This document shows, piece after piece, positions 1 to 55,714 of a DNA stretch of 55,714 bases. Each line of letters opens with the position of its first letter. Within the stretch, counting starts at the first letter, position 1. Origin of the DNA: Candidatus Kaiserbacteria bacterium (GTDB lineage Bacteria > Patescibacteriota > Minisyncoccia > Phycocordibacterales > UBA2100); the NCBI GenBank assembly GCA_016217965.1, contig JACRFI010000015.1, positions 82,366-138,079 on the forward strand, written 5' to 3'. The translations under genes and the position numbers were made by a program. The notes below the pieces were generated by a model. It was not told where the DNA came from, did no database searches, and saw nothing but the letters and a program-made list of their open reading frames with translations.

Positions 1-53
1 GCTTCAAAGAAATCACTTGTTCCTTCCGCTATCTCTTCGAAAAAATCTCCCAT
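1..53 (-). CDS. 5' start of a CDS running off the window edge (MGDFFEEIAEG...)
   Basis: ATG (cat at 51-53) lies 4 nt past the nirK stop; frame is open to position 1. Confidence 0.45.
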   Translation of the reverse strand, partial: MGDFFEEIAEGTSDFFE

Positions 54-57
54 GTCG

Positions 58-1296
58 CTAATGTCCACTCGGGTACGTGCTCGGAATGCCCTCAAAGATG
101 TCAGGACGAGATTCGCCGACGATCTGAAGGGTCCCCCATGCGCCCTTATCAAGCCGCGCGAGTGCGTGGTCTACAAGTACATATGTTCCCGGAACATCCG
201 CAGAAAATTCAACTATCGTCGCTCCACCTGCGGGAACGATAGTACTTTGCACGTTCTTGTGTGGTTCCGACCCAATTGCCGCTTCCGGATAGACCGTGTC
301 GAATATCTCTCCGATGAGGTGGAAGTTTGAGACGAGATTCACGCCTCCGTTACCCACATACATCCGTACTTTCTCTCCTTGCTGCACGACAACGTTCTCT
401 TTCGATATCGCGCCCGTTTTTCCGTTGAATACGATATACTCCGGATTCCCGTCGAGCATTTTTCCCGCATCAACGACTTGGAGCCCCTTTGTTCCGCGAG
501 AACCGGCTGTATAAAATTCGCCTTGTACTACGTACAATTCCCTATCAACCGGCGGCAACTCTTCTTCCGGTTCAATGAGAATGAGGCCATACATCCCATG
601 AGCCATGTGATTCGCGACATTCGGGTGCGCACAGTGGTAAATGTAGAGGCCAGGATTCAGCGCCTTAAATGTCACCATTTTACTTTCTCCTGGCATCACG
701 TCAGTCACCGTCGCGCCGCCGCCTGGGCCCGTGACTGCGTGGAGGTCAATTGAATGCATGTGGAGGCTCGTATGGTCGTTGTGAAGCGTAACGTGCACCG
801 TATCGCCTTCACGCACGCGAAGCATTGGCCCCGGCACGGTGCCATCAAAGGTCCAATAATTGACGATAACGCCCGGCGCGATTTCCGCGAGCACCTCCTT
901 CGTGGTGAGGTCGATATTCACAACTGCACTCTCCGTGCGGCCTGTAGCCGCAGGCACATCGCGAGCATCACGCGCGATGTCTGCCACTCTCTCAAACGCA
1001 CCAAGATGCGAGAAGAACTGAAAAACATTTTTCAAAGGAAGCGTCGGGCCGTCAGCGGGTCCGTATGTCGTAAGCCCGAACGGATACGCAAGATTTTTCG
1101 GGACACCGACCGGAAACCAGAAAAAAAGCATCGCACCGATAAAAAACAACCCGAGGAGCACCGTATTCCGAAGTGAGTGTTGTTTTCGGAGGACAATGTA
1201 AAGAAACACGACCGCTGCGGCGCCAGCAAGCACAAGACCGAATCCTTGGACGATCAGGTAGTTAGCGAGCGACCAGGCATTAATCAGGGTATCCAT
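58..1296 (-). CDS. nirK: Copper-containing nitrite reductase with N-terminal membrane anchor
   Basis: HSIDLH, YHCAHPNVANHMAHGMYG, NFHLIG and VDHA supply the type-1 and type-2 Cu ligands and catalytic Asp/His; two hydrophobic helices at the N-terminus. Confidence 0.93.
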   Translation of the reverse strand: MDTLINAWSLANYLIVQGFGLVLAGAAAVVFLYIVLRKQHSLRNTVLLGLFFIGAMLFFWFPVGVPKNLAYPFGLTTYGPADGPTLPLKNVFQFFSHLGAFERVADIARDARDVPAATGRTESAVVNIDLTTKEVLAEIAPGVIVNYWTFDGTVPGPMLRVREGDTVHVTLHNDHTSLHMHSIDLHAVTGPGGGATVTDVMPGESKMVTFKALNPGLYIYHCAHPNVANHMAHGMYGLILIEPEEELPPVDRELYVVQGEFYTAGSRGTKGLQVVDAGKMLDGNPEYIVFNGKTGAISKENVVVQQGEKVRMYVGNGGVNLVSNFHLIGEIFDTVYPEAAIGSEPHKNVQSTIVPAGGATIVEFSADVPGTYVLVDHALARLDKGAWGTLQIVGESRPDIFEGIPSTYPSGH

Positions 1297-1299
1297 GCG

Positions 1300-1665
1300 T
1301 TAGTTGTACGGGATCTGGCATTCCTCGAAGCAATGGGCCTCACGATTCAACGTGTAGATGCGCTCGCGTCCCCGCTCCTTTGCCTCTACCGCATCGACGG
1401 ATTTGAGAACCTGCAAATGGTGCGTCACCGTCGGTTGCTTCAATTTCAGTTCCTTGGTGAGCGCACCCACAGTGAGCCCCTCTCGCTCCTTCCCAAGCAT
1501 GCATATCAGTTTGTACCTATTCTTGTCTCCGACTGCCTTAAAACATTCCGGGCACAGCCATTCTTCGCCGCTTTTCACCCATTCGGGGCGCTTATAGACA
1601 CGGTCCTCAGGGCTCTCCGCTTTTTTTATTTTTTGGCGAGTTGTCCCCACCTCGTGTTGATTCAT
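1300..1665 (-). CDS. ArsR/SmtB-family transcriptional regulator
   Basis: wHTH signature R..LI..L...LTVGALTKEL.LKQPTVTHHLQVL...ERGRERIYTL; CPEC and HCFEEC motifs. Confidence 0.88.
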   Translation of the reverse strand: MNQHEVGTTRQKIKKAESPEDRVYKRPEWVKSGEEWLCPECFKAVGDKNRYKLICMLGKEREGLTVGALTKELKLKQPTVTHHLQVLKSVDAVEAKERGRERIYTLNREAHCFEECQIPYN

Positions 1666-1679
1666 AGATATATATCTAT
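1664..1679. promoter_or_regulatory. Perfect 16-bp palindrome ATAGATATATATCTAT, candidate operator in the arsR/nrdJ divergent promoter
   Basis: Self-complementary sequence overlapping the ArsR start codon. Confidence 0.5.
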
Positions 1680-1719
1680 ATATACAATGTATCGATTACT
1701 GTCAATGTAACAAGTACGT

Positions 1720-4101
1720 ATGAGAAGCGCACCCACGGTATCCACAGAGAACGAGGAATCAATGCGTGGCAGAGCGCCAGCTGCTAGGCCGCAACAGGTC
1801 TATGCGAAATACGTGCCAAATATACAAAAACGTGACGGCCGCATCGTTCCGTTTGAATTTGAAAAGATCGTGCAAGCGACATACAAAGCGATGCGCGCTT
1901 CAAACATGGGCTCGGCGCATGAGGCAGAGATCGTGGCGCACAAAGTAGCAAACGAGATGATGCGTATCGCGAAAACGTACAAAAACTTCCTTCCGACTGT
2001 TGAAGGCTGCCAAGACGAGGTTGAGCGCCAGCTTATGCTCTCGGATCATGTCGCTGCGGCGAAGGCATATATTCTATATCGCAATGAGCGGGCAAAAAAA
2101 CGCACAGAAGAGAGGTCAATACCTGAACATGTGCGAGAACTTGCTAAGGAGAGCGCGAAATATTTTGCAAATAACCCTCTTGGAGAATTCGTTTACCTGC
2201 GTACGTATGCTCGCTGGATTGAAAACGAGAAAAGGCGCGAGACATGGGTAGAAACTGTCGATAGATACATACATTTCATGCGCGAGAACCTTGGCGAAAA
2301 ATTAACGGAAAATGAATACACGACGTTGCGCGAGGCAATCCTCAAGCAAGAAGTCATGCCCTCGATGCGCGCTATGCAATTCTCCGGCGAGCCTGCGCGC
2401 CGCTGCAACACCTGTGTCTATAACTGCACATATACGGCACCAACCAAGCTGCAAGATTTCGCGGAGATCATGTACCTCTCTATGCAGGGATGCGGCGTCG
2501 GCTTTGCCGTTGAAAGCGAGAACATACAGCAGCTGCCGCAGATCGAAAAACAAACGGGAGAGGTTCTTTCGACCCATACTGTGCAAGATTCAAAGGAAGG
2601 CTGGTGTGATGCGCTGACAGCCGGCCTCGCGGCATGGTACGGAGGGCGCGATATAAATTTTGACTATTCTTATGTTCGCCCCGCGGGCGCAAGGCTAAGG
2701 ACGATGGGCGGAAAAGCGTCAGGGCCAGAACCTTTGCGGTCACTCCTCGTATTTGCTCGTGAGCGCATCCTAAAACGGCAAGGCCGCAGACTAAGGAACA
2801 TCGACGCGCACGATATTATCTGCAAGATCGGTGAATGTGTCGTCGCGGGCGGGGTTCGGCGAACAGCGATGATATCGCTTTCAGATCTTGATGACGTAGA
2901 AGTCCGTGACGCAAAAAAAGGACAGTTTTATCTCACGGATCCGCACCGAATGGTCTCGAACAATTCAGCCGTCTACGAAACACGCCCCACGAATACGGAA
3001 CTTATGGACGAATGGGTAGCACTTATGAAAAGCGGAACAGGAGAGCGTGGCATCTTTAATCGAGGTTCGCTAGCCGCAACAATGCCAAAGCGCCGCCTTA
3101 CATTCCTGAAAGAGAAATTTGGTGCCGTTCGACAAGGATTTTTAGGGCAAATCGGAACGAATCCTTGCGGAGAGATACTCCTTCAGCCTAAGCAATTCTG
3201 CAATCTCTCAGAAATTATAGCGCGAGCCGACGACACGGAGAAATCGCTTATGCGCAAAGCTCGCTTGGCATCGCTCCTTGGCACATACCAATCGACATTG
3301 ACGAAATTCAACTACATTTCTAAGGAATGGATCGAGAACTGCGAGAAGGAGCGGCTCCTTGGCGTTTCAATAACTGGGCAGTGGGATTCTCTAGCAGTGC
3401 GTAATTCTGCAACGCTTCGCAAGATGCGCGACGCAGCGATCGCAGCGAATAAAAAATACGCAAAGAGATTTGGCATTCCACCATCAATGTCCGTGACCGC
3501 AGTCAAACCGTCCGGAACTGTCTCACAAACCTTCAATTGCTCATCCGGACTGCATCCTCGGCATGCGCGCCATTATGTACGCCGGGTCCGCATTTCTGCA
3601 ACAGATTCTCTCTTTAAACTTATGCGCGACCAGGGGGTGCCCTACCATCCTGAGATAGGACAGGACGACGAAAACGCGAGCACGTTCGTCTTGGAGTTTC
3701 CGGTTCACTCTCCCGGCGCTTCCATTTTCAAGAACGACCTTGCCGCACTCGAGCAGTTAGAGTATTGGAAAAACGTCAAACTAAACTACACGGAGCACAA
3801 TCCCTCGGCAACCATATCTGTAGGAGACAACGAGTGGATCGGCGTTATTGAATGGATCGAAAGAAATTGGGACATTATCGGCGGGCTGTCATTTCTGCCA
3901 CGCGAAAATCACGTCTATCGACTCGCTCCGTATGAGGCAATTGACGAAGCTGCGTTCAATCGGCTCGCCGCTAATTTCCCCAACATAGATTTTTCGAAAC
4001 TTGTCACGTATGAACTGGAGGATGAGACGGAGCAGGCGCGAGAACTTGCTTGCGCAGGCGGAACGTGCGAGATCGAACCAGTACCGACGGCGAGCGGTTA
4101 G
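1720..4101 (+). CDS. nrdJ: Class II (adenosylcobalamin-dependent) ribonucleotide reductase with N-terminal ATP cone
   Basis: IQKRDGRIVPF ATP cone, YNC, VVAGGVRR, GTNPCGE, CNL, VKPSGTVS, C-terminal ACAGGTCE; start may be 1762. Confidence 0.93.
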   Translation: MRSAPTVSTENEESMRGRAPAARPQQVYAKYVPNIQKRDGRIVPFEFEKIVQATYKAMRASNMGSAHEAEIVAHKVANEMMRIAKTYKNFLPTVEGCQDEVERQLMLSDHVAAAKAYILYRNERAKKRTEERSIPEHVRELAKESAKYFANNPLGEFVYLRTYARWIENEKRRETWVETVDRYIHFMRENLGEKLTENEYTTLREAILKQEVMPSMRAMQFSGEPARRCNTCVYNCTYTAPTKLQDFAEIMYLSMQGCGVGFAVESENIQQLPQIEKQTGEVLSTHTVQDSKEGWCDALTAGLAAWYGGRDINFDYSYVRPAGARLRTMGGKASGPEPLRSLLVFARERILKRQGRRLRNIDAHDIICKIGECVVAGGVRRTAMISLSDLDDVEVRDAKKGQFYLTDPHRMVSNNSAVYETRPTNTELMDEWVALMKSGTGERGIFNRGSLAATMPKRRLTFLKEKFGAVRQGFLGQIGTNPCGEILLQPKQFCNLSEIIARADDTEKSLMRKARLASLLGTYQSTLTKFNYISKEWIENCEKERLLGVSITGQWDSLAVRNSATLRKMRDAAIAANKKYAKRFGIPPSMSVTAVKPSGTVSQTFNCSSGLHPRHARHYVRRVRISATDSLFKLMRDQGVPYHPEIGQDDENASTFVLEFPVHSPGASIFKNDLAALEQLEYWKNVKLNYTEHNPSATISVGDNEWIGVIEWIERNWDIIGGLSFLPRENHVYRLAPYEAIDEAAFNRLAANFPNIDFSKLVTYELEDETEQARELACAGGTCEIEPVPTASG

Positions 4102-4628
4102 TAGCTTGGGTGCGGTTCTTTTACTCCGGCACGATGTGCCGAAAGGCGCGCGAGCGCAAAAAGTAAGCTCGAGAGCCGATTAAGGTACGGGATGGCGTTT
4201 TCGACAAGTGTCTCGTCGTGAAGCGCAATCACCGATCTTTCCGCGCGCCTCGCGATGGTACGTCCCACATCAAGTGCACCGGAGAGCATTGTGGCGCCAG
4301 GGATCGTGAATGAGCGGATTGGCGCGATCTCTTTCTCTACTTTCGCGATAATAGACTCAAGATAGCCGACCCTCTCCCGACCGAGTGTCTTTGGGGCTCC
4401 GGCAAGCATTGCCTGTATCACGAAAAGGTCCTCCTGGACTGTTCGTACGATCCGCTTCAATTTTCGCTCTTGTACATACGCAACTGCGGCACAATATCCA
4501 AGCCAGGAATTCAGTTCATCAAGATTTCCGAGAGCATCTATGCGAGGCGTGTCCTTAGGAATGCGCTCAGAGGCCACGTAGAGCTGAGTTGTCCCCGTGT
4601 CCCCTTTCCCTGTATAGAGCATTGTCAT
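4098..4628 (-). CDS. pduO: PduO-type ATP:cob(I)alamin adenosyltransferase
   Basis: YTGKGDTGTT, GNLDELNS, RTIARRAER, YLNRLSSLLF. Confidence 0.92.
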   Translation of the reverse strand: MTMLYTGKGDTGTTQLYVASERIPKDTPRIDALGNLDELNSWLGYCAAVAYVQERKLKRIVRTVQEDLFVIQAMLAGAPKTLGRERVGYLESIIAKVEKEIAPIRSFTIPGATMLSGALDVGRTIARRAERSVIALHDETLVENAIPYLNRLSSLLFALARLSAHRAGVKEPHPSY

Positions 4629-4657
4629 ATACTAGCAACATATAGATAATCATCAAT

Positions 4658-5083
4658 ATGTCAATTATGAAAAAATGGACGCAGGCGCTCGCTGTTCTTC
4701 TTGCAATCGCCGCGGGAATCGCATTCTTCACGCTTTCAATAAGTCGCCCGCCGGCGCCGATCCAGGAAACGCGCACCATAGTAACATCGCTTGCAATTCA
4801 TGGCGTGCTGCAACCGACTGATGTCCAAATTCCTGAAGGAACGTCCGCTCTTGCTATGCTAAAAGAGGAGCTCGGGAAAAGGCGGCTCTTGATTGTCACC
4901 AAAGAATATACGGGCCTCGGTACTTTAGTCGAACAGATAGGGCTGTATAAAAATGGCGATGAGGACAAGTATTGGACGTATATGGTCAACGGCACATTTG
5001 CAAACGTTGGTGCGGACGCGTATGTAGTTCAGAACTCGGATAGTATTGAGTGGACTTTCTCGCCGCCGCCGGATACGTACTAA
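4658..5083 (+). CDS. Membrane-anchored DUF4430 (transcobalamin C-terminal-like) protein
   Basis: N-terminal TM helix; LGTLVEQIG...YWTYMVNG...VGADAY...DSIEW pattern. Confidence 0.78.
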   Translation: MSIMKKWTQALAVLLAIAAGIAFFTLSISRPPAPIQETRTIVTSLAIHGVLQPTDVQIPEGTSALAMLKEELGKRRLLIVTKEYTGLGTLVEQIGLYKNGDEDKYWTYMVNGTFANVGADAYVVQNSDSIEWTFSPPPDTY

Positions 5084-5087
5084 AATC

Positions 5088-5618
5088 ATGCAAAAAAAAT
5101 ACATCGAAATTGCTCTCCTCGTTTTCCTCGCTGCCGGCTCTCGCCTTGTGCCGCACCTCCCGAATATGACGGCCGTCGGGGCTGTCGCACTCAAGGCGCG
5201 GGCACGATACGGACCGATGGGACTCGGGATCCCTGTATTGGGCATGTTGCTTTCCGATATCGCGCTCGGTTTCTATGATTTGCGGCTCCTCACATCGGTG
5301 TATGCGTCATTCGCGCTCTCTGGATCGCTTGGCGTATTTCTAAAGAATATTTCGTTGCCTAGACTTGCTCTCATCCCTGCGATTGGTTCGACAATCTTCT
5401 TTCTTAGTACTAATACCGCCGTTTGGGCGCTATCTGCGTGGTATCCGCATACGCTCTCTGGATTACTTGCCTGCCTCGTTGCCGGACTTCCGTTCTACTG
5501 TTATATGCTCGCAGGCGATACTCTCTTCACCAGCTTCGTATTCGCTCCATCGCTTCTTGAAAAATCTCTTACGGTTGGAACAATTCTTCAGGCACGAAGC
5601 GCACCGATGAGACAGTAG
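5088..5618 (+). CDS. DUF6580-like membrane protein, probable ECF S-component-type transporter
   Basis: SRLVPHLPNMTAVGAVAL and FFLSTN...W...YP..LSGL..C..AGLPF motifs; about 5-6 TM helices. Confidence 0.7.
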   Translation: MQKKYIEIALLVFLAAGSRLVPHLPNMTAVGAVALKARARYGPMGLGIPVLGMLLSDIALGFYDLRLLTSVYASFALSGSLGVFLKNISLPRLALIPAIGSTIFFLSTNTAVWALSAWYPHTLSGLLACLVAGLPFYCYMLAGDTLFTSFVFAPSLLEKSLTVGTILQARSAPMRQ

Positions 5619-6363
5619 GAAATTGTTTTGCTGTCGCTTCTATCTGCTGCCAAAGAATGCTTACGAAGCACGAACCTCCTCCTGTTCGATTCTGCGGATC
5701 AGAAAACGTAAGAGTCGCAACTCCGTGTTCAATAGCTGCTTTTTGAAGCGCGACGCCCTCAAGAGGAAATTCCGTGATAATTCCTTGTGAACGCTCCTCT
5801 TGTGAAAGTTCGCCTCGAAGAAGAAGTTTGATGGATTCGGTAAGAGGCCCGCCTTGATTCGTGTCCGGCGAGGCAGGCATTGTCGTTTCCGGGAGCACTC
5901 GCTCTACAGCAACAAGTCCATTTTTTGAACACTGCACGCCTCCCGGACCTTGGTCGAGGCCGGGGTTGTAATAGAAAAGTTTTATGTGCAGCCCTTCCTC
6001 AGAGGCGATTTGCACATGATGCAACACATCTACATCGACCACATCTCCATGTCTCGACCCTTCGATGCGAACGCGCTCGCCTTGAAGGAAGGATATGTCG
6101 CACACGTTCACGACACCATCTCTTTCACAACGGCTGTCCTCCCCGAAAGACAGCTTTGCGGCGAGACCAGGCGCGCCTGGTTCTTCGTATGAGAGATACC
6201 ATATCCCCCTCTCGAATCCCGGACTGTCTTTCATCATGTTCCCTTCTTTATCGAACGGCTCCCCTTCCGAAACAGGACCCGGATTTTGGTCCATTGCGTA
6301 CCAAATTGTTATAGCGATAAGCGGCAACAGAAGAATACCCACCCATGTTTTCCAATCGAACAT
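5569..6363 (-). CDS. Membrane-anchored GerMN-domain protein
   Basis: LLLRGEL...TEFP...ATLTF...GGSC...QIEATAKQFPTVSSV. Confidence 0.82.
   Translation of the reverse strand: MFDWKTWVGILLLPLIAITIWYAMDQNPGPVSEGEPFDKEGNMMKDSPGFERGIWYLSYEEPGAPGLAAKLSFGEDSRCERDGVVNVCDISFLQGERVRIEGSRHGDVVDVDVLHHVQIASEEGLHIKLFYYNPGLDQGPGGVQCSKNGLVAVERVLPETTMPASPDTNQGGPLTESIKLLLRGELSQEERSQGIITEFPLEGVALQKAAIEHGVATLTFSDPQNRTGGGSCFVSILWQQIEATAKQFPTVSSVRFVPEELFQP
5848..5877. repeat. 30-nt palindromic in-frame insertion (PASPDTNQGG) in the GerMN gene
   Basis: Minus strand CCTGCCT...AGGCGGG arms; length is a multiple of 3. Confidence 0.6.
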
Positions 6364-6373
6364 GCCAATTGCG

Positions 6374-6523
6374 CTACTTTCTCGGTTTAAAAAAGTAATA
6401 CGCTGAGAGAAGGAGGAGTAAAATGAGTGAGATCGTGAAGGACATCTCGCTCGTCCACATGTTGGAGAACAGGACAAGAAGTGCGGCAAGGAGAGGAAGC
6501 ACTGCGTCAATTTTTCGTTCCAT
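6374..6523 (-). CDS. 49-aa two-TM small membrane protein (MERKIDAVLPLLAALLVLFS...), not in the ORF track
   Basis: Fills the gap between co-oriented neighbours; two hydrophobic stretches and a basic C-terminus. Confidence 0.6.
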   Translation of the reverse strand: MERKIDAVLPLLAALLVLFSNMWTSEMSFTISLILLLLLSAYYFFKPRK

Positions 6524-6527
6524 ATTT

Positions 6528-6689
6528 TTATAGTAAGGGGCTAAAGTGCACGCCGAGGTAGAACGGCCAGATGATAATTGCGAGAACCCCCTGCCAGAAT
6601 GACAGCTGCAAATACCCGATAGTAAATATCCATGCGGCGCACCACAAGCCGCCGCTAAATGAATGGTTCTCGATCTTTATTTTTTCCAT
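6528..6689 (-). CDS. 53-aa small membrane protein (MEKIKIENHSF...)
   Basis: Hydrophobic W..GY..LSFWQGVLAIIIWPFYLG; operon packing. Confidence 0.65.
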   Translation of the reverse strand: MEKIKIENHSFSGGLWCAAWIFTIGYLQLSFWQGVLAIIIWPFYLGVHFSPLL

Positions 6690-6815
6690 CCCGTTAGAAA
6701 TAGGGCGCGAAGCTTGCCATGTTCTCGCGCCATATTTGGCTAATTTTATTAATTGCGACCGTATGCATACTCTTAACAAACGCGCTCACTATTTCTAACG
6801 GGATCCATATTAAAT

Positions 6816-7211
6816 TCATTCGCTCGTAACGCCATCAAAATGCTCCCCATCTTTTTCTGCGTCCGCCTTTGTCTCGTGCACGGTGCCGTCTTTATGGTTC
6901 GGCGGCGCATAGACGGTATACAGGTCGAGTGATTCGTGTTTCGAAGTGTTGATAATGTTGTGCTTGGTGCCGGAAGGAATTGTGACAGCGGAACCTTCGC
7001 CAAGCATGTGTTCGACGCCATCTAGAACCGCTTTGCCTTCCCCATCCTCGATGCGGATGAATTGGTCCAGGTCGTGCATCTCCGTGCCGATGTCCTCGCC
7101 GGGGGGAATACTCATGACAACTAGTTGCAAGTTGCGAGCGGTGTATAGTACCTTGCGAAAATTCTCATTATCTTCCGTCGCCTCTTCGATGTTCGTAACA
7201 AATCCTTTCAT
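6816..7211 (-). CDS. Cupin-domain protein
   Basis: IGTEMH.LDQFIRIEDGEG and IPSGTKHNIIN motifs; YAPPNH. Confidence 0.88.
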   Translation of the reverse strand: MKGFVTNIEEATEDNENFRKVLYTARNLQLVVMSIPPGEDIGTEMHDLDQFIRIEDGEGKAVLDGVEHMLGEGSAVTIPSGTKHNIINTSKHESLDLYTVYAPPNHKDGTVHETKADAEKDGEHFDGVTSE

Positions 7212-7216
7212 ATTTT

Positions 7217-7426
7217 TTACGCCGTGTGCGGCGAGTGTTTCGTTGGAATGATAAAAATGGCGAGAAGGTACGCGAGGACTCCTGGGAAAAATCCCGAGAA
7301 AATGACGACGATAAGCCATGCGAGCCTCAATCCCACCGGGTCGACGCTCCAGTATTCCCCCAGCCCGCCACAGATACCTGCAAAAACACGATTTGTCTCA
7401 CTTCTATACAATCGCTTTGTCTCCAT
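7217..7426 (-). CDS. pspC: PspC-domain protein
   Basis: KRLYRSETNRVFAGICGGLGEYW...AYLLAIFIIP. Confidence 0.9.
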   Translation of the reverse strand: METKRLYRSETNRVFAGICGGLGEYWSVDPVGLRLAWLIVVIFSGFFPGVLAYLLAIFIIPTKHSPHTA

Positions 7427-7485
7427 GCCTGCATTGTACCCTACTTTGCAGCCCAAGGTACGCGTTCCTGGTATACTGAGCACAT

Positions 7486-7671
7486 ATGCCCGCATCAAGA
7501 CCGAACGAACATGAGGAATGGGAGGCGGAGCAAAAAAAGCTTGCCTCAGGAAAGAAATCACGCCAACGCCCACTCACTGCCCCAAAGCCTCCTCCCTCTG
7601 GCGATCCACATCCGACTCGTATAGAGGAAAATACCAAAAAGTGGCGCGACGAACTCTATTGGTCAGAGTAA
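7486..7671 (+). CDS. Small hypothetical protein
   Basis: 61-aa ATG ORF filling an intergenic gap. Confidence 0.4.
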   Translation: MPASRPNEHEEWEAEQKKLASGKKSRQRPLTAPKPPPSGDPHPTRIEENTKKWRDELYWSE

Positions 7672-8265
7672 TCAGTGCGCAAGATTGCCCAGTTCCCGGA
7701 CTTTCCGCAACCATCTTTCTTTCTTAGCTGGTGGCGTGTTTTCTGCGGGACCGAACCACGTTGAAGAAACGGAAAATCCTGCAAACCAAAGTATTCCCCA
7801 TCGGAGCTGCGCATTCACGTTGCCGGGTAGAAACCTCACAAGCCACGGGGCAGTGCCGCTTGTCATGATGATCCGGGCCGTCTTTCCGCGAAAAAGCCGA
7901 TGCCAGAGAGGGGTTCGTTTGCCGCTTGAGAGCTTGATGTAGCGGAATGCAGAGCCAGGAAGCCAGGCACGGTCAAAAAGTCCTTTCAGAATGGCAGGCA
8001 TTCCCACCCACCATACGGGATAGACAACGACAAAGTGATCAGAGTCGGTTACCAGCTTCTGGAATTTGACGAGGTCAGGTTCTAGTTCTTGTCTTGCTCG
8101 GTAGCCCCGATGTAAGATCGGATCGAATTGCATCTCCCCGATATTCATACGCCCCACCGTATGCCCGGCCTCTCTCGCGCTCTTCTCGTACGCATCTGCG
8201 ATTTCGCCGCACATGCCTGAGGTGTCAGGATGTCCCAGAAGCAGGAAAATTCTCTTTATTTTCAT
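7672..8265 (-). CDS. NAD(P)H-dependent flavodoxin-like oxidoreductase (quinone reductase family)
   Basis: LGHP, ELEPDL, YPVWWVGMPAILKGLFDR. Confidence 0.88.
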   Translation of the reverse strand: MKIKRIFLLLGHPDTSGMCGEIADAYEKSAREAGHTVGRMNIGEMQFDPILHRGYRARQELEPDLVKFQKLVTDSDHFVVVYPVWWVGMPAILKGLFDRAWLPGSAFRYIKLSSGKRTPLWHRLFRGKTARIIMTSGTAPWLVRFLPGNVNAQLRWGILWFAGFSVSSTWFGPAENTPPAKKERWLRKVRELGNLAH

Positions 8266-8381
8266 GTGGTAGGCTGTATTGTATCACGCAAGAGTCGGCG
8301 GTTTCAGGGCGTAATACCTTGACGATTCGGCTTTGGCGTGTTACCAATAGCCCTCACTTAAGAGATTACTCTACTTGCTCC

Positions 8382-9998
8382 ATGCGATTCATATTAAACG
8401 CCCATCGCGTCCTTCTTAGCTTGAATTATCGGGAAATAAATTGGAAGAGTTGGAAGACGTGGACAATCGTGGGCGCGATTCTGGCGGTACTCATCGGACT
8501 CCTCTCGTACAACGCTCTTTCCGGCGGGACTGAAGAGACAGTAGAAACAGGGCCTCGCCAAGTTCGCGTGGCACGTGTTGGAGATATTCTCCGTGGAAGC
8601 GGGTCCCTTTCTGTTATAGCTGAAGTACAGTCCGTGAGTGAGGCAAAGATTAGCCCCGAGTCCGGTGGCCGCGTAGCGCGCGTGCGCGCATCGCTCGGAG
8701 ACCGAGTCGCTGCAGGGCAAGTCCTTGCTGAAATAGAGAATGATTCTCAGCGTGCCGCAGTCCTTCAGGCAGAAGGCGCATATGACGCAGCAAAAGCCTC
8801 TCTTCAGAAAGTAGAGGGGGGCACTCGGGCAGAGCAGCTCGCCATTCTTGAGAGCGCGCTCGCGTCAGCCAAAGGTTCTGCGGTTACGGCGCTTCTTACC
8901 GCCTATGCAAGCGTAGATAGTGCCGTCAATGACACCGCGGACCAGATGTTCACTGGCGTGGAGCTCGGCAATATTCAATTTACGCCCTCTACGTCCAATC
9001 AGGCGCGAGAAGCAGACCTCGAAACACGCCGCGGCAAGTTAACACTGACCTTAGACAGACAAGAAGAGGCCTCAAAGTCCGTTTCGGTGTCGTCGGACCT
9101 GTCACGCGAACTGCAGCTCGCCGAGGAAGAAGTGCGGGAAGTTCGCACATTCATCGATATCATTCTTGCGGCACTTGCTGACGCATTTGATTCCCCCACC
9201 GTCTCTTCTTCTGAAATATCGGCATATAAAGCAGATGCAACGGCATCTCGAACCACTCTCACAGCGGCACTCAGCGGCATAACATCTGCTCGCAATTCCA
9301 TCCAAACGTCTGAGAAAAATCTCGAACAGGGAGAAACCGGGGCGCAATCTGAAGATGTTGCAGGAGCAGAAGCGGCGGTAAAGCAGGCACAGGGCTCATA
9401 CAATGCAGCACTCGCAAATCTTGAAAAAACCATCCTTCGCTCCCCCATCGCCGGAACCCTCAACAATTTCACCATAAAGCTCGGTGATACAGTCGCCCCT
9501 GCGCAAGAAGTCGCGATTGTCTCGAATAACAATGCACTCGAGGGGGTTGCCTACCTCACGGAGGAGGACAAGGAAAGAGTCCGTGTCGGCCAAAAAGTGA
9601 AGATGGAAGGAAACATCGAGGGCACTATTACGAAGATTGCGCCCGCCTTGGACCCCGTAACACGCCGCGTCGAGATCCGCATCGGGCTTCCTGCTTCCGC
9701 CACTAATACTCTTACAAACGGCCAATCTCTTCGAGTGGAGTTAGATTCAGCTGCACCCACACCAACAAAAGCAACTGAAGGCCCGCTTTCGATTCCCATA
9801 ACTGCACTCCGTATGGAAGCGAGCCGCAATGCAGTATTCACCGTTGTCGAAAGTAAAATAGTTACGAAGGAAATAACGATCGGCAAGCTCTCCGGCGAAT
9901 ATGTTCAGGTGACCGCGGGAATCGATGCAAGTACTGAAATTGTGGTGGATGCGAGAGGGCTGAAAGAAGGAGACGTTGTTACAGCTTCTAGCTTCTAG
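8382..9998 (+). CDS. RND efflux membrane-fusion (adaptor) protein with long coiled coil
   Basis: TM anchor, lipoyl halves GRVARV...GDRV..GQVLA and LRSPIAG, DPVTRR beta barrel. Confidence 0.85.
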   Translation: MRFILNAHRVLLSLNYREINWKSWKTWTIVGAILAVLIGLLSYNALSGGTEETVETGPRQVRVARVGDILRGSGSLSVIAEVQSVSEAKISPESGGRVARVRASLGDRVAAGQVLAEIENDSQRAAVLQAEGAYDAAKASLQKVEGGTRAEQLAILESALASAKGSAVTALLTAYASVDSAVNDTADQMFTGVELGNIQFTPSTSNQAREADLETRRGKLTLTLDRQEEASKSVSVSSDLSRELQLAEEEVREVRTFIDIILAALADAFDSPTVSSSEISAYKADATASRTTLTAALSGITSARNSIQTSEKNLEQGETGAQSEDVAGAEAAVKQAQGSYNAALANLEKTILRSPIAGTLNNFTIKLGDTVAPAQEVAIVSNNNALEGVAYLTEEDKERVRVGQKVKMEGNIEGTITKIAPALDPVTRRVEIRIGLPASATNTLTNGQSLRVELDSAAPTPTKATEGPLSIPITALRMEASRNAVFTVVESKIVTKEITIGKLSGEYVQVTAGIDASTEIVVDARGLKEGDVVTASSF

Positions 9999-10061
9999 CT
10001 TCGAGCTTATACATTCACTATGCATTATCCCCTAGCACCTAGAAGCTAGCACCTAGAAGCT
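9983..10061 (+). repeat. Heptamer inverted-repeat element (AGCTTCT)n...(CTAGAAG/CTAGCAC)n at the MFP/RND junction
   Basis: Left arm contains the MFP stop codon; right arm abuts the RND ATG. Confidence 0.75.
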
Positions 10062-13000
10062 ATGATTCCTCTCTGGACTTTCTTCCTCAAAAAAAGGCAA
10101 TTCACAGCCCTTCTTATAGTATCGCTCATCGCGGCAGGCACATATGCCCTTCTTTCGATTCCGAAAGAGTCAGCACCCGAAGTCCGCATTCCGGTAGGCA
10201 TCGTCACTGCAGCTCTGCCTGGCGCTTCTGCTGAAGATATAGAACAGCTCGTAACGAACGAGATTGAAGCAGGCATTGCGAATCTTGAAAACCTGGACAC
10301 TCTCACGTCCAATTCGCGCGAAGGGCTTTCAATGGTCACTGTGCAATTCGACGCGTCAGCGGACTTGGATAAATCCATACAGAACTTGAAAGACGCGGTC
10401 GATGCAATAAAGCCGAACCTACCCGAAGAAGCGACGGACCCCGTAGTGAGTGAGGTAAATTTCGCAGAACAGCCGGTTCTCATCATTTCAGTGACAGGGG
10501 AATACGCACCTTCACTCCTAACTGAACTCGGAGAGAGCCTTCAAGACGAACTTCAGAATGTAAAAGGTGTATCACGAGTCGATGTATCCGGGGTAAGGCA
10601 GCGCGAGATACACGTCGTTGTCAAAAAAGACAAGCTCGAGCAATACGGCCTTCGGCTCGGGGACATCACATCTGCTATCCAGATGTCCAATGCCTCGCTT
10701 CCTGTGGGGTCTATCACCGTGGATTCTGTGGAATACGCACTGAATTTCGAAGGTGACATCACAAACGCAGACCAGATCCGCGACGTTGCCATACTGACAT
10801 CAAGCGGCTCCATCGTGTATGTCCGTGATGTTGCAGACATCGTTGACGGACTCGAGAGGCAGACAAGCATTTCGCGCGCCTCCTCGAATGGTGAACCTTC
10901 GAAAACGGCGCTCACGCTCTCGGTCTTCAAAAGCTCCGGCGGCAATATTGTTGCTACAGCAGATGCAGTGAAGGAGCGGCTTGAAGAGTTGAAAAAAGGC
11001 ATACTCGCGGATAGCACTGTTGTTATCGCACTCGATCTAGGCGAGGAAGTCAATCGTGACCTTACGGAACTTACAAGTGTCGGCTTTGAGACGCTTCTCC
11101 TCGTCATGTTAACGCTGTTCCTCACAATTGGCTGGCGTGAATCGCTCGTCGCAGCCGTGTCGATCCCGCTCTCTTTCCTTATTGCATTCATTGGCCTTCA
11201 GGCCAGCGGGAACACGATAAACTTCGTCTCGCTTTTTGCGCTTATCCTCGCTATCGGCATCCTTGTCGATTCCGGCATCGTGGTGACAGAAGCTATTCAC
11301 ACACGCATGCGCAAATTCGCGACGAAAGAAGAGGCCGCGGAAGCCTCTCTTAAAGAATACGCGTGGCCTCTTATGGCAGGCACCATGGCTTCCATCGCGG
11401 TCTTTGCGCCACTTTTCTTCATCTCCGGTATTGTCGGCGAATTCATTGCCTCCATTCCTTTCACGCTTATTTTTGTCCTTATCGCCTCCATTTTTGTAGC
11501 GCTCGGGTTGGTTCCGTTAATTGCCATCAGATTTACAAAAAAAGACAACAACCGGCTCGAGGCGCGGCAAGAAGAATACACGCATAGATTCCAAGAGTGG
11601 TACCGCGAAAGGCTCACTTCCCTTCTCGACAGCCGGCGTGCGCAAAATATCTTCTTGTGGGCGATAGGCATAGGGTTCATCGTTTCCCTCGCTCTACCGA
11701 TCTCCGGTCTTCTCAAAACGACATTTTTCCCTCAAGAGGATATTGACTTCATCTTTGCCGAGATAGAAAAGCCGGTCGGAACAACACTTGCAGAAACCGA
11801 CCTTGCAGTACGCATCGTCGAAGAGGCGCTCTATGGAGACAAAGATGTCGAGGCATTCACGACGACAGTTGGTGGCTCGAGCGCTCTTACTGGAGATACC
11901 CCAACTTCGGGTGGACACCTCGCAAACATCACCGTTCTTCTCAAAAAGGACCGGGAAAACACTTCTTCGGAAGTCGCCAGAAACATTCGCAATCGGCTCG
12001 GCACAATGCCAGGCGCAGAAGTTAGAGTATCGGAACCAAATAACGGTCCCCCGACCGGCGCACCAGTTCTGATAACCTTCTCCGGCGATGATCTCGATGA
12101 CTTGGAGCGCGCCACGCTCGACGCGGAACGGCTCCTTTCATCCATAGAAGGCGTTTCGGATATTGAATCCAGCGTCAAAGACACAGGCATAGAGTTCACG
12201 CTCGAGATCGACCGCGCAAAAGCGGCAAGCTTGGGGCTCTCGCCTTTCATGATAGCTCAGACACTTCGCACCGCTGTGCAAGGCCAAGAGGCGACGACAA
12301 TTCGAAACGTTGAGAACGATATCGACGTGGTCGTAAAACTTGGGCTCAACCCGGTCTACGATGACCCGGCGGAAACGACGTTCGTGAATCCTGATGCCCT
12401 ACGCTCTATCACAATCCCGACACCAAAGGGCCCGGTTCTGCTTGGGTCCGTGTTAGATACCTCCATTCATCGTGGCAAGGCATCTATCCGGCACGACGAC
12501 AGAAAGCGCATCGAAACAGTAACAAGCGAAGTAACTGGAGGCGCAACGCCTGTCGAAGTAACTGCAGAATTCGAGAGGCGCATAGGAGAGTTGGATATTC
12601 CTGCGAGCGTGACGTGGAAAATTGGCGGCGAAACGGAAGATGTGAACCAATCATTCGCCGAAATGGGTTTTGCGTTCATCGCGGGGCTTGTGCTCATGAT
12701 TGCGATCATGGTGGTGCAATTTAATTCCATCCGGCACGCGCTCTACCTTATCCTCATGGTCATTCTATCCCTCATCGGCGTATTCGGCGGACTTTTCTTT
12801 ACGGCACAAACACTATCATTCTCGTCCGTCATCGGCATAATTGCGCTCGCAGGAGTCATCATCAATCACGCCATCATCCTCACCGACTCCATCCATCGGC
12901 TTGCGCACGGACAGAATGGCCTGACGCACAAAGGCGTTATCGTTGAGGCTGCCGTCTCGCGCCTGCGCCCTATCTTCCTCACGACCATAACCACCGTCAT

Positions 13001-13148
13001 TGGTATGGTGCCGCTTGCGCGTGCGTCGGCTCTCTGGGGGCCACTCGCATTCGCCATTATGTTCGGGCTCGCGTTTTCCATGGTGTTAACTCTTGTCATG
13101 ATTCCGATACTTACGTACAGGTGGCCTGGTTCTTGGAGAAGAATATAA
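10062..13148 (+). CDS. AcrB/AcrD/AcrF-family RND permease
   Basis: PGASAEDIEQLVT, GILVDSGIVV, RLRPIFLTTITT; 1028 aa. Confidence 0.93.
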   Translation: MIPLWTFFLKKRQFTALLIVSLIAAGTYALLSIPKESAPEVRIPVGIVTAALPGASAEDIEQLVTNEIEAGIANLENLDTLTSNSREGLSMVTVQFDASADLDKSIQNLKDAVDAIKPNLPEEATDPVVSEVNFAEQPVLIISVTGEYAPSLLTELGESLQDELQNVKGVSRVDVSGVRQREIHVVVKKDKLEQYGLRLGDITSAIQMSNASLPVGSITVDSVEYALNFEGDITNADQIRDVAILTSSGSIVYVRDVADIVDGLERQTSISRASSNGEPSKTALTLSVFKSSGGNIVATADAVKERLEELKKGILADSTVVIALDLGEEVNRDLTELTSVGFETLLLVMLTLFLTIGWRESLVAAVSIPLSFLIAFIGLQASGNTINFVSLFALILAIGILVDSGIVVTEAIHTRMRKFATKEEAAEASLKEYAWPLMAGTMASIAVFAPLFFISGIVGEFIASIPFTLIFVLIASIFVALGLVPLIAIRFTKKDNNRLEARQEEYTHRFQEWYRERLTSLLDSRRAQNIFLWAIGIGFIVSLALPISGLLKTTFFPQEDIDFIFAEIEKPVGTTLAETDLAVRIVEEALYGDKDVEAFTTTVGGSSALTGDTPTSGGHLANITVLLKKDRENTSSEVARNIRNRLGTMPGAEVRVSEPNNGPPTGAPVLITFSGDDLDDLERATLDAERLLSSIEGVSDIESSVKDTGIEFTLEIDRAKAASLGLSPFMIAQTLRTAVQGQEATTIRNVENDIDVVVKLGLNPVYDDPAETTFVNPDALRSITIPTPKGPVLLGSVLDTSIHRGKASIRHDDRKRIETVTSEVTGGATPVEVTAEFERRIGELDIPASVTWKIGGETEDVNQSFAEMGFAFIAGLVLMIAIMVVQFNSIRHALYLILMVILSLIGVFGGLFFTAQTLSFSSVIGIIALAGVIINHAIILTDSIHRLAHGQNGLTHKGVIVEAAVSRLRPIFLTTITTVIGMVPLARASALWGPLAFAIMFGLAFSMVLTLVMIPILTYRWPGSWRRI

Positions 13149-13279
13149 TCTCGATGATCCTGTCACGCATATTTTTCTGCTGAAAAATTGCGCGACCCCG
13201 CCTCAGCGCCGCCGCGCCTGCGAAGACGGCAAAAAACTTACGCCTTCAGCGAGTTTCGGCGCTAAACAATGCGTATCGA

Positions 13280-13400
13280 GCAACGCCTCAACGTCGAGAG
13301 AACATCGCGCAGCGAACAAAGAAACGTGAAGAAAGCCTGCAGTACCTCTTCAGAAAGAAGCGTGCAGAGAGTTCGCGTTCAGGGCGACGTTGAGGGTTGC
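13280..13400. ncRNA. Long irregular hairpin (candidate ncRNA or MITE-like element)
   Basis: GCAACGCCTCAACGTCG/CGACGTTGAGGGTTGC terminal stem plus nested GCGAAC/GTTCGC, CTGCA/TGCAG and CTTC/GAAG stems. Confidence 0.4.
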
Positions 13401-13405
13401 GAAGA

Positions 13406-13981
13406 CTAATTCCACAAACTCCTTCGATTTTCTCTACTTCTCTCGCGGCGAAAGTCTCCTAAGCCTATTTCCTCGCGCATCTCCCCCGGTGGCTCTCTCC
13501 TCCCTATCTGCCCCAGCCTCATCGCTCGTAATGTCTTTAACGAAAAATAGAGTGCGAATATAAATCCGACAACTATCGCTTCACGCCCGATGAACACAAG
13601 TGGGCTACCACCAAAATATGCTACCAACGCGAGGACTTCATTTGCTGCAGTGCCTAGCGCGGCAACAATTGTATTGAGAAGCATGACAAACTCCTTTTTT
13701 GGATGCGTCATTGCCGCAAGAATGACGAGAACTAACGCACTGCCAATATCAACCGGGATTGAGACGTATAGTGCACTATCCCAAAACGGGGCCAGCACCA
13801 GCATCACGGCTGCAATGCCCACAAAAAACATCCGTAATTGGTCGCCGTAGTAATGCGCGAGGTGTGGGCCAGAGCGTATGCGCGGGAAAAAGAGCTGCGT
13901 CGTATCCATCAGCTCCTCGTGCGGGACTTTCTTCTCCCAATCGTCGTCCCTCTCGTACCTATCGAAATCGTCGTTCCCCAT
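13406..13981 (-). CDS. Hypothetical 4-TM membrane protein
   Basis: 191-aa ORF with four hydrophobic segments. Confidence 0.7.
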   Translation of the reverse strand: MGNDDFDRYERDDDWEKKVPHEELMDTTQLFFPRIRSGPHLAHYYGDQLRMFFVGIAAVMLVLAPFWDSALYVSIPVDIGSALVLVILAAMTHPKKEFVMLLNTIVAALGTAANEVLALVAYFGGSPLVFIGREAIVVGFIFALYFSLKTLRAMRLGQIGRREPPGEMREEIGLGDFRRERSRENRRSLWN

Positions 13982-14161
13982 ACCCGGTTAGTAGAATGTG
14001 CCTTTGCGGCAGACGCCTACCGGCTGCCGCGGCGTGGTCGTATAAAATTCGACTTCGTTGATTTGTTTGATTTGGTGATCTGCTTTCATAGGGAATCCAA
14101 GCCTAAGGCACATTTCACTACCGGGCATACCCCTTCAGCATATCACTTGGCACAAGCTTTG

Positions 14162-14464
14162 CTACTTTGCGGCGTGTTTCTCGGAAAGGGCGATTACCGC
14201 ATTCATATCGTCTGCAGGCGCAACTTTATTCCGCCTTCTCACGCCACACTTCGTGCAAACGTGTACCAAAACGTATTCACGCACTGTGCCTTCCACAGAA
14301 ACCGGCTCCATCATTCCCTGGCACGCTTCCTTCCTATCGCCGGGTCCCACGTCTACATGCTTGCTCCAGAGGCATTTTGGACAGTGATTCGTATACCCGG
14401 TGCCATGAACGTGTATTTTGCAATGATCACAGATAAAATCTTCAATGCGACGTGTAAAGCTCAT
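14162..14464 (-). CDS. RNHCP-domain protein
   Basis: FICDHC...YTNHCPKCLWSKHVD..PGDR...C.G.M...H.CTKCG. Confidence 0.9.
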   Translation of the reverse strand: MSFTRRIEDFICDHCKIHVHGTGYTNHCPKCLWSKHVDVGPGDRKEACQGMMEPVSVEGTVREYVLVHVCTKCGVRRRNKVAPADDMNAVIALSEKHAAK

Positions 14465-14550
14465 ATTGGGAGCAGAGCTGCCCCGTTAGATGCGATGCTA
14501 TCTAATGGGGCAAAATCCTCCACCTTCCTAGTAAACGCCATGTAAGAAAA

Positions 14551-15702
14551 CTAACGCTGTCCGACAAGTTCGCGTAGCGACTGAAGAATCCCGGAGAGAA
14601 TATCCCGAAACCGCAATAGAATATTGAAAAGCGGATCGGTAGTATTTGTCGAAGATGCAGAATAATTCACCCCGGCGCCAAATGTATCACCTTCCCTTTT
14701 TTCTACGCTGACTGTTGTCGAGCCAGATGTATAGGTGATGCCTGGCCGATCGGTAGAGGTAATTTCAAACTTGCCACCCGACGTTTCTACACTGATAGCA
14801 GAGCCCCCTGTACTTTTTCCAATAGCGACGCTTGAAAGAGTAGGTGTTGTCGATACACCAAGAAGAGACAGGAGTTTATCCGCAACGGATGTGCCGCCTT
14901 CCCCCGTAAGGCTGATGGGTGAGAGTGTACTAAGGCCGGATGAATAGGGCGTAGGTGCTCCGGTTTGCAGTGGACTGAAATATTGTCCCGGCTGTGCGCC
15001 ACCGGGTTGGTAGACCGGCTGCGCTTGCTGTGAAGGCATTGCTTGCGGATACTGCTGCCCACCTTGATTCGATTGGTATGCCTGACCGATGGATTGCGCT
15101 TGCCCGCCACCTGGTGGCGCGTATCCTGCTGCAGCGGAGGGTACATACTCACCGCCTGAAACTACAGGATCGCTTGTAAGTGGTCCACCTATTTGTCTCC
15201 ACTGCTGTGTCGTGTTTCCGCATACGCTGCCACTATTCACAAGCCCTTGATTTCCTCCTTTTCTGTAATCACCGTATGCGATGTCGTACTTGCTCCGCAT
15301 GACCGCGCATGTCCCATATTTGGCGCATCCTGATTCTCGAAATGCGCTGCCTGTGTCATGTACGTAGCCAATGACTTTTTCTATGGTATATCGCTTATAG
15401 TCTGCATTGCTGACATACGTAATGGAACCCATGTCGTAATATTTCCCGTAGTGGCTCGGATGCGCAGCAAGTGTGACATACTTTGATTTTCCAAGCCGAA
15501 AATCATCAAGTGTTTTTGGCACTGACCCAGCACCATTCGGGCCTGGGCGCGACGTCGCGAAGGGACCCTCAATATTTCCTCCAGCACCTGGCGCGTAACA
15601 GGTCACTCTTGCTTTGACCGGGATCGACATTTCTTCATTCGCTGCATGTCCGACTGCAGGAAGCACTAGGGCGATAGCCAGAAAAAAACCTGCGCGAAGC
15701 AT
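14551..15702 (-). CDS. Secreted protein with 3D/RlpA-like domain and Q/S/T-rich tail
   Basis: Signal peptide; ARVTCY...TLAAHP...VHDTGSAF...YDIA resembles the 3D-domain pattern. Confidence 0.55.
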   Translation of the reverse strand: MLRAGFFLAIALVLPAVGHAANEEMSIPVKARVTCYAPGAGGNIEGPFATSRPGPNGAGSVPKTLDDFRLGKSKYVTLAAHPSHYGKYYDMGSITYVSNADYKRYTIEKVIGYVHDTGSAFRESGCAKYGTCAVMRSKYDIAYGDYRKGGNQGLVNSGSVCGNTTQQWRQIGGPLTSDPVVSGGEYVPSAAAGYAPPGGGQAQSIGQAYQSNQGGQQYPQAMPSQQAQPVYQPGGAQPGQYFSPLQTGAPTPYSSGLSTLSPISLTGEGGTSVADKLLSLLGVSTTPTLSSVAIGKSTGGSAISVETSGGKFEITSTDRPGITYTSGSTTVSVEKREGDTFGAGVNYSASSTNTTDPLFNILLRFRDILSGILQSLRELVGQR

Positions 15703-15755
15703 CGCTCATATTGTACCCTCTATTTGGACGCTGTCTCTTCCGTCTGTTGAAATCT

Positions 15756-17159
15756 CTAGAGTATCGTGACGCTTGTTGTAGCCATCACCTCTTCCTTTGC
15801 GAGCGAGAAACATTTGAGCGTAAAGAGAACACTGCCAGACATGCTAGAGCTGGTCGGAACGGTTTGCACACCGTTATTCCCCTGTCCAATGCCAATATTC
15901 CCGGCTGCTCCTGATATTGAGAGTGTACAGCGTGGTTCGGATAAGACGCGCACACTGGACCAGCTGACGAACATCGCCTCTCCTCCCCGCACCTCTCTCC
16001 TTTGTGGAATGATCGCCAATATCGGCTTCAAGAGTTCGGGTGCAAAGGGTGTCGTAGTTGCGGTGACATTTGGATTGCCGATGCTTGGATTTTGTGGAGT
16101 TTGCGGTGTTTGAGGCGGCTTCTTTTCGTCCTTCTTGGCGCCAAACTGCGGCATTTTGAAATTCTTGAATAGATTTTGGAGCATGGAGCCAAGCTGCGAG
16201 AACAAACTGCTTGAAGATGACTGGTTCTGATTCTCTACAGCATCGGTCGGGTTCGCGTACGTACTTGCTGGCCACATATTTTGTGCACTTGTTTGTTGAT
16301 TCGTCGGGTGCAAGGGGTGGTTAAAACAATCGGGACCATATTTCCCTGGCACAACGTATATAGGGTGGATACTTGCTAAACAATCCCAATCCTTAGTGTG
16401 ACCTCCCTGCCTGTTATTGTTGATTCCCGCTTCTGGATTGAGCGCGGTTGCCTTTTTTGCCAATTCCTCTGCTTGATCATTGCTTAAACCTAATTTCTTG
16501 CCTAGCTCCTCAATTTTTTTCGGGTCGCCTTCCGCCATCGCCTGCAACATCTGCGGGTCCGTCTGGATTTTCTTTTGAATTTCCGGATCCTTGGTCACGG
16601 TTGCCGCAGCCGGCGCGGCGACCGCATCAGCAATACGTTTAGAGTCCGATAAAGGTGCGTCCTTGTTCGCACCCGCAACTCCCGGCAAAGGCTCTCCATC
16701 TTTATATGCCGAAGCTAACTTTTTCAATGAGGATAGATCACCATTACTGTTTTCGACGGTATCTATTGCATTATTGATACCTTGTTTGTCACATTTTGAG
16801 ATTTCAAACTTCCCCCCTTCCATTACCCCCCAAATTGTCGGCATTTCTACGCACAGTTTGGGAGGGATTTGTCCTGGCTTGCATCCGTACTTCGTATTTT
16901 CAACATCGCCTGTACATAGCCGTGTTTTTCCTATGGTAACCGTGGCGCCCCCTAATCCTCCCTCGAAAATTACTCGCTCATCCGTGCACCCAGAAAGATC
17001 CCCTGTTATCTGTTTAAGTTTGCCCGTAGCCCCTGCCAATGAGCTTTGATGTTTGACTGGACTTTCTTTAAACGAAGCACAATTTGATACTTTTGCTGCA
17101 TCCGATATAAACGGAAAAATTACTACGGCAATAACCGCAACGGCAACATGGCGAAACAT
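15756..17159 (-). CDS. Secreted Cys-containing hypothetical protein
   Basis: Signal-like N-terminus; multiple Cys; C-terminal beta-rich Ig-like segment (VSWSS...CTL...FTLKC). Confidence 0.65.
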   Translation of the reverse strand: MFRHVAVAVIAVVIFPFISDAAKVSNCASFKESPVKHQSSLAGATGKLKQITGDLSGCTDERVIFEGGLGGATVTIGKTRLCTGDVENTKYGCKPGQIPPKLCVEMPTIWGVMEGGKFEISKCDKQGINNAIDTVENSNGDLSSLKKLASAYKDGEPLPGVAGANKDAPLSDSKRIADAVAAPAAATVTKDPEIQKKIQTDPQMLQAMAEGDPKKIEELGKKLGLSNDQAEELAKKATALNPEAGINNNRQGGHTKDWDCLASIHPIYVVPGKYGPDCFNHPLHPTNQQTSAQNMWPASTYANPTDAVENQNQSSSSSLFSQLGSMLQNLFKNFKMPQFGAKKDEKKPPQTPQTPQNPSIGNPNVTATTTPFAPELLKPILAIIPQRREVRGGEAMFVSWSSVRVLSEPRCTLSISGAAGNIGIGQGNNGVQTVPTSSSMSGSVLFTLKCFSLAKEEVMATTSVTIL

Positions 17160-17212
17160 ATTGCTACCATTGTAGCTCGTTCCCGTGGCCATTCGCCGCC
17201 CGTTGTTGAAAA

Positions 17213-17452
17213 CTAGATCAAGATAGTTACATTTCCTCCAGAGCACTCAAGCACTCCTCTGGCAACTTCAAACTCCTGCTCGCCACTTTTGCTTCGTGCC
17301 ATTATCGTGCCTTTGCGTAGAGTGGAGACAAGCGGCTCATGGTCGGCGAGGAGCGTCATCTCCCCAGCAGAGCCAGGCACTGTGACAGACTCAGCTTCGC
17401 CGTCAAATTTCGCACCTTCGAGCGATGTGATAACGAGATGGAAAGATTTCAT
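17213..17452 (-). CDS. atpC: F1 ATP synthase epsilon subunit (beta-sandwich only)
   Basis: VPGSAGEMTLLADHEPLVSTL; last gene of the atp operon. Confidence 0.88.
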   Translation of the reverse strand: MKSFHLVITSLEGAKFDGEAESVTVPGSAGEMTLLADHEPLVSTLRKGTIMARSKSGEQEFEVARGVLECSGGNVTILI

Positions 17453-17515
17453 AGGGTATAGGGTATTGGGTATAGGGTATAGGGTATAGTAATTGCCCAC
17501 CCTAGACCCTAGTGG
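17453..17515 (-). repeat. Heptamer inverted-repeat element (TAGGGTC)n...(TACCCTA)n between atpD and atpC
   Basis: Five TAGGGTA-type units on the plus strand next to the atpC ATG; complementary arm near the atpD stop. Confidence 0.75.
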
Positions 17516-18970
<1,455 letters not shown>

Positions 18971-18974
18971 CTTG

Positions 18975-19886
18975 TCATTTCATCGCCTCGATACCGCTTG
19001 TGATTTCTGAAACCTCGCGCGTAATGGCAGCTTGGCGGACTTTGTTGAATTTGCGCGTGAGCAAGATAGACATCTCTTTCGCTTTGTCCGTCGCACTTTT
19101 CATTGCAACCATTCGCGCAGAGTGCTCTGACGCCTTTGACTCGAGCATCTTGTGATAGATGGCGGTGTTCACGAGAATGGGCAGAAGTTCGTTGATAACT
19201 TCGCCCGCTTCCGGCTCTATCGTGTACGCGGGCGCGGCCTTCAGCTCCAGTTCCTTGCCGTATCGGCCAAGCGCGAATTCCATATCCTCCACGATGTGTT
19301 TTATTATCTCCTCCGAGAGGGGCAAAATTTTGTGCATCTGCGCATGCTGTTCAAAGATGGATTTAAAGTTGGTATATGCGGCATACATCTCGCGAACTCG
19401 CTCGCCTAAGTATTCACTGAGCACGTGATCCGTTATCTCCCGAAAATGTTCAGTATCTATATCATCAGAGACGTTCAATCGGTGATACGCAATCTCGTAC
19501 CCGCGAGAAAGCGCGTATTCATAGCCTCGTTTTCCAAGACAAATAAATTCGAGGTCCGCAGCGCGAAAATTCCTGCCGCGGATGAAATTGTCGACTTTTT
19601 TAAGAACCGCGCTGTTGAAACTTCCCGCAAGCCCCTTGTCGCTCGTGATGACGAGGATGGCGACTTTCCCCTTTCGTCCCTCTTTTGTCAGAGGATGATT
19701 CCCAACCTCTATGCTTCCCGAAAGCGCGCGCAGTATCTGGAACGCCGCCCCAGCATACGGACGAGCCTGAATGGCTCTCTCCTGCGCCTTTCGCATCTTT
19801 ACGGCGGACACCGCCTGCATAGCACGGGTCACCGTCGATGTCTTTTTCACTGAAAGAATCTTTGCTTTGATGTGTTTGAGGGCCAT
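18975..19886 (-). CDS. atpG: F1 ATP synthase gamma subunit
   Basis: TSDKGLAG, ASEHSARMVAM, RQAAITRE. Confidence 0.97.
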   Translation of the reverse strand: MALKHIKAKILSVKKTSTVTRAMQAVSAVKMRKAQERAIQARPYAGAAFQILRALSGSIEVGNHPLTKEGRKGKVAILVITSDKGLAGSFNSAVLKKVDNFIRGRNFRAADLEFICLGKRGYEYALSRGYEIAYHRLNVSDDIDTEHFREITDHVLSEYLGERVREMYAAYTNFKSIFEQHAQMHKILPLSEEIIKHIVEDMEFALGRYGKELELKAAPAYTIEPEAGEVINELLPILVNTAIYHKMLESKASEHSARMVAMKSATDKAKEMSILLTRKFNKVRQAAITREVSEITSGIEAMK

Positions 19887-19892
19887 ACGTTT

Positions 19893-20153
19893 CTATACTT
19901 GCTTCGCCTCGGGACTCTGTGGTTTCCCTTCCAACTTGGATATCTCTTCGTCGAGAGCGAGAAGCCGCGCTTTTGCTTCAGCGATATCGCCTTCAATGCC
20001 AACTTTCTGAGTTCCATGAACACGTGGATCATTGGAAATCTCGATGAGATTAACCACTTTTCTCGACACGGCATCTCTTGCCTGTTTATACACGCCGAGC
20101 TTCTCCTTATCAGTTGCCCGCTGCATATAGTTGTCGAAGTCTCTCGTTTCCAT
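19893..20153 (-). CDS. 86-aa helical hypothetical protein inserted between atpA and atpG
   Basis: ATG ORF filling the atpA-atpG gap in the operon direction. Confidence 0.6.
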   Translation of the reverse strand: METRDFDNYMQRATDKEKLGVYKQARDAVSRKVVNLIEISNDPRVHGTQKVGIEGDIAEAKARLLALDEEISKLEGKPQSPEAKQV

Positions 20154-20172
20154 ATGTGGAGCACATTTCCTA

Positions 20173-21744
20173 CTATGCGAATAAATCCTTGTGCACTTTT
20201 TTGAATTCCACCATTGCTTTATCAATGTCCTTTTTTGTCTCATCCGTGAGGTTGCCCGTATTGCGGATCTCGAGGAGCACCTTCTGCCCGTACCCGCCGT
20301 CCAAGAATCGTATCCACCGCGCTTCGGCCTCACGTATTTTTGCGACAGGAACATCTGCAAACAATTTGTTCGTTGCCGCGTAAATAACTGCGACCTGCCT
20401 TCCGACAAGCATGGGTTCCCCATTCTTTTGCTTCAAGATTTCTACCATGCGCTGGCCCGAGCCAATGCGCTCCGCCGTCGCTTTATCGAGGTCTTGCGCG
20501 AATTGCATGAACGCTTCGAGTTCGCGAAATTGCGCAAGCTCGAGCTTCAGTGTGCCTGCGACGGCTTTCATCGCTTTCTTCTGCGCGGATGAGCCCACGC
20601 GCGAGACAGATGCTCCTACGTCGATAGCAGGACGTATGCCTTTGTTGTAGAGCTCTGCAGTCAAGAATATCTGCCCGTCAGTTATTGAGATAACGTTCGT
20701 AGGAATGTATCCAGAAATGTCGCCATCTTGCGTTTCAATTATGGGAAGCGCCGTTAGGGAGCCGCCGCCCTTCGCATCAGAAAGGCGTGCGCTTCTCTCG
20801 AGGAGCCGTGAATGCAAATAGAACACGTCGCCCGGATATGCTTCGCGGCCAGGCGGACGGCGGAGGAGGAGCGAGAGTTGGCGGTATGCAACTGCTTGCT
20901 TCGAAAGATCATCGTACACAACGAGCACATCCTTCCCCCGGTCCATAAAATATTCGCCGATGGCGACTCCAGAAAATGGAGCGAGGTACTGGAGGGCAGC
21001 AGGTGCAGAGGCTGGAGCGTCGACGACGATGGTGTATGAAAATGCATCATTGTCTTTCAATTGCTGCACAATGCGCGCAGTCTTTGATTCCTTCTGTCCG
21101 ATCGCGATATAAACACAAATTGGGCGGCTTTCTTCTGGTTCGTACTTCTGGTTGATTATCGTGTCTATCGCAATAGTTGTTTTTCCAGTCGAGCGGTCGC
21201 CAATGATGAGCTCGCGTTGTCCGCGCCCGATAGGTATCATCGCATCAATAGCTTTGATGCCTGTTTGAAGAGGCACAGTGACTGATTTTCTGTCGATGAC
21301 ACCATACGCTTCTCTCTCAACAGACATGTACGTCGGCTTTTTAAACGGGCCCTTGCCATCTATCGGTTCGCCAAGCGCGTTCACCACGCGGCCAAGGAGT
21401 TCTTCACCAGAAGGTACCGAGAGTACCTTGCCAGTTGATTTCACAAGCATGCCTTCAGAAACTCGGGCAGAATCTCCGAGGACGACAGCGCGAACGCCAT
21501 CTTCTTCAAGGTTAAGGAGAAGGCCATACAATGCTCCTTCCCCGGATTGCATGGACTCTTTCAAAGATTTTTTGGATGATTCCTCAAATTCCACGATCTC
21601 GCTCATGACGGCGTTCGACAGCCCGTCTATCGCAACGACACCATCGCCCACCGCGGTCACTCGCCCGACATGCGTGCTTTCTGATTTGGGCTGGTACTTT
21701 TCGATCTCTTTGACGATCTTCTCGACAATGGTGTTATTCGACAT
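20173..21744 (-). CDS. atpA: F1 ATP synthase alpha subunit
   Basis: [31 protein letters not shown]. Confidence 0.98.
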
Positions 21745-21749
21745 ACAAA

Positions 21750-22109
21750 TTATGTGGTTGCGCGATTATATATTGAAAGCAATGCAGATTTCCAGCTTGC
21801 GTCCCTGAGTGTTTCCTTGTCCTCGAGCCGCCAGCCTCCTATCAACGTCTCGTCGATCATGAGTTCTGCATCTTTTGCGCCCGATTCCTGCCTGGCACGT
21901 TTCTCCGAGCCCTTCTCCGCGATCACGAGTACAGAGAGCTTTTTTTGCATTTCTCGCGCTGCGATACGCTCGAACGCACGCCCAACCTGCCTAAAGAGCG
22001 AAAGCCGCCCTCTTTTCTCCAACGCACCACGTAGCGCGTCTACGGCTTGTTTCGGGTCCATGTCCTTTTGTATGGTTTTCCAGAGTGCCTGAGCGTACGC
22101 CTTGTCCAT
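21750..22109 (-). CDS. atpH: ATP synthase delta subunit (short)
   Basis: YAQAL N-terminus; IDETLIGG...DAS C-terminus; position in operon. Confidence 0.85.
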
Positions 22110-22113
22110 AATT

Positions 22114-22563
22114 TTATGCGCTTTTTTGCCTTAGTATTTTCTCAGCAGCAAGCATCGCCGTTCTCGCTATCTCCCTTTCGCTTGAAAGTAACGCTTGTCG
22201 TTTCGCCTCTTCCGCACGCGCACTCGCGTCTGCCAAAATTGCTTCAGCGCGCTCTTCCGCAGCCACAATCATTTGCTGGCGCTTCTCGTCTGCACGAGTG
22301 CGTGCTTCTGCGACCAACTCTTCTGCCTTGCGCGCAGCCTGGAGCACGATTTCCTTTCCCTCTCCGTCGGACGCTGCGAGCTTCCGTGCCGCCTCATCGG
22401 CATTTTGGACCCCTTCTTCTATTTTCTTTTTTCTATCTTCTATTATCTTCAGGACCGGTGTGTAGAGATACTTCCACAAAATAACGAGCAATATGCCAAA
22501 ATTAAGCGCCTGTATGAGGAGCAGTTTCCAGTTAATTCCAAAAGCCGCGAAAAGTTCAGTCAT
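22114..22563 (-). CDS. atpF: Fo subunit b
   Basis: QALNFGILLVIL..YLYTP...IEDRKKKI; coiled coil. Confidence 0.93.
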   Translation of the reverse strand: MTELFAAFGINWKLLLIQALNFGILLVILWKYLYTPVLKIIEDRKKKIEEGVQNADEAARKLAASDGEGKEIVLQAARKAEELVAEARTRADEKRQQMIVAAEERAEAILADASARAEEAKRQALLSSEREIARTAMLAAEKILRQKSA

Positions 22564-22646
22564 GAGTCAAAAGTCATTAGTCATGGACCATAAATCAAGA
22601 TATACCGGAATTTTCTTAGGACTTATGCCTTATGACTGTGGACTAT
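22564..22646 (-). repeat. Degenerate heptamer inverted-repeat element (AGTC.../...GACT) between atpE and atpF
   Basis: 7-nt periodic AGTC arm and TGACT arm; the latter runs into the atpF ATG. Confidence 0.65.
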
Positions 22647-22649
22647 TCC

Positions 22650-22915
<266 letters not shown>

Positions 22916-22975
22916 AATTAATAAAAATCGAATGCCGCCATAATAGCATAGAATTTTCGGCTTACAATCGCGGTT

Positions 22976-23773
22976 TTAGTGTGCTTCTTCTCCATGCGGC
23001 TCCTCTATGGCGAGCTTGATGAAGAACAACGTAAGTAGCGCGAAGATCGCGGCCTGGAGAAATCCGATGAAGATCTCGAACAGCATCAAAAGGACAGGTA
23101 CCCCGTATGGGGCAAAGAACGTCGCAACGCTGATTACCACAGCGCCAGCAAAAATGTTCCCAAAAAGCCGGAACGAAAGTGATATAACGCGCACCAATTC
23201 TCCAATAAGCTCTATAAGTCCTACTGCAAAGCCAACAGGATTTGTGATGGGGTTCTGAATGAACTTGCTACCGTACTTCCATACACCGATAGCAAGGATA
23301 CCGGTGATCTCGATAACAAAAAACGATACGAGTGCGAGGACAAGTGGCGTCGTCAAGTCGGTATTCGCACCCCGAAGAAGCGGATGATGATTGTACGTGA
23401 GGCTGCCAACTCCGGGGAGGAATTCGAGAATGTTGGCGACAAACACGAAAAGAAAGATGGTCATAAGCAGCGGAAAGAATTTCCGCGCCATATCCCGGCT
23501 TCCAAGTGTCTCCGCTACATAGTCATATACAAATTCAAAAATGTATTCGATCAGGGTTTGGAATTTGCCCGGTAGCAACTTCAGCTTTGTACGAAGTGTG
23601 AACGCGAGGATGATAAGAATCCCCATTGCGACAAGGCTTGTTAAGACAGTATTGGTAACTGGAACTCCAAGGAAAGTGCCCAATTTTTCCGCTGCGAGTG
23701 CAACATGGATGCCTGATTCTGTAGCGGCCCCTGCGGCATCGCCTGCGTGTTCTACGACCGATTCCATGGCCAT
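22976..23773 (-). CDS. atpB: Fo subunit a
   Basis: SLSFRLFGNIFAG, LQAAIFALL. Confidence 0.95.
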   Translation of the reverse strand: MAMESVVEHAGDAAGAATESGIHVALAAEKLGTFLGVPVTNTVLTSLVAMGILIILAFTLRTKLKLLPGKFQTLIEYIFEFVYDYVAETLGSRDMARKFFPLLMTIFLFVFVANILEFLPGVGSLTYNHHPLLRGANTDLTTPLVLALVSFFVIEITGILAIGVWKYGSKFIQNPITNPVGFAVGLIELIGELVRVISLSFRLFGNIFAGAVVISVATFFAPYGVPVLLMLFEIFIGFLQAAIFALLTLFFIKLAIEEPHGEEAH

Positions 23774-23797
23774 GATGGTCGCGATTCTAGCACATTT

Positions 23798-24145
23798 TTA
23801 GCCTTGAGACAGCCTCTTCTCTGCCTCTGTAATTAATTTTGCCGTATTCGAAGGCGGCAATCGCACATCGGATAACTTACCCTTTAGAGTCGCCAGAAGA
23901 AATCGTTGTTTTTGCTTCGCGCAAGGAGATAGTTCAGAAAACGCGACATCTAAATCTTCACGCATAGAACCCAAGCCAACCCAAACCTTTGCGCGCTTCG
24001 TATCGTTTGCATAATATATTTGCGTGACCATTCCGCTGACAACAGAATCTGCATCGCCCTTAATTTGCGGACGCATTTCAATGAGCGATCCCTCGATTAT
24101 TGGCGGATAAGAATCGGCGGTATCAAGTGAACGCATTTCAGACAT
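23798..24145 (-). CDS. Hypothetical protein
   Basis: 115-aa ATG ORF co-oriented with neighbours. Confidence 0.5.
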   Translation of the reverse strand: MSEMRSLDTADSYPPIIEGSLIEMRPQIKGDADSVVSGMVTQIYYANDTKRAKVWVGLGSMREDLDVAFSELSPCAKQKQRFLLATLKGKLSDVRLPPSNTAKLITEAEKRLSQG

Positions 24146-24157
24146 ATGCTCACTATA

Positions 24158-25024
24158 CTATTGCACCGTTGCCCATTTTCTAATTGCCTCGGCCACATAC
24201 CTCTCGCCCCCCTTGAATCCATGCTTCACGTTCGGAATTGTTACAAATTTGAAATCCCGTCCAGCCAAGTGTTCTTCAAACCACGCCTTAATCGCTCCTG
24301 GTTTTCTGTCTGCATACTGTTCTTTCCCCGCCCAAAGCGCGAAGATGGGAACTTTTACCGATTTCAGCGTGCGTGGCGTTTTATCTGGCTGCGCGTAGGT
24401 AAATATTTCCTCGACACTATCTGGAGAGTACAGTGATATCAAACGCTGTGCGTCATCAAGCTCTTCTGGCCAAACTGAGAGAGGGACCAGCTCGTGCTTT
24501 TTACCGCGCCTGACGAGTTCTCTTGCGTAGGCAGTAGCCTTCGCGACTTTTTTCTTCCCATGATTCTTTATAGCACCCGCATAATCCGATACGGGAGCTA
24601 GCAGGATTATGCCGCGAACTCCCTTCCCATATTTACTCGCCCAATATATAGATTTCTGACATCCGGTTGAATGTCCTGCGAGATACACATTCTTCGCGCC
24701 TTGTTTTTTTGCAAAGTTAATTGCGCCCTGTATGTCATCGACACAGTCTGTAAATACTTCGTGCGCAGAGCCGGCGACGAGCGACTTTCCTCCTTTTTTT
24801 GTCGAGGATACTTGATTAACAATGCCATTTCCCCGATTACTGAACGTAAGAACAGCAGTGCCTCTATCCGCCAGCTTCTCTGCTATTGAAAGCATGCTGA
24901 ATGCGCTCCCCCTCAGCCCATGCACGAAAACAATCGTGCGTTTGGATTTTTGAGGGCCGAACCATAATCCTCGAAGTATGAATTTCTTCGGGGTAACTAT
25001 CTCAATAACATGGCATTGTCGCAT
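24158..25024 (-). CDS. Alpha/beta hydrolase (DUF1749-like)
   Basis: VHGL, GHSTGCQ nucleophile elbow, C-terminal HGF. Confidence 0.85.
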   Translation of the reverse strand: MRQCHVIEIVTPKKFILRGLWFGPQKSKRTIVFVHGLRGSAFSMLSIAEKLADRGTAVLTFSNRGNGIVNQVSSTKKGGKSLVAGSAHEVFTDCVDDIQGAINFAKKQGAKNVYLAGHSTGCQKSIYWASKYGKGVRGIILLAPVSDYAGAIKNHGKKKVAKATAYARELVRRGKKHELVPLSVWPEELDDAQRLISLYSPDSVEEIFTYAQPDKTPRTLKSVKVPIFALWAGKEQYADRKPGAIKAWFEEHLAGRDFKFVTIPNVKHGFKGGERYVAEAIRKWATVQ

Positions 25025-25378
25025 TTGAAAACTATATAGGTTAATCACGATAAGCAAAGAGGTCAGCGTAGCCGACCTCTTCACTCCTTTCAGGAGTTGG
25101 AGGAACGAACTTTCCGAGCTTACCGGCGACGAATAACACGTCCTCGCGTTTGCTTTATTACGGCCTCCGCGAGAGCATTATTCGTAGTCGGTTTTGGCTC
25201 CGTCGGCTTCGGTTCGTCTGTCTGCTTGCCGTCTTTCTCACTCATTGGCTTACCTCCGTGCCCTCTAGAGTGGACCCGAGAAATTTAACATTCTCAGATG
25301 TCTTAGACAAGGCAATATGTGTACGCTCCTGTCAATTTCTGGAAGCAAGAGGCTCCAAGTCGTCACCTACAAGCTATT

Positions 25379-27597
<2,219 letters not shown>

Positions 27598-27824
27598 AGC
27601 AGATTATTATTTCTTCTTTTTTCGCTTTGGTTCGCGCTTTTGCTTCGCTTCGTCAACTTTCTGAAGCACAAAATGTATTTCTTCTGCAAACATGTGCAAA
27701 TTCTAACATAGACCGTTATTCACCCCGAAAGATGCCACACCTTCCTATTCTCTAACCCTATCGCGGGCTAGCCAGCCGAACTTGCCGTGTACGCTTCGAT
27801 AATTGCGTATCTCACGCCAGAGGC

Positions 27825-28343
27825 TCAGCCCTCCGTTTGCATTGTGGGAGAGCGCCCTAGTACCTGCCGTCCTCCGGGCCATGATGTTCCCTGAGTCGTC
27901 GAATAGGCGTCAACCTGCCAGCCATTCTTTTGAGCAACCCATTTCACATTCACCGCCCAAATGTCAGAATATTTTTCTTTGCTTTGAATATAAAAAAGAT
28001 TCCCCTTGCCATCATTTAAAAGTGGCCCGGTTTCTCCGCCGCGCTGCCGTAAGAGTAGCGTCCAAAGGTCGGAGAGCCGGCTCTCGGATGACGTGCCAAG
28101 CGCTGACAGAATTGAAGAATCGCTAGCGGTTTTTTTCAACCTAAATACCTGTAGGTCTGCTTCATGAGCATCGTTTTCCACTTTCTGATGGAATGCGGCA
28201 ATAAAGTCGGCATTTACTTGTGCGATGTTCGCTTGGGCTCTGCTAGCGTCTGATTTGAAATCCAGAACGAATGTTTGATATGCGGGCACAGATGCCTGGC
28301 GCACTCTTTCCAATAGTTGCGTCTTCTCGACGGTTCCGTCCAT
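27825..28343 (-). CDS. Hypothetical protein
   Basis: 172-aa ATG ORF. Confidence 0.6.
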   Translation of the reverse strand: MDGTVEKTQLLERVRQASVPAYQTFVLDFKSDASRAQANIAQVNADFIAAFHQKVENDAHEADLQVFRLKKTASDSSILSALGTSSESRLSDLWTLLLRQRGGETGPLLNDGKGNLFYIQSKEKYSDIWAVNVKWVAQKNGWQVDAYSTTQGTSWPGGRQVLGRSPTMQTEG

Positions 28344-28458
28344 GTGTGAACAATATCATGGGAACGCTAAGTGGAGTCATAGGGCGTACCGCCGCAATAC
28401 CAGTGCCTTATACGAGGAGTGGATTTTGCGTGCCGAGAAAAAACACTTTCTCTCTAAT

Positions 28459-29454
28459 TTAGAGTCCTAATCGTATTCCTGCCCTGCTCACGATGCCGAA
28501 AGCGGTCCGATAGTCGTGACTACCCGACCAATCGGATTTCTCGCCGTGCCAGTCCTTGTTCTTCCAATCGTCGTTATCGCCTTTCCACGCATTCCCGCTA
28601 TCGCAACAACTGCCGTCCTTGCCATCTTTCCCATCCTTCCCATCTTTCCAATCGTCCCCGCTCCAGCAGCAATTATTGCTATGATCCTTGCCGTTCTTCC
28701 AGTCGTTCTGTTTTCCATCGCACCAGTTGTCGCAACCGCCATTGTCCTTCCAATCTTTGTCCTCGCACCAATCGGAACAACCATGCTGACAGTTCCAATC
28801 ACAGCCGTGATCTTTGTTGTCATACGCGTCGTCACTGCAATCCCAATCGCATCCATGTTTATCTCCATAGCCATATCCGCCATCGCCTCCGTAACCACCA
28901 TCTCCATTGTTGTCGCCATACCCATTATCGCCGCTTCCAGAGCCTGTCTCATCGAAGCTGCCAGAAAGCTGCCCACGAATCTCGCCATTCGCATAGTCCA
29001 TTGAATGCACGTTGGCATAGATGGTGCCGCTCTCTATCGCCATCATGAGTTCTGCCACCGTGTCTACCCCCGAGCAAGCGGTGATATCGCCGTCATCAAT
29101 AGTTCCTGATGCAAGCGTCCCGTTCACATTCACACCGGACGAGTTATTGAATAACGTGACTAGCGCTGGCCCGTTTACGCCAGAAGCGCCGCAGTGCAAG
29201 TGCGCCTGAGTCACATCTTCGATTCCATACACATTCAGGACGTAATCAAGATTATCGCCATTCGCTTGGAGAGAGATGTTTCCCGATGCGCTCGTCGAAA
29301 CAGACGGTACTTCGCTGCTGCCCGACAGATTCGCATTCGCGCTTCCTGTTGCCGCGCTTACAAGTGGCGCGAAGAAGAAGAATGACGCCAATCCCGCGAC
29401 AAGCGATACCGCGAGCGTGAGCGCCATGTTCCTGTAATTTGTTGAATAATCCAT
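28459..29454 (-). CDS. Secreted CHRD-domain protein with Cys/Asp/Trp/Gly-rich repetitive tail
   Basis: LSGSSEVP, AHLHCG..G.NGP, YANVHS..YANGEIRGQL. Confidence 0.88.
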   Translation of the reverse strand: MDYSTNYRNMALTLAVSLVAGLASFFFFAPLVSAATGSANANLSGSSEVPSVSTSASGNISLQANGDNLDYVLNVYGIEDVTQAHLHCGASGVNGPALVTLFNNSSGVNVNGTLASGTIDDGDITACSGVDTVAELMMAIESGTIYANVHSMDYANGEIRGQLSGSFDETGSGSGDNGYGDNNGDGGYGGDGGYGYGDKHGCDWDCSDDAYDNKDHGCDWNCQHGCSDWCEDKDWKDNGGCDNWCDGKQNDWKNGKDHSNNCCWSGDDWKDGKDGKDGKDGSCCDSGNAWKGDNDDWKNKDWHGEKSDWSGSHDYRTAFGIVSRAGIRLGL

Positions 29455-29714
29455 ATTCGATTTTTTATTAATACCTAATAATCGGTCCCGCTTTCCGAGA
29501 CCGCCGTATTGAAACGCTCCCCGCCCGCGTTTAACTCGCGCAGTTTAAAAAGTCGAAATGAATGGGCTATGAATCAGTTCGGAATCGCTACTGCGCCGCT
29601 TGGAGGTTTTGAGAATGGTGGTAGCCTCACACGCAGAGCCGCTCGGTCATTCTGACTCGAGGCCAGACACTACGAGATGCCTGTCCTTGAGACAGGAGAA
29701 AGGTTAGGCATCAG

Positions 29715-29918
29715 ATGCCTACCATTCGCAGTTGCGACAACCCGGAATGTGCGGTCCTTATCGATCTCGATGTGCGAACTGACTTCGTTCGCATGGACGA
29801 CAGGGTGTTCTGCGACACTGATTGCAGATATCACTGGCTCCACCAAGCCATGAGATTTGAACAGGTTACAGACCCCTTCCATCGGACGATTAAGCCACCC
29901 AGGATGGGACGCCACTGA
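29715..29918 (+). CDS. Small Cys-rich putative zinc-finger protein
   Basis: CDNPEC...FCDTDC; followed by a GC hairpin at about 29923-29954. Confidence 0.5.
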   Translation: MPTIRSCDNPECAVLIDLDVRTDFVRMDDRVFCDTDCRYHWLHQAMRFEQVTDPFHRTIKPPRMGRH

Positions 29919-30017
29919 ATTGCGGGGAGGCGAATTAAAACTCGCCTCTCACCGTAGGTGGCCTCGAAGATCTCCTTGTTCACACGCCGTTCATTTCTGA
30001 AGAGAATGATAATACCC

Positions 30018-30380
30018 ATGCAATATGTAGAGACGTACAGGGCTGATAGTTATAGCTTCTATCCCGCGCGCATGGCAGCGCGGATCGCGGATAGCATCAT
30101 CGGAGCCATCGAATTAGCTTTGGGGCTTCGACTTCTCCTCATTCTCTTTGGTGCAAATGCAAATGCTGGATTTGTGGCGTGGCTATATGCGATTACCGAT
30201 AGCCTCATGCAACCTTTCATCGGCATCTTCCCTGCTTGGCATCTTGCAGATGCATTCATACTCGATGTATCAACACTGGTGGCGATGCTCGTGTACGCGA
30301 TTTTCGGGTGGGTAGTGATACAGCTTATATACTTCGTGCTCCCTTCACGCGATATTGTGGAAACAAGAAATATCACCTGA
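30018..30380 (+). CDS. YggT-family membrane protein
   Basis: LRLLL.LFGAN....FV.WLY.IT..L..PF.GIF pattern. Confidence 0.8.
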   Translation: MQYVETYRADSYSFYPARMAARIADSIIGAIELALGLRLLLILFGANANAGFVAWLYAITDSLMQPFIGIFPAWHLADAFILDVSTLVAMLVYAIFGWVVIQLIYFVLPSRDIVETRNIT

Positions 30381-30404
30381 ATCAACGCCTTACAACAAAT
30401 GTAT

Positions 30405-30421
30405 TGACCTCACGGGGAATC
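30405..30421 (-). pseudogene. 3' fragment of a second tRNA-Glu (GATTCCCCGTGAGGTCA)
   Basis: Matches the 3' end of the intact tRNA except two changes that are complementary to the 5' fragment at 30779-30811. Confidence 0.65.
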
Positions 30422-30468
30422 TTCTGCGACTCTCACTTCATTCGCCGCTCAGCCCGTTAGACAACTTG

Positions 30469-30540
30469 TGACCCTACGGGGAATCGAACCCCGGTTTTAA
30501 CCTTGAGAAGGTCACGTCCTAGCCGCTAGACGATAGGGCC
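30469..30540 (-). tRNA. tRNA-Glu(CTC)
   Basis: Acceptor GGCCCTA/TAGGGTC, D-arm GTCTAGCGGCTAGGAC, loop TTCTCAA, T-arm GGTTCGATTCC; CCA not encoded. Confidence 0.93.
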
Positions 30541-30778
30541 TTCCCATGTCTAACGGGCTGAAGGGCGACATCAAACAAATGCGCCAAACAACATAATCTT
30601 TCATACATTTTACTGAGTGGCAAGAGAAGATATTCCTGCCCCGCGGGAACAAACGCACCCCCCCGCTTCCCTCCTTACAGGAGCTGTACACCTTGTTGAT
30701 TTTTTGTTCACCACAAAAAGGATTCCAAAAAATCTAACAAGGTCTTGCGGTTGGGTCCCACCCCAACCTCACCTCTCG

Positions 30779-30811
30779 AAGGATGTGTCCTAGCCGCTAG
30801 ACGATGAGGCC
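30779..30811 (-). pseudogene. 5' half of a second tRNA-Glu-like gene (GGCCTCATCGTCTAGCGGCTAGGACACATCCTT)
   Basis: D-arm identical to the intact tRNA; similarity ends at the anticodon loop. Confidence 0.7.
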
Positions 30812-30889
30812 GTCACCGCGAGTATAGAATATCCTTGGTTCGATTCCAAGCAGAAATATCTTCCAGAAAATTGGCAACTTAGTTTTTTG

Positions 30890-31213
30890 CTACGCCTCAA
30901 AATCCGGTTTCTTGAACCAAAGAGGGTCAAGTCTCCTTAATCTTGCTTTGATCCTTGGACCACCTGCTCTTTTGATGCAAACAATCATTGCATCCGCCGT
31001 CAAAGATTGGAATAGATATGTGTCTCTCTTGAATTCGAAAGTTGGATTTTTATCCAACCCAAGTTTTTCAACTATCTTATTTCGCTCTTCTACGATAGCC
31101 GCTTTGAGCAGCGACTTCTCAAGACTTCGCGACATCACCCTCTCCGTCTTCCCTGCCGCGTCCGTTCCCTTTTTACGAGGTTTCTCTGGTGGTTTTGGTT
31201 TCCATTCGCTCAT
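30890..31213 (-). CDS. Basic hypothetical protein
   Basis: 107-aa ATG ORF. Confidence 0.55.
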   Translation of the reverse strand: MSEWKPKPPEKPRKKGTDAAGKTERVMSRSLEKSLLKAAIVEERNKIVEKLGLDKNPTFEFKRDTYLFQSLTADAMIVCIKRAGGPRIKARLRRLDPLWFKKPDFEA

Positions 31214-31244
31214 GCAAAAAATATATGATTACGACGACATATTC

Positions 31245-31706
31245 TTATTCTTCTTTCACGCGTGAAGCGTCAGCAAGTGCCTGCATTTCCTCAAGAACTC
31301 GCTTCGACTCGATAGGGTTTAATGTTGGAAACAGCGCCATACGTGCAGATAACGCAATGAGGTGTGGCGGCGCTGCCTCGCCAAGCGGTGCAAGTGAATC
31401 CCGAAGTGCCGCTCCAAATTTTGGTACATCTTGTGTTTTTCCATACGGCGCTTGCAGCTGCCCGATAATGCGAGCTCCAACATATTTGGTGAGTACGTCT
31501 CTCATCTTTGCTACTTTCGCACTATCCATATGAGCCAAGATCCCTTCTATATCGGTGCGGGACATGCGCTGAGTGTTATCGGTCCGGGCAACAACATGGA
31601 GCGCGCTTACGACGTCGCTATGAAATTGTATCTGAAAACGATTCTGGCTTTTATCACCCCCCTGCTCACTCCCATCGAAACCCTCTGCTCTTTCTAGTGT
31701 ATCCAT
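31245..31706 (-). CDS. Hypothetical protein
   Basis: 153-aa ATG ORF. Confidence 0.55.
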   Translation of the reverse strand: MDTLERAEGFDGSEQGGDKSQNRFQIQFHSDVVSALHVVARTDNTQRMSRTDIEGILAHMDSAKVAKMRDVLTKYVGARIIGQLQAPYGKTQDVPKFGAALRDSLAPLGEAAPPHLIALSARMALFPTLNPIESKRVLEEMQALADASRVKEE

Positions 31707-31906
31707 GCGTCCATTGTACCTTAAACACCAGATTAGATTCCAGTTTGTCGATTACTTCTCTTTATATTTGTCTACAGCACCAGGTCTCACTGTTATTGTC
31801 CCGGAATGAAATCTCACGATCAACAGACCCTTCGCATTATCAAAAACCACGATTCGTCCGAGTCCACGCATTTTTCTCGGCGGCGACTCCTCTTCGCCTG
31901 TAAATG

Positions 31907-32083
31907 TTATACGTCATTCAATTTGAATTCCGCATCTTCCAATTTTTGTTTGGCTTCCTTCCGCGCCTTTTGTACTCCTTCTGTTGCCCTTCCGGCGCTC
32001 TCACCAGCACTTTTGGCTAATGCCTTAGCCCTTCTTCCTTCCGACCCGAGATTGCCGCCGTGATATTTCTCAGATTTTGCCAC
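31907..32083 (-). CDS. 58-aa charged helical hypothetical protein
   Basis: GTG-start ORF (MAKSEKYHGG...), below the ORF-track cutoff. Confidence 0.35.
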   Translation of the reverse strand: MAKSEKYHGGNLGSEGRRAKALAKSAGESAGRATEGVQKARKEAKQKLEDAEFKLNDV

Positions 32084-32146
32084 GCCTATATTCTACTATA
32101 TTTTTGAACGCTTATTACTAACTCAAGGTCGCGACGTTTCTATCGC

Positions 32147-33607
32147 TCAACGACTGATCGAAGCGAGTCGCTGTTTTATTTTTCGGATAAAGAGTTTTGC
32201 GAGACCGCTTCCGACAGCCGGCACGTATGTACCGCCGACGAATACTTTTTCATATATATCTGAGAATATGCGGCTCGCACGGAATTTCTTGCGAAGCGCG
32301 ACGTACCATTCTGCATCATAGATGCGCCAAAATTCATCTTTCGGATAGTACGTATGAGCATATAGCACCTTTCTCCCGCCGAGTTTTTCAGTTTGCTGTT
32401 CTATTTCTCTATTGAGCGCATAAAGTGCCTCATGGCCATGTCTCGGTCTCGTCCCTCCCCACACGCCAACATTGATGATCATGTTTGCGTGAAGATACGC
32501 AGGCGATAGCCGCGCGTATTTTTCCGGCCTCAACGGACACAACCAAAGCGGATAAATGCCGATTTTCTCGCGGACAAAATCAAGAAATGCTATCGTCTTA
32601 TTTTCCGGAAGACTTATATCCTGGACGATACACTGTTGCGAAGTGTTCGTAGCATGCAGCATTTCATATAGTTGGCGTGTTTTAAGAAACGGATTAAAAA
32701 TGAATCTCGTCAGGCGATTGAAGGGTATAGACCATCGATTAAAAGCATACGAAGCCATCCAGAACCCTCCTCGATCGTATCGGAACAAATACTCTTCGAG
32801 CGGCACTGTTTCTTCGAATTCTTCGTGCTCTTTAGCTATCTTCTCTGCATGCAGATAGAACCACTGATCTCGGGCTCTTGAGAATCTCTGTATGTTCCCG
32901 CGTGCGACATCAGTTCGTTCGCCAACGATAACCACACCGCGATCAGAACTGAATATAATGCCATCTACGAAATCATTGCTTGAACGCATCTCGCGCTTCA
33001 GTACGTCGACCGCATCTCTATAACTCCCGGTGCGAATATAATGCAGCCGCACGTATAACGAGGCAGGAATTAAACGAAGCTTTATTAATGTGATAACACC
33101 TAGCGATCCATATGAGCACGCCGTTCCCCAGAATAAATCTGGATTTTCATGTCTTGATACTTTTATTATTTCACCATTGCCCAATATCATTTCGTATTCT
33201 AAGCAACATTCGTGAAATAGACCCTCCTTAAATGAACTACTCTCGCCCGCGCCACCCTGTATGCCTCCTCCTACGGTAATTCCAGGGAACTCCATGACAA
33301 CCGGCGGTATAAGCGTCCGCTTGAGCGTCTCCCTTACAAGTACATCCATCGGGACATTCGGTTCGAGAAGCGCATAAGGTCCATCTTCAGATTCTGCAAT
33401 CTCAAGAATTTTATCCAGAGAGCTCGTATCCAATGTTTTCTCTGGATCAAAAGTTTGGGAACGAGTCGAATTTGTACTGCCGTGAAAAATGCGAACTTTT
33501 ACGTCCCGATCATAAAACTTCTTTACTTTTGCACTCAGATCTAACACTTGCGCCCGATGCTGATCTACGGTGCTTTCCATCCAACAAAATCTAGCATGAT
33601 CCTCCAC
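32147..33607 (-). CDS. FAD-binding oxidoreductase, Delta(24)-sterol reductase (DHCR24/DIMINUTO)-like
   Basis: EPNVPMD, PVVMEFPGITVGG...GESSSFK.GLF, GSLGVIT, YLFRYDRG.FW, YPLWLCP, GGRKVLYA; start may be 33580. Confidence 0.8.
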   Translation of the reverse strand: MEDHARFCWMESTVDQHRAQVLDLSAKVKKFYDRDVKVRIFHGSTNSTRSQTFDPEKTLDTSSLDKILEIAESEDGPYALLEPNVPMDVLVRETLKRTLIPPVVMEFPGITVGGGIQGGAGESSSFKEGLFHECCLEYEMILGNGEIIKVSRHENPDLFWGTACSYGSLGVITLIKLRLIPASLYVRLHYIRTGSYRDAVDVLKREMRSSNDFVDGIIFSSDRGVVIVGERTDVARGNIQRFSRARDQWFYLHAEKIAKEHEEFEETVPLEEYLFRYDRGGFWMASYAFNRWSIPFNRLTRFIFNPFLKTRQLYEMLHATNTSQQCIVQDISLPENKTIAFLDFVREKIGIYPLWLCPLRPEKYARLSPAYLHANMIINVGVWGGTRPRHGHEALYALNREIEQQTEKLGGRKVLYAHTYYPKDEFWRIYDAEWYVALRKKFRASRIFSDIYEKVFVGGTYVPAVGSGLAKLFIRKIKQRLASISR

Positions 33608-33636
33608 GGACGAAAAACAATATTCTATATTAAGAC

Positions 33637-35355
33637 CTATCGATCCGGCGGTATTTCATAGTAGTTGATGAGAAACTTTGCCAGCTCCATGAACGGGCGG
33701 GCAAGCGATTGTGATGCGTACTGCACGCCTTGGGGCTCAACTTGGTAGAGAAGGATGATGAATCGAGGGTCATGCGCGGGGAAGTACCCGAAGAAGGAGT
33801 GTAAGAAGCGTCCTTCGCAATACCCATCACAGCCAGGGCCGCCTATCTGCGCCGTTCCCGTTTTTGCCGCGATTGAATAATGTTCCTGTTTCAACTCACC
33901 GTTAAGAAGCGCGTCGTCAAATACCTTCACGAGCATGTTTGTGACAGTTTCCGCACTCTCCTTCTTGAGCACCCGTGTCTCCGGAGCTTGCGGCGTCTCG
34001 CGCATAATTCCGCTTGGATACTGGATGTGTGTTGCTACGTGAGGCTCCGGGAGAACGCCACCATTTGCGAGACTCGCCAGCGCCCGTATCATTTCTATCG
34101 GCGTGGTTGCGATTCCTTGCCCGAAAGAAGCAGAAGCGAAATCAACATCTGCTGCGCCCGGGCCAGTGATAGCAGAAATATCTCCAGCAATCTCTCCTGG
34201 AAGGTCTATGCCGGTTTCCTCTCCGAGCCCGTACTTTTCAAAATAATCAGCAAATGTATCGTGCCCCATCCTATCCACAATGAACGAAACGCCTGTGTTA
34301 AGAGATTGGCTCAGAATTTCCTGCATGGCGACTCGTCCACGGCCTTTTCCGTCATAGTTCGCAATTCGATAGCCACTCTTGTAAATAAATCCCTTGTCTT
34401 CGTATGTAGTGCCTGGCGCAATCGCACCCGTATCGATGCCTGCCGCGACAGTTAGTGGCTTCATGATAGAGCCCATTTCGTACCGACTCTCCACTATCGG
34501 ATTCGTGAACACGCGCGCATTTTCTTCGGTGTTGTATGTATTTGGATTGAAATCCGGCAAGACACCGATGCCAAGTATCTCTCCTGTCGAAGGGTCCATG
34601 ATAATGCCACCAACGGAACGCGGAGAATATTCTTTCATAATATTCCCCAACACCCGCTCAAGTTCTATTTCAACGTCCGGTTCAATGGATGTTATTACGT
34701 TTCCCTGGTAATTCCCCGGATCGCTCGATATCACTGCAGCAACGTTGGTGAATATTTCTGCAAATGGATTCACATACAAACTGCTTCCCTCCCGCTTCAG
34801 AGTGTCTTGGTAGTATTTCTCGATGCCATACACGCCTTCTCGCCTCTCGCCGTTGTAGCCGACAAATCCGATTGCGTGTGCCGCAAGGTCATTTCCCGGA
34901 TACATGCGCCATTCGTCACGCACCGTAAGGACACCCGGCATTTCTTTTTCGCGTATCGTACGTGCCGCATCATCGTCCACTCGCCCGCGTAGTTCTTCAT
35001 ACGGATCATCCTTTTTTTCTACACTTGAAAAGAACCTATCGCGGTCTATGTCGACGACGCTGCTGAGAGCAGCGTATGTTGCGTCCGGATTCGCAAGATC
35101 TCCGGGCCGTATCGCTATCTTCCACCCCACTTGCATCACCGCTGCTGCAACTGAGGTGCCATCTTTTCTCGTAAAGAAAATCTCTCCCCGGTGTTCCGAA
35201 TTTTCGCCATCTTCGACGTATTGCCCAACCGCTTCTGCACGATAGCCGTCTCCGTGCACGATCTGTACGAAATAGAGCCTTGTCGCAAGGATGAATGCGA
35301 ACAGGATGAATAATCCCGAGATTAGCCGCACCCGAAGAACAAATTTGCTTCTCAT
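33637..35355 (-). CDS. ftsI: Class B penicillin-binding protein (FtsI-like)
   Basis: GSIMK (SxxK), SLN (SxN), KTGTAQ; dcw position. Confidence 0.88.
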   Translation of the reverse strand: MRSKFVLRVRLISGLFILFAFILATRLYFVQIVHGDGYRAEAVGQYVEDGENSEHRGEIFFTRKDGTSVAAAVMQVGWKIAIRPGDLANPDATYAALSSVVDIDRDRFFSSVEKKDDPYEELRGRVDDDAARTIREKEMPGVLTVRDEWRMYPGNDLAAHAIGFVGYNGERREGVYGIEKYYQDTLKREGSSLYVNPFAEIFTNVAAVISSDPGNYQGNVITSIEPDVEIELERVLGNIMKEYSPRSVGGIIMDPSTGEILGIGVLPDFNPNTYNTEENARVFTNPIVESRYEMGSIMKPLTVAAGIDTGAIAPGTTYEDKGFIYKSGYRIANYDGKGRGRVAMQEILSQSLNTGVSFIVDRMGHDTFADYFEKYGLGEETGIDLPGEIAGDISAITGPGAADVDFASASFGQGIATTPIEMIRALASLANGGVLPEPHVATHIQYPSGIMRETPQAPETRVLKKESAETVTNMLVKVFDDALLNGELKQEHYSIAAKTGTAQIGGPGCDGYCEGRFLHSFFGYFPAHDPRFIILLYQVEPQGVQYASQSLARPFMELAKFLINYYEIPPDR

Positions 35356-35382
35356 ATTTTTCCTTCCAGCGAGAAGCGAGAG

Positions 35383-35471
35383 CCATTCGTGTTTGCCGTG
35401 TCTCGCAGCGCGTCGGCGCGAGAGGCAGCGCTGGCGCAACAGCGCCAGACAGCGACGGCAAAAATGAATGG
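35383..35471. repeat. Branched GC-rich palindromic element between ftsL-like and ftsI
   Basis: CCATTCGTGTTTGCCGT/ACGGCAAAAATGAATGG outer stem enclosing TCTCGC/GCGAGA and CTGGCGC/GCGCCAG. Confidence 0.6.
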
Positions 35472-35478
35472 TCGAGCG

Positions 35479-35853
35479 TTATATTTCATTACGCACGTTT
35501 TCTTTCGCCACTGCACCGGGCCTATGGATAAAGTTAGCGCCACGGACTGCCGTAAGGCCAATGGTCTCCCCATCGTTCGCTTGCACGCCGCCGGAGAGCG
35601 CAAAGTACTCTCGCTCAAGCTGTCCAACGGACGCGCGAAGTTGCGACGCCTGTTCGTCGGCCTCTTTGCGCGCGATGACATTCACTATTGAAAGCGAAAC
35701 AAAAAATACGTATGCAAATACCGATACAGCAAGTAACACGCCAAAAAAACGTATCGCGCTCTCTTCACGCGGCAGCGCTCGCACAAACGCCGAATCTCTT
35801 CGGAATGTCCTATCCCTGAACGGCAGCTGCAAATTTAAAGTTTTTTTCGACAT
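35479..35853 (-). CDS. FtsL-like bitopic coiled-coil protein
   Basis: Single TM followed by a coiled coil, located between rsmH and the PBP gene. Confidence 0.65.
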   Translation of the reverse strand: MSKKTLNLQLPFRDRTFRRDSAFVRALPREESAIRFFGVLLAVSVFAYVFFVSLSIVNVIARKEADEQASQLRASVGQLEREYFALSGGVQANDGETIGLTAVRGANFIHRPGAVAKENVRNEI

Positions 35854-35855
35854 GA

Positions 35856-36857
35856 TTAGCTATTTTTTTGGATTATTCGCAATTTTGCGCTTCGTGCTCT
35901 CGGATTATTCAAAATCTCTTCTCTCGTTGGCTTTATTGGTGATTTTGTTTTCAACTCTCCCTCCCCTTTCTGTGCCCACTCTCGCATCATCCGCTTCACT
36001 TCCCTGTCTTCAGTACTATGGAAACTAATTACCGCGATTCTGCCTCCGGAGAGCAAGACGTCCCATGCTGCCTGCAAACCTGCCTTCAGTGCACCCATTT
36101 CGTCATTCACTGCAATGCGAAGCGCTTGGAACGTCTTTGTTGCGGGATGCAGCCGGCCTTTTCGATAGAACCCCGGCACCGCGCTCACAATGATGTTTGC
36201 AAGCTCTCTGGCCGTTTCTATCTGCTTTGCTTTCCGCCTTTCAACGATCGCCTTTGCTATCCGCCTTGCGTATCGCTCTTCTCCCCACCCGTATAAAATA
36301 TCGGCGATACTTCCCTCTTCCCATGTATTTACTATCGTCCGAGCGGTAAGTGCCGCAGGATCGCTCGAATATGTCATGAGAAGCGGTTCGTCGGAAAGAA
36401 AAGAGAACCCTCTTCCCGCGGCAAGCTGGTACCCACTCCACCCAAGGTCAAAAAAAGTGGAATTAATACCAGCCAAACCGCAGTTTCGAAGCACGCCCTT
36501 GAGATTTCTAAAGTTACTCACCTCAAGATAGATGCGGGGTTTGGCAGCCGAGAGCGCAACTCTTGCGCGCTCTACCGCTGCCTTGTCCGCGTCTATCCCG
36601 ATGAAAACTCCTTCATTCCCAAGACGTGCCGCGATCTCTTTCGCATGGCCCGCGCCTCCGAGGGTCGCATCAAGTACGACGCTGTCAGGACGAACTTGCA
36701 AAGCTTCCAATGTTTCGTGTAAAAGAACGGGTATGTGCCCGACCACTATTGGTTCGGGGCGTCCCTCTTGACGAGGTGTTGTCTGGTGTCCTCTATTCAT
36801 TTTCCTGCTTGACGACACCGGGTCGCTGGAGGATGATGCTGAACGTCGCGTGCGCAT
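35856..36857 (-). CDS. rsmH: 16S rRNA m4C1402 methyltransferase
   Basis: HIPVLL, DATLGGAGH, FQALRIAVNDE, SFHSTEDR, NPRARSAKLR; start uncertain. Confidence 0.95.
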   Translation of the reverse strand: MRTRRSASSSSDPVSSSRKMNRGHQTTPRQEGRPEPIVVGHIPVLLHETLEALQVRPDSVVLDATLGGAGHAKEIAARLGNEGVFIGIDADKAAVERARVALSAAKPRIYLEVSNFRNLKGVLRNCGLAGINSTFFDLGWSGYQLAAGRGFSFLSDEPLLMTYSSDPAALTARTIVNTWEEGSIADILYGWGEERYARRIAKAIVERRKAKQIETARELANIIVSAVPGFYRKGRLHPATKTFQALRIAVNDEMGALKAGLQAAWDVLLSGGRIAVISFHSTEDREVKRMMREWAQKGEGELKTKSPIKPTREEILNNPRARSAKLRIIQKNS

Positions 36858-36892
36858 GACATTTTCGCATTATTCTCCAGCTACCTCGTATC

Positions 36893-36986
36893 ACCAGTCA
36901 TAAGTCCAGAGTCTTCAGTTTGTAGTGTTTTCATATAGCTCGTTTGTCGCATTGGCTAATGACTACTAACTGCGGACTACAGACTC
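36893..36986 (-). repeat. Degenerate heptamer inverted-repeat element between mraZ and rsmH
   Basis: 7-nt periodic AGTC arm right after the mraZ stop and a complementary GACT arm. Confidence 0.6.
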
Positions 36987-36989
36987 TTC

Positions 36990-37424
36990 CTAAAGCGCCC
37001 CTATCTCGCCTAACTTCTCAGCCATTTGGTCAGCTTGTTTTTCAATTCTGCCTTTGTAGATGTTCCATTGTTCTTTGTCCCAAATCTCGACCCGGTCAGA
37101 CACTCCGGCGAATACGACGGTCTTTTTCAGTCCCGCGAATTGCTTTTGGTGTTCCGGTATCAATATCCGTCCCGCTGCATCAGGGATAACTTCAGCCGCT
37201 CCCGAAAGAATAAATCGGTTAAAGCCGCGCGTATCCGCCTGAGCGAATGAAAGTTGGTCGAGCCGTGAGGCGACCTTTTTCCAGCCCTCTTGCGAGTAGA
37301 CAAAGAGGCAGTTATCAAGGCCGCGCGTCATGACCATTTTCTTGCCGAGCTGCGCCCTGAATGCTTTTGGGAGAGACACTCGTTTCTTTTCATCCAACGT
37401 GTGTTCGTATTCCCCGATGAGCAT
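36990..37424 (-). CDS. mraZ: Division/cell-wall cluster repressor MraZ
   Basis: GEYEHTLDEKKRVSLP, DAAGRILIP, RVEIW. Confidence 0.96.
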   Translation of the reverse strand: MLIGEYEHTLDEKKRVSLPKAFRAQLGKKMVMTRGLDNCLFVYSQEGWKKVASRLDQLSFAQADTRGFNRFILSGAAEVIPDAAGRILIPEHQKQFAGLKKTVVFAGVSDRVEIWDKEQWNIYKGRIEKQADQMAEKLGEIGAL

Positions 37425-37482
37425 ACTTGTTTTTGACCTTATGTTGGGAGGTGTGGATGGCGGGAGTCGTGCGGCCCGCCAT

Positions 37483-37527
37483 CCCACTTTCTCCCACTAC
37501 GTATCAATATACACCACTATATACCAC
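37483..37527 (-). promoter_or_regulatory. MraZ-binding GTGG direct repeats at 10-nt spacing
   Basis: (C/A)CCAC at 37483, 37493, 37513 and 37523 upstream of mraZ. Confidence 0.75.
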
Positions 37528-37537
37528 TGCAAACCAT

Positions 37538-37546
37538 TTATCCACA
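37538..37546 (+). promoter_or_regulatory. Perfect DnaA box TTATCCACA upstream of mraZ
   Basis: Exact consensus match. Confidence 0.5.
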
Positions 37547-37554
37547 GCTGCCCT

Positions 37555-37677
37555 GCTCGCTAGGGGTGGGGTTGCGTTCTTCCGGGTACGCGATTTTCCT
37601 GCTGAAAAATCGCTCGAGCTTCGCGCCAGTCGCGCTGCAGAGCCCCTCCATAACTCACCCCCCCCCCCTACGCTCGC
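37555..37677. mobile_element. MITE-like element with G-rich/C-rich terminal inverted repeats
   Basis: TAGGGGTGGGGTT...AACTCACCCCCCCCCCCTA, flanked by GCTCGC direct repeats; internal hairpin shared with 13166-13192. Confidence 0.45.
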
Positions 37678-37715
37678 TTTCGTTTTACGGGGTACTAACG
37701 TGCTAGAGTTTTGGC

Positions 37716-38588
37716 ATGATCCAGGAAAAGCAGAACGAACGTGAGACACAGCTGAGAAAGTATCTCGACGATCGGACAGCCAAGGCAAAGGAGCGATACG
37801 AAAATTACATCGAAACGGTGCACGCAATGGCCGACGACAACAGTAGAAAAAACATTCAAGGGTGGGGTGTCTTCGGATCCGAACTAACTGGAGCACAAGG
37901 ATATTTTGGCGCTGATAGGAACCTCGCGTTCACTGGCACTGGTGGCTACGACGAAGAAAGTTTGGCGCTGGAATTAGCTCATGCACGCACAGACACAGAA
38001 AAAAGAATTCTCGCAGCAGATTTTCTAGGGCAAGGACGCGCGTGCATTGACCTGGGAGCAGACGCAGTTATAGCGACAACATTGTTGCCTCAAAAAGACA
38101 TATCAAGCGAAGTTGAAACGATCTTGGGCGATGCCCTTAGTGAGGAGGTATCAAACCGCACATTTGAACGCATTAAACAATTGAAGGACGAGGGCCATGC
38201 GTTTCTACTTGCATTTTTTCGACCGGTGGGAGGTTTATATCCTGTCTCGACAAACTTGTATGTCTTGAGAACGATTATGGAAAGATTCTCACAAATATAC
38301 GACCTGTTGGATGAAAAGGGTCTTCTTTTTATCGGTAGCATGTCTGTGTCCGACTATGACATCGGGTTCTTAAAATATATTATTGAATTATGCGGACTAG
38401 AAGGAATAATAAAAGAGCCGATAACGAAGAGCGGAATTTGTATCCAAAAGAATTCACGCATATGCAAGCATTTCCCAAGCGAGACTGAGATCGCTATGAA
38501 ATATCCTGCGTTAATCCGGAGGCTTATTAACCTCGATGAGAACGACAAGAGTACACACCGAGCGTACGGCATTGGACAACTCCCCTAA
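37716..38588 (+). CDS. Hypothetical protein (possible degenerate methyltransferase-like fold)
   Basis: 290-aa ORF; ILAADFLGQG weakly resembles SAM motif I. Confidence 0.55.
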   Translation: MIQEKQNERETQLRKYLDDRTAKAKERYENYIETVHAMADDNSRKNIQGWGVFGSELTGAQGYFGADRNLAFTGTGGYDEESLALELAHARTDTEKRILAADFLGQGRACIDLGADAVIATTLLPQKDISSEVETILGDALSEEVSNRTFERIKQLKDEGHAFLLAFFRPVGGLYPVSTNLYVLRTIMERFSQIYDLLDEKGLLFIGSMSVSDYDIGFLKYIIELCGLEGIIKEPITKSGICIQKNSRICKHFPSETEIAMKYPALIRRLINLDENDKSTHRAYGIGQLP

Positions 38589-38606
38589 AAGGTGTTACTA
38601 TTTTAC

Positions 38607-40214
38607 ATGGCAAACCTTTCTATTTTCAAGAAAGCCACTCCTGAGGCACTTGATGCCTTGAAAGAAGAGCTGCGCGTGCGGAAGGCGACGAAATTCATTC
38701 TCCTTTTTTCTATGGGGTCGCAATTCGACCACCTCATCGTCCAGCGGCTCGCGAAATTAGGAGTCTACGCGCTTGTTGCGGACCCATCCAGCGTAAAAGC
38801 AGATGATGTGAAGAAAGCGAACCCTGCCGGCATCATGCTTTCAGGCGGACCCGCATCGGTACACGATGAACCGCCGCCATTTGATAAAAAAATCTTCGAC
38901 CTCGGCATTCCCCTCCTTGGTGTCTGCCTCGGCTATCAACAATGGGCAAAACATATAGGCGCAAAAGTTGCTCCTGGTAAGGCGCGAGAGTTCGGCGTCC
39001 ACACGCTAACACTGAAAAAGAAAGATCCTCTTTTCAAAGGCGTGCCTTCTCGCTCGCCGGTACTCCAAACACATGGCGATATTATATTTCCATCAAAAAA
39101 ACTCGATGTCCTGGGTGCCACTGACCACTCGCCGGTTGCTGCAGGCCGCCACAAACATCTCTGGGGCGTGCAATTCCATCCCGAAGTTACCGATACAAAA
39201 TTTGGTGAACAGATGTATGCGAACTTCTGCTACAACATCTGCAATATCAAAGACCCCTTCCCTGCCCACAGTGTCGCGAAACGAAAGATCGAAGAATTGA
39301 AAAAAACAATTGGAAATGGCAACGTTCTCATTGCACTTTCTGGCGGTTCCGATTCATCTGTCGTGGCACATCTTCTGAAACGCGCCATGAAGGGATCAGG
39401 TGGAAAACTTATCGGCGTCTACATTCGCGGGATAGACCGGCCGGACGACGAAGCGTACGTGCGAAAATATTTTGGCAAGCAGAAATGGATCCACGTCGAA
39501 GTTGCAGATGCGACCCTGCAATTTCTCCAAGCTCTCGCTGGGAAGACAAGAATGCGCGACAAGCGCCTCGCCATGCGAGGAGTGTACAAGGAAATCCTCG
39601 AGCGCCGGATCGCCGATTACGACGCCCAGTTTATAGCGCAAGGAACGCTTTACACAGACTTGCGCGAAAGCGGCATGGGACACGCAACAGGAGCGCGTAT
39701 CGCGGAAATAAAGGTACACCACAATACAGGCATCGAATTCAGCGTGCCCGAGCTGCGCCCTCTCGAAGATATGGTTAAGGACAGCGCGCGTGATATTGGG
39801 CGCGACATCGGCGTACCCGAAGACTTGCTCCTCCGCCACCCGTTCCCCGGTCCGGGCCTTGTGGTGCGAATAGAAGGAGAAGTCACCGCGGATTCCTTGC
39901 GCATTGCTCGCACTATTGATGGCATCTACATCGATGAGCTGCGTAAAGCCAAGCTGTACAACACCGTGTGGCAAGCCGGTGCTGTCGTCACCCGTTCAGA
40001 GCACACTGTTTCGAAGGGCGATGATGCAGGCCTTGGTGTCGTCGTGGCGCTTTGGGCAGTCTGGAGCGTCAATGGTTTTACTGCCCGCTCTGCGGATCTC
40101 CCGCACGATTTCCTGGACAAAGTAGCCCGCCGCATCGCAAACGAAGTCCGCGAAGTCGGTGCCGTCGTCTACCGAATCTCTGATAAACCACCTGCGACGA
40201 TAGAGTGGGGATAA
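38607..40214 (+). CDS. guaA: GMP synthase (glutamine-hydrolysing)
   Basis: SGGPAS, GVCLGYQ, QFHPEV, SGGSDS, RHPFPGPGL, KPPATIEW. Confidence 0.95.
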   Translation: MANLSIFKKATPEALDALKEELRVRKATKFILLFSMGSQFDHLIVQRLAKLGVYALVADPSSVKADDVKKANPAGIMLSGGPASVHDEPPPFDKKIFDLGIPLLGVCLGYQQWAKHIGAKVAPGKAREFGVHTLTLKKKDPLFKGVPSRSPVLQTHGDIIFPSKKLDVLGATDHSPVAAGRHKHLWGVQFHPEVTDTKFGEQMYANFCYNICNIKDPFPAHSVAKRKIEELKKTIGNGNVLIALSGGSDSSVVAHLLKRAMKGSGGKLIGVYIRGIDRPDDEAYVRKYFGKQKWIHVEVADATLQFLQALAGKTRMRDKRLAMRGVYKEILERRIADYDAQFIAQGTLYTDLRESGMGHATGARIAEIKVHHNTGIEFSVPELRPLEDMVKDSARDIGRDIGVPEDLLLRHPFPGPGLVVRIEGEVTADSLRIARTIDGIYIDELRKAKLYNTVWQAGAVVTRSEHTVSKGDDAGLGVVVALWAVWSVNGFTARSADLPHDFLDKVARRIANEVREVGAVVYRISDKPPATIEWG

Positions 40215-40253
40215 TGTCCCCGATCACTCGAAATACCATCGTATACTTCAGCG

Positions 40254-42470
40254 GTGCGTAAGATATTTTTTGCACTTTTCGGCGCATGCGCACTTCTCCC
40301 AGTTGTCGCTTTTGCTGAGTTCACGATTGATTTGAAGCAAGGCGACAGTGGGCAACCGGTGGTCGAGCTCCAAAATTTCCTGATCACGCAAACTCATCTC
40401 GCGGCATACAACAACACTGGCTTCTTTGGACCTCTCACGCTTGCGGGAGTGAAAGCATTTCAAACTGCACAAAACATCTCACCCGCCTCGGGATTTTTTG
40501 GCCCCCTCACTCGCGCAGCGGCGAACTCGCTTCTCCAGCAAACAACGCAACAAAATCAGTGTCCAGTTGTCGGCGTTCCCTCGTGCCAAGGCGGAATACT
40601 CGAGCCTCTTGGCGTCGATGCGAAAGGTTGTCAGATTGGGTATCGGTGCGTGGGAGGGACAGGTGCGCAAAGCGGAACCGCACTCACAGCAAGCCCGACC
40701 TCCGGCCAGGCGCCTCTTTTTGTTACGTTCTCATACAGCACCGCCAATTTGACCGGTGGCTCACTCACGCTCTATTTTGGCGATGGAGACGAAACAGATG
40801 TTGCGGTGACATCCCAGGGAGGCACGACCAATCATGCGTACACGCAGCCGGGGACCTATACTGCAGTGCTTTCTTCTGGGGGAACTGTTGTTGCATCTGC
40901 GAACGTTACCGTGAACGCATGCACGGGCTCGAACTGCGCAAAACCAAATTCCTGCCCTGCACTTGACCAACTGCGCCGCATCTTGCGGCAAGGAATGAGC
41001 GGGAATGACGTTTCCGCGCTCCAAGACTACCTTGCAGAGTTCCCGAACATCTATCCAGAAAAGCTCACAACCGGATACTTCGGTTCCGCAACAGAGAAAG
41101 CAGTACAGAGATGGCAGACGGCACGCGCCATTGCATCATCAGGTTCCCCTGAGAGCACGGGTTGGGGGGTTGTTGGGCCAAAGACCATCAAGGCTATGCG
41201 AGAAGCGTGCAATCTTGCAGGTCTTCCGTCGAACCTCGCTGCAAATAGTGACACTCCAGGTTCACAGACAATCACGCTTGCTGTGGGACAGATCATTTTT
41301 GTCGGCGGGACGAATGTGAAGTTTGATTCGATGGCAGAGAATTCCGCATCTCTTATCGAAATACCAATCGGTGGCAGCATAGTGTCACAATATTTCAGCG
41401 AATCAGCGATACTTTCCGTGAACGAGCAAGTGACATTCAACGGTGCCACTATTACGCTTAAGGAAATTAATTCGACAACGCAGAGGGCAACGTTCCTGAT
41501 TGCGGCAAATCCGAATGCGCTCTCGGTCGCAGCGACTCCAGACACAGGTCCTGCGCCACTTACGGTTTCGATCTCAGTATCACCATGGTTCCCAAACGGA
41601 TACACCCTTGATTTTGGCGACGGCATGGATGCAGTAACGTGTGATTCATCGTGTGGAAACACCAAATCGTTTGCACGCTCATACGCGAAAAACGGCACCT
41701 ATACGGTGAGCCTCAAGAACGCAAGTGGCGAAACGGTGAAGACCGCGACGGTCAAAGTAGAAGGAAATGGCCAGAACGTCCCTGTGATCTCCTCATACTC
41801 GCCCACATCGGCATATCCCGGTGACACCGTTAAAATGAAAGGAAAGTATCTCACGGGTATTAACTCCATCCTCGTCGAAGGCACGTTGATCGGTGTGTTT
41901 GCAGCAAGCGACGTCGAGACGCTCGATTTCGTGATACCGAATCCATTTCCGAAGGGTTCGTATGGGCTCGTCGTTTCAAATGTGAACGGTACGAGTGCAA
42001 GCGTTTCAATAACCATACTTGGCCCCAAACCACCGCCTGTTTCGTCGGCAAGTGAATACTGCACGTTAAACGGCGTTGGATATCCTATCGAGCCGGCGGC
42101 TGCGAAATGCACTAACCCCTACGGGAATATAGGGGATGGGATAAAGAACGAACACCTAAACGCAGAAGCACAAGCCTGTCAAAAATATTACTTGGGCGCG
42201 ATTGCGTGCATCCAACAAGGTTGGATAGGTCAAAGCACTGCGCCGCATTGGGGAACTACGCGATTTGCCTGCATCAGTTCGAATGGCGTGTTCGTGCCCG
42301 CGAGCAACGGCATAGTATCGGGAAATAAGTGCAGGGAAAATGCTGACATTTCACAGAGAGAGTGCATTACCCCGTACGCGTGCCGTAAAGACGGGTGGTG
42401 GGAAGCTGATATGTATGGCAACTTGTTAGAGAAGGTCAACCCACCGTGGATATGGACAGAATCACCTTGA
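40254..42470 (+). CDS. Surface protein: signal peptide, two PG-binding domains, two PKD domains, IPT/TIG domain, Cys-rich tip
   Basis: LKQGDSG..V..LQ.FL...GFFGPLT...V..FQ; FGDG...H.Y..PG.YT; SYSPTSAYPGDTVKMKG. Confidence 0.82.
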   Translation: MRKIFFALFGACALLPVVAFAEFTIDLKQGDSGQPVVELQNFLITQTHLAAYNNTGFFGPLTLAGVKAFQTAQNISPASGFFGPLTRAAANSLLQQTTQQNQCPVVGVPSCQGGILEPLGVDAKGCQIGYRCVGGTGAQSGTALTASPTSGQAPLFVTFSYSTANLTGGSLTLYFGDGDETDVAVTSQGGTTNHAYTQPGTYTAVLSSGGTVVASANVTVNACTGSNCAKPNSCPALDQLRRILRQGMSGNDVSALQDYLAEFPNIYPEKLTTGYFGSATEKAVQRWQTARAIASSGSPESTGWGVVGPKTIKAMREACNLAGLPSNLAANSDTPGSQTITLAVGQIIFVGGTNVKFDSMAENSASLIEIPIGGSIVSQYFSESAILSVNEQVTFNGATITLKEINSTTQRATFLIAANPNALSVAATPDTGPAPLTVSISVSPWFPNGYTLDFGDGMDAVTCDSSCGNTKSFARSYAKNGTYTVSLKNASGETVKTATVKVEGNGQNVPVISSYSPTSAYPGDTVKMKGKYLTGINSILVEGTLIGVFAASDVETLDFVIPNPFPKGSYGLVVSNVNGTSASVSITILGPKPPPVSSASEYCTLNGVGYPIEPAAAKCTNPYGNIGDGIKNEHLNAEAQACQKYYLGAIACIQQGWIGQSTAPHWGTTRFACISSNGVFVPASNGIVSGNKCRENADISQRECITPYACRKDGWWEADMYGNLLEKVNPPWIWTESP

Positions 42471-42506
42471 TGCCTATGTTCACCGTGCGCAATAAGTTCG
42501 CGTAAC

Positions 42507-44750
42507 TTATTGCGTGAAGTTTTCGGTTTCTTCGAACTCCTCCTCTGCCTCCTCTTCTGTCTCCGGCAATATCCAATTCGCGACTCGGTATCGCAGTGCA
42601 TCGAACATCCCTGTCAGCGTCGAATATTGAAATGCTTCGTCCGGTATCCACACCACTGACAACACGTCTGCATAATCATCAGTCCATACGGGAATGCGTC
42701 GCTCCGGCGTATACGGGAGCGCGCTCTCGAATGCGTCTGCGGTGGAAACATTTGGATCGCGCGAGAGTAGCACCCATTCGGAAGATGACGCAAGCTCGTC
42801 CTCCTCTCCGGAAGCGCTCACGACGAACGCTGTCAGGCCTAGGCTCTCTGCAACACTCACGATTGCGGGTGGAAGATCAAGGTAGCGATTGGATGTGTGT
42901 ACCGCAATGATGCTCTCCGACCCCGCGAGATGGTCGAGGTACAGCTGGATTGCTTCTTTTGTAATGAGATGCACCGGTATCGTGTCGTCATTAAACGCAT
43001 CAACTGCGATGACATCAAATTTCTGCAGCTCCCCGCGGCGACGCTCGTCTTCAAGAACGATGCGCGCATCGCCGAGCCTCACTTCAAACCCATCGCAGCG
43101 TGTAGAATAGGTGAAATATTCTTTTGCAAGAGAGACAACGCGTGAATCTATTTCATAGAAGACATACTGGTCCCCTTCGCCGCAATACACGCTCAGATTC
43201 CCAGTGCCAAGCCCTATGACAGCGACCTTCATGGTCCTATCGAGGTGATTTACATACTCGTGGACGATAGCGCGTGCGACACCGCTTCCTGTTGAGTAGT
43301 AGTTCGCAGGCGTAAATTCTTTCTCAGGATCGAGCGATTGGGTGCCATGGAGCGTGGCGCCATGCATGAGGTAACGAAGGTCCCCGAATTGCTGGACCTT
43401 TGCAGTACCATAGAAATTTCGTGTAGCAGAAAGTGTCTCGTAGCCGTAGTCGTCGGTGTTGAGGTAGGTAAATGCGGCGCGCACGATGAGGAGAATAATG
43501 AGAAAGCGTATTACCGTGCGCATCCGGGGCCGTATTGCAAATAGTGGGCCGGCACCCGCAGGGACAAGCGCGAACGCAGCGAGAGCCGCAGCTGCGATTG
43601 CGAGCGGAAATTCATGGAGCTCGTTGAAAATAAGGGGCGCCACGAGGCTCGCAAACATCGCGCCGAGCATTCCTCCGAAAGAAATAAGCAGATAGAAGAG
43701 CGGCACATGCGAAACGGCAGGGCGCATTCCGTACAATGCGCCGTGGCAGAAAAGTCCGCAGAAGAATAGGAGCCCCAGGTCTGCAATGAGGCGCCAGACG
43801 ACGAGCTCGTGCGGGACATCGAGCGCCGCGTACGCAAACGCTGCAAACAGCAGCACTCCGAGCCAGGTGAGAGCGCCCCTTCCCCACCCCCAGAACGCGA
43901 AAATGAACGAGATGAGATAGAGACAAAGCGGCAAAAGCCAAAGGAACGGGATGGGTGCGACGACCTGTGTTATTTGGGTTGTTGTTGCAACGAGAAGAAG
44001 TGATGGCAAAGCAGCCAAGAGGACCCACGCTGATTTCTTGGTAAGTGAGATGGGCGCGGAATCAGCGCCTGGCGTTGATTCCGCGCTACGAACGTGTTCG
44101 GAACGATAGAACCTATTGCACACCGCCGCAGCGAGCGCCACGTACAAAATAAAAAGCGCGGTCCACACCGCTTCTTGAGAAGCGAGCCGCATATGGGGCT
44201 CTACTAAAAATGGATACGTCGCGAGCGCAAGAAGAGAGCCGATGTTTGAGAGAGCATATAGTTTGTACGGTTCGCGCTTCTCGGAAAGCCCGTACCAATA
44301 TTGCATCAAAGGGCCCGTGGTAGAAAGCAAAAAATATGGAATGCCGATCGAAAGAAAAAGCGAGATCAACACTTCCAACGATGGTGCAAGCGTGCTCGCA
44401 AGCGTCCAATCAAGCGGCGGATAAAAAGATCGCCAGATAATAGGAGAAACAAGTGCAACAAATCCCCCGACTCCAACGACGTACAAATGCACGCGCGCCT
44501 GCCTTGCCTCTTCCCATTTCTGAAGCACATAGACATATAGATAGCCAACAAAAAGCATCGTGGTGAAAAAAAGAAGGCTCGTCGCCCACACGCTCGAAGA
44601 CCCGCCAAACCACGGGAGAAGATGCTTCCCCACTATCGGCTGCACCTGAAAAAGAAGGAACGCGGAAAGGAAAATTGCGGATGCATACAAAAAATAAGCC
44701 CCAAGCCTGGGGAACGACGCGCCAATACCGCGAAATAACATGCGCACCAT
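42507..44750 (-). CDS. Fused MFS-like membrane domain / spermidine synthase-like SAM-dependent domain
   Basis: LLF.VQP..GK.LLP.FGGS..VW; HGATLHG.Q; VIGLGTG; DAFNDD.IP.HL.T.EA. Confidence 0.88.
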   Translation of the reverse strand: MVRMLFRGIGASFPRLGAYFLYASAIFLSAFLLFQVQPIVGKHLLPWFGGSSSVWATSLLFFTTMLFVGYLYVYVLQKWEEARQARVHLYVVGVGGFVALVSPIIWRSFYPPLDWTLASTLAPSLEVLISLFLSIGIPYFLLSTTGPLMQYWYGLSEKREPYKLYALSNIGSLLALATYPFLVEPHMRLASQEAVWTALFILYVALAAAVCNRFYRSEHVRSAESTPGADSAPISLTKKSAWVLLAALPSLLLVATTTQITQVVAPIPFLWLLPLCLYLISFIFAFWGWGRGALTWLGVLLFAAFAYAALDVPHELVVWRLIADLGLLFFCGLFCHGALYGMRPAVSHVPLFYLLISFGGMLGAMFASLVAPLIFNELHEFPLAIAAAALAAFALVPAGAGPLFAIRPRMRTVIRFLIILLIVRAAFTYLNTDDYGYETLSATRNFYGTAKVQQFGDLRYLMHGATLHGTQSLDPEKEFTPANYYSTGSGVARAIVHEYVNHLDRTMKVAVIGLGTGNLSVYCGEGDQYVFYEIDSRVVSLAKEYFTYSTRCDGFEVRLGDARIVLEDERRRGELQKFDVIAVDAFNDDTIPVHLITKEAIQLYLDHLAGSESIIAVHTSNRYLDLPPAIVSVAESLGLTAFVVSASGEEDELASSSEWVLLSRDPNVSTADAFESALPYTPERRIPVWTDDYADVLSVVWIPDEAFQYSTLTGMFDALRYRVANWILPETEEEAEEEFEETENFTQ

Positions 44751-44754
44751 ACTA

Positions 44755-45813
44755 TCACGGCAGTGGCGCAAGGTTTTCCCCCTGCAACTCAAGCCCTAGC
44801 TTCAATAGATTTTGTTTGAATGCGTCTCGAGCTCCTTCAAAAGTACGCGTCCCGGCAAGAATTTCCCTCGTTAAGCGCCGAGATTCATCATTCAACTGCG
44901 AATGCACGTCAAGGTATTGATATGCCTCGATATCATCCCTAAGTGGCAACCCCTTCGCCCATGCATATACCTGGATCCAATGCGGCTCATTCAATACAAC
45001 AACCCCCCTCGCGACAAGGTTCGCGAGAACGTCGGCGAATTCCGAGGGAGTTTTCGCAAGATGCTTCCAGTCTTCAACGACTTTTGGGAAAAACTTTCTT
45101 ACATCTGCAATATTTTTTAGAAATGCCTGCTGCAAACTTCGAATGATGCGATTCAACAACGTTTCTCTGAGCTGAAAGTGCTTGTATTCCGCCGGATACT
45201 GCTCTCTTTCCTTTGCATCCCATTTCATCTTTTTCAACACCCAACGGAAACGTGACGTCACAACTCCATCTTCAATTTGAATGGTTTTCATTCCCATTTT
45301 TCTCAGTATGTATCCGATGCCATCCTGTTGCGCCAACACGAGATCAGGAGTGCTCGGCGTGAGGTAGAAATCAACCGCCTGTCGCACTCGTTCTTCTGGT
45401 ACGCCGGCGATACTGAAATACCGCGCCATATGTTCGAGTGTTCCTGCATCCTGGTGAGTGTGATAGATGGCAAGGCCCTCTGAGATATTTTTTCGATTTT
45501 CCTTCGTAAAAACCTCGCGCAATAGTTTCGCGTAGTCGATTTCTATCCCTGTCCTATCCCCCTCTCCCCCTGAATACCATCTTCCTTGGGATCGGGAGCC
45601 GATAAACACACCTCCGTATTCATTCTTCGCATCTTTTGCAGCGCGCTGCAGATCCAAAATTCCATCTCGCCATCCTTTGCCGTTTAACGATTCGAGGGCG
45701 CGCAACAACGTCGAGTGCAGTGATGCAAAAGTAAACGCCCCTGCGCCGCCAAGTATTCTCAAAAAATCTCGCCGATCCACATCCTGTACAGACGTATCAG
45801 TTTTTTCGTTCAC
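44755..45813 (-). CDS. Twin-arginine-signal protein with JAB/MPN-like motif
   Basis: DRRDFLRILGGAG at the N-terminus; EYGG...YHTH...PSTPD. Confidence 0.55.
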   Translation of the reverse strand: MNEKTDTSVQDVDRRDFLRILGGAGAFTFASLHSTLLRALESLNGKGWRDGILDLQRAAKDAKNEYGGVFIGSRSQGRWYSGGEGDRTGIEIDYAKLLREVFTKENRKNISEGLAIYHTHQDAGTLEHMARYFSIAGVPEERVRQAVDFYLTPSTPDLVLAQQDGIGYILRKMGMKTIQIEDGVVTSRFRWVLKKMKWDAKEREQYPAEYKHFQLRETLLNRIIRSLQQAFLKNIADVRKFFPKVVEDWKHLAKTPSEFADVLANLVARGVVVLNEPHWIQVYAWAKGLPLRDDIEAYQYLDVHSQLNDESRRLTREILAGTRTFEGARDAFKQNLLKLGLELQGENLAPLP

Positions 45814-45845
45814 ACCAAAATCGTATCATGCAAATGTCCCAAATA

Positions 45846-45885
45846 AGTGAGCCGGCGATCTCGGGGGGTTGGATGCCGGCTCACT
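45846..45885. other. 11-bp perfect hairpin with C-rich loop on the minus strand
   Basis: AGTGAGCCGGC/GCCGGCTCACT; loop reads CAACCCCCC on the minus strand. Confidence 0.55.
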
Positions 45886-46008
45886 AGTCGCTACCTCGGC
45901 AGCCCACGATGGAAGGGCTGAGGTTCACATTGCGATGCTACCGAAGGAGCAACTGGTAGAAGCATATCACCTCAGTATTACTCTGTCTTGGATGTTAGTA
46001 TATGCGGC

Positions 46009-46677
46009 ATGGATGAGATGAAAACGCCTCGGTCAAAAACACCCACGGAAAGGATCATCGCTACGGCGCGATACGAGATGCGACACTTAACGCTGGAACA
46101 ACAGTTCGAGAAAATAATTGAAAGTAAGGAAGAAGAAACAAAAACCGCCTTTCCGGAGCTAACGCCTCACATTGAAGAAATATCAAATGAGCTCAGGAAA
46201 GGCACCTACGCAACGCATGAAGAGTTGTACAGTGCCTGCTACGCAAAAATCTTGAGTTTAATGCGCGGCGCCGGTATTTCAGAGGAGGAATATCATCAAC
46301 GTGTGGAAAATATCATGCCTGCGGGAATGCGCCGCATCGGTAAAATGCTGCACATCCGTCTGGATCAGGACAGCTCAGAGGTCGACATCGACTTTATTGG
46401 CATTTCTGACTCTCCACAGGGCGATTTAAGTAAACTGGCTGGCGCAGCACTTGCCTTTCGAGAGGATCTTAGAATTCTTGCGGATATGCTGCGAAGTGAC
46501 CCAGATTTTAAGAACATCAAAGCTATTTCGGCAACGTCCTCTATTCTATACGACCGGCCCGAGTTCGTAGTGCGAGCAGGTTTTAAGATTGTCGATAGAA
46601 ACGACGAATTTGAAGTCTCTAAAGCGATAATCTCCCGCGAAGATTTTTTGAAACAATTCCCTGAAAAGAAAGAGTGA
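46009..46677 (+). CDS. Hypothetical protein
   Basis: About 222-aa ORF. Confidence 0.6.
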   Translation: MDEMKTPRSKTPTERIIATARYEMRHLTLEQQFEKIIESKEEETKTAFPELTPHIEEISNELRKGTYATHEELYSACYAKILSLMRGAGISEEEYHQRVENIMPAGMRRIGKMLHIRLDQDSSEVDIDFIGISDSPQGDLSKLAGAALAFREDLRILADMLRSDPDFKNIKAISATSSILYDRPEFVVRAGFKIVDRNDEFEVSKAIISREDFLKQFPEKKE

Positions 46678-46692
46678 GGATGTTTGATCCCC

Positions 46693-46809
46693 AAAATGAA
46701 ACGAGACGAATCGCAGAGATTCGTCAGGTTTTTAAGTCGCACGCTCAGCCGTACTTGCCTACCGTTGGGAGCGGTTGGAGACATGGCTAAGCACGACCAA
46801 ACGTGCGAC
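46693..46809 (-). ncRNA. Structured element, copy 1 (long hairpin plus terminator-like hairpin), downstream of the sigma gene
   Basis: GTCGCACG/CGTGCGAC and GACGAATC/GATTCGTC stems; 16-nt identity with 48159-48174. Confidence 0.45.
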
Positions 46810-46857
46810 CTCAATGACGATAACAATCTAGCGAATAATTTCAAGCCCCGCTCCAAC

Positions 46858-48096
46858 TTATGCGGTGCCACTCTCATCTTCTGGACCTTCGTCACGAGAA
46901 TCATCCATCGCTTCTCCGTCACCGCTCTCCTCATCGCCATCTCGTAACCACTTCAACATCTCTCTGGCACGATTAACTCGGGATTTGATCGTCCCATCAG
47001 CTACACCCATCTTTCGCGCGGCTTCAGCATAACTGAACCCTTGCAATGCAACCAATTTCAATGCTTCTCGTTGCTCAGCCGGCAATAACTTCATATGCTC
47101 AAAGGTTTCTTTCAACTCCATCGCCGATTCCTGATTTCCGAAAGTGCCTGTGTTTAATATTGCCGTCTCTGCTGCCTCGCCTCCATAAGTTTTTCTGTGC
47201 GTTTGTATACGCAAGTCGCTGAGATTTGAGTTTCTTAGAATAGTAAATGCCCACGCTTCTAAATTTGTCCCTTCTTGGAATTGATCGCGCGCATTTAATG
47301 CTTTGAAAAAAGTAAGCTGCACAAGATTTTCAGACTCTGCGTAGTCATTATGCGTCAATTTCATTGCAAAACCGAATAATTTTGGTCGCAATCGCACTAA
47401 CCCATCCTCAAACGAGAGCACTTCCGTCGATCGCCGTCGAACTCGCTTTTCCACCGGTTTCGGCTCAAGTTTCTTCATGAGCTTGTTCCCAACAGCGCGC
47501 TGCCTTTCACCAATAACCGGCGTCGCCCACTCCATCTTTGTCTCGCTGCCTGATTCGGAATTCGCTTCCTTCTCAGCGTCATCTCCTTCTTGCTCCTCAG
47601 GCAGATCTTGCCGAGCATTATTACTCGGACTCAAAATTACGTCAGCAAGATGAAAAAAATTTTTGCTACCGGCATCCATATCACGGACACGTACAGCGAC
47701 CCGACGAATACCCTTATCTTTAAGAACCTTCACTATTGGGGAAGCATCGTCTTCAGCGAGGAAGGACCGGCGCAGTGTTCCCAAAAGCGCCATATGTTCT
47801 TGTCTTCGGTCTCCCGCCTGCTTAGCCACGGACATTGAGAGGATAATGCCTGGTTCCATTTTTCCATCAACCAACATGTCCAGAGGCAGAGCCTTCACTT
47901 CTCCCGCAACCCTTAAATCTTTCTCCATTCTCTTTGCCAATTTTGTAACTTGATCTCCAGCTTGTTTAGCAAAATTCGGATCAACAGCATAACTCTCGTA
48001 AAGAAGGGCATATGCTTCTCTCATCATTGCAATACTTACCTCTTTCTCATTTCGTGCTTCATTTCCGAACTTTGGACGCATCGCATTAAATGTCAT
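46858..48096 (-). CDS. ECF sigma-70 factor (EcfG/ECF15-like C-terminal domain) with ~230-aa unknown N-terminal extension
   Basis: FQEGTNLEAWAFTILRN; LPAEQREAL.LV...GFSYAEAA...GTIKSRVNRAR. Confidence 0.8.
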   Translation of the reverse strand: MTFNAMRPKFGNEARNEKEVSIAMMREAYALLYESYAVDPNFAKQAGDQVTKLAKRMEKDLRVAGEVKALPLDMLVDGKMEPGIILSMSVAKQAGDRRQEHMALLGTLRRSFLAEDDASPIVKVLKDKGIRRVAVRVRDMDAGSKNFFHLADVILSPSNNARQDLPEEQEGDDAEKEANSESGSETKMEWATPVIGERQRAVGNKLMKKLEPKPVEKRVRRRSTEVLSFEDGLVRLRPKLFGFAMKLTHNDYAESENLVQLTFFKALNARDQFQEGTNLEAWAFTILRNSNLSDLRIQTHRKTYGGEAAETAILNTGTFGNQESAMELKETFEHMKLLPAEQREALKLVALQGFSYAEAARKMGVADGTIKSRVNRAREMLKWLRDGDEESGDGEAMDDSRDEGPEDESGTA

Positions 48097-48158
48097 GAAA
48101 TCACTCTATCATCAAAAACGAGACACAAACCACTGGATGCTAGAAAGTTATGTGCCCT

Positions 48159-48265
48159 AAAATGAAACGAGACGGGTCTTTGTGAGACTCGTCATCGTTT
48201 GGGGCCGCTCCCGGCCACACCTACTACGAGGGTTGGGGGGCTGGTAAGCAGGCGTAACCAGGAGC
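48159..48265 (-). ncRNA. Structured element, copy 2, upstream of the sigma gene
   Basis: 16-bp helix 48207-48222/48250-48265 whose four mismatches are all G-U on the minus strand; C-rich loop. Confidence 0.5.
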
Positions 48266-48337
48266 AGCTGTAGCCACTCTATCACGAAACTGCCTCATTG
48301 CAGTTGACGCACTGCGCCGCTTGTAGCGCAACGCGGA

Positions 48338-48433
48338 ATTTCCACAATGGAAAATAAAACTGCGGCGTTGTCCACATGAATTCCCCATCGTTATCTACAG
48401 CCAATAAACAGACTTATACAAGAGTTATCCACG
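48338..48433 (+). promoter_or_regulatory. Cluster of five DnaA-box-like 9-mers
   Basis: ATTTCCACA, TTGTCCACA, TTATCTACA, TTATACAAG, TTATCCACG, all in the same orientation. Confidence 0.45.
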
Positions 48434-48597
48434 GAAATTCCATTATTTCTTCATGAGCCTCACATATTGAAAGCGCTACAGTTCATCTGTTGCGCTGGCG
48501 AGGGATGCAAATAAAGTCGTGCGCCTCTCTCTTCACGCAACACAAGCGTTGCGCTCGAACGCCCGACACAGTAATCAATGTGAACGGGTAAGCGTCT

Positions 48598-48800
48598 CTC
48601 GCGATTCCAAAACTGCTTCGTTCTTCTTTCGGGAAACAAGAAGGTCCTCTTTTCATGGGGGCGGATCGAAAGAAGCAGTTAAAAGATCGCGAGCTCGGCA
48701 AGGTCGGTTCGCCGAACGACGCATGAAATGTCAAAGTCAAGAACTTTGACGCTTTATGAGACCCCCCAGCGAGATAGCAATACATTGCATCTCACGGGGC
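48598..48800 (+). promoter_or_regulatory. Structured 5' leader of the TasA/SipW operon
   Basis: CTCGCGAT/ATCGCGAG, AACTGCTTC/GAAGCAGTT, GTCAAAGT/ACTTTGAC and GAGAT-GCAA/TTGC-ATCTC stems. Confidence 0.45.
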
Positions 48801-48828
48801 AAGTTAAAAGAAATAAATAATAAAAAAT

Positions 48829-49743
48829 ATGCAATTACTATCAGTACAAAGAATTCTTCTAAGCTTGGGGATGATCGTGTTTGTGGGAGCGGTCGCGGCG
48901 GGAGCCACGGGCGCATTTTTCAATGACACGGAAACGTCAACAGGCAACACATTCGCGGCTGGAGACATCGATCTTCAAATCGACAACGAAAGCTATGCAA
49001 TCGACTTCAATATTCCAGGATTTGTTGATCCTGATGGTTCTCTCGTAGCGAACCCAGGTAACTCATGGACAGCGACAGACCTAACAGATGAGAAGTTCTT
49101 CGACTTTTCTGATGTTAAACCAGGAGACTACGGAGAGGACACAATCTCCATCCACGTTGGCTCGAATGATGCATGGATGTGTGCAGCAGCGCGCGTCACA
49201 GTTGATTCCGACGAGACCTGCACAGAGCCAGAAAATGGTGCGGTAGACGGTGAAAATGCCGCATGTGTGCCGGAAGTTGATGGCACGAATGGTGATCTCG
49301 CAGATGTACTCAACTTCGCGTTCTGGGTAGACGATGGAGACAATGTGTTTGAACCAGGCACAGGAACAGGTGGTACACCAGAGACCATTTTCCTTGGTGG
49401 GCCGCTTAGCGGTCTCGGATCTCAAGGTCAGATCGCACTTGCAGATGCAAGCGGTGGTGCATTTGGCAGTGATCCAGTCCCAGGTGACGAAACAGTCTAT
49501 ATTGGCAAAATCTGGTGTGCGGGTACGTTGACACCTGGAGCTCTTGTTCAAGATGGCTCAGGCGACTTGATCAGTCCGATAACAGCCCAAGGCACAGGCT
49601 TCACTTGCGACGGATCGCTCGTAGACAACTCATCACAGACCGACAAGGTCGAGGGTGATATGGAGTTCTACGCGACACAGGCTCGCAATAATGACAGCTT
49701 CCAATGCGAGACTGATTACGATCCGACGTGGACCATCCAATAG
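48829..49743 (+). CDS. TasA/camelysin-family protein with SipW-cognate signal peptide (probable major subunit)
   Basis: ATGAFFNDTETSTGNTFAAGDIDL; DVKPGD; C-terminal F.ATQ. Confidence 0.85.
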   Translation: MQLLSVQRILLSLGMIVFVGAVAAGATGAFFNDTETSTGNTFAAGDIDLQIDNESYAIDFNIPGFVDPDGSLVANPGNSWTATDLTDEKFFDFSDVKPGDYGEDTISIHVGSNDAWMCAAARVTVDSDETCTEPENGAVDGENAACVPEVDGTNGDLADVLNFAFWVDDGDNVFEPGTGTGGTPETIFLGGPLSGLGSQGQIALADASGGAFGSDPVPGDETVYIGKIWCAGTLTPGALVQDGSGDLISPITAQGTGFTCDGSLVDNSSQTDKVEGDMEFYATQARNNDSFQCETDYDPTWTIQ

Positions 49744-49893
49744 TTCCATTACGAACTTGAACAAAGTTCGCGGATAGCTAGACCGAGCATTTCCCTTCCA
49801 AAAGGATGTGCTCGGGAAGCTGAACACGAAATTCAGCAAGGTCTTTATTAAAAAAATTAGCAAGTAATAAGGGGAACTGGCTAAAAAATTATT

Positions 49894-51123
49894 ATGCGAA
49901 GAATATTATTCGGACTGATAGTGATACTCGGAGCAGGTGGAGCAATCGCGACGGGAATGACCGGCGCATTCTTCTCTGACACCGAAACCTCAACCGGCAA
50001 CACATTTGCCGCGGGCGCGATTGATTTAAAGATTGATAACGACAGTTACTACAACGGTAATCGTTGTACATTCCTTGACGCGCAAGCCACGACGACGCCC
50101 GGATTCTACTGGCAGGGGCAATTCCCCTTCCCCGTTGTCGGCTCTGCCTGCGACACGAGTTTCCCTCTCTCCGATCTTGATGATGGACTTCTCTTCTTTA
50201 ATTTCCGCGACTTGAAGCCTGATGACGAGGGCGAAGACACCATATCCATCCACGTTCAGAACGATGCGTGGGCATGTATGGATTTGACACTTACATCGGA
50301 CGACGATGTCTCCACCACAGAGCCCGAAGGCCAAGTGGATGCAACGGACAATCCACTTGATACATGGGACGGCGAACTTGCCGACGCGCTCCAGTTCTTC
50401 TGGTGGGCAGACGACGGAGACAACGTGTACGAGACTGGTGAACAAGACCTCTCAGGAGGCATAAAGACGCTCACAGACCTTGCTACGACAACCGGCGCAT
50501 TCTCCATAACCCTCGCCGACTCTAATGGAAACGCGTGGGGTGGTGATGAACCGCTTCCTGCAAACGAGACAGTCTATATCGCGAAGGCGTGGTGCTTTGG
50601 CACGCTCACAACTCCTGGCCTCCCAGACGATGCTGACACAGGCCCGCAAGTACGTCCTGGCAGCGTGCTTTGCGACGGATCCGCACTTGGCAACGAAACG
50701 CAGACTGACATGGCGCAGGTAACGCTTGCGTTCCGCGCAGAACAGGCACGGAACAATCTTGACTTCCGATGCGAACCGCCTGACCAAAGAACCGGGACGC
50801 TGACGATTGATAAGGTGCTCCTCACTTCACATGGAGCAATTTCAGTTGGAGACTTCACGCTGCACATCGTTGGTCCGAACGGCGACCAAATTGTGACCGA
50901 CCAGGTGCCTGTACCAAACTTGCCGACTGGCTCATACACCGCATATGAACAGGTGACGGGCGATGTTGCTGGTAAAACATTCATCACTACCTTCAGCGGC
51001 GTCTGCACAAGCGGCGGTGGCACTCCGACGTCAACTCCGTTCAACTTAGATGCGAACGACAACGTGACGTGCACAATCCTGAACGACGAGATTGGTGACA
51101 ACGCTCCGCCAACCTTCAATTAA
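49894..51123 (+). CDS. TasA-family protein with extra C-terminal prealbumin/pilin-like beta domain
   Basis: MTGAFFSDTETSTGNTFAAGAIDL; DLKPDD; GTLTIDK...VTCTILN. Confidence 0.85.
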   Translation: MRRILFGLIVILGAGGAIATGMTGAFFSDTETSTGNTFAAGAIDLKIDNDSYYNGNRCTFLDAQATTTPGFYWQGQFPFPVVGSACDTSFPLSDLDDGLLFFNFRDLKPDDEGEDTISIHVQNDAWACMDLTLTSDDDVSTTEPEGQVDATDNPLDTWDGELADALQFFWWADDGDNVYETGEQDLSGGIKTLTDLATTTGAFSITLADSNGNAWGGDEPLPANETVYIAKAWCFGTLTTPGLPDDADTGPQVRPGSVLCDGSALGNETQTDMAQVTLAFRAEQARNNLDFRCEPPDQRTGTLTIDKVLLTSHGAISVGDFTLHIVGPNGDQIVTDQVPVPNLPTGSYTAYEQVTGDVAGKTFITTFSGVCTSGGGTPTSTPFNLDANDNVTCTILNDEIGDNAPPTFN

Positions 51124-51195
51124 CTTCGACTGGCCCTGCCCCAGTTTTGAGAGATTTGCGTGCGCAAAAACTGGGGTCGGGCGAATAAAATCCGC

Positions 51196-52191
51196 ATGCG
51201 CATTTCGACAAGCATTTACGTACGAGCAGCAGTCGCGACCTTGGTCGCGACTGCTGCAGTGCTTGCCTTTTATGCCCGTAGCATCGAGCCTGGCATCACG
51301 TTTGCAACGCATGGTGTGGATCTGAAGATAGACAGCGTTGCATATTACCTCGGCAATAAAGTATTGGGATCGTCGTGGGCGCTGAAGAACCTCGTGCCAG
51401 GCGTGGATAAATTCTGGAACTTCGACGACATCAAGCCAGGCGATTATGGATGCAACGTGATATCGCTGCATGTCAAAAATACGCACGCGTGGATGTGCCT
51501 CGATTTTAAGAATCTTTCAGAGAACGAGAACGGCGAGAACGAACCAGAAGGAAACGAGGATGCGACGCTAGGCGCAGACCTTGCCGATGGCACTGAATTC
51601 TTCGGCTGGATGGATGATGGAGACGGGAAATTCGAGCCGCCAAACGAAAAAGCGATTTTCGGAACTTCTACGCAAGCGGCTTCGTATGTGTTCGCAAGCA
51701 GCACGACGTACGCTATCGCCGATGCGCGCGGCAGCATGTGCCGCGCCTCGACGAAGCGGTACGTGGGGATGTGTTGGTGTGCGGGAGATTTGACCGTGCA
51801 GCCAAACGGAACATTTGCGTGCGACCCGACAGCACTCGGCAACGAGGCGCAGACAGATTCTTTTACCGTCGACGTACTGCTTCGCGCCGAAGCCGCGCTT
51901 TCGAAGCCCAACTTCCAATGCGGCGGCTACCCGCCCGTCACGCCGCCTTGCCCGAATTGCAATGGACCCATCAACATCACGGTGAATAACAACGGCTTCA
52001 TCAATTCCACCACTACCGCGAGTTCTAATACAGGGGGCAATACTGCAGGTGGCGGAGGCACAGTAAACACCGGCAATGCCTCTTCGAGCGCGACAAGTAC
52101 GAACACCAACAACACAACAGAGATCGGCCAAGGTGGCAGCGCGAATGATATCCGCGACTTCCTGAGAGAGCTTTTGAAACGCATCCGATAA
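51196..52191 (+). CDS. TasA-like protein lacking the canonical SipW motif, with N/T/G-rich tail
   Basis: TFATHGVDLKID, DIKPGDYG, WMC.D, DDGDG, NEAQTD shared with the two upstream paralogs. Confidence 0.75.
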   Translation: MRISTSIYVRAAVATLVATAAVLAFYARSIEPGITFATHGVDLKIDSVAYYLGNKVLGSSWALKNLVPGVDKFWNFDDIKPGDYGCNVISLHVKNTHAWMCLDFKNLSENENGENEPEGNEDATLGADLADGTEFFGWMDDGDGKFEPPNEKAIFGTSTQAASYVFASSTTYAIADARGSMCRASTKRYVGMCWCAGDLTVQPNGTFACDPTALGNEAQTDSFTVDVLLRAEAALSKPNFQCGGYPPVTPPCPNCNGPINITVNNNGFINSTTTASSNTGGNTAGGGGTVNTGNASSSATSTNTNNTTEIGQGGSANDIRDFLRELLKRIR

Positions 52192-52197
52192 TCCACT

Positions 52198-52824
52198 ATG
52201 AAAATTCTAAATACAATTTTTTATGCCCTCTTCATAGTATTGCTTTTGGGAGTTGCTAGCCTTTTCCTCGCTTCCCTCTTGCCTATCCCTGGCAACGTCC
52301 AGATAAAAATAGTAAAGAGCGGTTCGATGGAGCCGGCGATAAAAACTGGCTCTGTTGTCGTCTTGAAACCTCAGGAATCATACAAAGTAGGCGATGTCAT
52401 TACATTTGGCGAGGACACCGGCACGCAAATACCCACGACGCACCGCATCATTGAAGTGCGGCAAGAAGGTTCACAGACCTTCTACATGACAAAGGGTGAT
52501 GCGAACGAGGATCCTGACAACGTGCAGATAGCAAAGAGCGAAGTGGAGGGGCGCGTGCTTTTCAACGTGCCGTATGCGGGATACGTACTGGATTTCGCAA
52601 AGCAACCTATCGGATTCACGCTGATGATAGGGCTTCCGGCGGCGATGATAATTCTTGACGAGCTGATGCGGATATTCCAGGAGGTGCGAAGAATACGGGG
52701 CGGGAGGCGCAGGAGGAAAAAAGAAAAAGGGAGCGCGCCCCTACTTCGCCAAAGCTTCGAAGGACAAGCGCCACATTCCCCTTCCCCAGGGTCCGTTCTG
52801 GATCTGCGAAATTCATATGAATGA
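52198..52824 (+). CDS. sipW: Signal peptidase I, SipW/S26B type
   Basis: VKSGSMEP, GDVITF, THRI, TKGDAN..PD (Ser-His type). Confidence 0.9.
   Translation: MKILNTIFYALFIVLLLGVASLFLASLLPIPGNVQIKIVKSGSMEPAIKTGSVVVLKPQESYKVGDVITFGEDTGTQIPTTHRIIEVRQEGSQTFYMTKGDANEDPDNVQIAKSEVEGRVLFNVPYAGYVLDFAKQPIGFTLMIGLPAAMIILDELMRIFQEVRRIRGGRRRRKKEKGSAPLLRQSFEGQAPHSPSPGSVLDLRNSYE
52735..52772. repeat. 33-nt in-frame palindromic insertion (PLLRQSFEGQA) with GCGCC direct repeats
   Basis: GCGCC-CCTACTTCGCCAAAGCTTCGAAGGACAA-GCGCC; CTTCG/CGAAG arms. Confidence 0.6.
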
Positions 52825-54526
52825 CACTAAAAAAATAACCCCGGTAGCGTATATTCGTGTTCCGACGATAGAGGGCACGATTGAAAAATTTCCTGTCTCT
52901 CGCCACGTTCTTTCACTTCCGCGGCTGAAGAAGATAGACCTCTGGAAACCATCGCTCGTGCAGCAAGTAAGCGCACTTGTCCTGGTGGTTTCCCTCTTTG
53001 CATCCTCGTACGGTGTGACATACGGACAGCTACAAGCAACACTCGCCTACTTCCGCGATGACGAAACCTCGAGCAACAACATACTTCAAGCGGGAGCGCT
53101 GGATTTCACCGTCTCGCCTGATGGCGACGTGAGTGCGATTGTCGAAGCCGGAGAGCATCTTGTCATCCCCATCATGACTCCTGAGCCAGGGACCTTCCCC
53201 ACCATGTATCGTATTGTCACCGAAGAATTCGACGGTCCGAACACGATGTGCACGCTGCTCGATGCTGATGCAACGACAACGCCATTCACGTACACGGGCG
53301 ATCTTCTAGCTCTCACCGTAACCGCAACAACAACCTCAGGCGCCTGGCCTCTTGAAATTTCACTGCCGAGTGTTCTTGGATTGGTGGAAGGCGACGAATG
53401 CGTCGTTGACCTCGTCTATCGCGGCTGGCACAAGGACGTGCCTGAAAATACAGGCTATACGGATGAAGAGAAAGTGCGCATCACACTCACATACACAGCA
53501 AGCACCGACGATTTCAATATTGTCCTCAATGAATTTCTGCCGAATCCGGACGATGAAGCAAACGGGCTCGATTTCGGAAGCGATAGTGCCAATATGCCGC
53601 TCGGAGAATGGGTAGAGTTGTATAACAATGGCAACGCTTCAATCGATATCGCAGATTGGTATCTCGCGGACGAGAGCGGCGGCGCTGGGAATACGCAGGC
53701 GGTAGTCGGGCTTACAAACACGCAGCCCGCAACAACCACAATACCTGCTCACGGCTGGCTCGTTATCTATTTCAACAAACCAGTCCTTAACAACACAGGC
53801 GACAGCATTTTCTTGTATACGGACACAGATGTGCTTGTCGATTCGTACACGTATGATAACCCAAGCGACTTTTGCGAGAATGAACCAACGCCGACAAGCA
53901 CAAACGCGTCATCTTCTCCTTCGATTGGAAGTTGCCCCGGCACAGCGGTTGCACCGAACAAGTCATACGCGCGCATTCCTGATGGTACTGGCGCATTCGT
54001 AGATCCGGTCCCGACGCCAGGCTCTCCGAACATTCCGGACCCAGAACCAGAGCTTACCGCCGCCGAGAGCTCCGGCGAACCGATGCCAGAAGTGTTGGGG
54101 GCAGAAACCCCACAGGAAGAAGCGACAACAACGCCAGAAACGGAAGAAGAAACAGAGGGTGCAGACGTGCCGGAAGAAGTTGGAAATTGGAGTTCTTCAG
54201 GCGGAGGAGGAGGCGCACCAGCGCCTGTGTCAGATGCTACGCAAGAACCTGAAGCTGCTCCTGAAGACACGGGAGGCGCACAGGAAAATACTGAAGGAGA
54301 GTCTTCGGACGATGCTGCTTCATCAATCGATGAAGCCCCACTTCCCGAACAACCGGCAGATGGCACGCCACCTTCAGATACGCCTGAAGATGTACCGGAC
54401 GACACCGGCACGAGCTCATCTGAACCCTCTACTGAGCCGCCAGCACCTGTCGACACTCCCCCACCTCCTCCCGAACCAGAAGTTCCCCCACCGCCACCAC
54501 CTTCCGACGTTCCAGTAAGCGAATAA
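52817..54526 (+). CDS. SipW-motif protein with lamin-tail domain and acidic Pro-rich tail
   Basis: TLAYFRDDETSSNNILQAGALD; IVLNEFLPNP...EWVELYN...LNNTGD...SYARIPDG...PTPG. Confidence 0.82.
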   Translation: MNDTKKITPVAYIRVPTIEGTIEKFPVSRHVLSLPRLKKIDLWKPSLVQQVSALVLVVSLFASSYGVTYGQLQATLAYFRDDETSSNNILQAGALDFTVSPDGDVSAIVEAGEHLVIPIMTPEPGTFPTMYRIVTEEFDGPNTMCTLLDADATTTPFTYTGDLLALTVTATTTSGAWPLEISLPSVLGLVEGDECVVDLVYRGWHKDVPENTGYTDEEKVRITLTYTASTDDFNIVLNEFLPNPDDEANGLDFGSDSANMPLGEWVELYNNGNASIDIADWYLADESGGAGNTQAVVGLTNTQPATTTIPAHGWLVIYFNKPVLNNTGDSIFLYTDTDVLVDSYTYDNPSDFCENEPTPTSTNASSSPSIGSCPGTAVAPNKSYARIPDGTGAFVDPVPTPGSPNIPDPEPELTAAESSGEPMPEVLGAETPQEEATTTPETEEETEGADVPEEVGNWSSSGGGGGAPAPVSDATQEPEAAPEDTGGAQENTEGESSDDAASSIDEAPLPEQPADGTPPSDTPEDVPDDTGTSSSEPSTEPPAPVDTPPPPPEPEVPPPPPPSDVPVSE

Positions 54527-54862
54527 TCAACTGTAGAGAAGTATCCCGTAGACAAGCGCGACATCGAGTATCGCGCACAATACACATGAGATAGCGAGCG
54601 GGACTTCGCGGTGCACCGACGCGTAGACAACCCAGAGTGTGTTTATGACAAAAAAGAGGCTAAAAGATTCCCACGAAAGTGCCGAGCCATCCTTCACGCG
54701 ATACAAATGGAGGATTTGCGGAAGAAGCGCAACCGGTGTCGCAAGTGCGACAACATACATGACGTAGTCGAGCATCCGTTTCCAAAAGACGGGATGCGGG
54801 AACGCCTTTAATTCCTTATAGATGCGCTTCCGTACGTGCAGGTGATGAAAACCGCCGAGCAT
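54527..54862 (-). CDS. PQ-loop/SemiSWEET-like small transporter
   Basis: LLPQI...K...LS...W..Y; three TM helices. Confidence 0.72.
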   Translation of the reverse strand: MLGGFHHLHVRKRIYKELKAFPHPVFWKRMLDYVMYVVALATPVALLPQILHLYRVKDGSALSWESFSLFFVINTLWVVYASVHREVPLAISCVLCAILDVALVYGILLYS

Positions 54863-54887
54863 CCCACAATCGTAGCACGCAAATATC

Positions 54888-55433
54888 CTACTTCGCCTTT
54901 TCTATTTCCTTGCTGCTGGCTTCGAACGTCTTCCAAAATTCTTCTTCAAGAAATGTGTTAATGCCCACGCACGCCTCCACTATCCACTTCGCTCCCGTAA
55001 TGTATTCCATACGGCGCCCTCGCGTCCAGCCGGCTGGCGGGTCGAACCCCATCATTTTCGTATTCACGGCCTGATCTGCTATTTTGATGCGCTTTACACG
55101 TGGCTCTTTATCTTTCACACGCTCGGCCTGCCATTTTTTCCTGATACAATCCGGATTCCCAGCAAAATGCGCAGGGTCGGTGAGCCCGTCAACCATTCCC
55201 CCAATATCTTCTCCGAATTCGCGCAAGATATCTTCTATCGTGACCGGCGTATCCTCGACAACGTCGTGGAGCCACGTGGCTGCAATTTCATCATCTGTCG
55301 CAATGGAAAGTTCGACAAGTTTTACAACCCGCCGAGGGTGCTCAATAAAAGGTTCCCTGGCAGCAGTCCACAGGAACTGCCCCGCGTGATGCTTGGTTGC
55401 ATACTCTTGTGCTTTTTGAACTACGTTTTGCAT
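54888..55433 (-). CDS. HD-domain protein, Mesh1/small alarmone hydrolase-like
   Basis: H.GQ...PFIEHP..V, WLHDVVEDT, IKIAD..N. Confidence 0.82.
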   Translation of the reverse strand: MQNVVQKAQEYATKHHAGQFLWTAAREPFIEHPRRVVKLVELSIATDDEIAATWLHDVVEDTPVTIEDILREFGEDIGGMVDGLTDPAHFAGNPDCIRKKWQAERVKDKEPRVKRIKIADQAVNTKMMGFDPPAGWTRGRRMEYITGAKWIVEACVGINTFLEEEFWKTFEASSKEIEKAK

Positions 55434-55612
55434 TTTTTGCTTTTCCTAGCAGTGCGAAGTGGTGGAGGTTGTATCAGAAAGTCAGAACCCACTTCCGGAA
55501 CAATCCGATCTGAATTCCTGCGCACGCGCCGCGTGCGCTGTATCGCATTCCAACAAGGTACGCGCGGAGCGCTTGGAAGAGCTGAACGCCGCCACCGCGC
55601 CAAAGCGCGGTA

Positions 55613-55708
55613 CATCCCGCCCCCACGCCCTTTCCAAATTCCTTTCCATTTTTGAATGCGCGCGGGGGTATCCGAAATGCATGCGGAAAAGGGCGTGGGG
55701 GCGGGATG
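55613..55708. repeat. 23/24-bp GC-rich inverted repeat (MITE-like)
   Basis: CATCCCGCCCCCACGCCCTTTCC / GGAAAAGGGCGTGGGGGCGGGATG. Confidence 0.65.
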
Positions 55709-55714
55709 CTGCCC

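Follow-up and report, generated by a model that had tools for sequence, protein, structure and literature searches.

Partial tRNA copies mark the ends of integrative elements that use tRNA and tmRNA genes as targets, and group I introns occur in the anticodon loops of bacterial tRNA genes. In the tRNA-dependent lysogeny of mycobacteriophages, as outlined in PMC10865867, the element enters an essential tRNA gene without rebuilding it. The disrupted tRNAs of Archaea and algae, which comprise genes with multiple introns as well as split and permuted genes, are described in PMC4033280 and PMC3978253 as yielding a complete tRNA by means of a bulge-helix-bulge endonuclease and a ligase. In fungal mitochondria, mobile endonuclease ORFs ('mORFs') bring a foreign copy of part of their target gene with them when they insert; the outline in PMC3630166, which cites Paquin et al. 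1994, places them in atp6 of Allomyces macrogynus and in atp6, atp9, cox2 and nad3 of Glomus.

Here we analyze a nested tRNA-Glu locus in the genome of a tiny groundwater bacterium, Candidatus Kaiserbacteria (assembly GCA_016217965.1, hereafter G000; other G and L codes denote the genomes compared with it). The window is the whole stretch of DNA analyzed, 55,714 nt of contig JACRFI010000015.1. The locus probably arose when a tRNA gene was serially invaded and replaced at the DNA level, in a manner resembling the mitochondrial endonuclease cassettes that duplicate part of their target. As in the mORF cases outlined, a resident gene is interrupted, the insert supplies a replacement for the displaced part and the native piece stays behind as a remnant; the native piece matches a close relative (the outer fragments are identical to the G020 gene), the inserted copy is divergent (85% for the inner gene), and a GIY-YIG ORF is found at the same position in relatives. 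Unlike those cases, the target is a bacterial tRNA gene and not an organelle protein gene, non-coding structured modules stand in place of an endonuclease ORF, which the window lacks, and the old gene encloses an entire tRNA instead of an end only, with the small GIY-YIG proteins as candidate nucleases.

The mycobacteriophage case shares the entry of an element into an essential tRNA gene that is not rebuilt, but involves a tyrosine integrase and a whole prophage, whereas the insert studied here is a gene-less 357 nt without integrase and the replacement gene lies between both halves of the broken one. With integrative elements the locus shares partial tRNA copies beside an intact gene and breakpoints in the anticodon loop and T-loop; it differs in having no integrase, no hybrid tRNA, a deleted gene middle and in-loop modules that often have antisense T-arm flanks. 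As in the disrupted tRNAs of Archaea and algae, the interruption falls at loop positions and the halves have matching acceptor strands, but the outer gene lacks 22 nt and searches of G000 gave neither of the two enzymes. A group I intron would likewise interrupt the anticodon loop of a tRNA gene in a bacterium with an insertion of 100-250 nt, but no intron model matches, the 107-nt module consists of three simple hairpins and the exons are incomplete.

Architecture of the locus and its two tRNA-Glu alleles

A preliminary description of this DNA had recognized a complete tRNA-Glu(CTC) enclosed by a 22-bp inverted repeat, and both were recovered (Table 1). This inner gene is the only tRNA-Glu(CTC) found by ARAGORN in G000 and is 95-97% identical to the plain tRNA-Glu(CTC) genes of three genomes of the same genus (G019, G017 and G015). 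The possibility that tRNA-Glu(TTC) might be missing did not hold, an intact copy being present at G000:C23:37898-37969.

Table 1. Features of the nested tRNA-Glu locus (positions in the window)
Feature	Position	Strand	Evidence and remarks
Outer dead tRNA-Glu(CTC), nt 57-73	30405..30421	-	Same sequence as the final 17 nt of the intact gene in G020
Putative truncated second-type module remnant	30422..30457	-	Resemblance by eye to full copies in G020, G039:C2 and L069
22-bp inverted repeat, downstream arm	30442..30463	-	Overlaps the start of the second-type module remnant
Inner intact tRNA-Glu(CTC), acceptor GGCCCTA/TAGGGTC	30468..30540	-	ARAGORN; Rfam tRNA 58.5 bits, E 3.9e-10
22-bp inverted repeat, upstream arm	30547..30568	-	Arms of 22 nt, 91% complementary
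Spacer	30569..30670	-	Holds hairpin 30635-30653 and inverted-repeat arm 30626-30639
Structured insertion module	30671..30777	-	107 nt, three hairpins; model R1 107.4 bits, E 8.6e-22, this copy being itself part of the seed alignment
Outer dead tRNA-Glu(CTC), nt 1-34	30778..30811	-	Same sequence as nt 1-34 of the intact gene in G020
Promoter-like site TTGGAA-17-TATACT	30821..30850	-	Sole promoter-like site in 30300-30950
14-nt inverted repeat, upstream arm	30850..30863	-	93% complementary, 210 nt between arms

The tRNA 5' half reported to end at the anticodon loop is real, although its boundary had to be moved to 30778, so that the break falls between nt 34 and 35. The resulting 34-nt piece contains the acceptor 5' strand GGCCTCA, the D-arm, the anticodon stem's 5' strand and the loop as far as C34, the first anticodon base. 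The 17-nt 3' end was placed correctly; it starts at nt 57 in the T-loop and contains the 3' half of that loop, the 3' strands of the T-stem and of the acceptor stem (TGAGGTC) and the discriminator A, with 88% identity (15/17, repeat search) to the end of the inner gene. The middle part, earlier deemed not clearly identifiable, was not found as such either, and comparison with the intact G020 copy indicates that nt 35-56 are absent: the last two anticodon bases, the 3' strand of the anticodon stem, the variable loop, the 5' strand of the T-stem and half of the T-loop. The compensatory acceptor changes, GGCCTCA/TGAGGTC in the outer pieces versus GGCCCTA/TAGGGTC in the inner gene, are real, since both pairings can be read directly.

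A transcription start near +1 of the outer tRNA would be predicted from the promoter-like site upstream of it. The site overlaps a hairpin (30834-30850) whose sequence is antisense to a tRNA T-arm, with 11 nt (30837-30847) perfectly complementary to the inner T-loop region at 30480-30490, and the same hairpin and -10 box precede the intact tRNA-Glu in G020 and also in L069. Between the arms of a 14-nt inverted repeat, in which 30850-30863 pairs with 30626-30639, lie the promoter, the outer 5' part and the module. In the predicted fold of the locus, the upstream arm of the 22-bp repeat (30547-30568) forms a stem enclosing the inner cloverleaf, and this stem, all three module hairpins and the outer acceptor stem form together. 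With the outer acceptor stem modeled as closing around everything, a processed RNA may make use of the outer ends.

For 30552-30666 (query 195-309), no homologue appears among the matches listed for 60 relatives. The start of the spacer, 30661-30670 (GGAAGCGGGG, 10 nt), may represent the outer gene's variable loop and T-stem (nt 44-53) in decayed form, by analogy with L138 and L055, where tRNA nt 44-57 resume directly after the module. The post-module stretch itself shows no significant similarity to tRNA, its score being reached by 115 and 184 of 500 shuffles; a decayed T-arm at this place was dropped as an alignment result and survives as that analogy.

The outer 5' part and the 39 nt upstream of it match G020, of the same genus, with 97% identity over 73 nt (E 5e-29), a similarity beyond chance, and the gene is complete there. 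Both outer fragments are identical to the ends of this single intact gene, as expected from the proposal that they belong to one distinct gene. Among 45 other genomes of the genus, G020 is the closest by the neighboring PBP protein (72% identity, the next reaching 69%). A reciprocal arrangement is seen in G020, where a dead GGCCCTA-type copy with three insertions precedes the live GGCCTCA-type gene, and the layout of L069 is alike. G000 and G020 have different protein genes beside the tRNA, and in G020 the PBP gene lies 7.6 kb away on the other strand, so the designation as the same gene is drawn from the tRNA and its promoter. The PBP gene adjoins tRNA-Glu(CTC) at 6 of 10 loci in relatives, and the sequences read in G017, G019 and G015 are plain genes of the GGCCCTA type, that is, the inner allele of G000. 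Since these PBP-adjoining plain genes are of the inner allele, the order in which the outer gene is the older one is taken from the nesting and from G020.

Structured modules and nuclease genes at tRNA sites

The 107-nt module at the head of the insert comprises, in order, GAGAGGTGAGG, P1 (30746-30771), GCAAG, P2 (30690-30743), GUACAG and P3 (30671-30683). Two of its stems were also recovered by an inverted-repeat search, and 21 of the 29 predicted pairs show compensatory (double) changes in an alignment of 23 copies; the module is a real family. Relatives were detected with blastn in 78 of the 201 genomes of the order (Kaiserbacteria-like Patescibacteria) and in none of the other 123. Rfam holds no match for the module, and neither such modules nor nested tRNA genes are described for Patescibacteria in the open-access literature searched.

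The modules lie within tRNA loops, often with an antisense copy of the T-arm as their 5' flank. A tRNA on the same strand lies within 250 nt of 15 of 29 copies, and within 400 nt of 17; contexts are varied and include the 5' end of a protein gene (L044). The second copy of G000 (C10:10394-10502) occupies an intergenic region of 306 nt that measures only 60 nt in G020, and it is absent from this site in 4/4 relatives checked: the module comes and goes. Clustering of 376 frames from 30 loci revealed no recurrent neighboring ORF, yielding only frames that cross the modules themselves.

The junction after nt 34 of tRNA-Glu, at which ...CTT(C/T) is followed directly by GAGAGGTGAGG, is also found in G039 and, at two separate loci, in G190. 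One of these, in tRNA-Glu(TTC) on C12 of G190, presents the full nesting of 5' fragment, module, intact tRNA, module and 18-nt 3' copy. A census of 401 genomes with the exact-junction pattern CTTYGAGAGGTGAGG returned four genomes, of which the G046 match is a chance one in coding DNA, against two hits for the reversed control; it added only the second G190 locus. In modules of the second type, a long hairpin and GTGACC usually form the end, immediately ahead of the 3' half of the tRNA T-loop, which is the setting of its putative remnant here.

At the same tRNA-Glu site, relatives carry a gene for an 81-85-aa GIY-YIG nuclease between a dead 5' fragment and a live tRNA. Such is the arrangement in L077 and G028 (L150), whose dead fragments extend to nt 35/36. 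In L103 the ORF is 5'-truncated and abuts tRNA-Glu, in G011 and G014 it abuts tRNA-Glu with only a short tRNA remnant, and in G003 it abuts tRNA-Glu with no evident tRNA fragment. Within the genus, a same-strand tRNA begins 4-79 nt after the GIY-YIG ORF at 12 of 30 loci, and G000 itself has, at C16:38390-38754, a tRNA-Gln 5' fragment followed by a GIY-YIG ORF, at 38438-38680, and then by tRNA-Gln. Model R1 has 4 matches in 88 loci and none in the 30 GIY-YIG loci, where the module never adjoins the ORF, and the 357-nt insert contains no nuclease, integrase or other ORF. Given these results and the lack of a recurrent neighbor, module and nuclease are connected only through the niche that they share.

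Other candidates for the mobilizing element were rejected. A retro-element finds no PF00078 counterpart in G000, and for TnpB/OMEGA (IscB) guide RNAs there are no PF07282 matches in G000 and no HEARO-type Rfam match. For IS200/IS605-type (Y1) transposases, PF01797 occurs in 121 of the order's 201 genomes, 53 of the 78 bearing modules and 68 of the 123 others, an uninformative association (odds ratio ~1.7, from a hand count among non-independent kin), and the strong module holders G152, G110 and G134 are without it. Among other Rfam families at the locus, only the inner tRNA passes; matches to mascRNA, a plastid UTR and microRNAs overlie the tRNA or are at chance level.

Alternative explanations

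Three readings accompanied the preliminary description: a tRNA-targeting element carrying a replacement tRNA, a decayed duplicate, and an intron-like or multiply interrupted tRNA. The first fits best, because the broken allele is intact in the closest relative and the working copy is a different allele wholly inside the insert, and because the insert is made of a widespread module family and nuclease cassettes occur at the same tRNA position in relatives. The second is partly right: although dead, the outer gene is no local copy of the inner one, which has 85% identity to the G020-type gene over 80 nt. The third, taken as a functional gene, lacks support on the evidence given below.

It is unlikely that the modules are working small RNAs, riding on tRNA promoters and tRNA-like ends, with the broken tRNA pieces kept as processing handles. 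Compensatory changes in many families mark a strongly conserved structure, the outer gene has kept its promoter, the joint fold of hairpins and stems has a z of -6.25 with 0/100 shuffles folding equally well, and the dead 5' half in G190 (~120 nt) is near-identical at two loci whose flanks have diverged. Against this, two copies in G000 and none in 123 of the 201 genomes make for a patchy distribution for a core function, and both the absence of one copy from the same site in all four relatives and the variety of contexts, the 5' end of the L044 gene among them, speak the same way.

We consider it quite unlikely that the locus consists of leftovers from integrase activity, in which small integrative elements recombined at the anticodon loop and T-loop, left att-like partial copies and lost their genes. 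A 17-nt 3' copy 47 nt past the intact gene is the classic pattern, providing the direct repeat of a tRNA 3' part that flanks integrase-driven integrative elements; many relatives present an intact tRNA, spacer, module and exact 17-25-nt copy of the 3' end, and tRNA loops with symmetric flanking stems, known targets of integrases, also count for this reading. However, no integrase was found in or beside the insert, which has no ORF of at least 60 aa inside 30422-30777 (a 74-aa frame at 30236-30460 on the plus strand merely overlaps its 3' edge), and the sole tyrosine recombinase (PF00589) match in G000 lies ~57 kb away (C10:55116-55598). Single-site integration moreover predicts a hybrid tRNA, but inner gene and outer allele are unlike in both strands of the acceptor stem and of the anticodon stem; nt 35-56 are deleted, not duplicated, and simple att sites do not account for in-loop modules whose flanks are often antisense to the T-arm.

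A functional interrupted tRNA, with outer halves joined after removal of a long intron that contains another tRNA gene, is very improbable. The outer acceptor strands do pair perfectly, with changes compensatory to those of the inner gene, and the predicted fold brings the outer ends together, but nt 35-56 are gone and the product would repeat the anticodon of the inner gene. The check with Infernal intron models gave no group I or group II family in 30250-30950 (cmscan, E up to 10), nor did Rfam at the gathering score return any intron family over the whole window. Neither the tRNA splicing endonuclease (PF01974) nor RtcB (PF01139) has a match in G000, a genome 94.1% complete, with the splicing-enzyme profile controls positive in named archaea.

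Least probable of all is an assembly artefact joining tRNA-Glu genes from different organisms of the metagenome: Logan contigs break in shared tRNA words, on which the tRNA-Glu genes of other organisms also lie, and no single contig spans the whole locus, but a contig of sample X1 (30468-30807, 340 nt) links the inner tRNA, spacer, module and outer 5' part without mismatch, one from a second sample, X2, does the same over 30498-30810 (313 nt), flanking X1 contigs (30100-30496 and 30785-31100) are of similar depth (48.5, 35.9 and 45.5 in X1), and the same architecture is found in the independent assemblies G190, G039 and L138. Because independent contigs from two samples thus agree over most of the locus, the misassembly raised in the preliminary description is unlikely.

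Proposed invasion and replacement of a tRNA gene

Under the favored explanation, serial invasion and replacement at the DNA level, the outer halves would be what is left of an earlier tRNA-Glu(CTC) of the allele GGCCTCA...TGAGGTCA, with its own promoter, which was broken in two loops, at nt 34/35 in the anticodon loop and at nt 56/57 in the T-loop, with loss of nt 35-56. The inserted DNA would consist of the 107-nt three-hairpin module and the truncated second-type module, which enclose a complete tRNA-Glu(CTC) representing a different allele, GGCCCTA...TAGGGTCA, in its 22-bp inverted repeat. The inner gene would be the working tRNA-Glu(CTC), and the outer halves would remain unspliced, with no tRNA made from them. 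The inner tRNA is probably read from the old promoter as part of a long precursor and freed by the normal tRNA-end processing enzymes.

The nuclease and the mode of movement are parts that we infer. Most likely the insert arrived via homing or gene conversion, a break in the resident tRNA gene being repaired from a donor locus with insertion and replacement tRNA, and the tRNA fragments may have served as homology arms during repair. Small GIY-YIG nucleases are candidate enzymes by analogy, given that they occupy the same niche in relatives and at the tRNA-Gln of G000. A live tRNA beside its own nuclease should be expected to keep the target site and so not to be immune, a point against this explanation.

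A broader extension is tentative and somewhat doubtful: a recurring 'cut and rescue' drive acting on Kaiserbacteria-like tRNA genes, in which cassettes entering tRNA loops bring a substitute tRNA and leave Russian-doll loci behind. Some cassettes would encode an 81-95-aa GIY-YIG nuclease and others only a folded RNA or DNA module; they would borrow the strong tRNA promoter and supply a whole or partial tRNA, and alleles would alternate between live and dead in sister species, as in G000 and G020.

Genomes of about one megabase carry a single copy of most tRNA genes, and an element landing in a tRNA gene should therefore be lethal. These loci show a way round lethality, with an invader that comes with a replacement, or is only seen beside one, and they point to an undescribed way of tRNA-gene invasion and replacement in these bacteria. 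If this is true, they would constitute a bacterial, tRNA-targeted counterpart to the fungal mitochondrial endonuclease cassettes and a natural case in which a selfish element drives allele replacement, and would account for the many half-tRNAs that confuse tRNA annotation in candidate-phyla genomes. The modules would then make up a family of small structured elements that is new and has no Rfam entry, with selection acting on the single-stranded fold, and the tiny GIY-YIG proteins encoded next to tRNA genes would be candidates for tRNA-gene-specific nucleases.

Broken and intact tRNA-Glu(CTC) genes at one locus

The nested tRNA-Glu locus was recovered on the minus strand as the preliminary description had it, with all parts, the inverted repeat and both acceptor pairings, which read GGCCTCA/TGAGGTC for the outer pieces and GGCCCTA/TAGGGTC for the inner gene.

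Features of the nested tRNA-Glu locus, in order of reading on the minus strand
Feature	Position in window	Strand	Identified by
Promoter-like site TTGGAA-17-TATACT	30849-30821	minus	
Outer 5' piece, tRNA-Glu nt 1-34, last base C34 of the anticodon	30811-30778	minus	
Three-hairpin module, 107 nt	30777-30671	minus	
Spacer between module and first inverted-repeat arm, ~100 nt		minus	
Inverted-repeat arm 1, 22 nt	30568-30547	minus	Repeat search
Inner tRNA-Glu(CTC), complete	30540-30468	minus	ARAGORN; Rfam 58.5 bits
Inverted-repeat arm 2	30463-30442	minus	Repeat search
20 nt separating arm 2 from outer 3' piece		minus	
Outer 3' piece, last 17 nt of tRNA, mid T-loop to discriminator base	30421-30405	minus	

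A search of 60 relatives gave a counterpart of the outer 5' piece in one genome of the same genus, G020, which matches the 39 nt upstream and outer nt 1-34 with 97% identity over 73 nt. G020 is also the closest of 45 other genus genomes by the neighbouring penicillin-binding protein (PBP) gene (72% identity), followed by G019 (69%). Its tRNA-Glu gene is whole, and its nt 1-34 and last 17 nt are identical to the two outer pieces, bearing out the proposal that these belong to one distinct gene; the middle part that could not be identified in the window corresponds to nt 35-56, 22 nt that are missing between them. The inner gene is a different allele, sharing 85% identity over 80 nt with the G020 gene and 95-97% with the plain tRNA-Glu(CTC) of G019, G017 and G015. 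It is the only tRNA-Glu(CTC) among the 36 tRNA genes predicted by ARAGORN in G000, the genome holding the window. A single tRNA-Glu(TTC), whose presence or absence had been put forward as a check, is present elsewhere in G000. The same whole-genome predictions contained no tRNA-Asn(GTT) or tRNA-Ile(GAT), genes that may be disrupted in G000 or lie in unassembled parts, and included a tRNA-Ile(TAT) at C11:115834-115908.

From the outer 5' part through the module and spacer to the inner tRNA, independent contigs from two samples matched free of mismatches, and contigs flanking the locus had similar depth to those over it, which argues against misassembly for this portion. No single contig crosses the whole locus, because tRNA-Glu genes of other organisms have words in common with it. 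A functional intron-bearing or split tRNA is rejected: lacking nt 35-56, the outer pieces cannot form a tRNA; the locus matched neither group I nor group II introns, nor a ribozyme or any further Rfam family, at E up to 10; and G000, 94% complete, yielded no tRNA splicing endonuclease, RtcB ligase or reverse transcriptase in searches with controls positive as expected. Integrase att duplication, archaeal disrupted tRNAs and a group I intron each fall short on a defining test at this locus. In the predicted fold of the 407 nt, the outer acceptor stem closes around all else (z -6.25, 0/100 shuffles as stable).

The PBP gene is followed by a same-strand tRNA-Glu(CTC) in 54/80 related loci and adjoins it in 6 of 10 closer loci, most such loci having a plain gene. 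G020 and locus L069 carry a dead GGCCCTA-type copy with multiple insertions, followed by a promoter hairpin and a live gene; G000 is the reverse, its GGCCTCA type being dead and a live GGCCCTA type lying inside. Judging from these comparisons, the tRNA-Glu locus is apparently a hot spot whose states alternate. The window promoter has a -35 region (30834-30850, minus strand) built of T-arm sequence from the tRNA itself in antisense; in L069 (7195-7215) this stretch comes immediately after the sense half of the T-loop in the dead copy, creating a palindromic junction. Three ORFs at window positions 30890-33607 (minus strand) separate the PBP gene from the tRNA locus, one of 486 aa assigned to FAD_binding_4 and two (153 and 107 aa) with no family match; the PBP gene of G017 ends ~200 nt before the tRNA.

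A family of three-hairpin modules

Relatives of the module were detected by blastn in 78 of the 201 sampled genomes of the order. When 23 copies are aligned, three stems emerge, and 21/29 predicted pairs are preserved by changes in both partners; the literature searched contained no account of such modules. Modules are associated with tRNA genes: across 29 copies from 33 loci, a same-strand tRNA lies within 250 nt of 15 and within 400 nt of 17, while 11 have none within 1.5 kb. Of two recurring layouts, the downstream one comprises an intact tRNA, a spacer, an antisense T-arm stretch, the module and then the final 17-25 nt of the tRNA once more, copied exactly or in decayed form; antisense T-arm copies flank many modules. 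In the upstream layout, seen for tRNA-Glu, a 5' fragment precedes the module and the intact gene; the fragment extends to nt 34 at two G190 loci as well as in G039, and stops within the D-loop in G177. Both layouts occur together at the tRNA-Glu(TTC) of G190 C12, yielding nesting as in the window. At two G190 loci (L055/L058, C7/C12), the dead 5' halves preceding tRNA-Glu(CTC) and tRNA-Glu(TTC) share ~120 nt almost identical, including a 75-nt D-loop insert, with flanks 65-70% alike; the tRNA part differs only at nt 34, C or T, matching the local live anticodon.

In loci L138 and L055 the tRNA resumes at ~nt 44 directly after the module, which therefore stands in place of nt 35-43. The GGAAGCGGGG that follows the module in the window may represent the same resumption, a similarity not significant by itself. 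Compared by eye, the 36 nt leading up to the outer 3' piece look like the end of a second module type, one that is located within T-loops in G020, G039 and L069 and stops immediately ahead of GAT(T)CC.

A covariance model identified just two module copies in G000. The second (C10:10394-10502; L050:1400-1700) occupies a 306-nt spacer between two conserved genes; the equivalent spacer measures 60 nt in G020. The module is absent from this site in all four relatives checked (G020, G019, G444 and G439), the last two carrying unrelated palindromic inserts. Modules thus appear to come and go. The C10 copy lies inside a ~250-nt composite with an 11-bp inverted repeat at its ends, directly after a stop codon. 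Members of the family also occur outside tRNA genes: in L044 (G091:C7, around 28397-28468) a module follows the first ~38 nt of a glycosidase-like protein gene, a second start of the gene comes after the module, and the 17 nt immediately preceding the junction recur there unchanged.

Small GIY-YIG ORFs with a similar layout

Small GIY-YIG ORFs are present in 40/46 genus genomes. In 12/30 genus loci the ORF is followed, at a distance of 4-79 nt, by the start of a tRNA on the same strand, and six of these 12 have a clear 5' fragment of that tRNA upstream of the ORF. L077 has an 85-aa ORF flanked by a tRNA-Glu 5' fragment (to nt 35) and the intact tRNA, with the stop codon of the ORF located inside the latter. 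Variants of this layout include a truncated ORF (L103), a dead GGCCCCA-type piece with a live GGCCTCA-type gene (G028), a short tRNA remnant only (G011, G014) and no evident fragment (G003). G000 itself has three such ORFs. One, of 81 aa, belongs to a tRNA-Gln locus (C16:38390-38754; L139:390-755) in which the 5' fragment of the tRNA, made up of nt 1-10, an 18-nt hairpin and nt 11-25, precedes the ORF, and an intact tRNA-Gln(TTG) begins 4 nt past the stop codon, a layout shared with G013 and G010; the others start 70 nt after a tRNA-Trp (C16:15337-15540) or lack a nearby tRNA (C16:17782-18006). A model search of GIY-YIG loci never placed the module beside these ORFs, and the connection is therefore one of common target and layout, not of linkage.

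Following a GIY-YIG ORF in L159 (G014:C2, ~60653-60760), a tRNA-Glu(TTC) that ARAGORN calls as a 93-nt tRNA-Gln(ctg) bears a ~20-nt tandem duplication from D-arm to anticodon loop and may represent either a footprint or a broken gene. Three G000 ORFs of ~235 aa (C23:2514-2774, C4:4996-5217, C2:89750-89965) partially match the IS200-type Y1 transposase family, found in 121/201 order genomes with up to 14 ORFs per genome.

Probable gene replacement and its possible mechanism

Among the readings initially offered, an element carrying a replacement tRNA is best supported. A gene that the nearest relative has whole is broken at two loops in G000, a different allele located within the insert is the working gene, and the insert is built from members of mobile-looking, structure-conserved families. 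We consider this account of a dead gene and its replacement probable. The nearest precedent, described in PMC3630166, is provided by mobile endonuclease ORFs of fungal mitochondria. On insertion these bring in a foreign version of the end of their target gene, and the displaced native end persists as a remnant still matching sister species; unlike them, the modules in the window are gene-less. The nearest bacterial parallel, described in PMC10865867, is found in phages whose integration destroys a tRNA gene and which bring a substitute tRNA with them.

The nuclease cassettes share with this locus a common site and the sequence of fragment, payload and intact gene. A full nuclease-driven cycle we regard as tentative and on balance doubtful. 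Most likely, a break in the resident tRNA gene was repaired from a donor locus carrying payload and tRNA, for which the tRNA fragments would have provided the homology arms. The inner tRNA is probably transcribed from the old gene's promoter and trimmed out. Such a cycle could repeat, and would thereby give rise to nesting.
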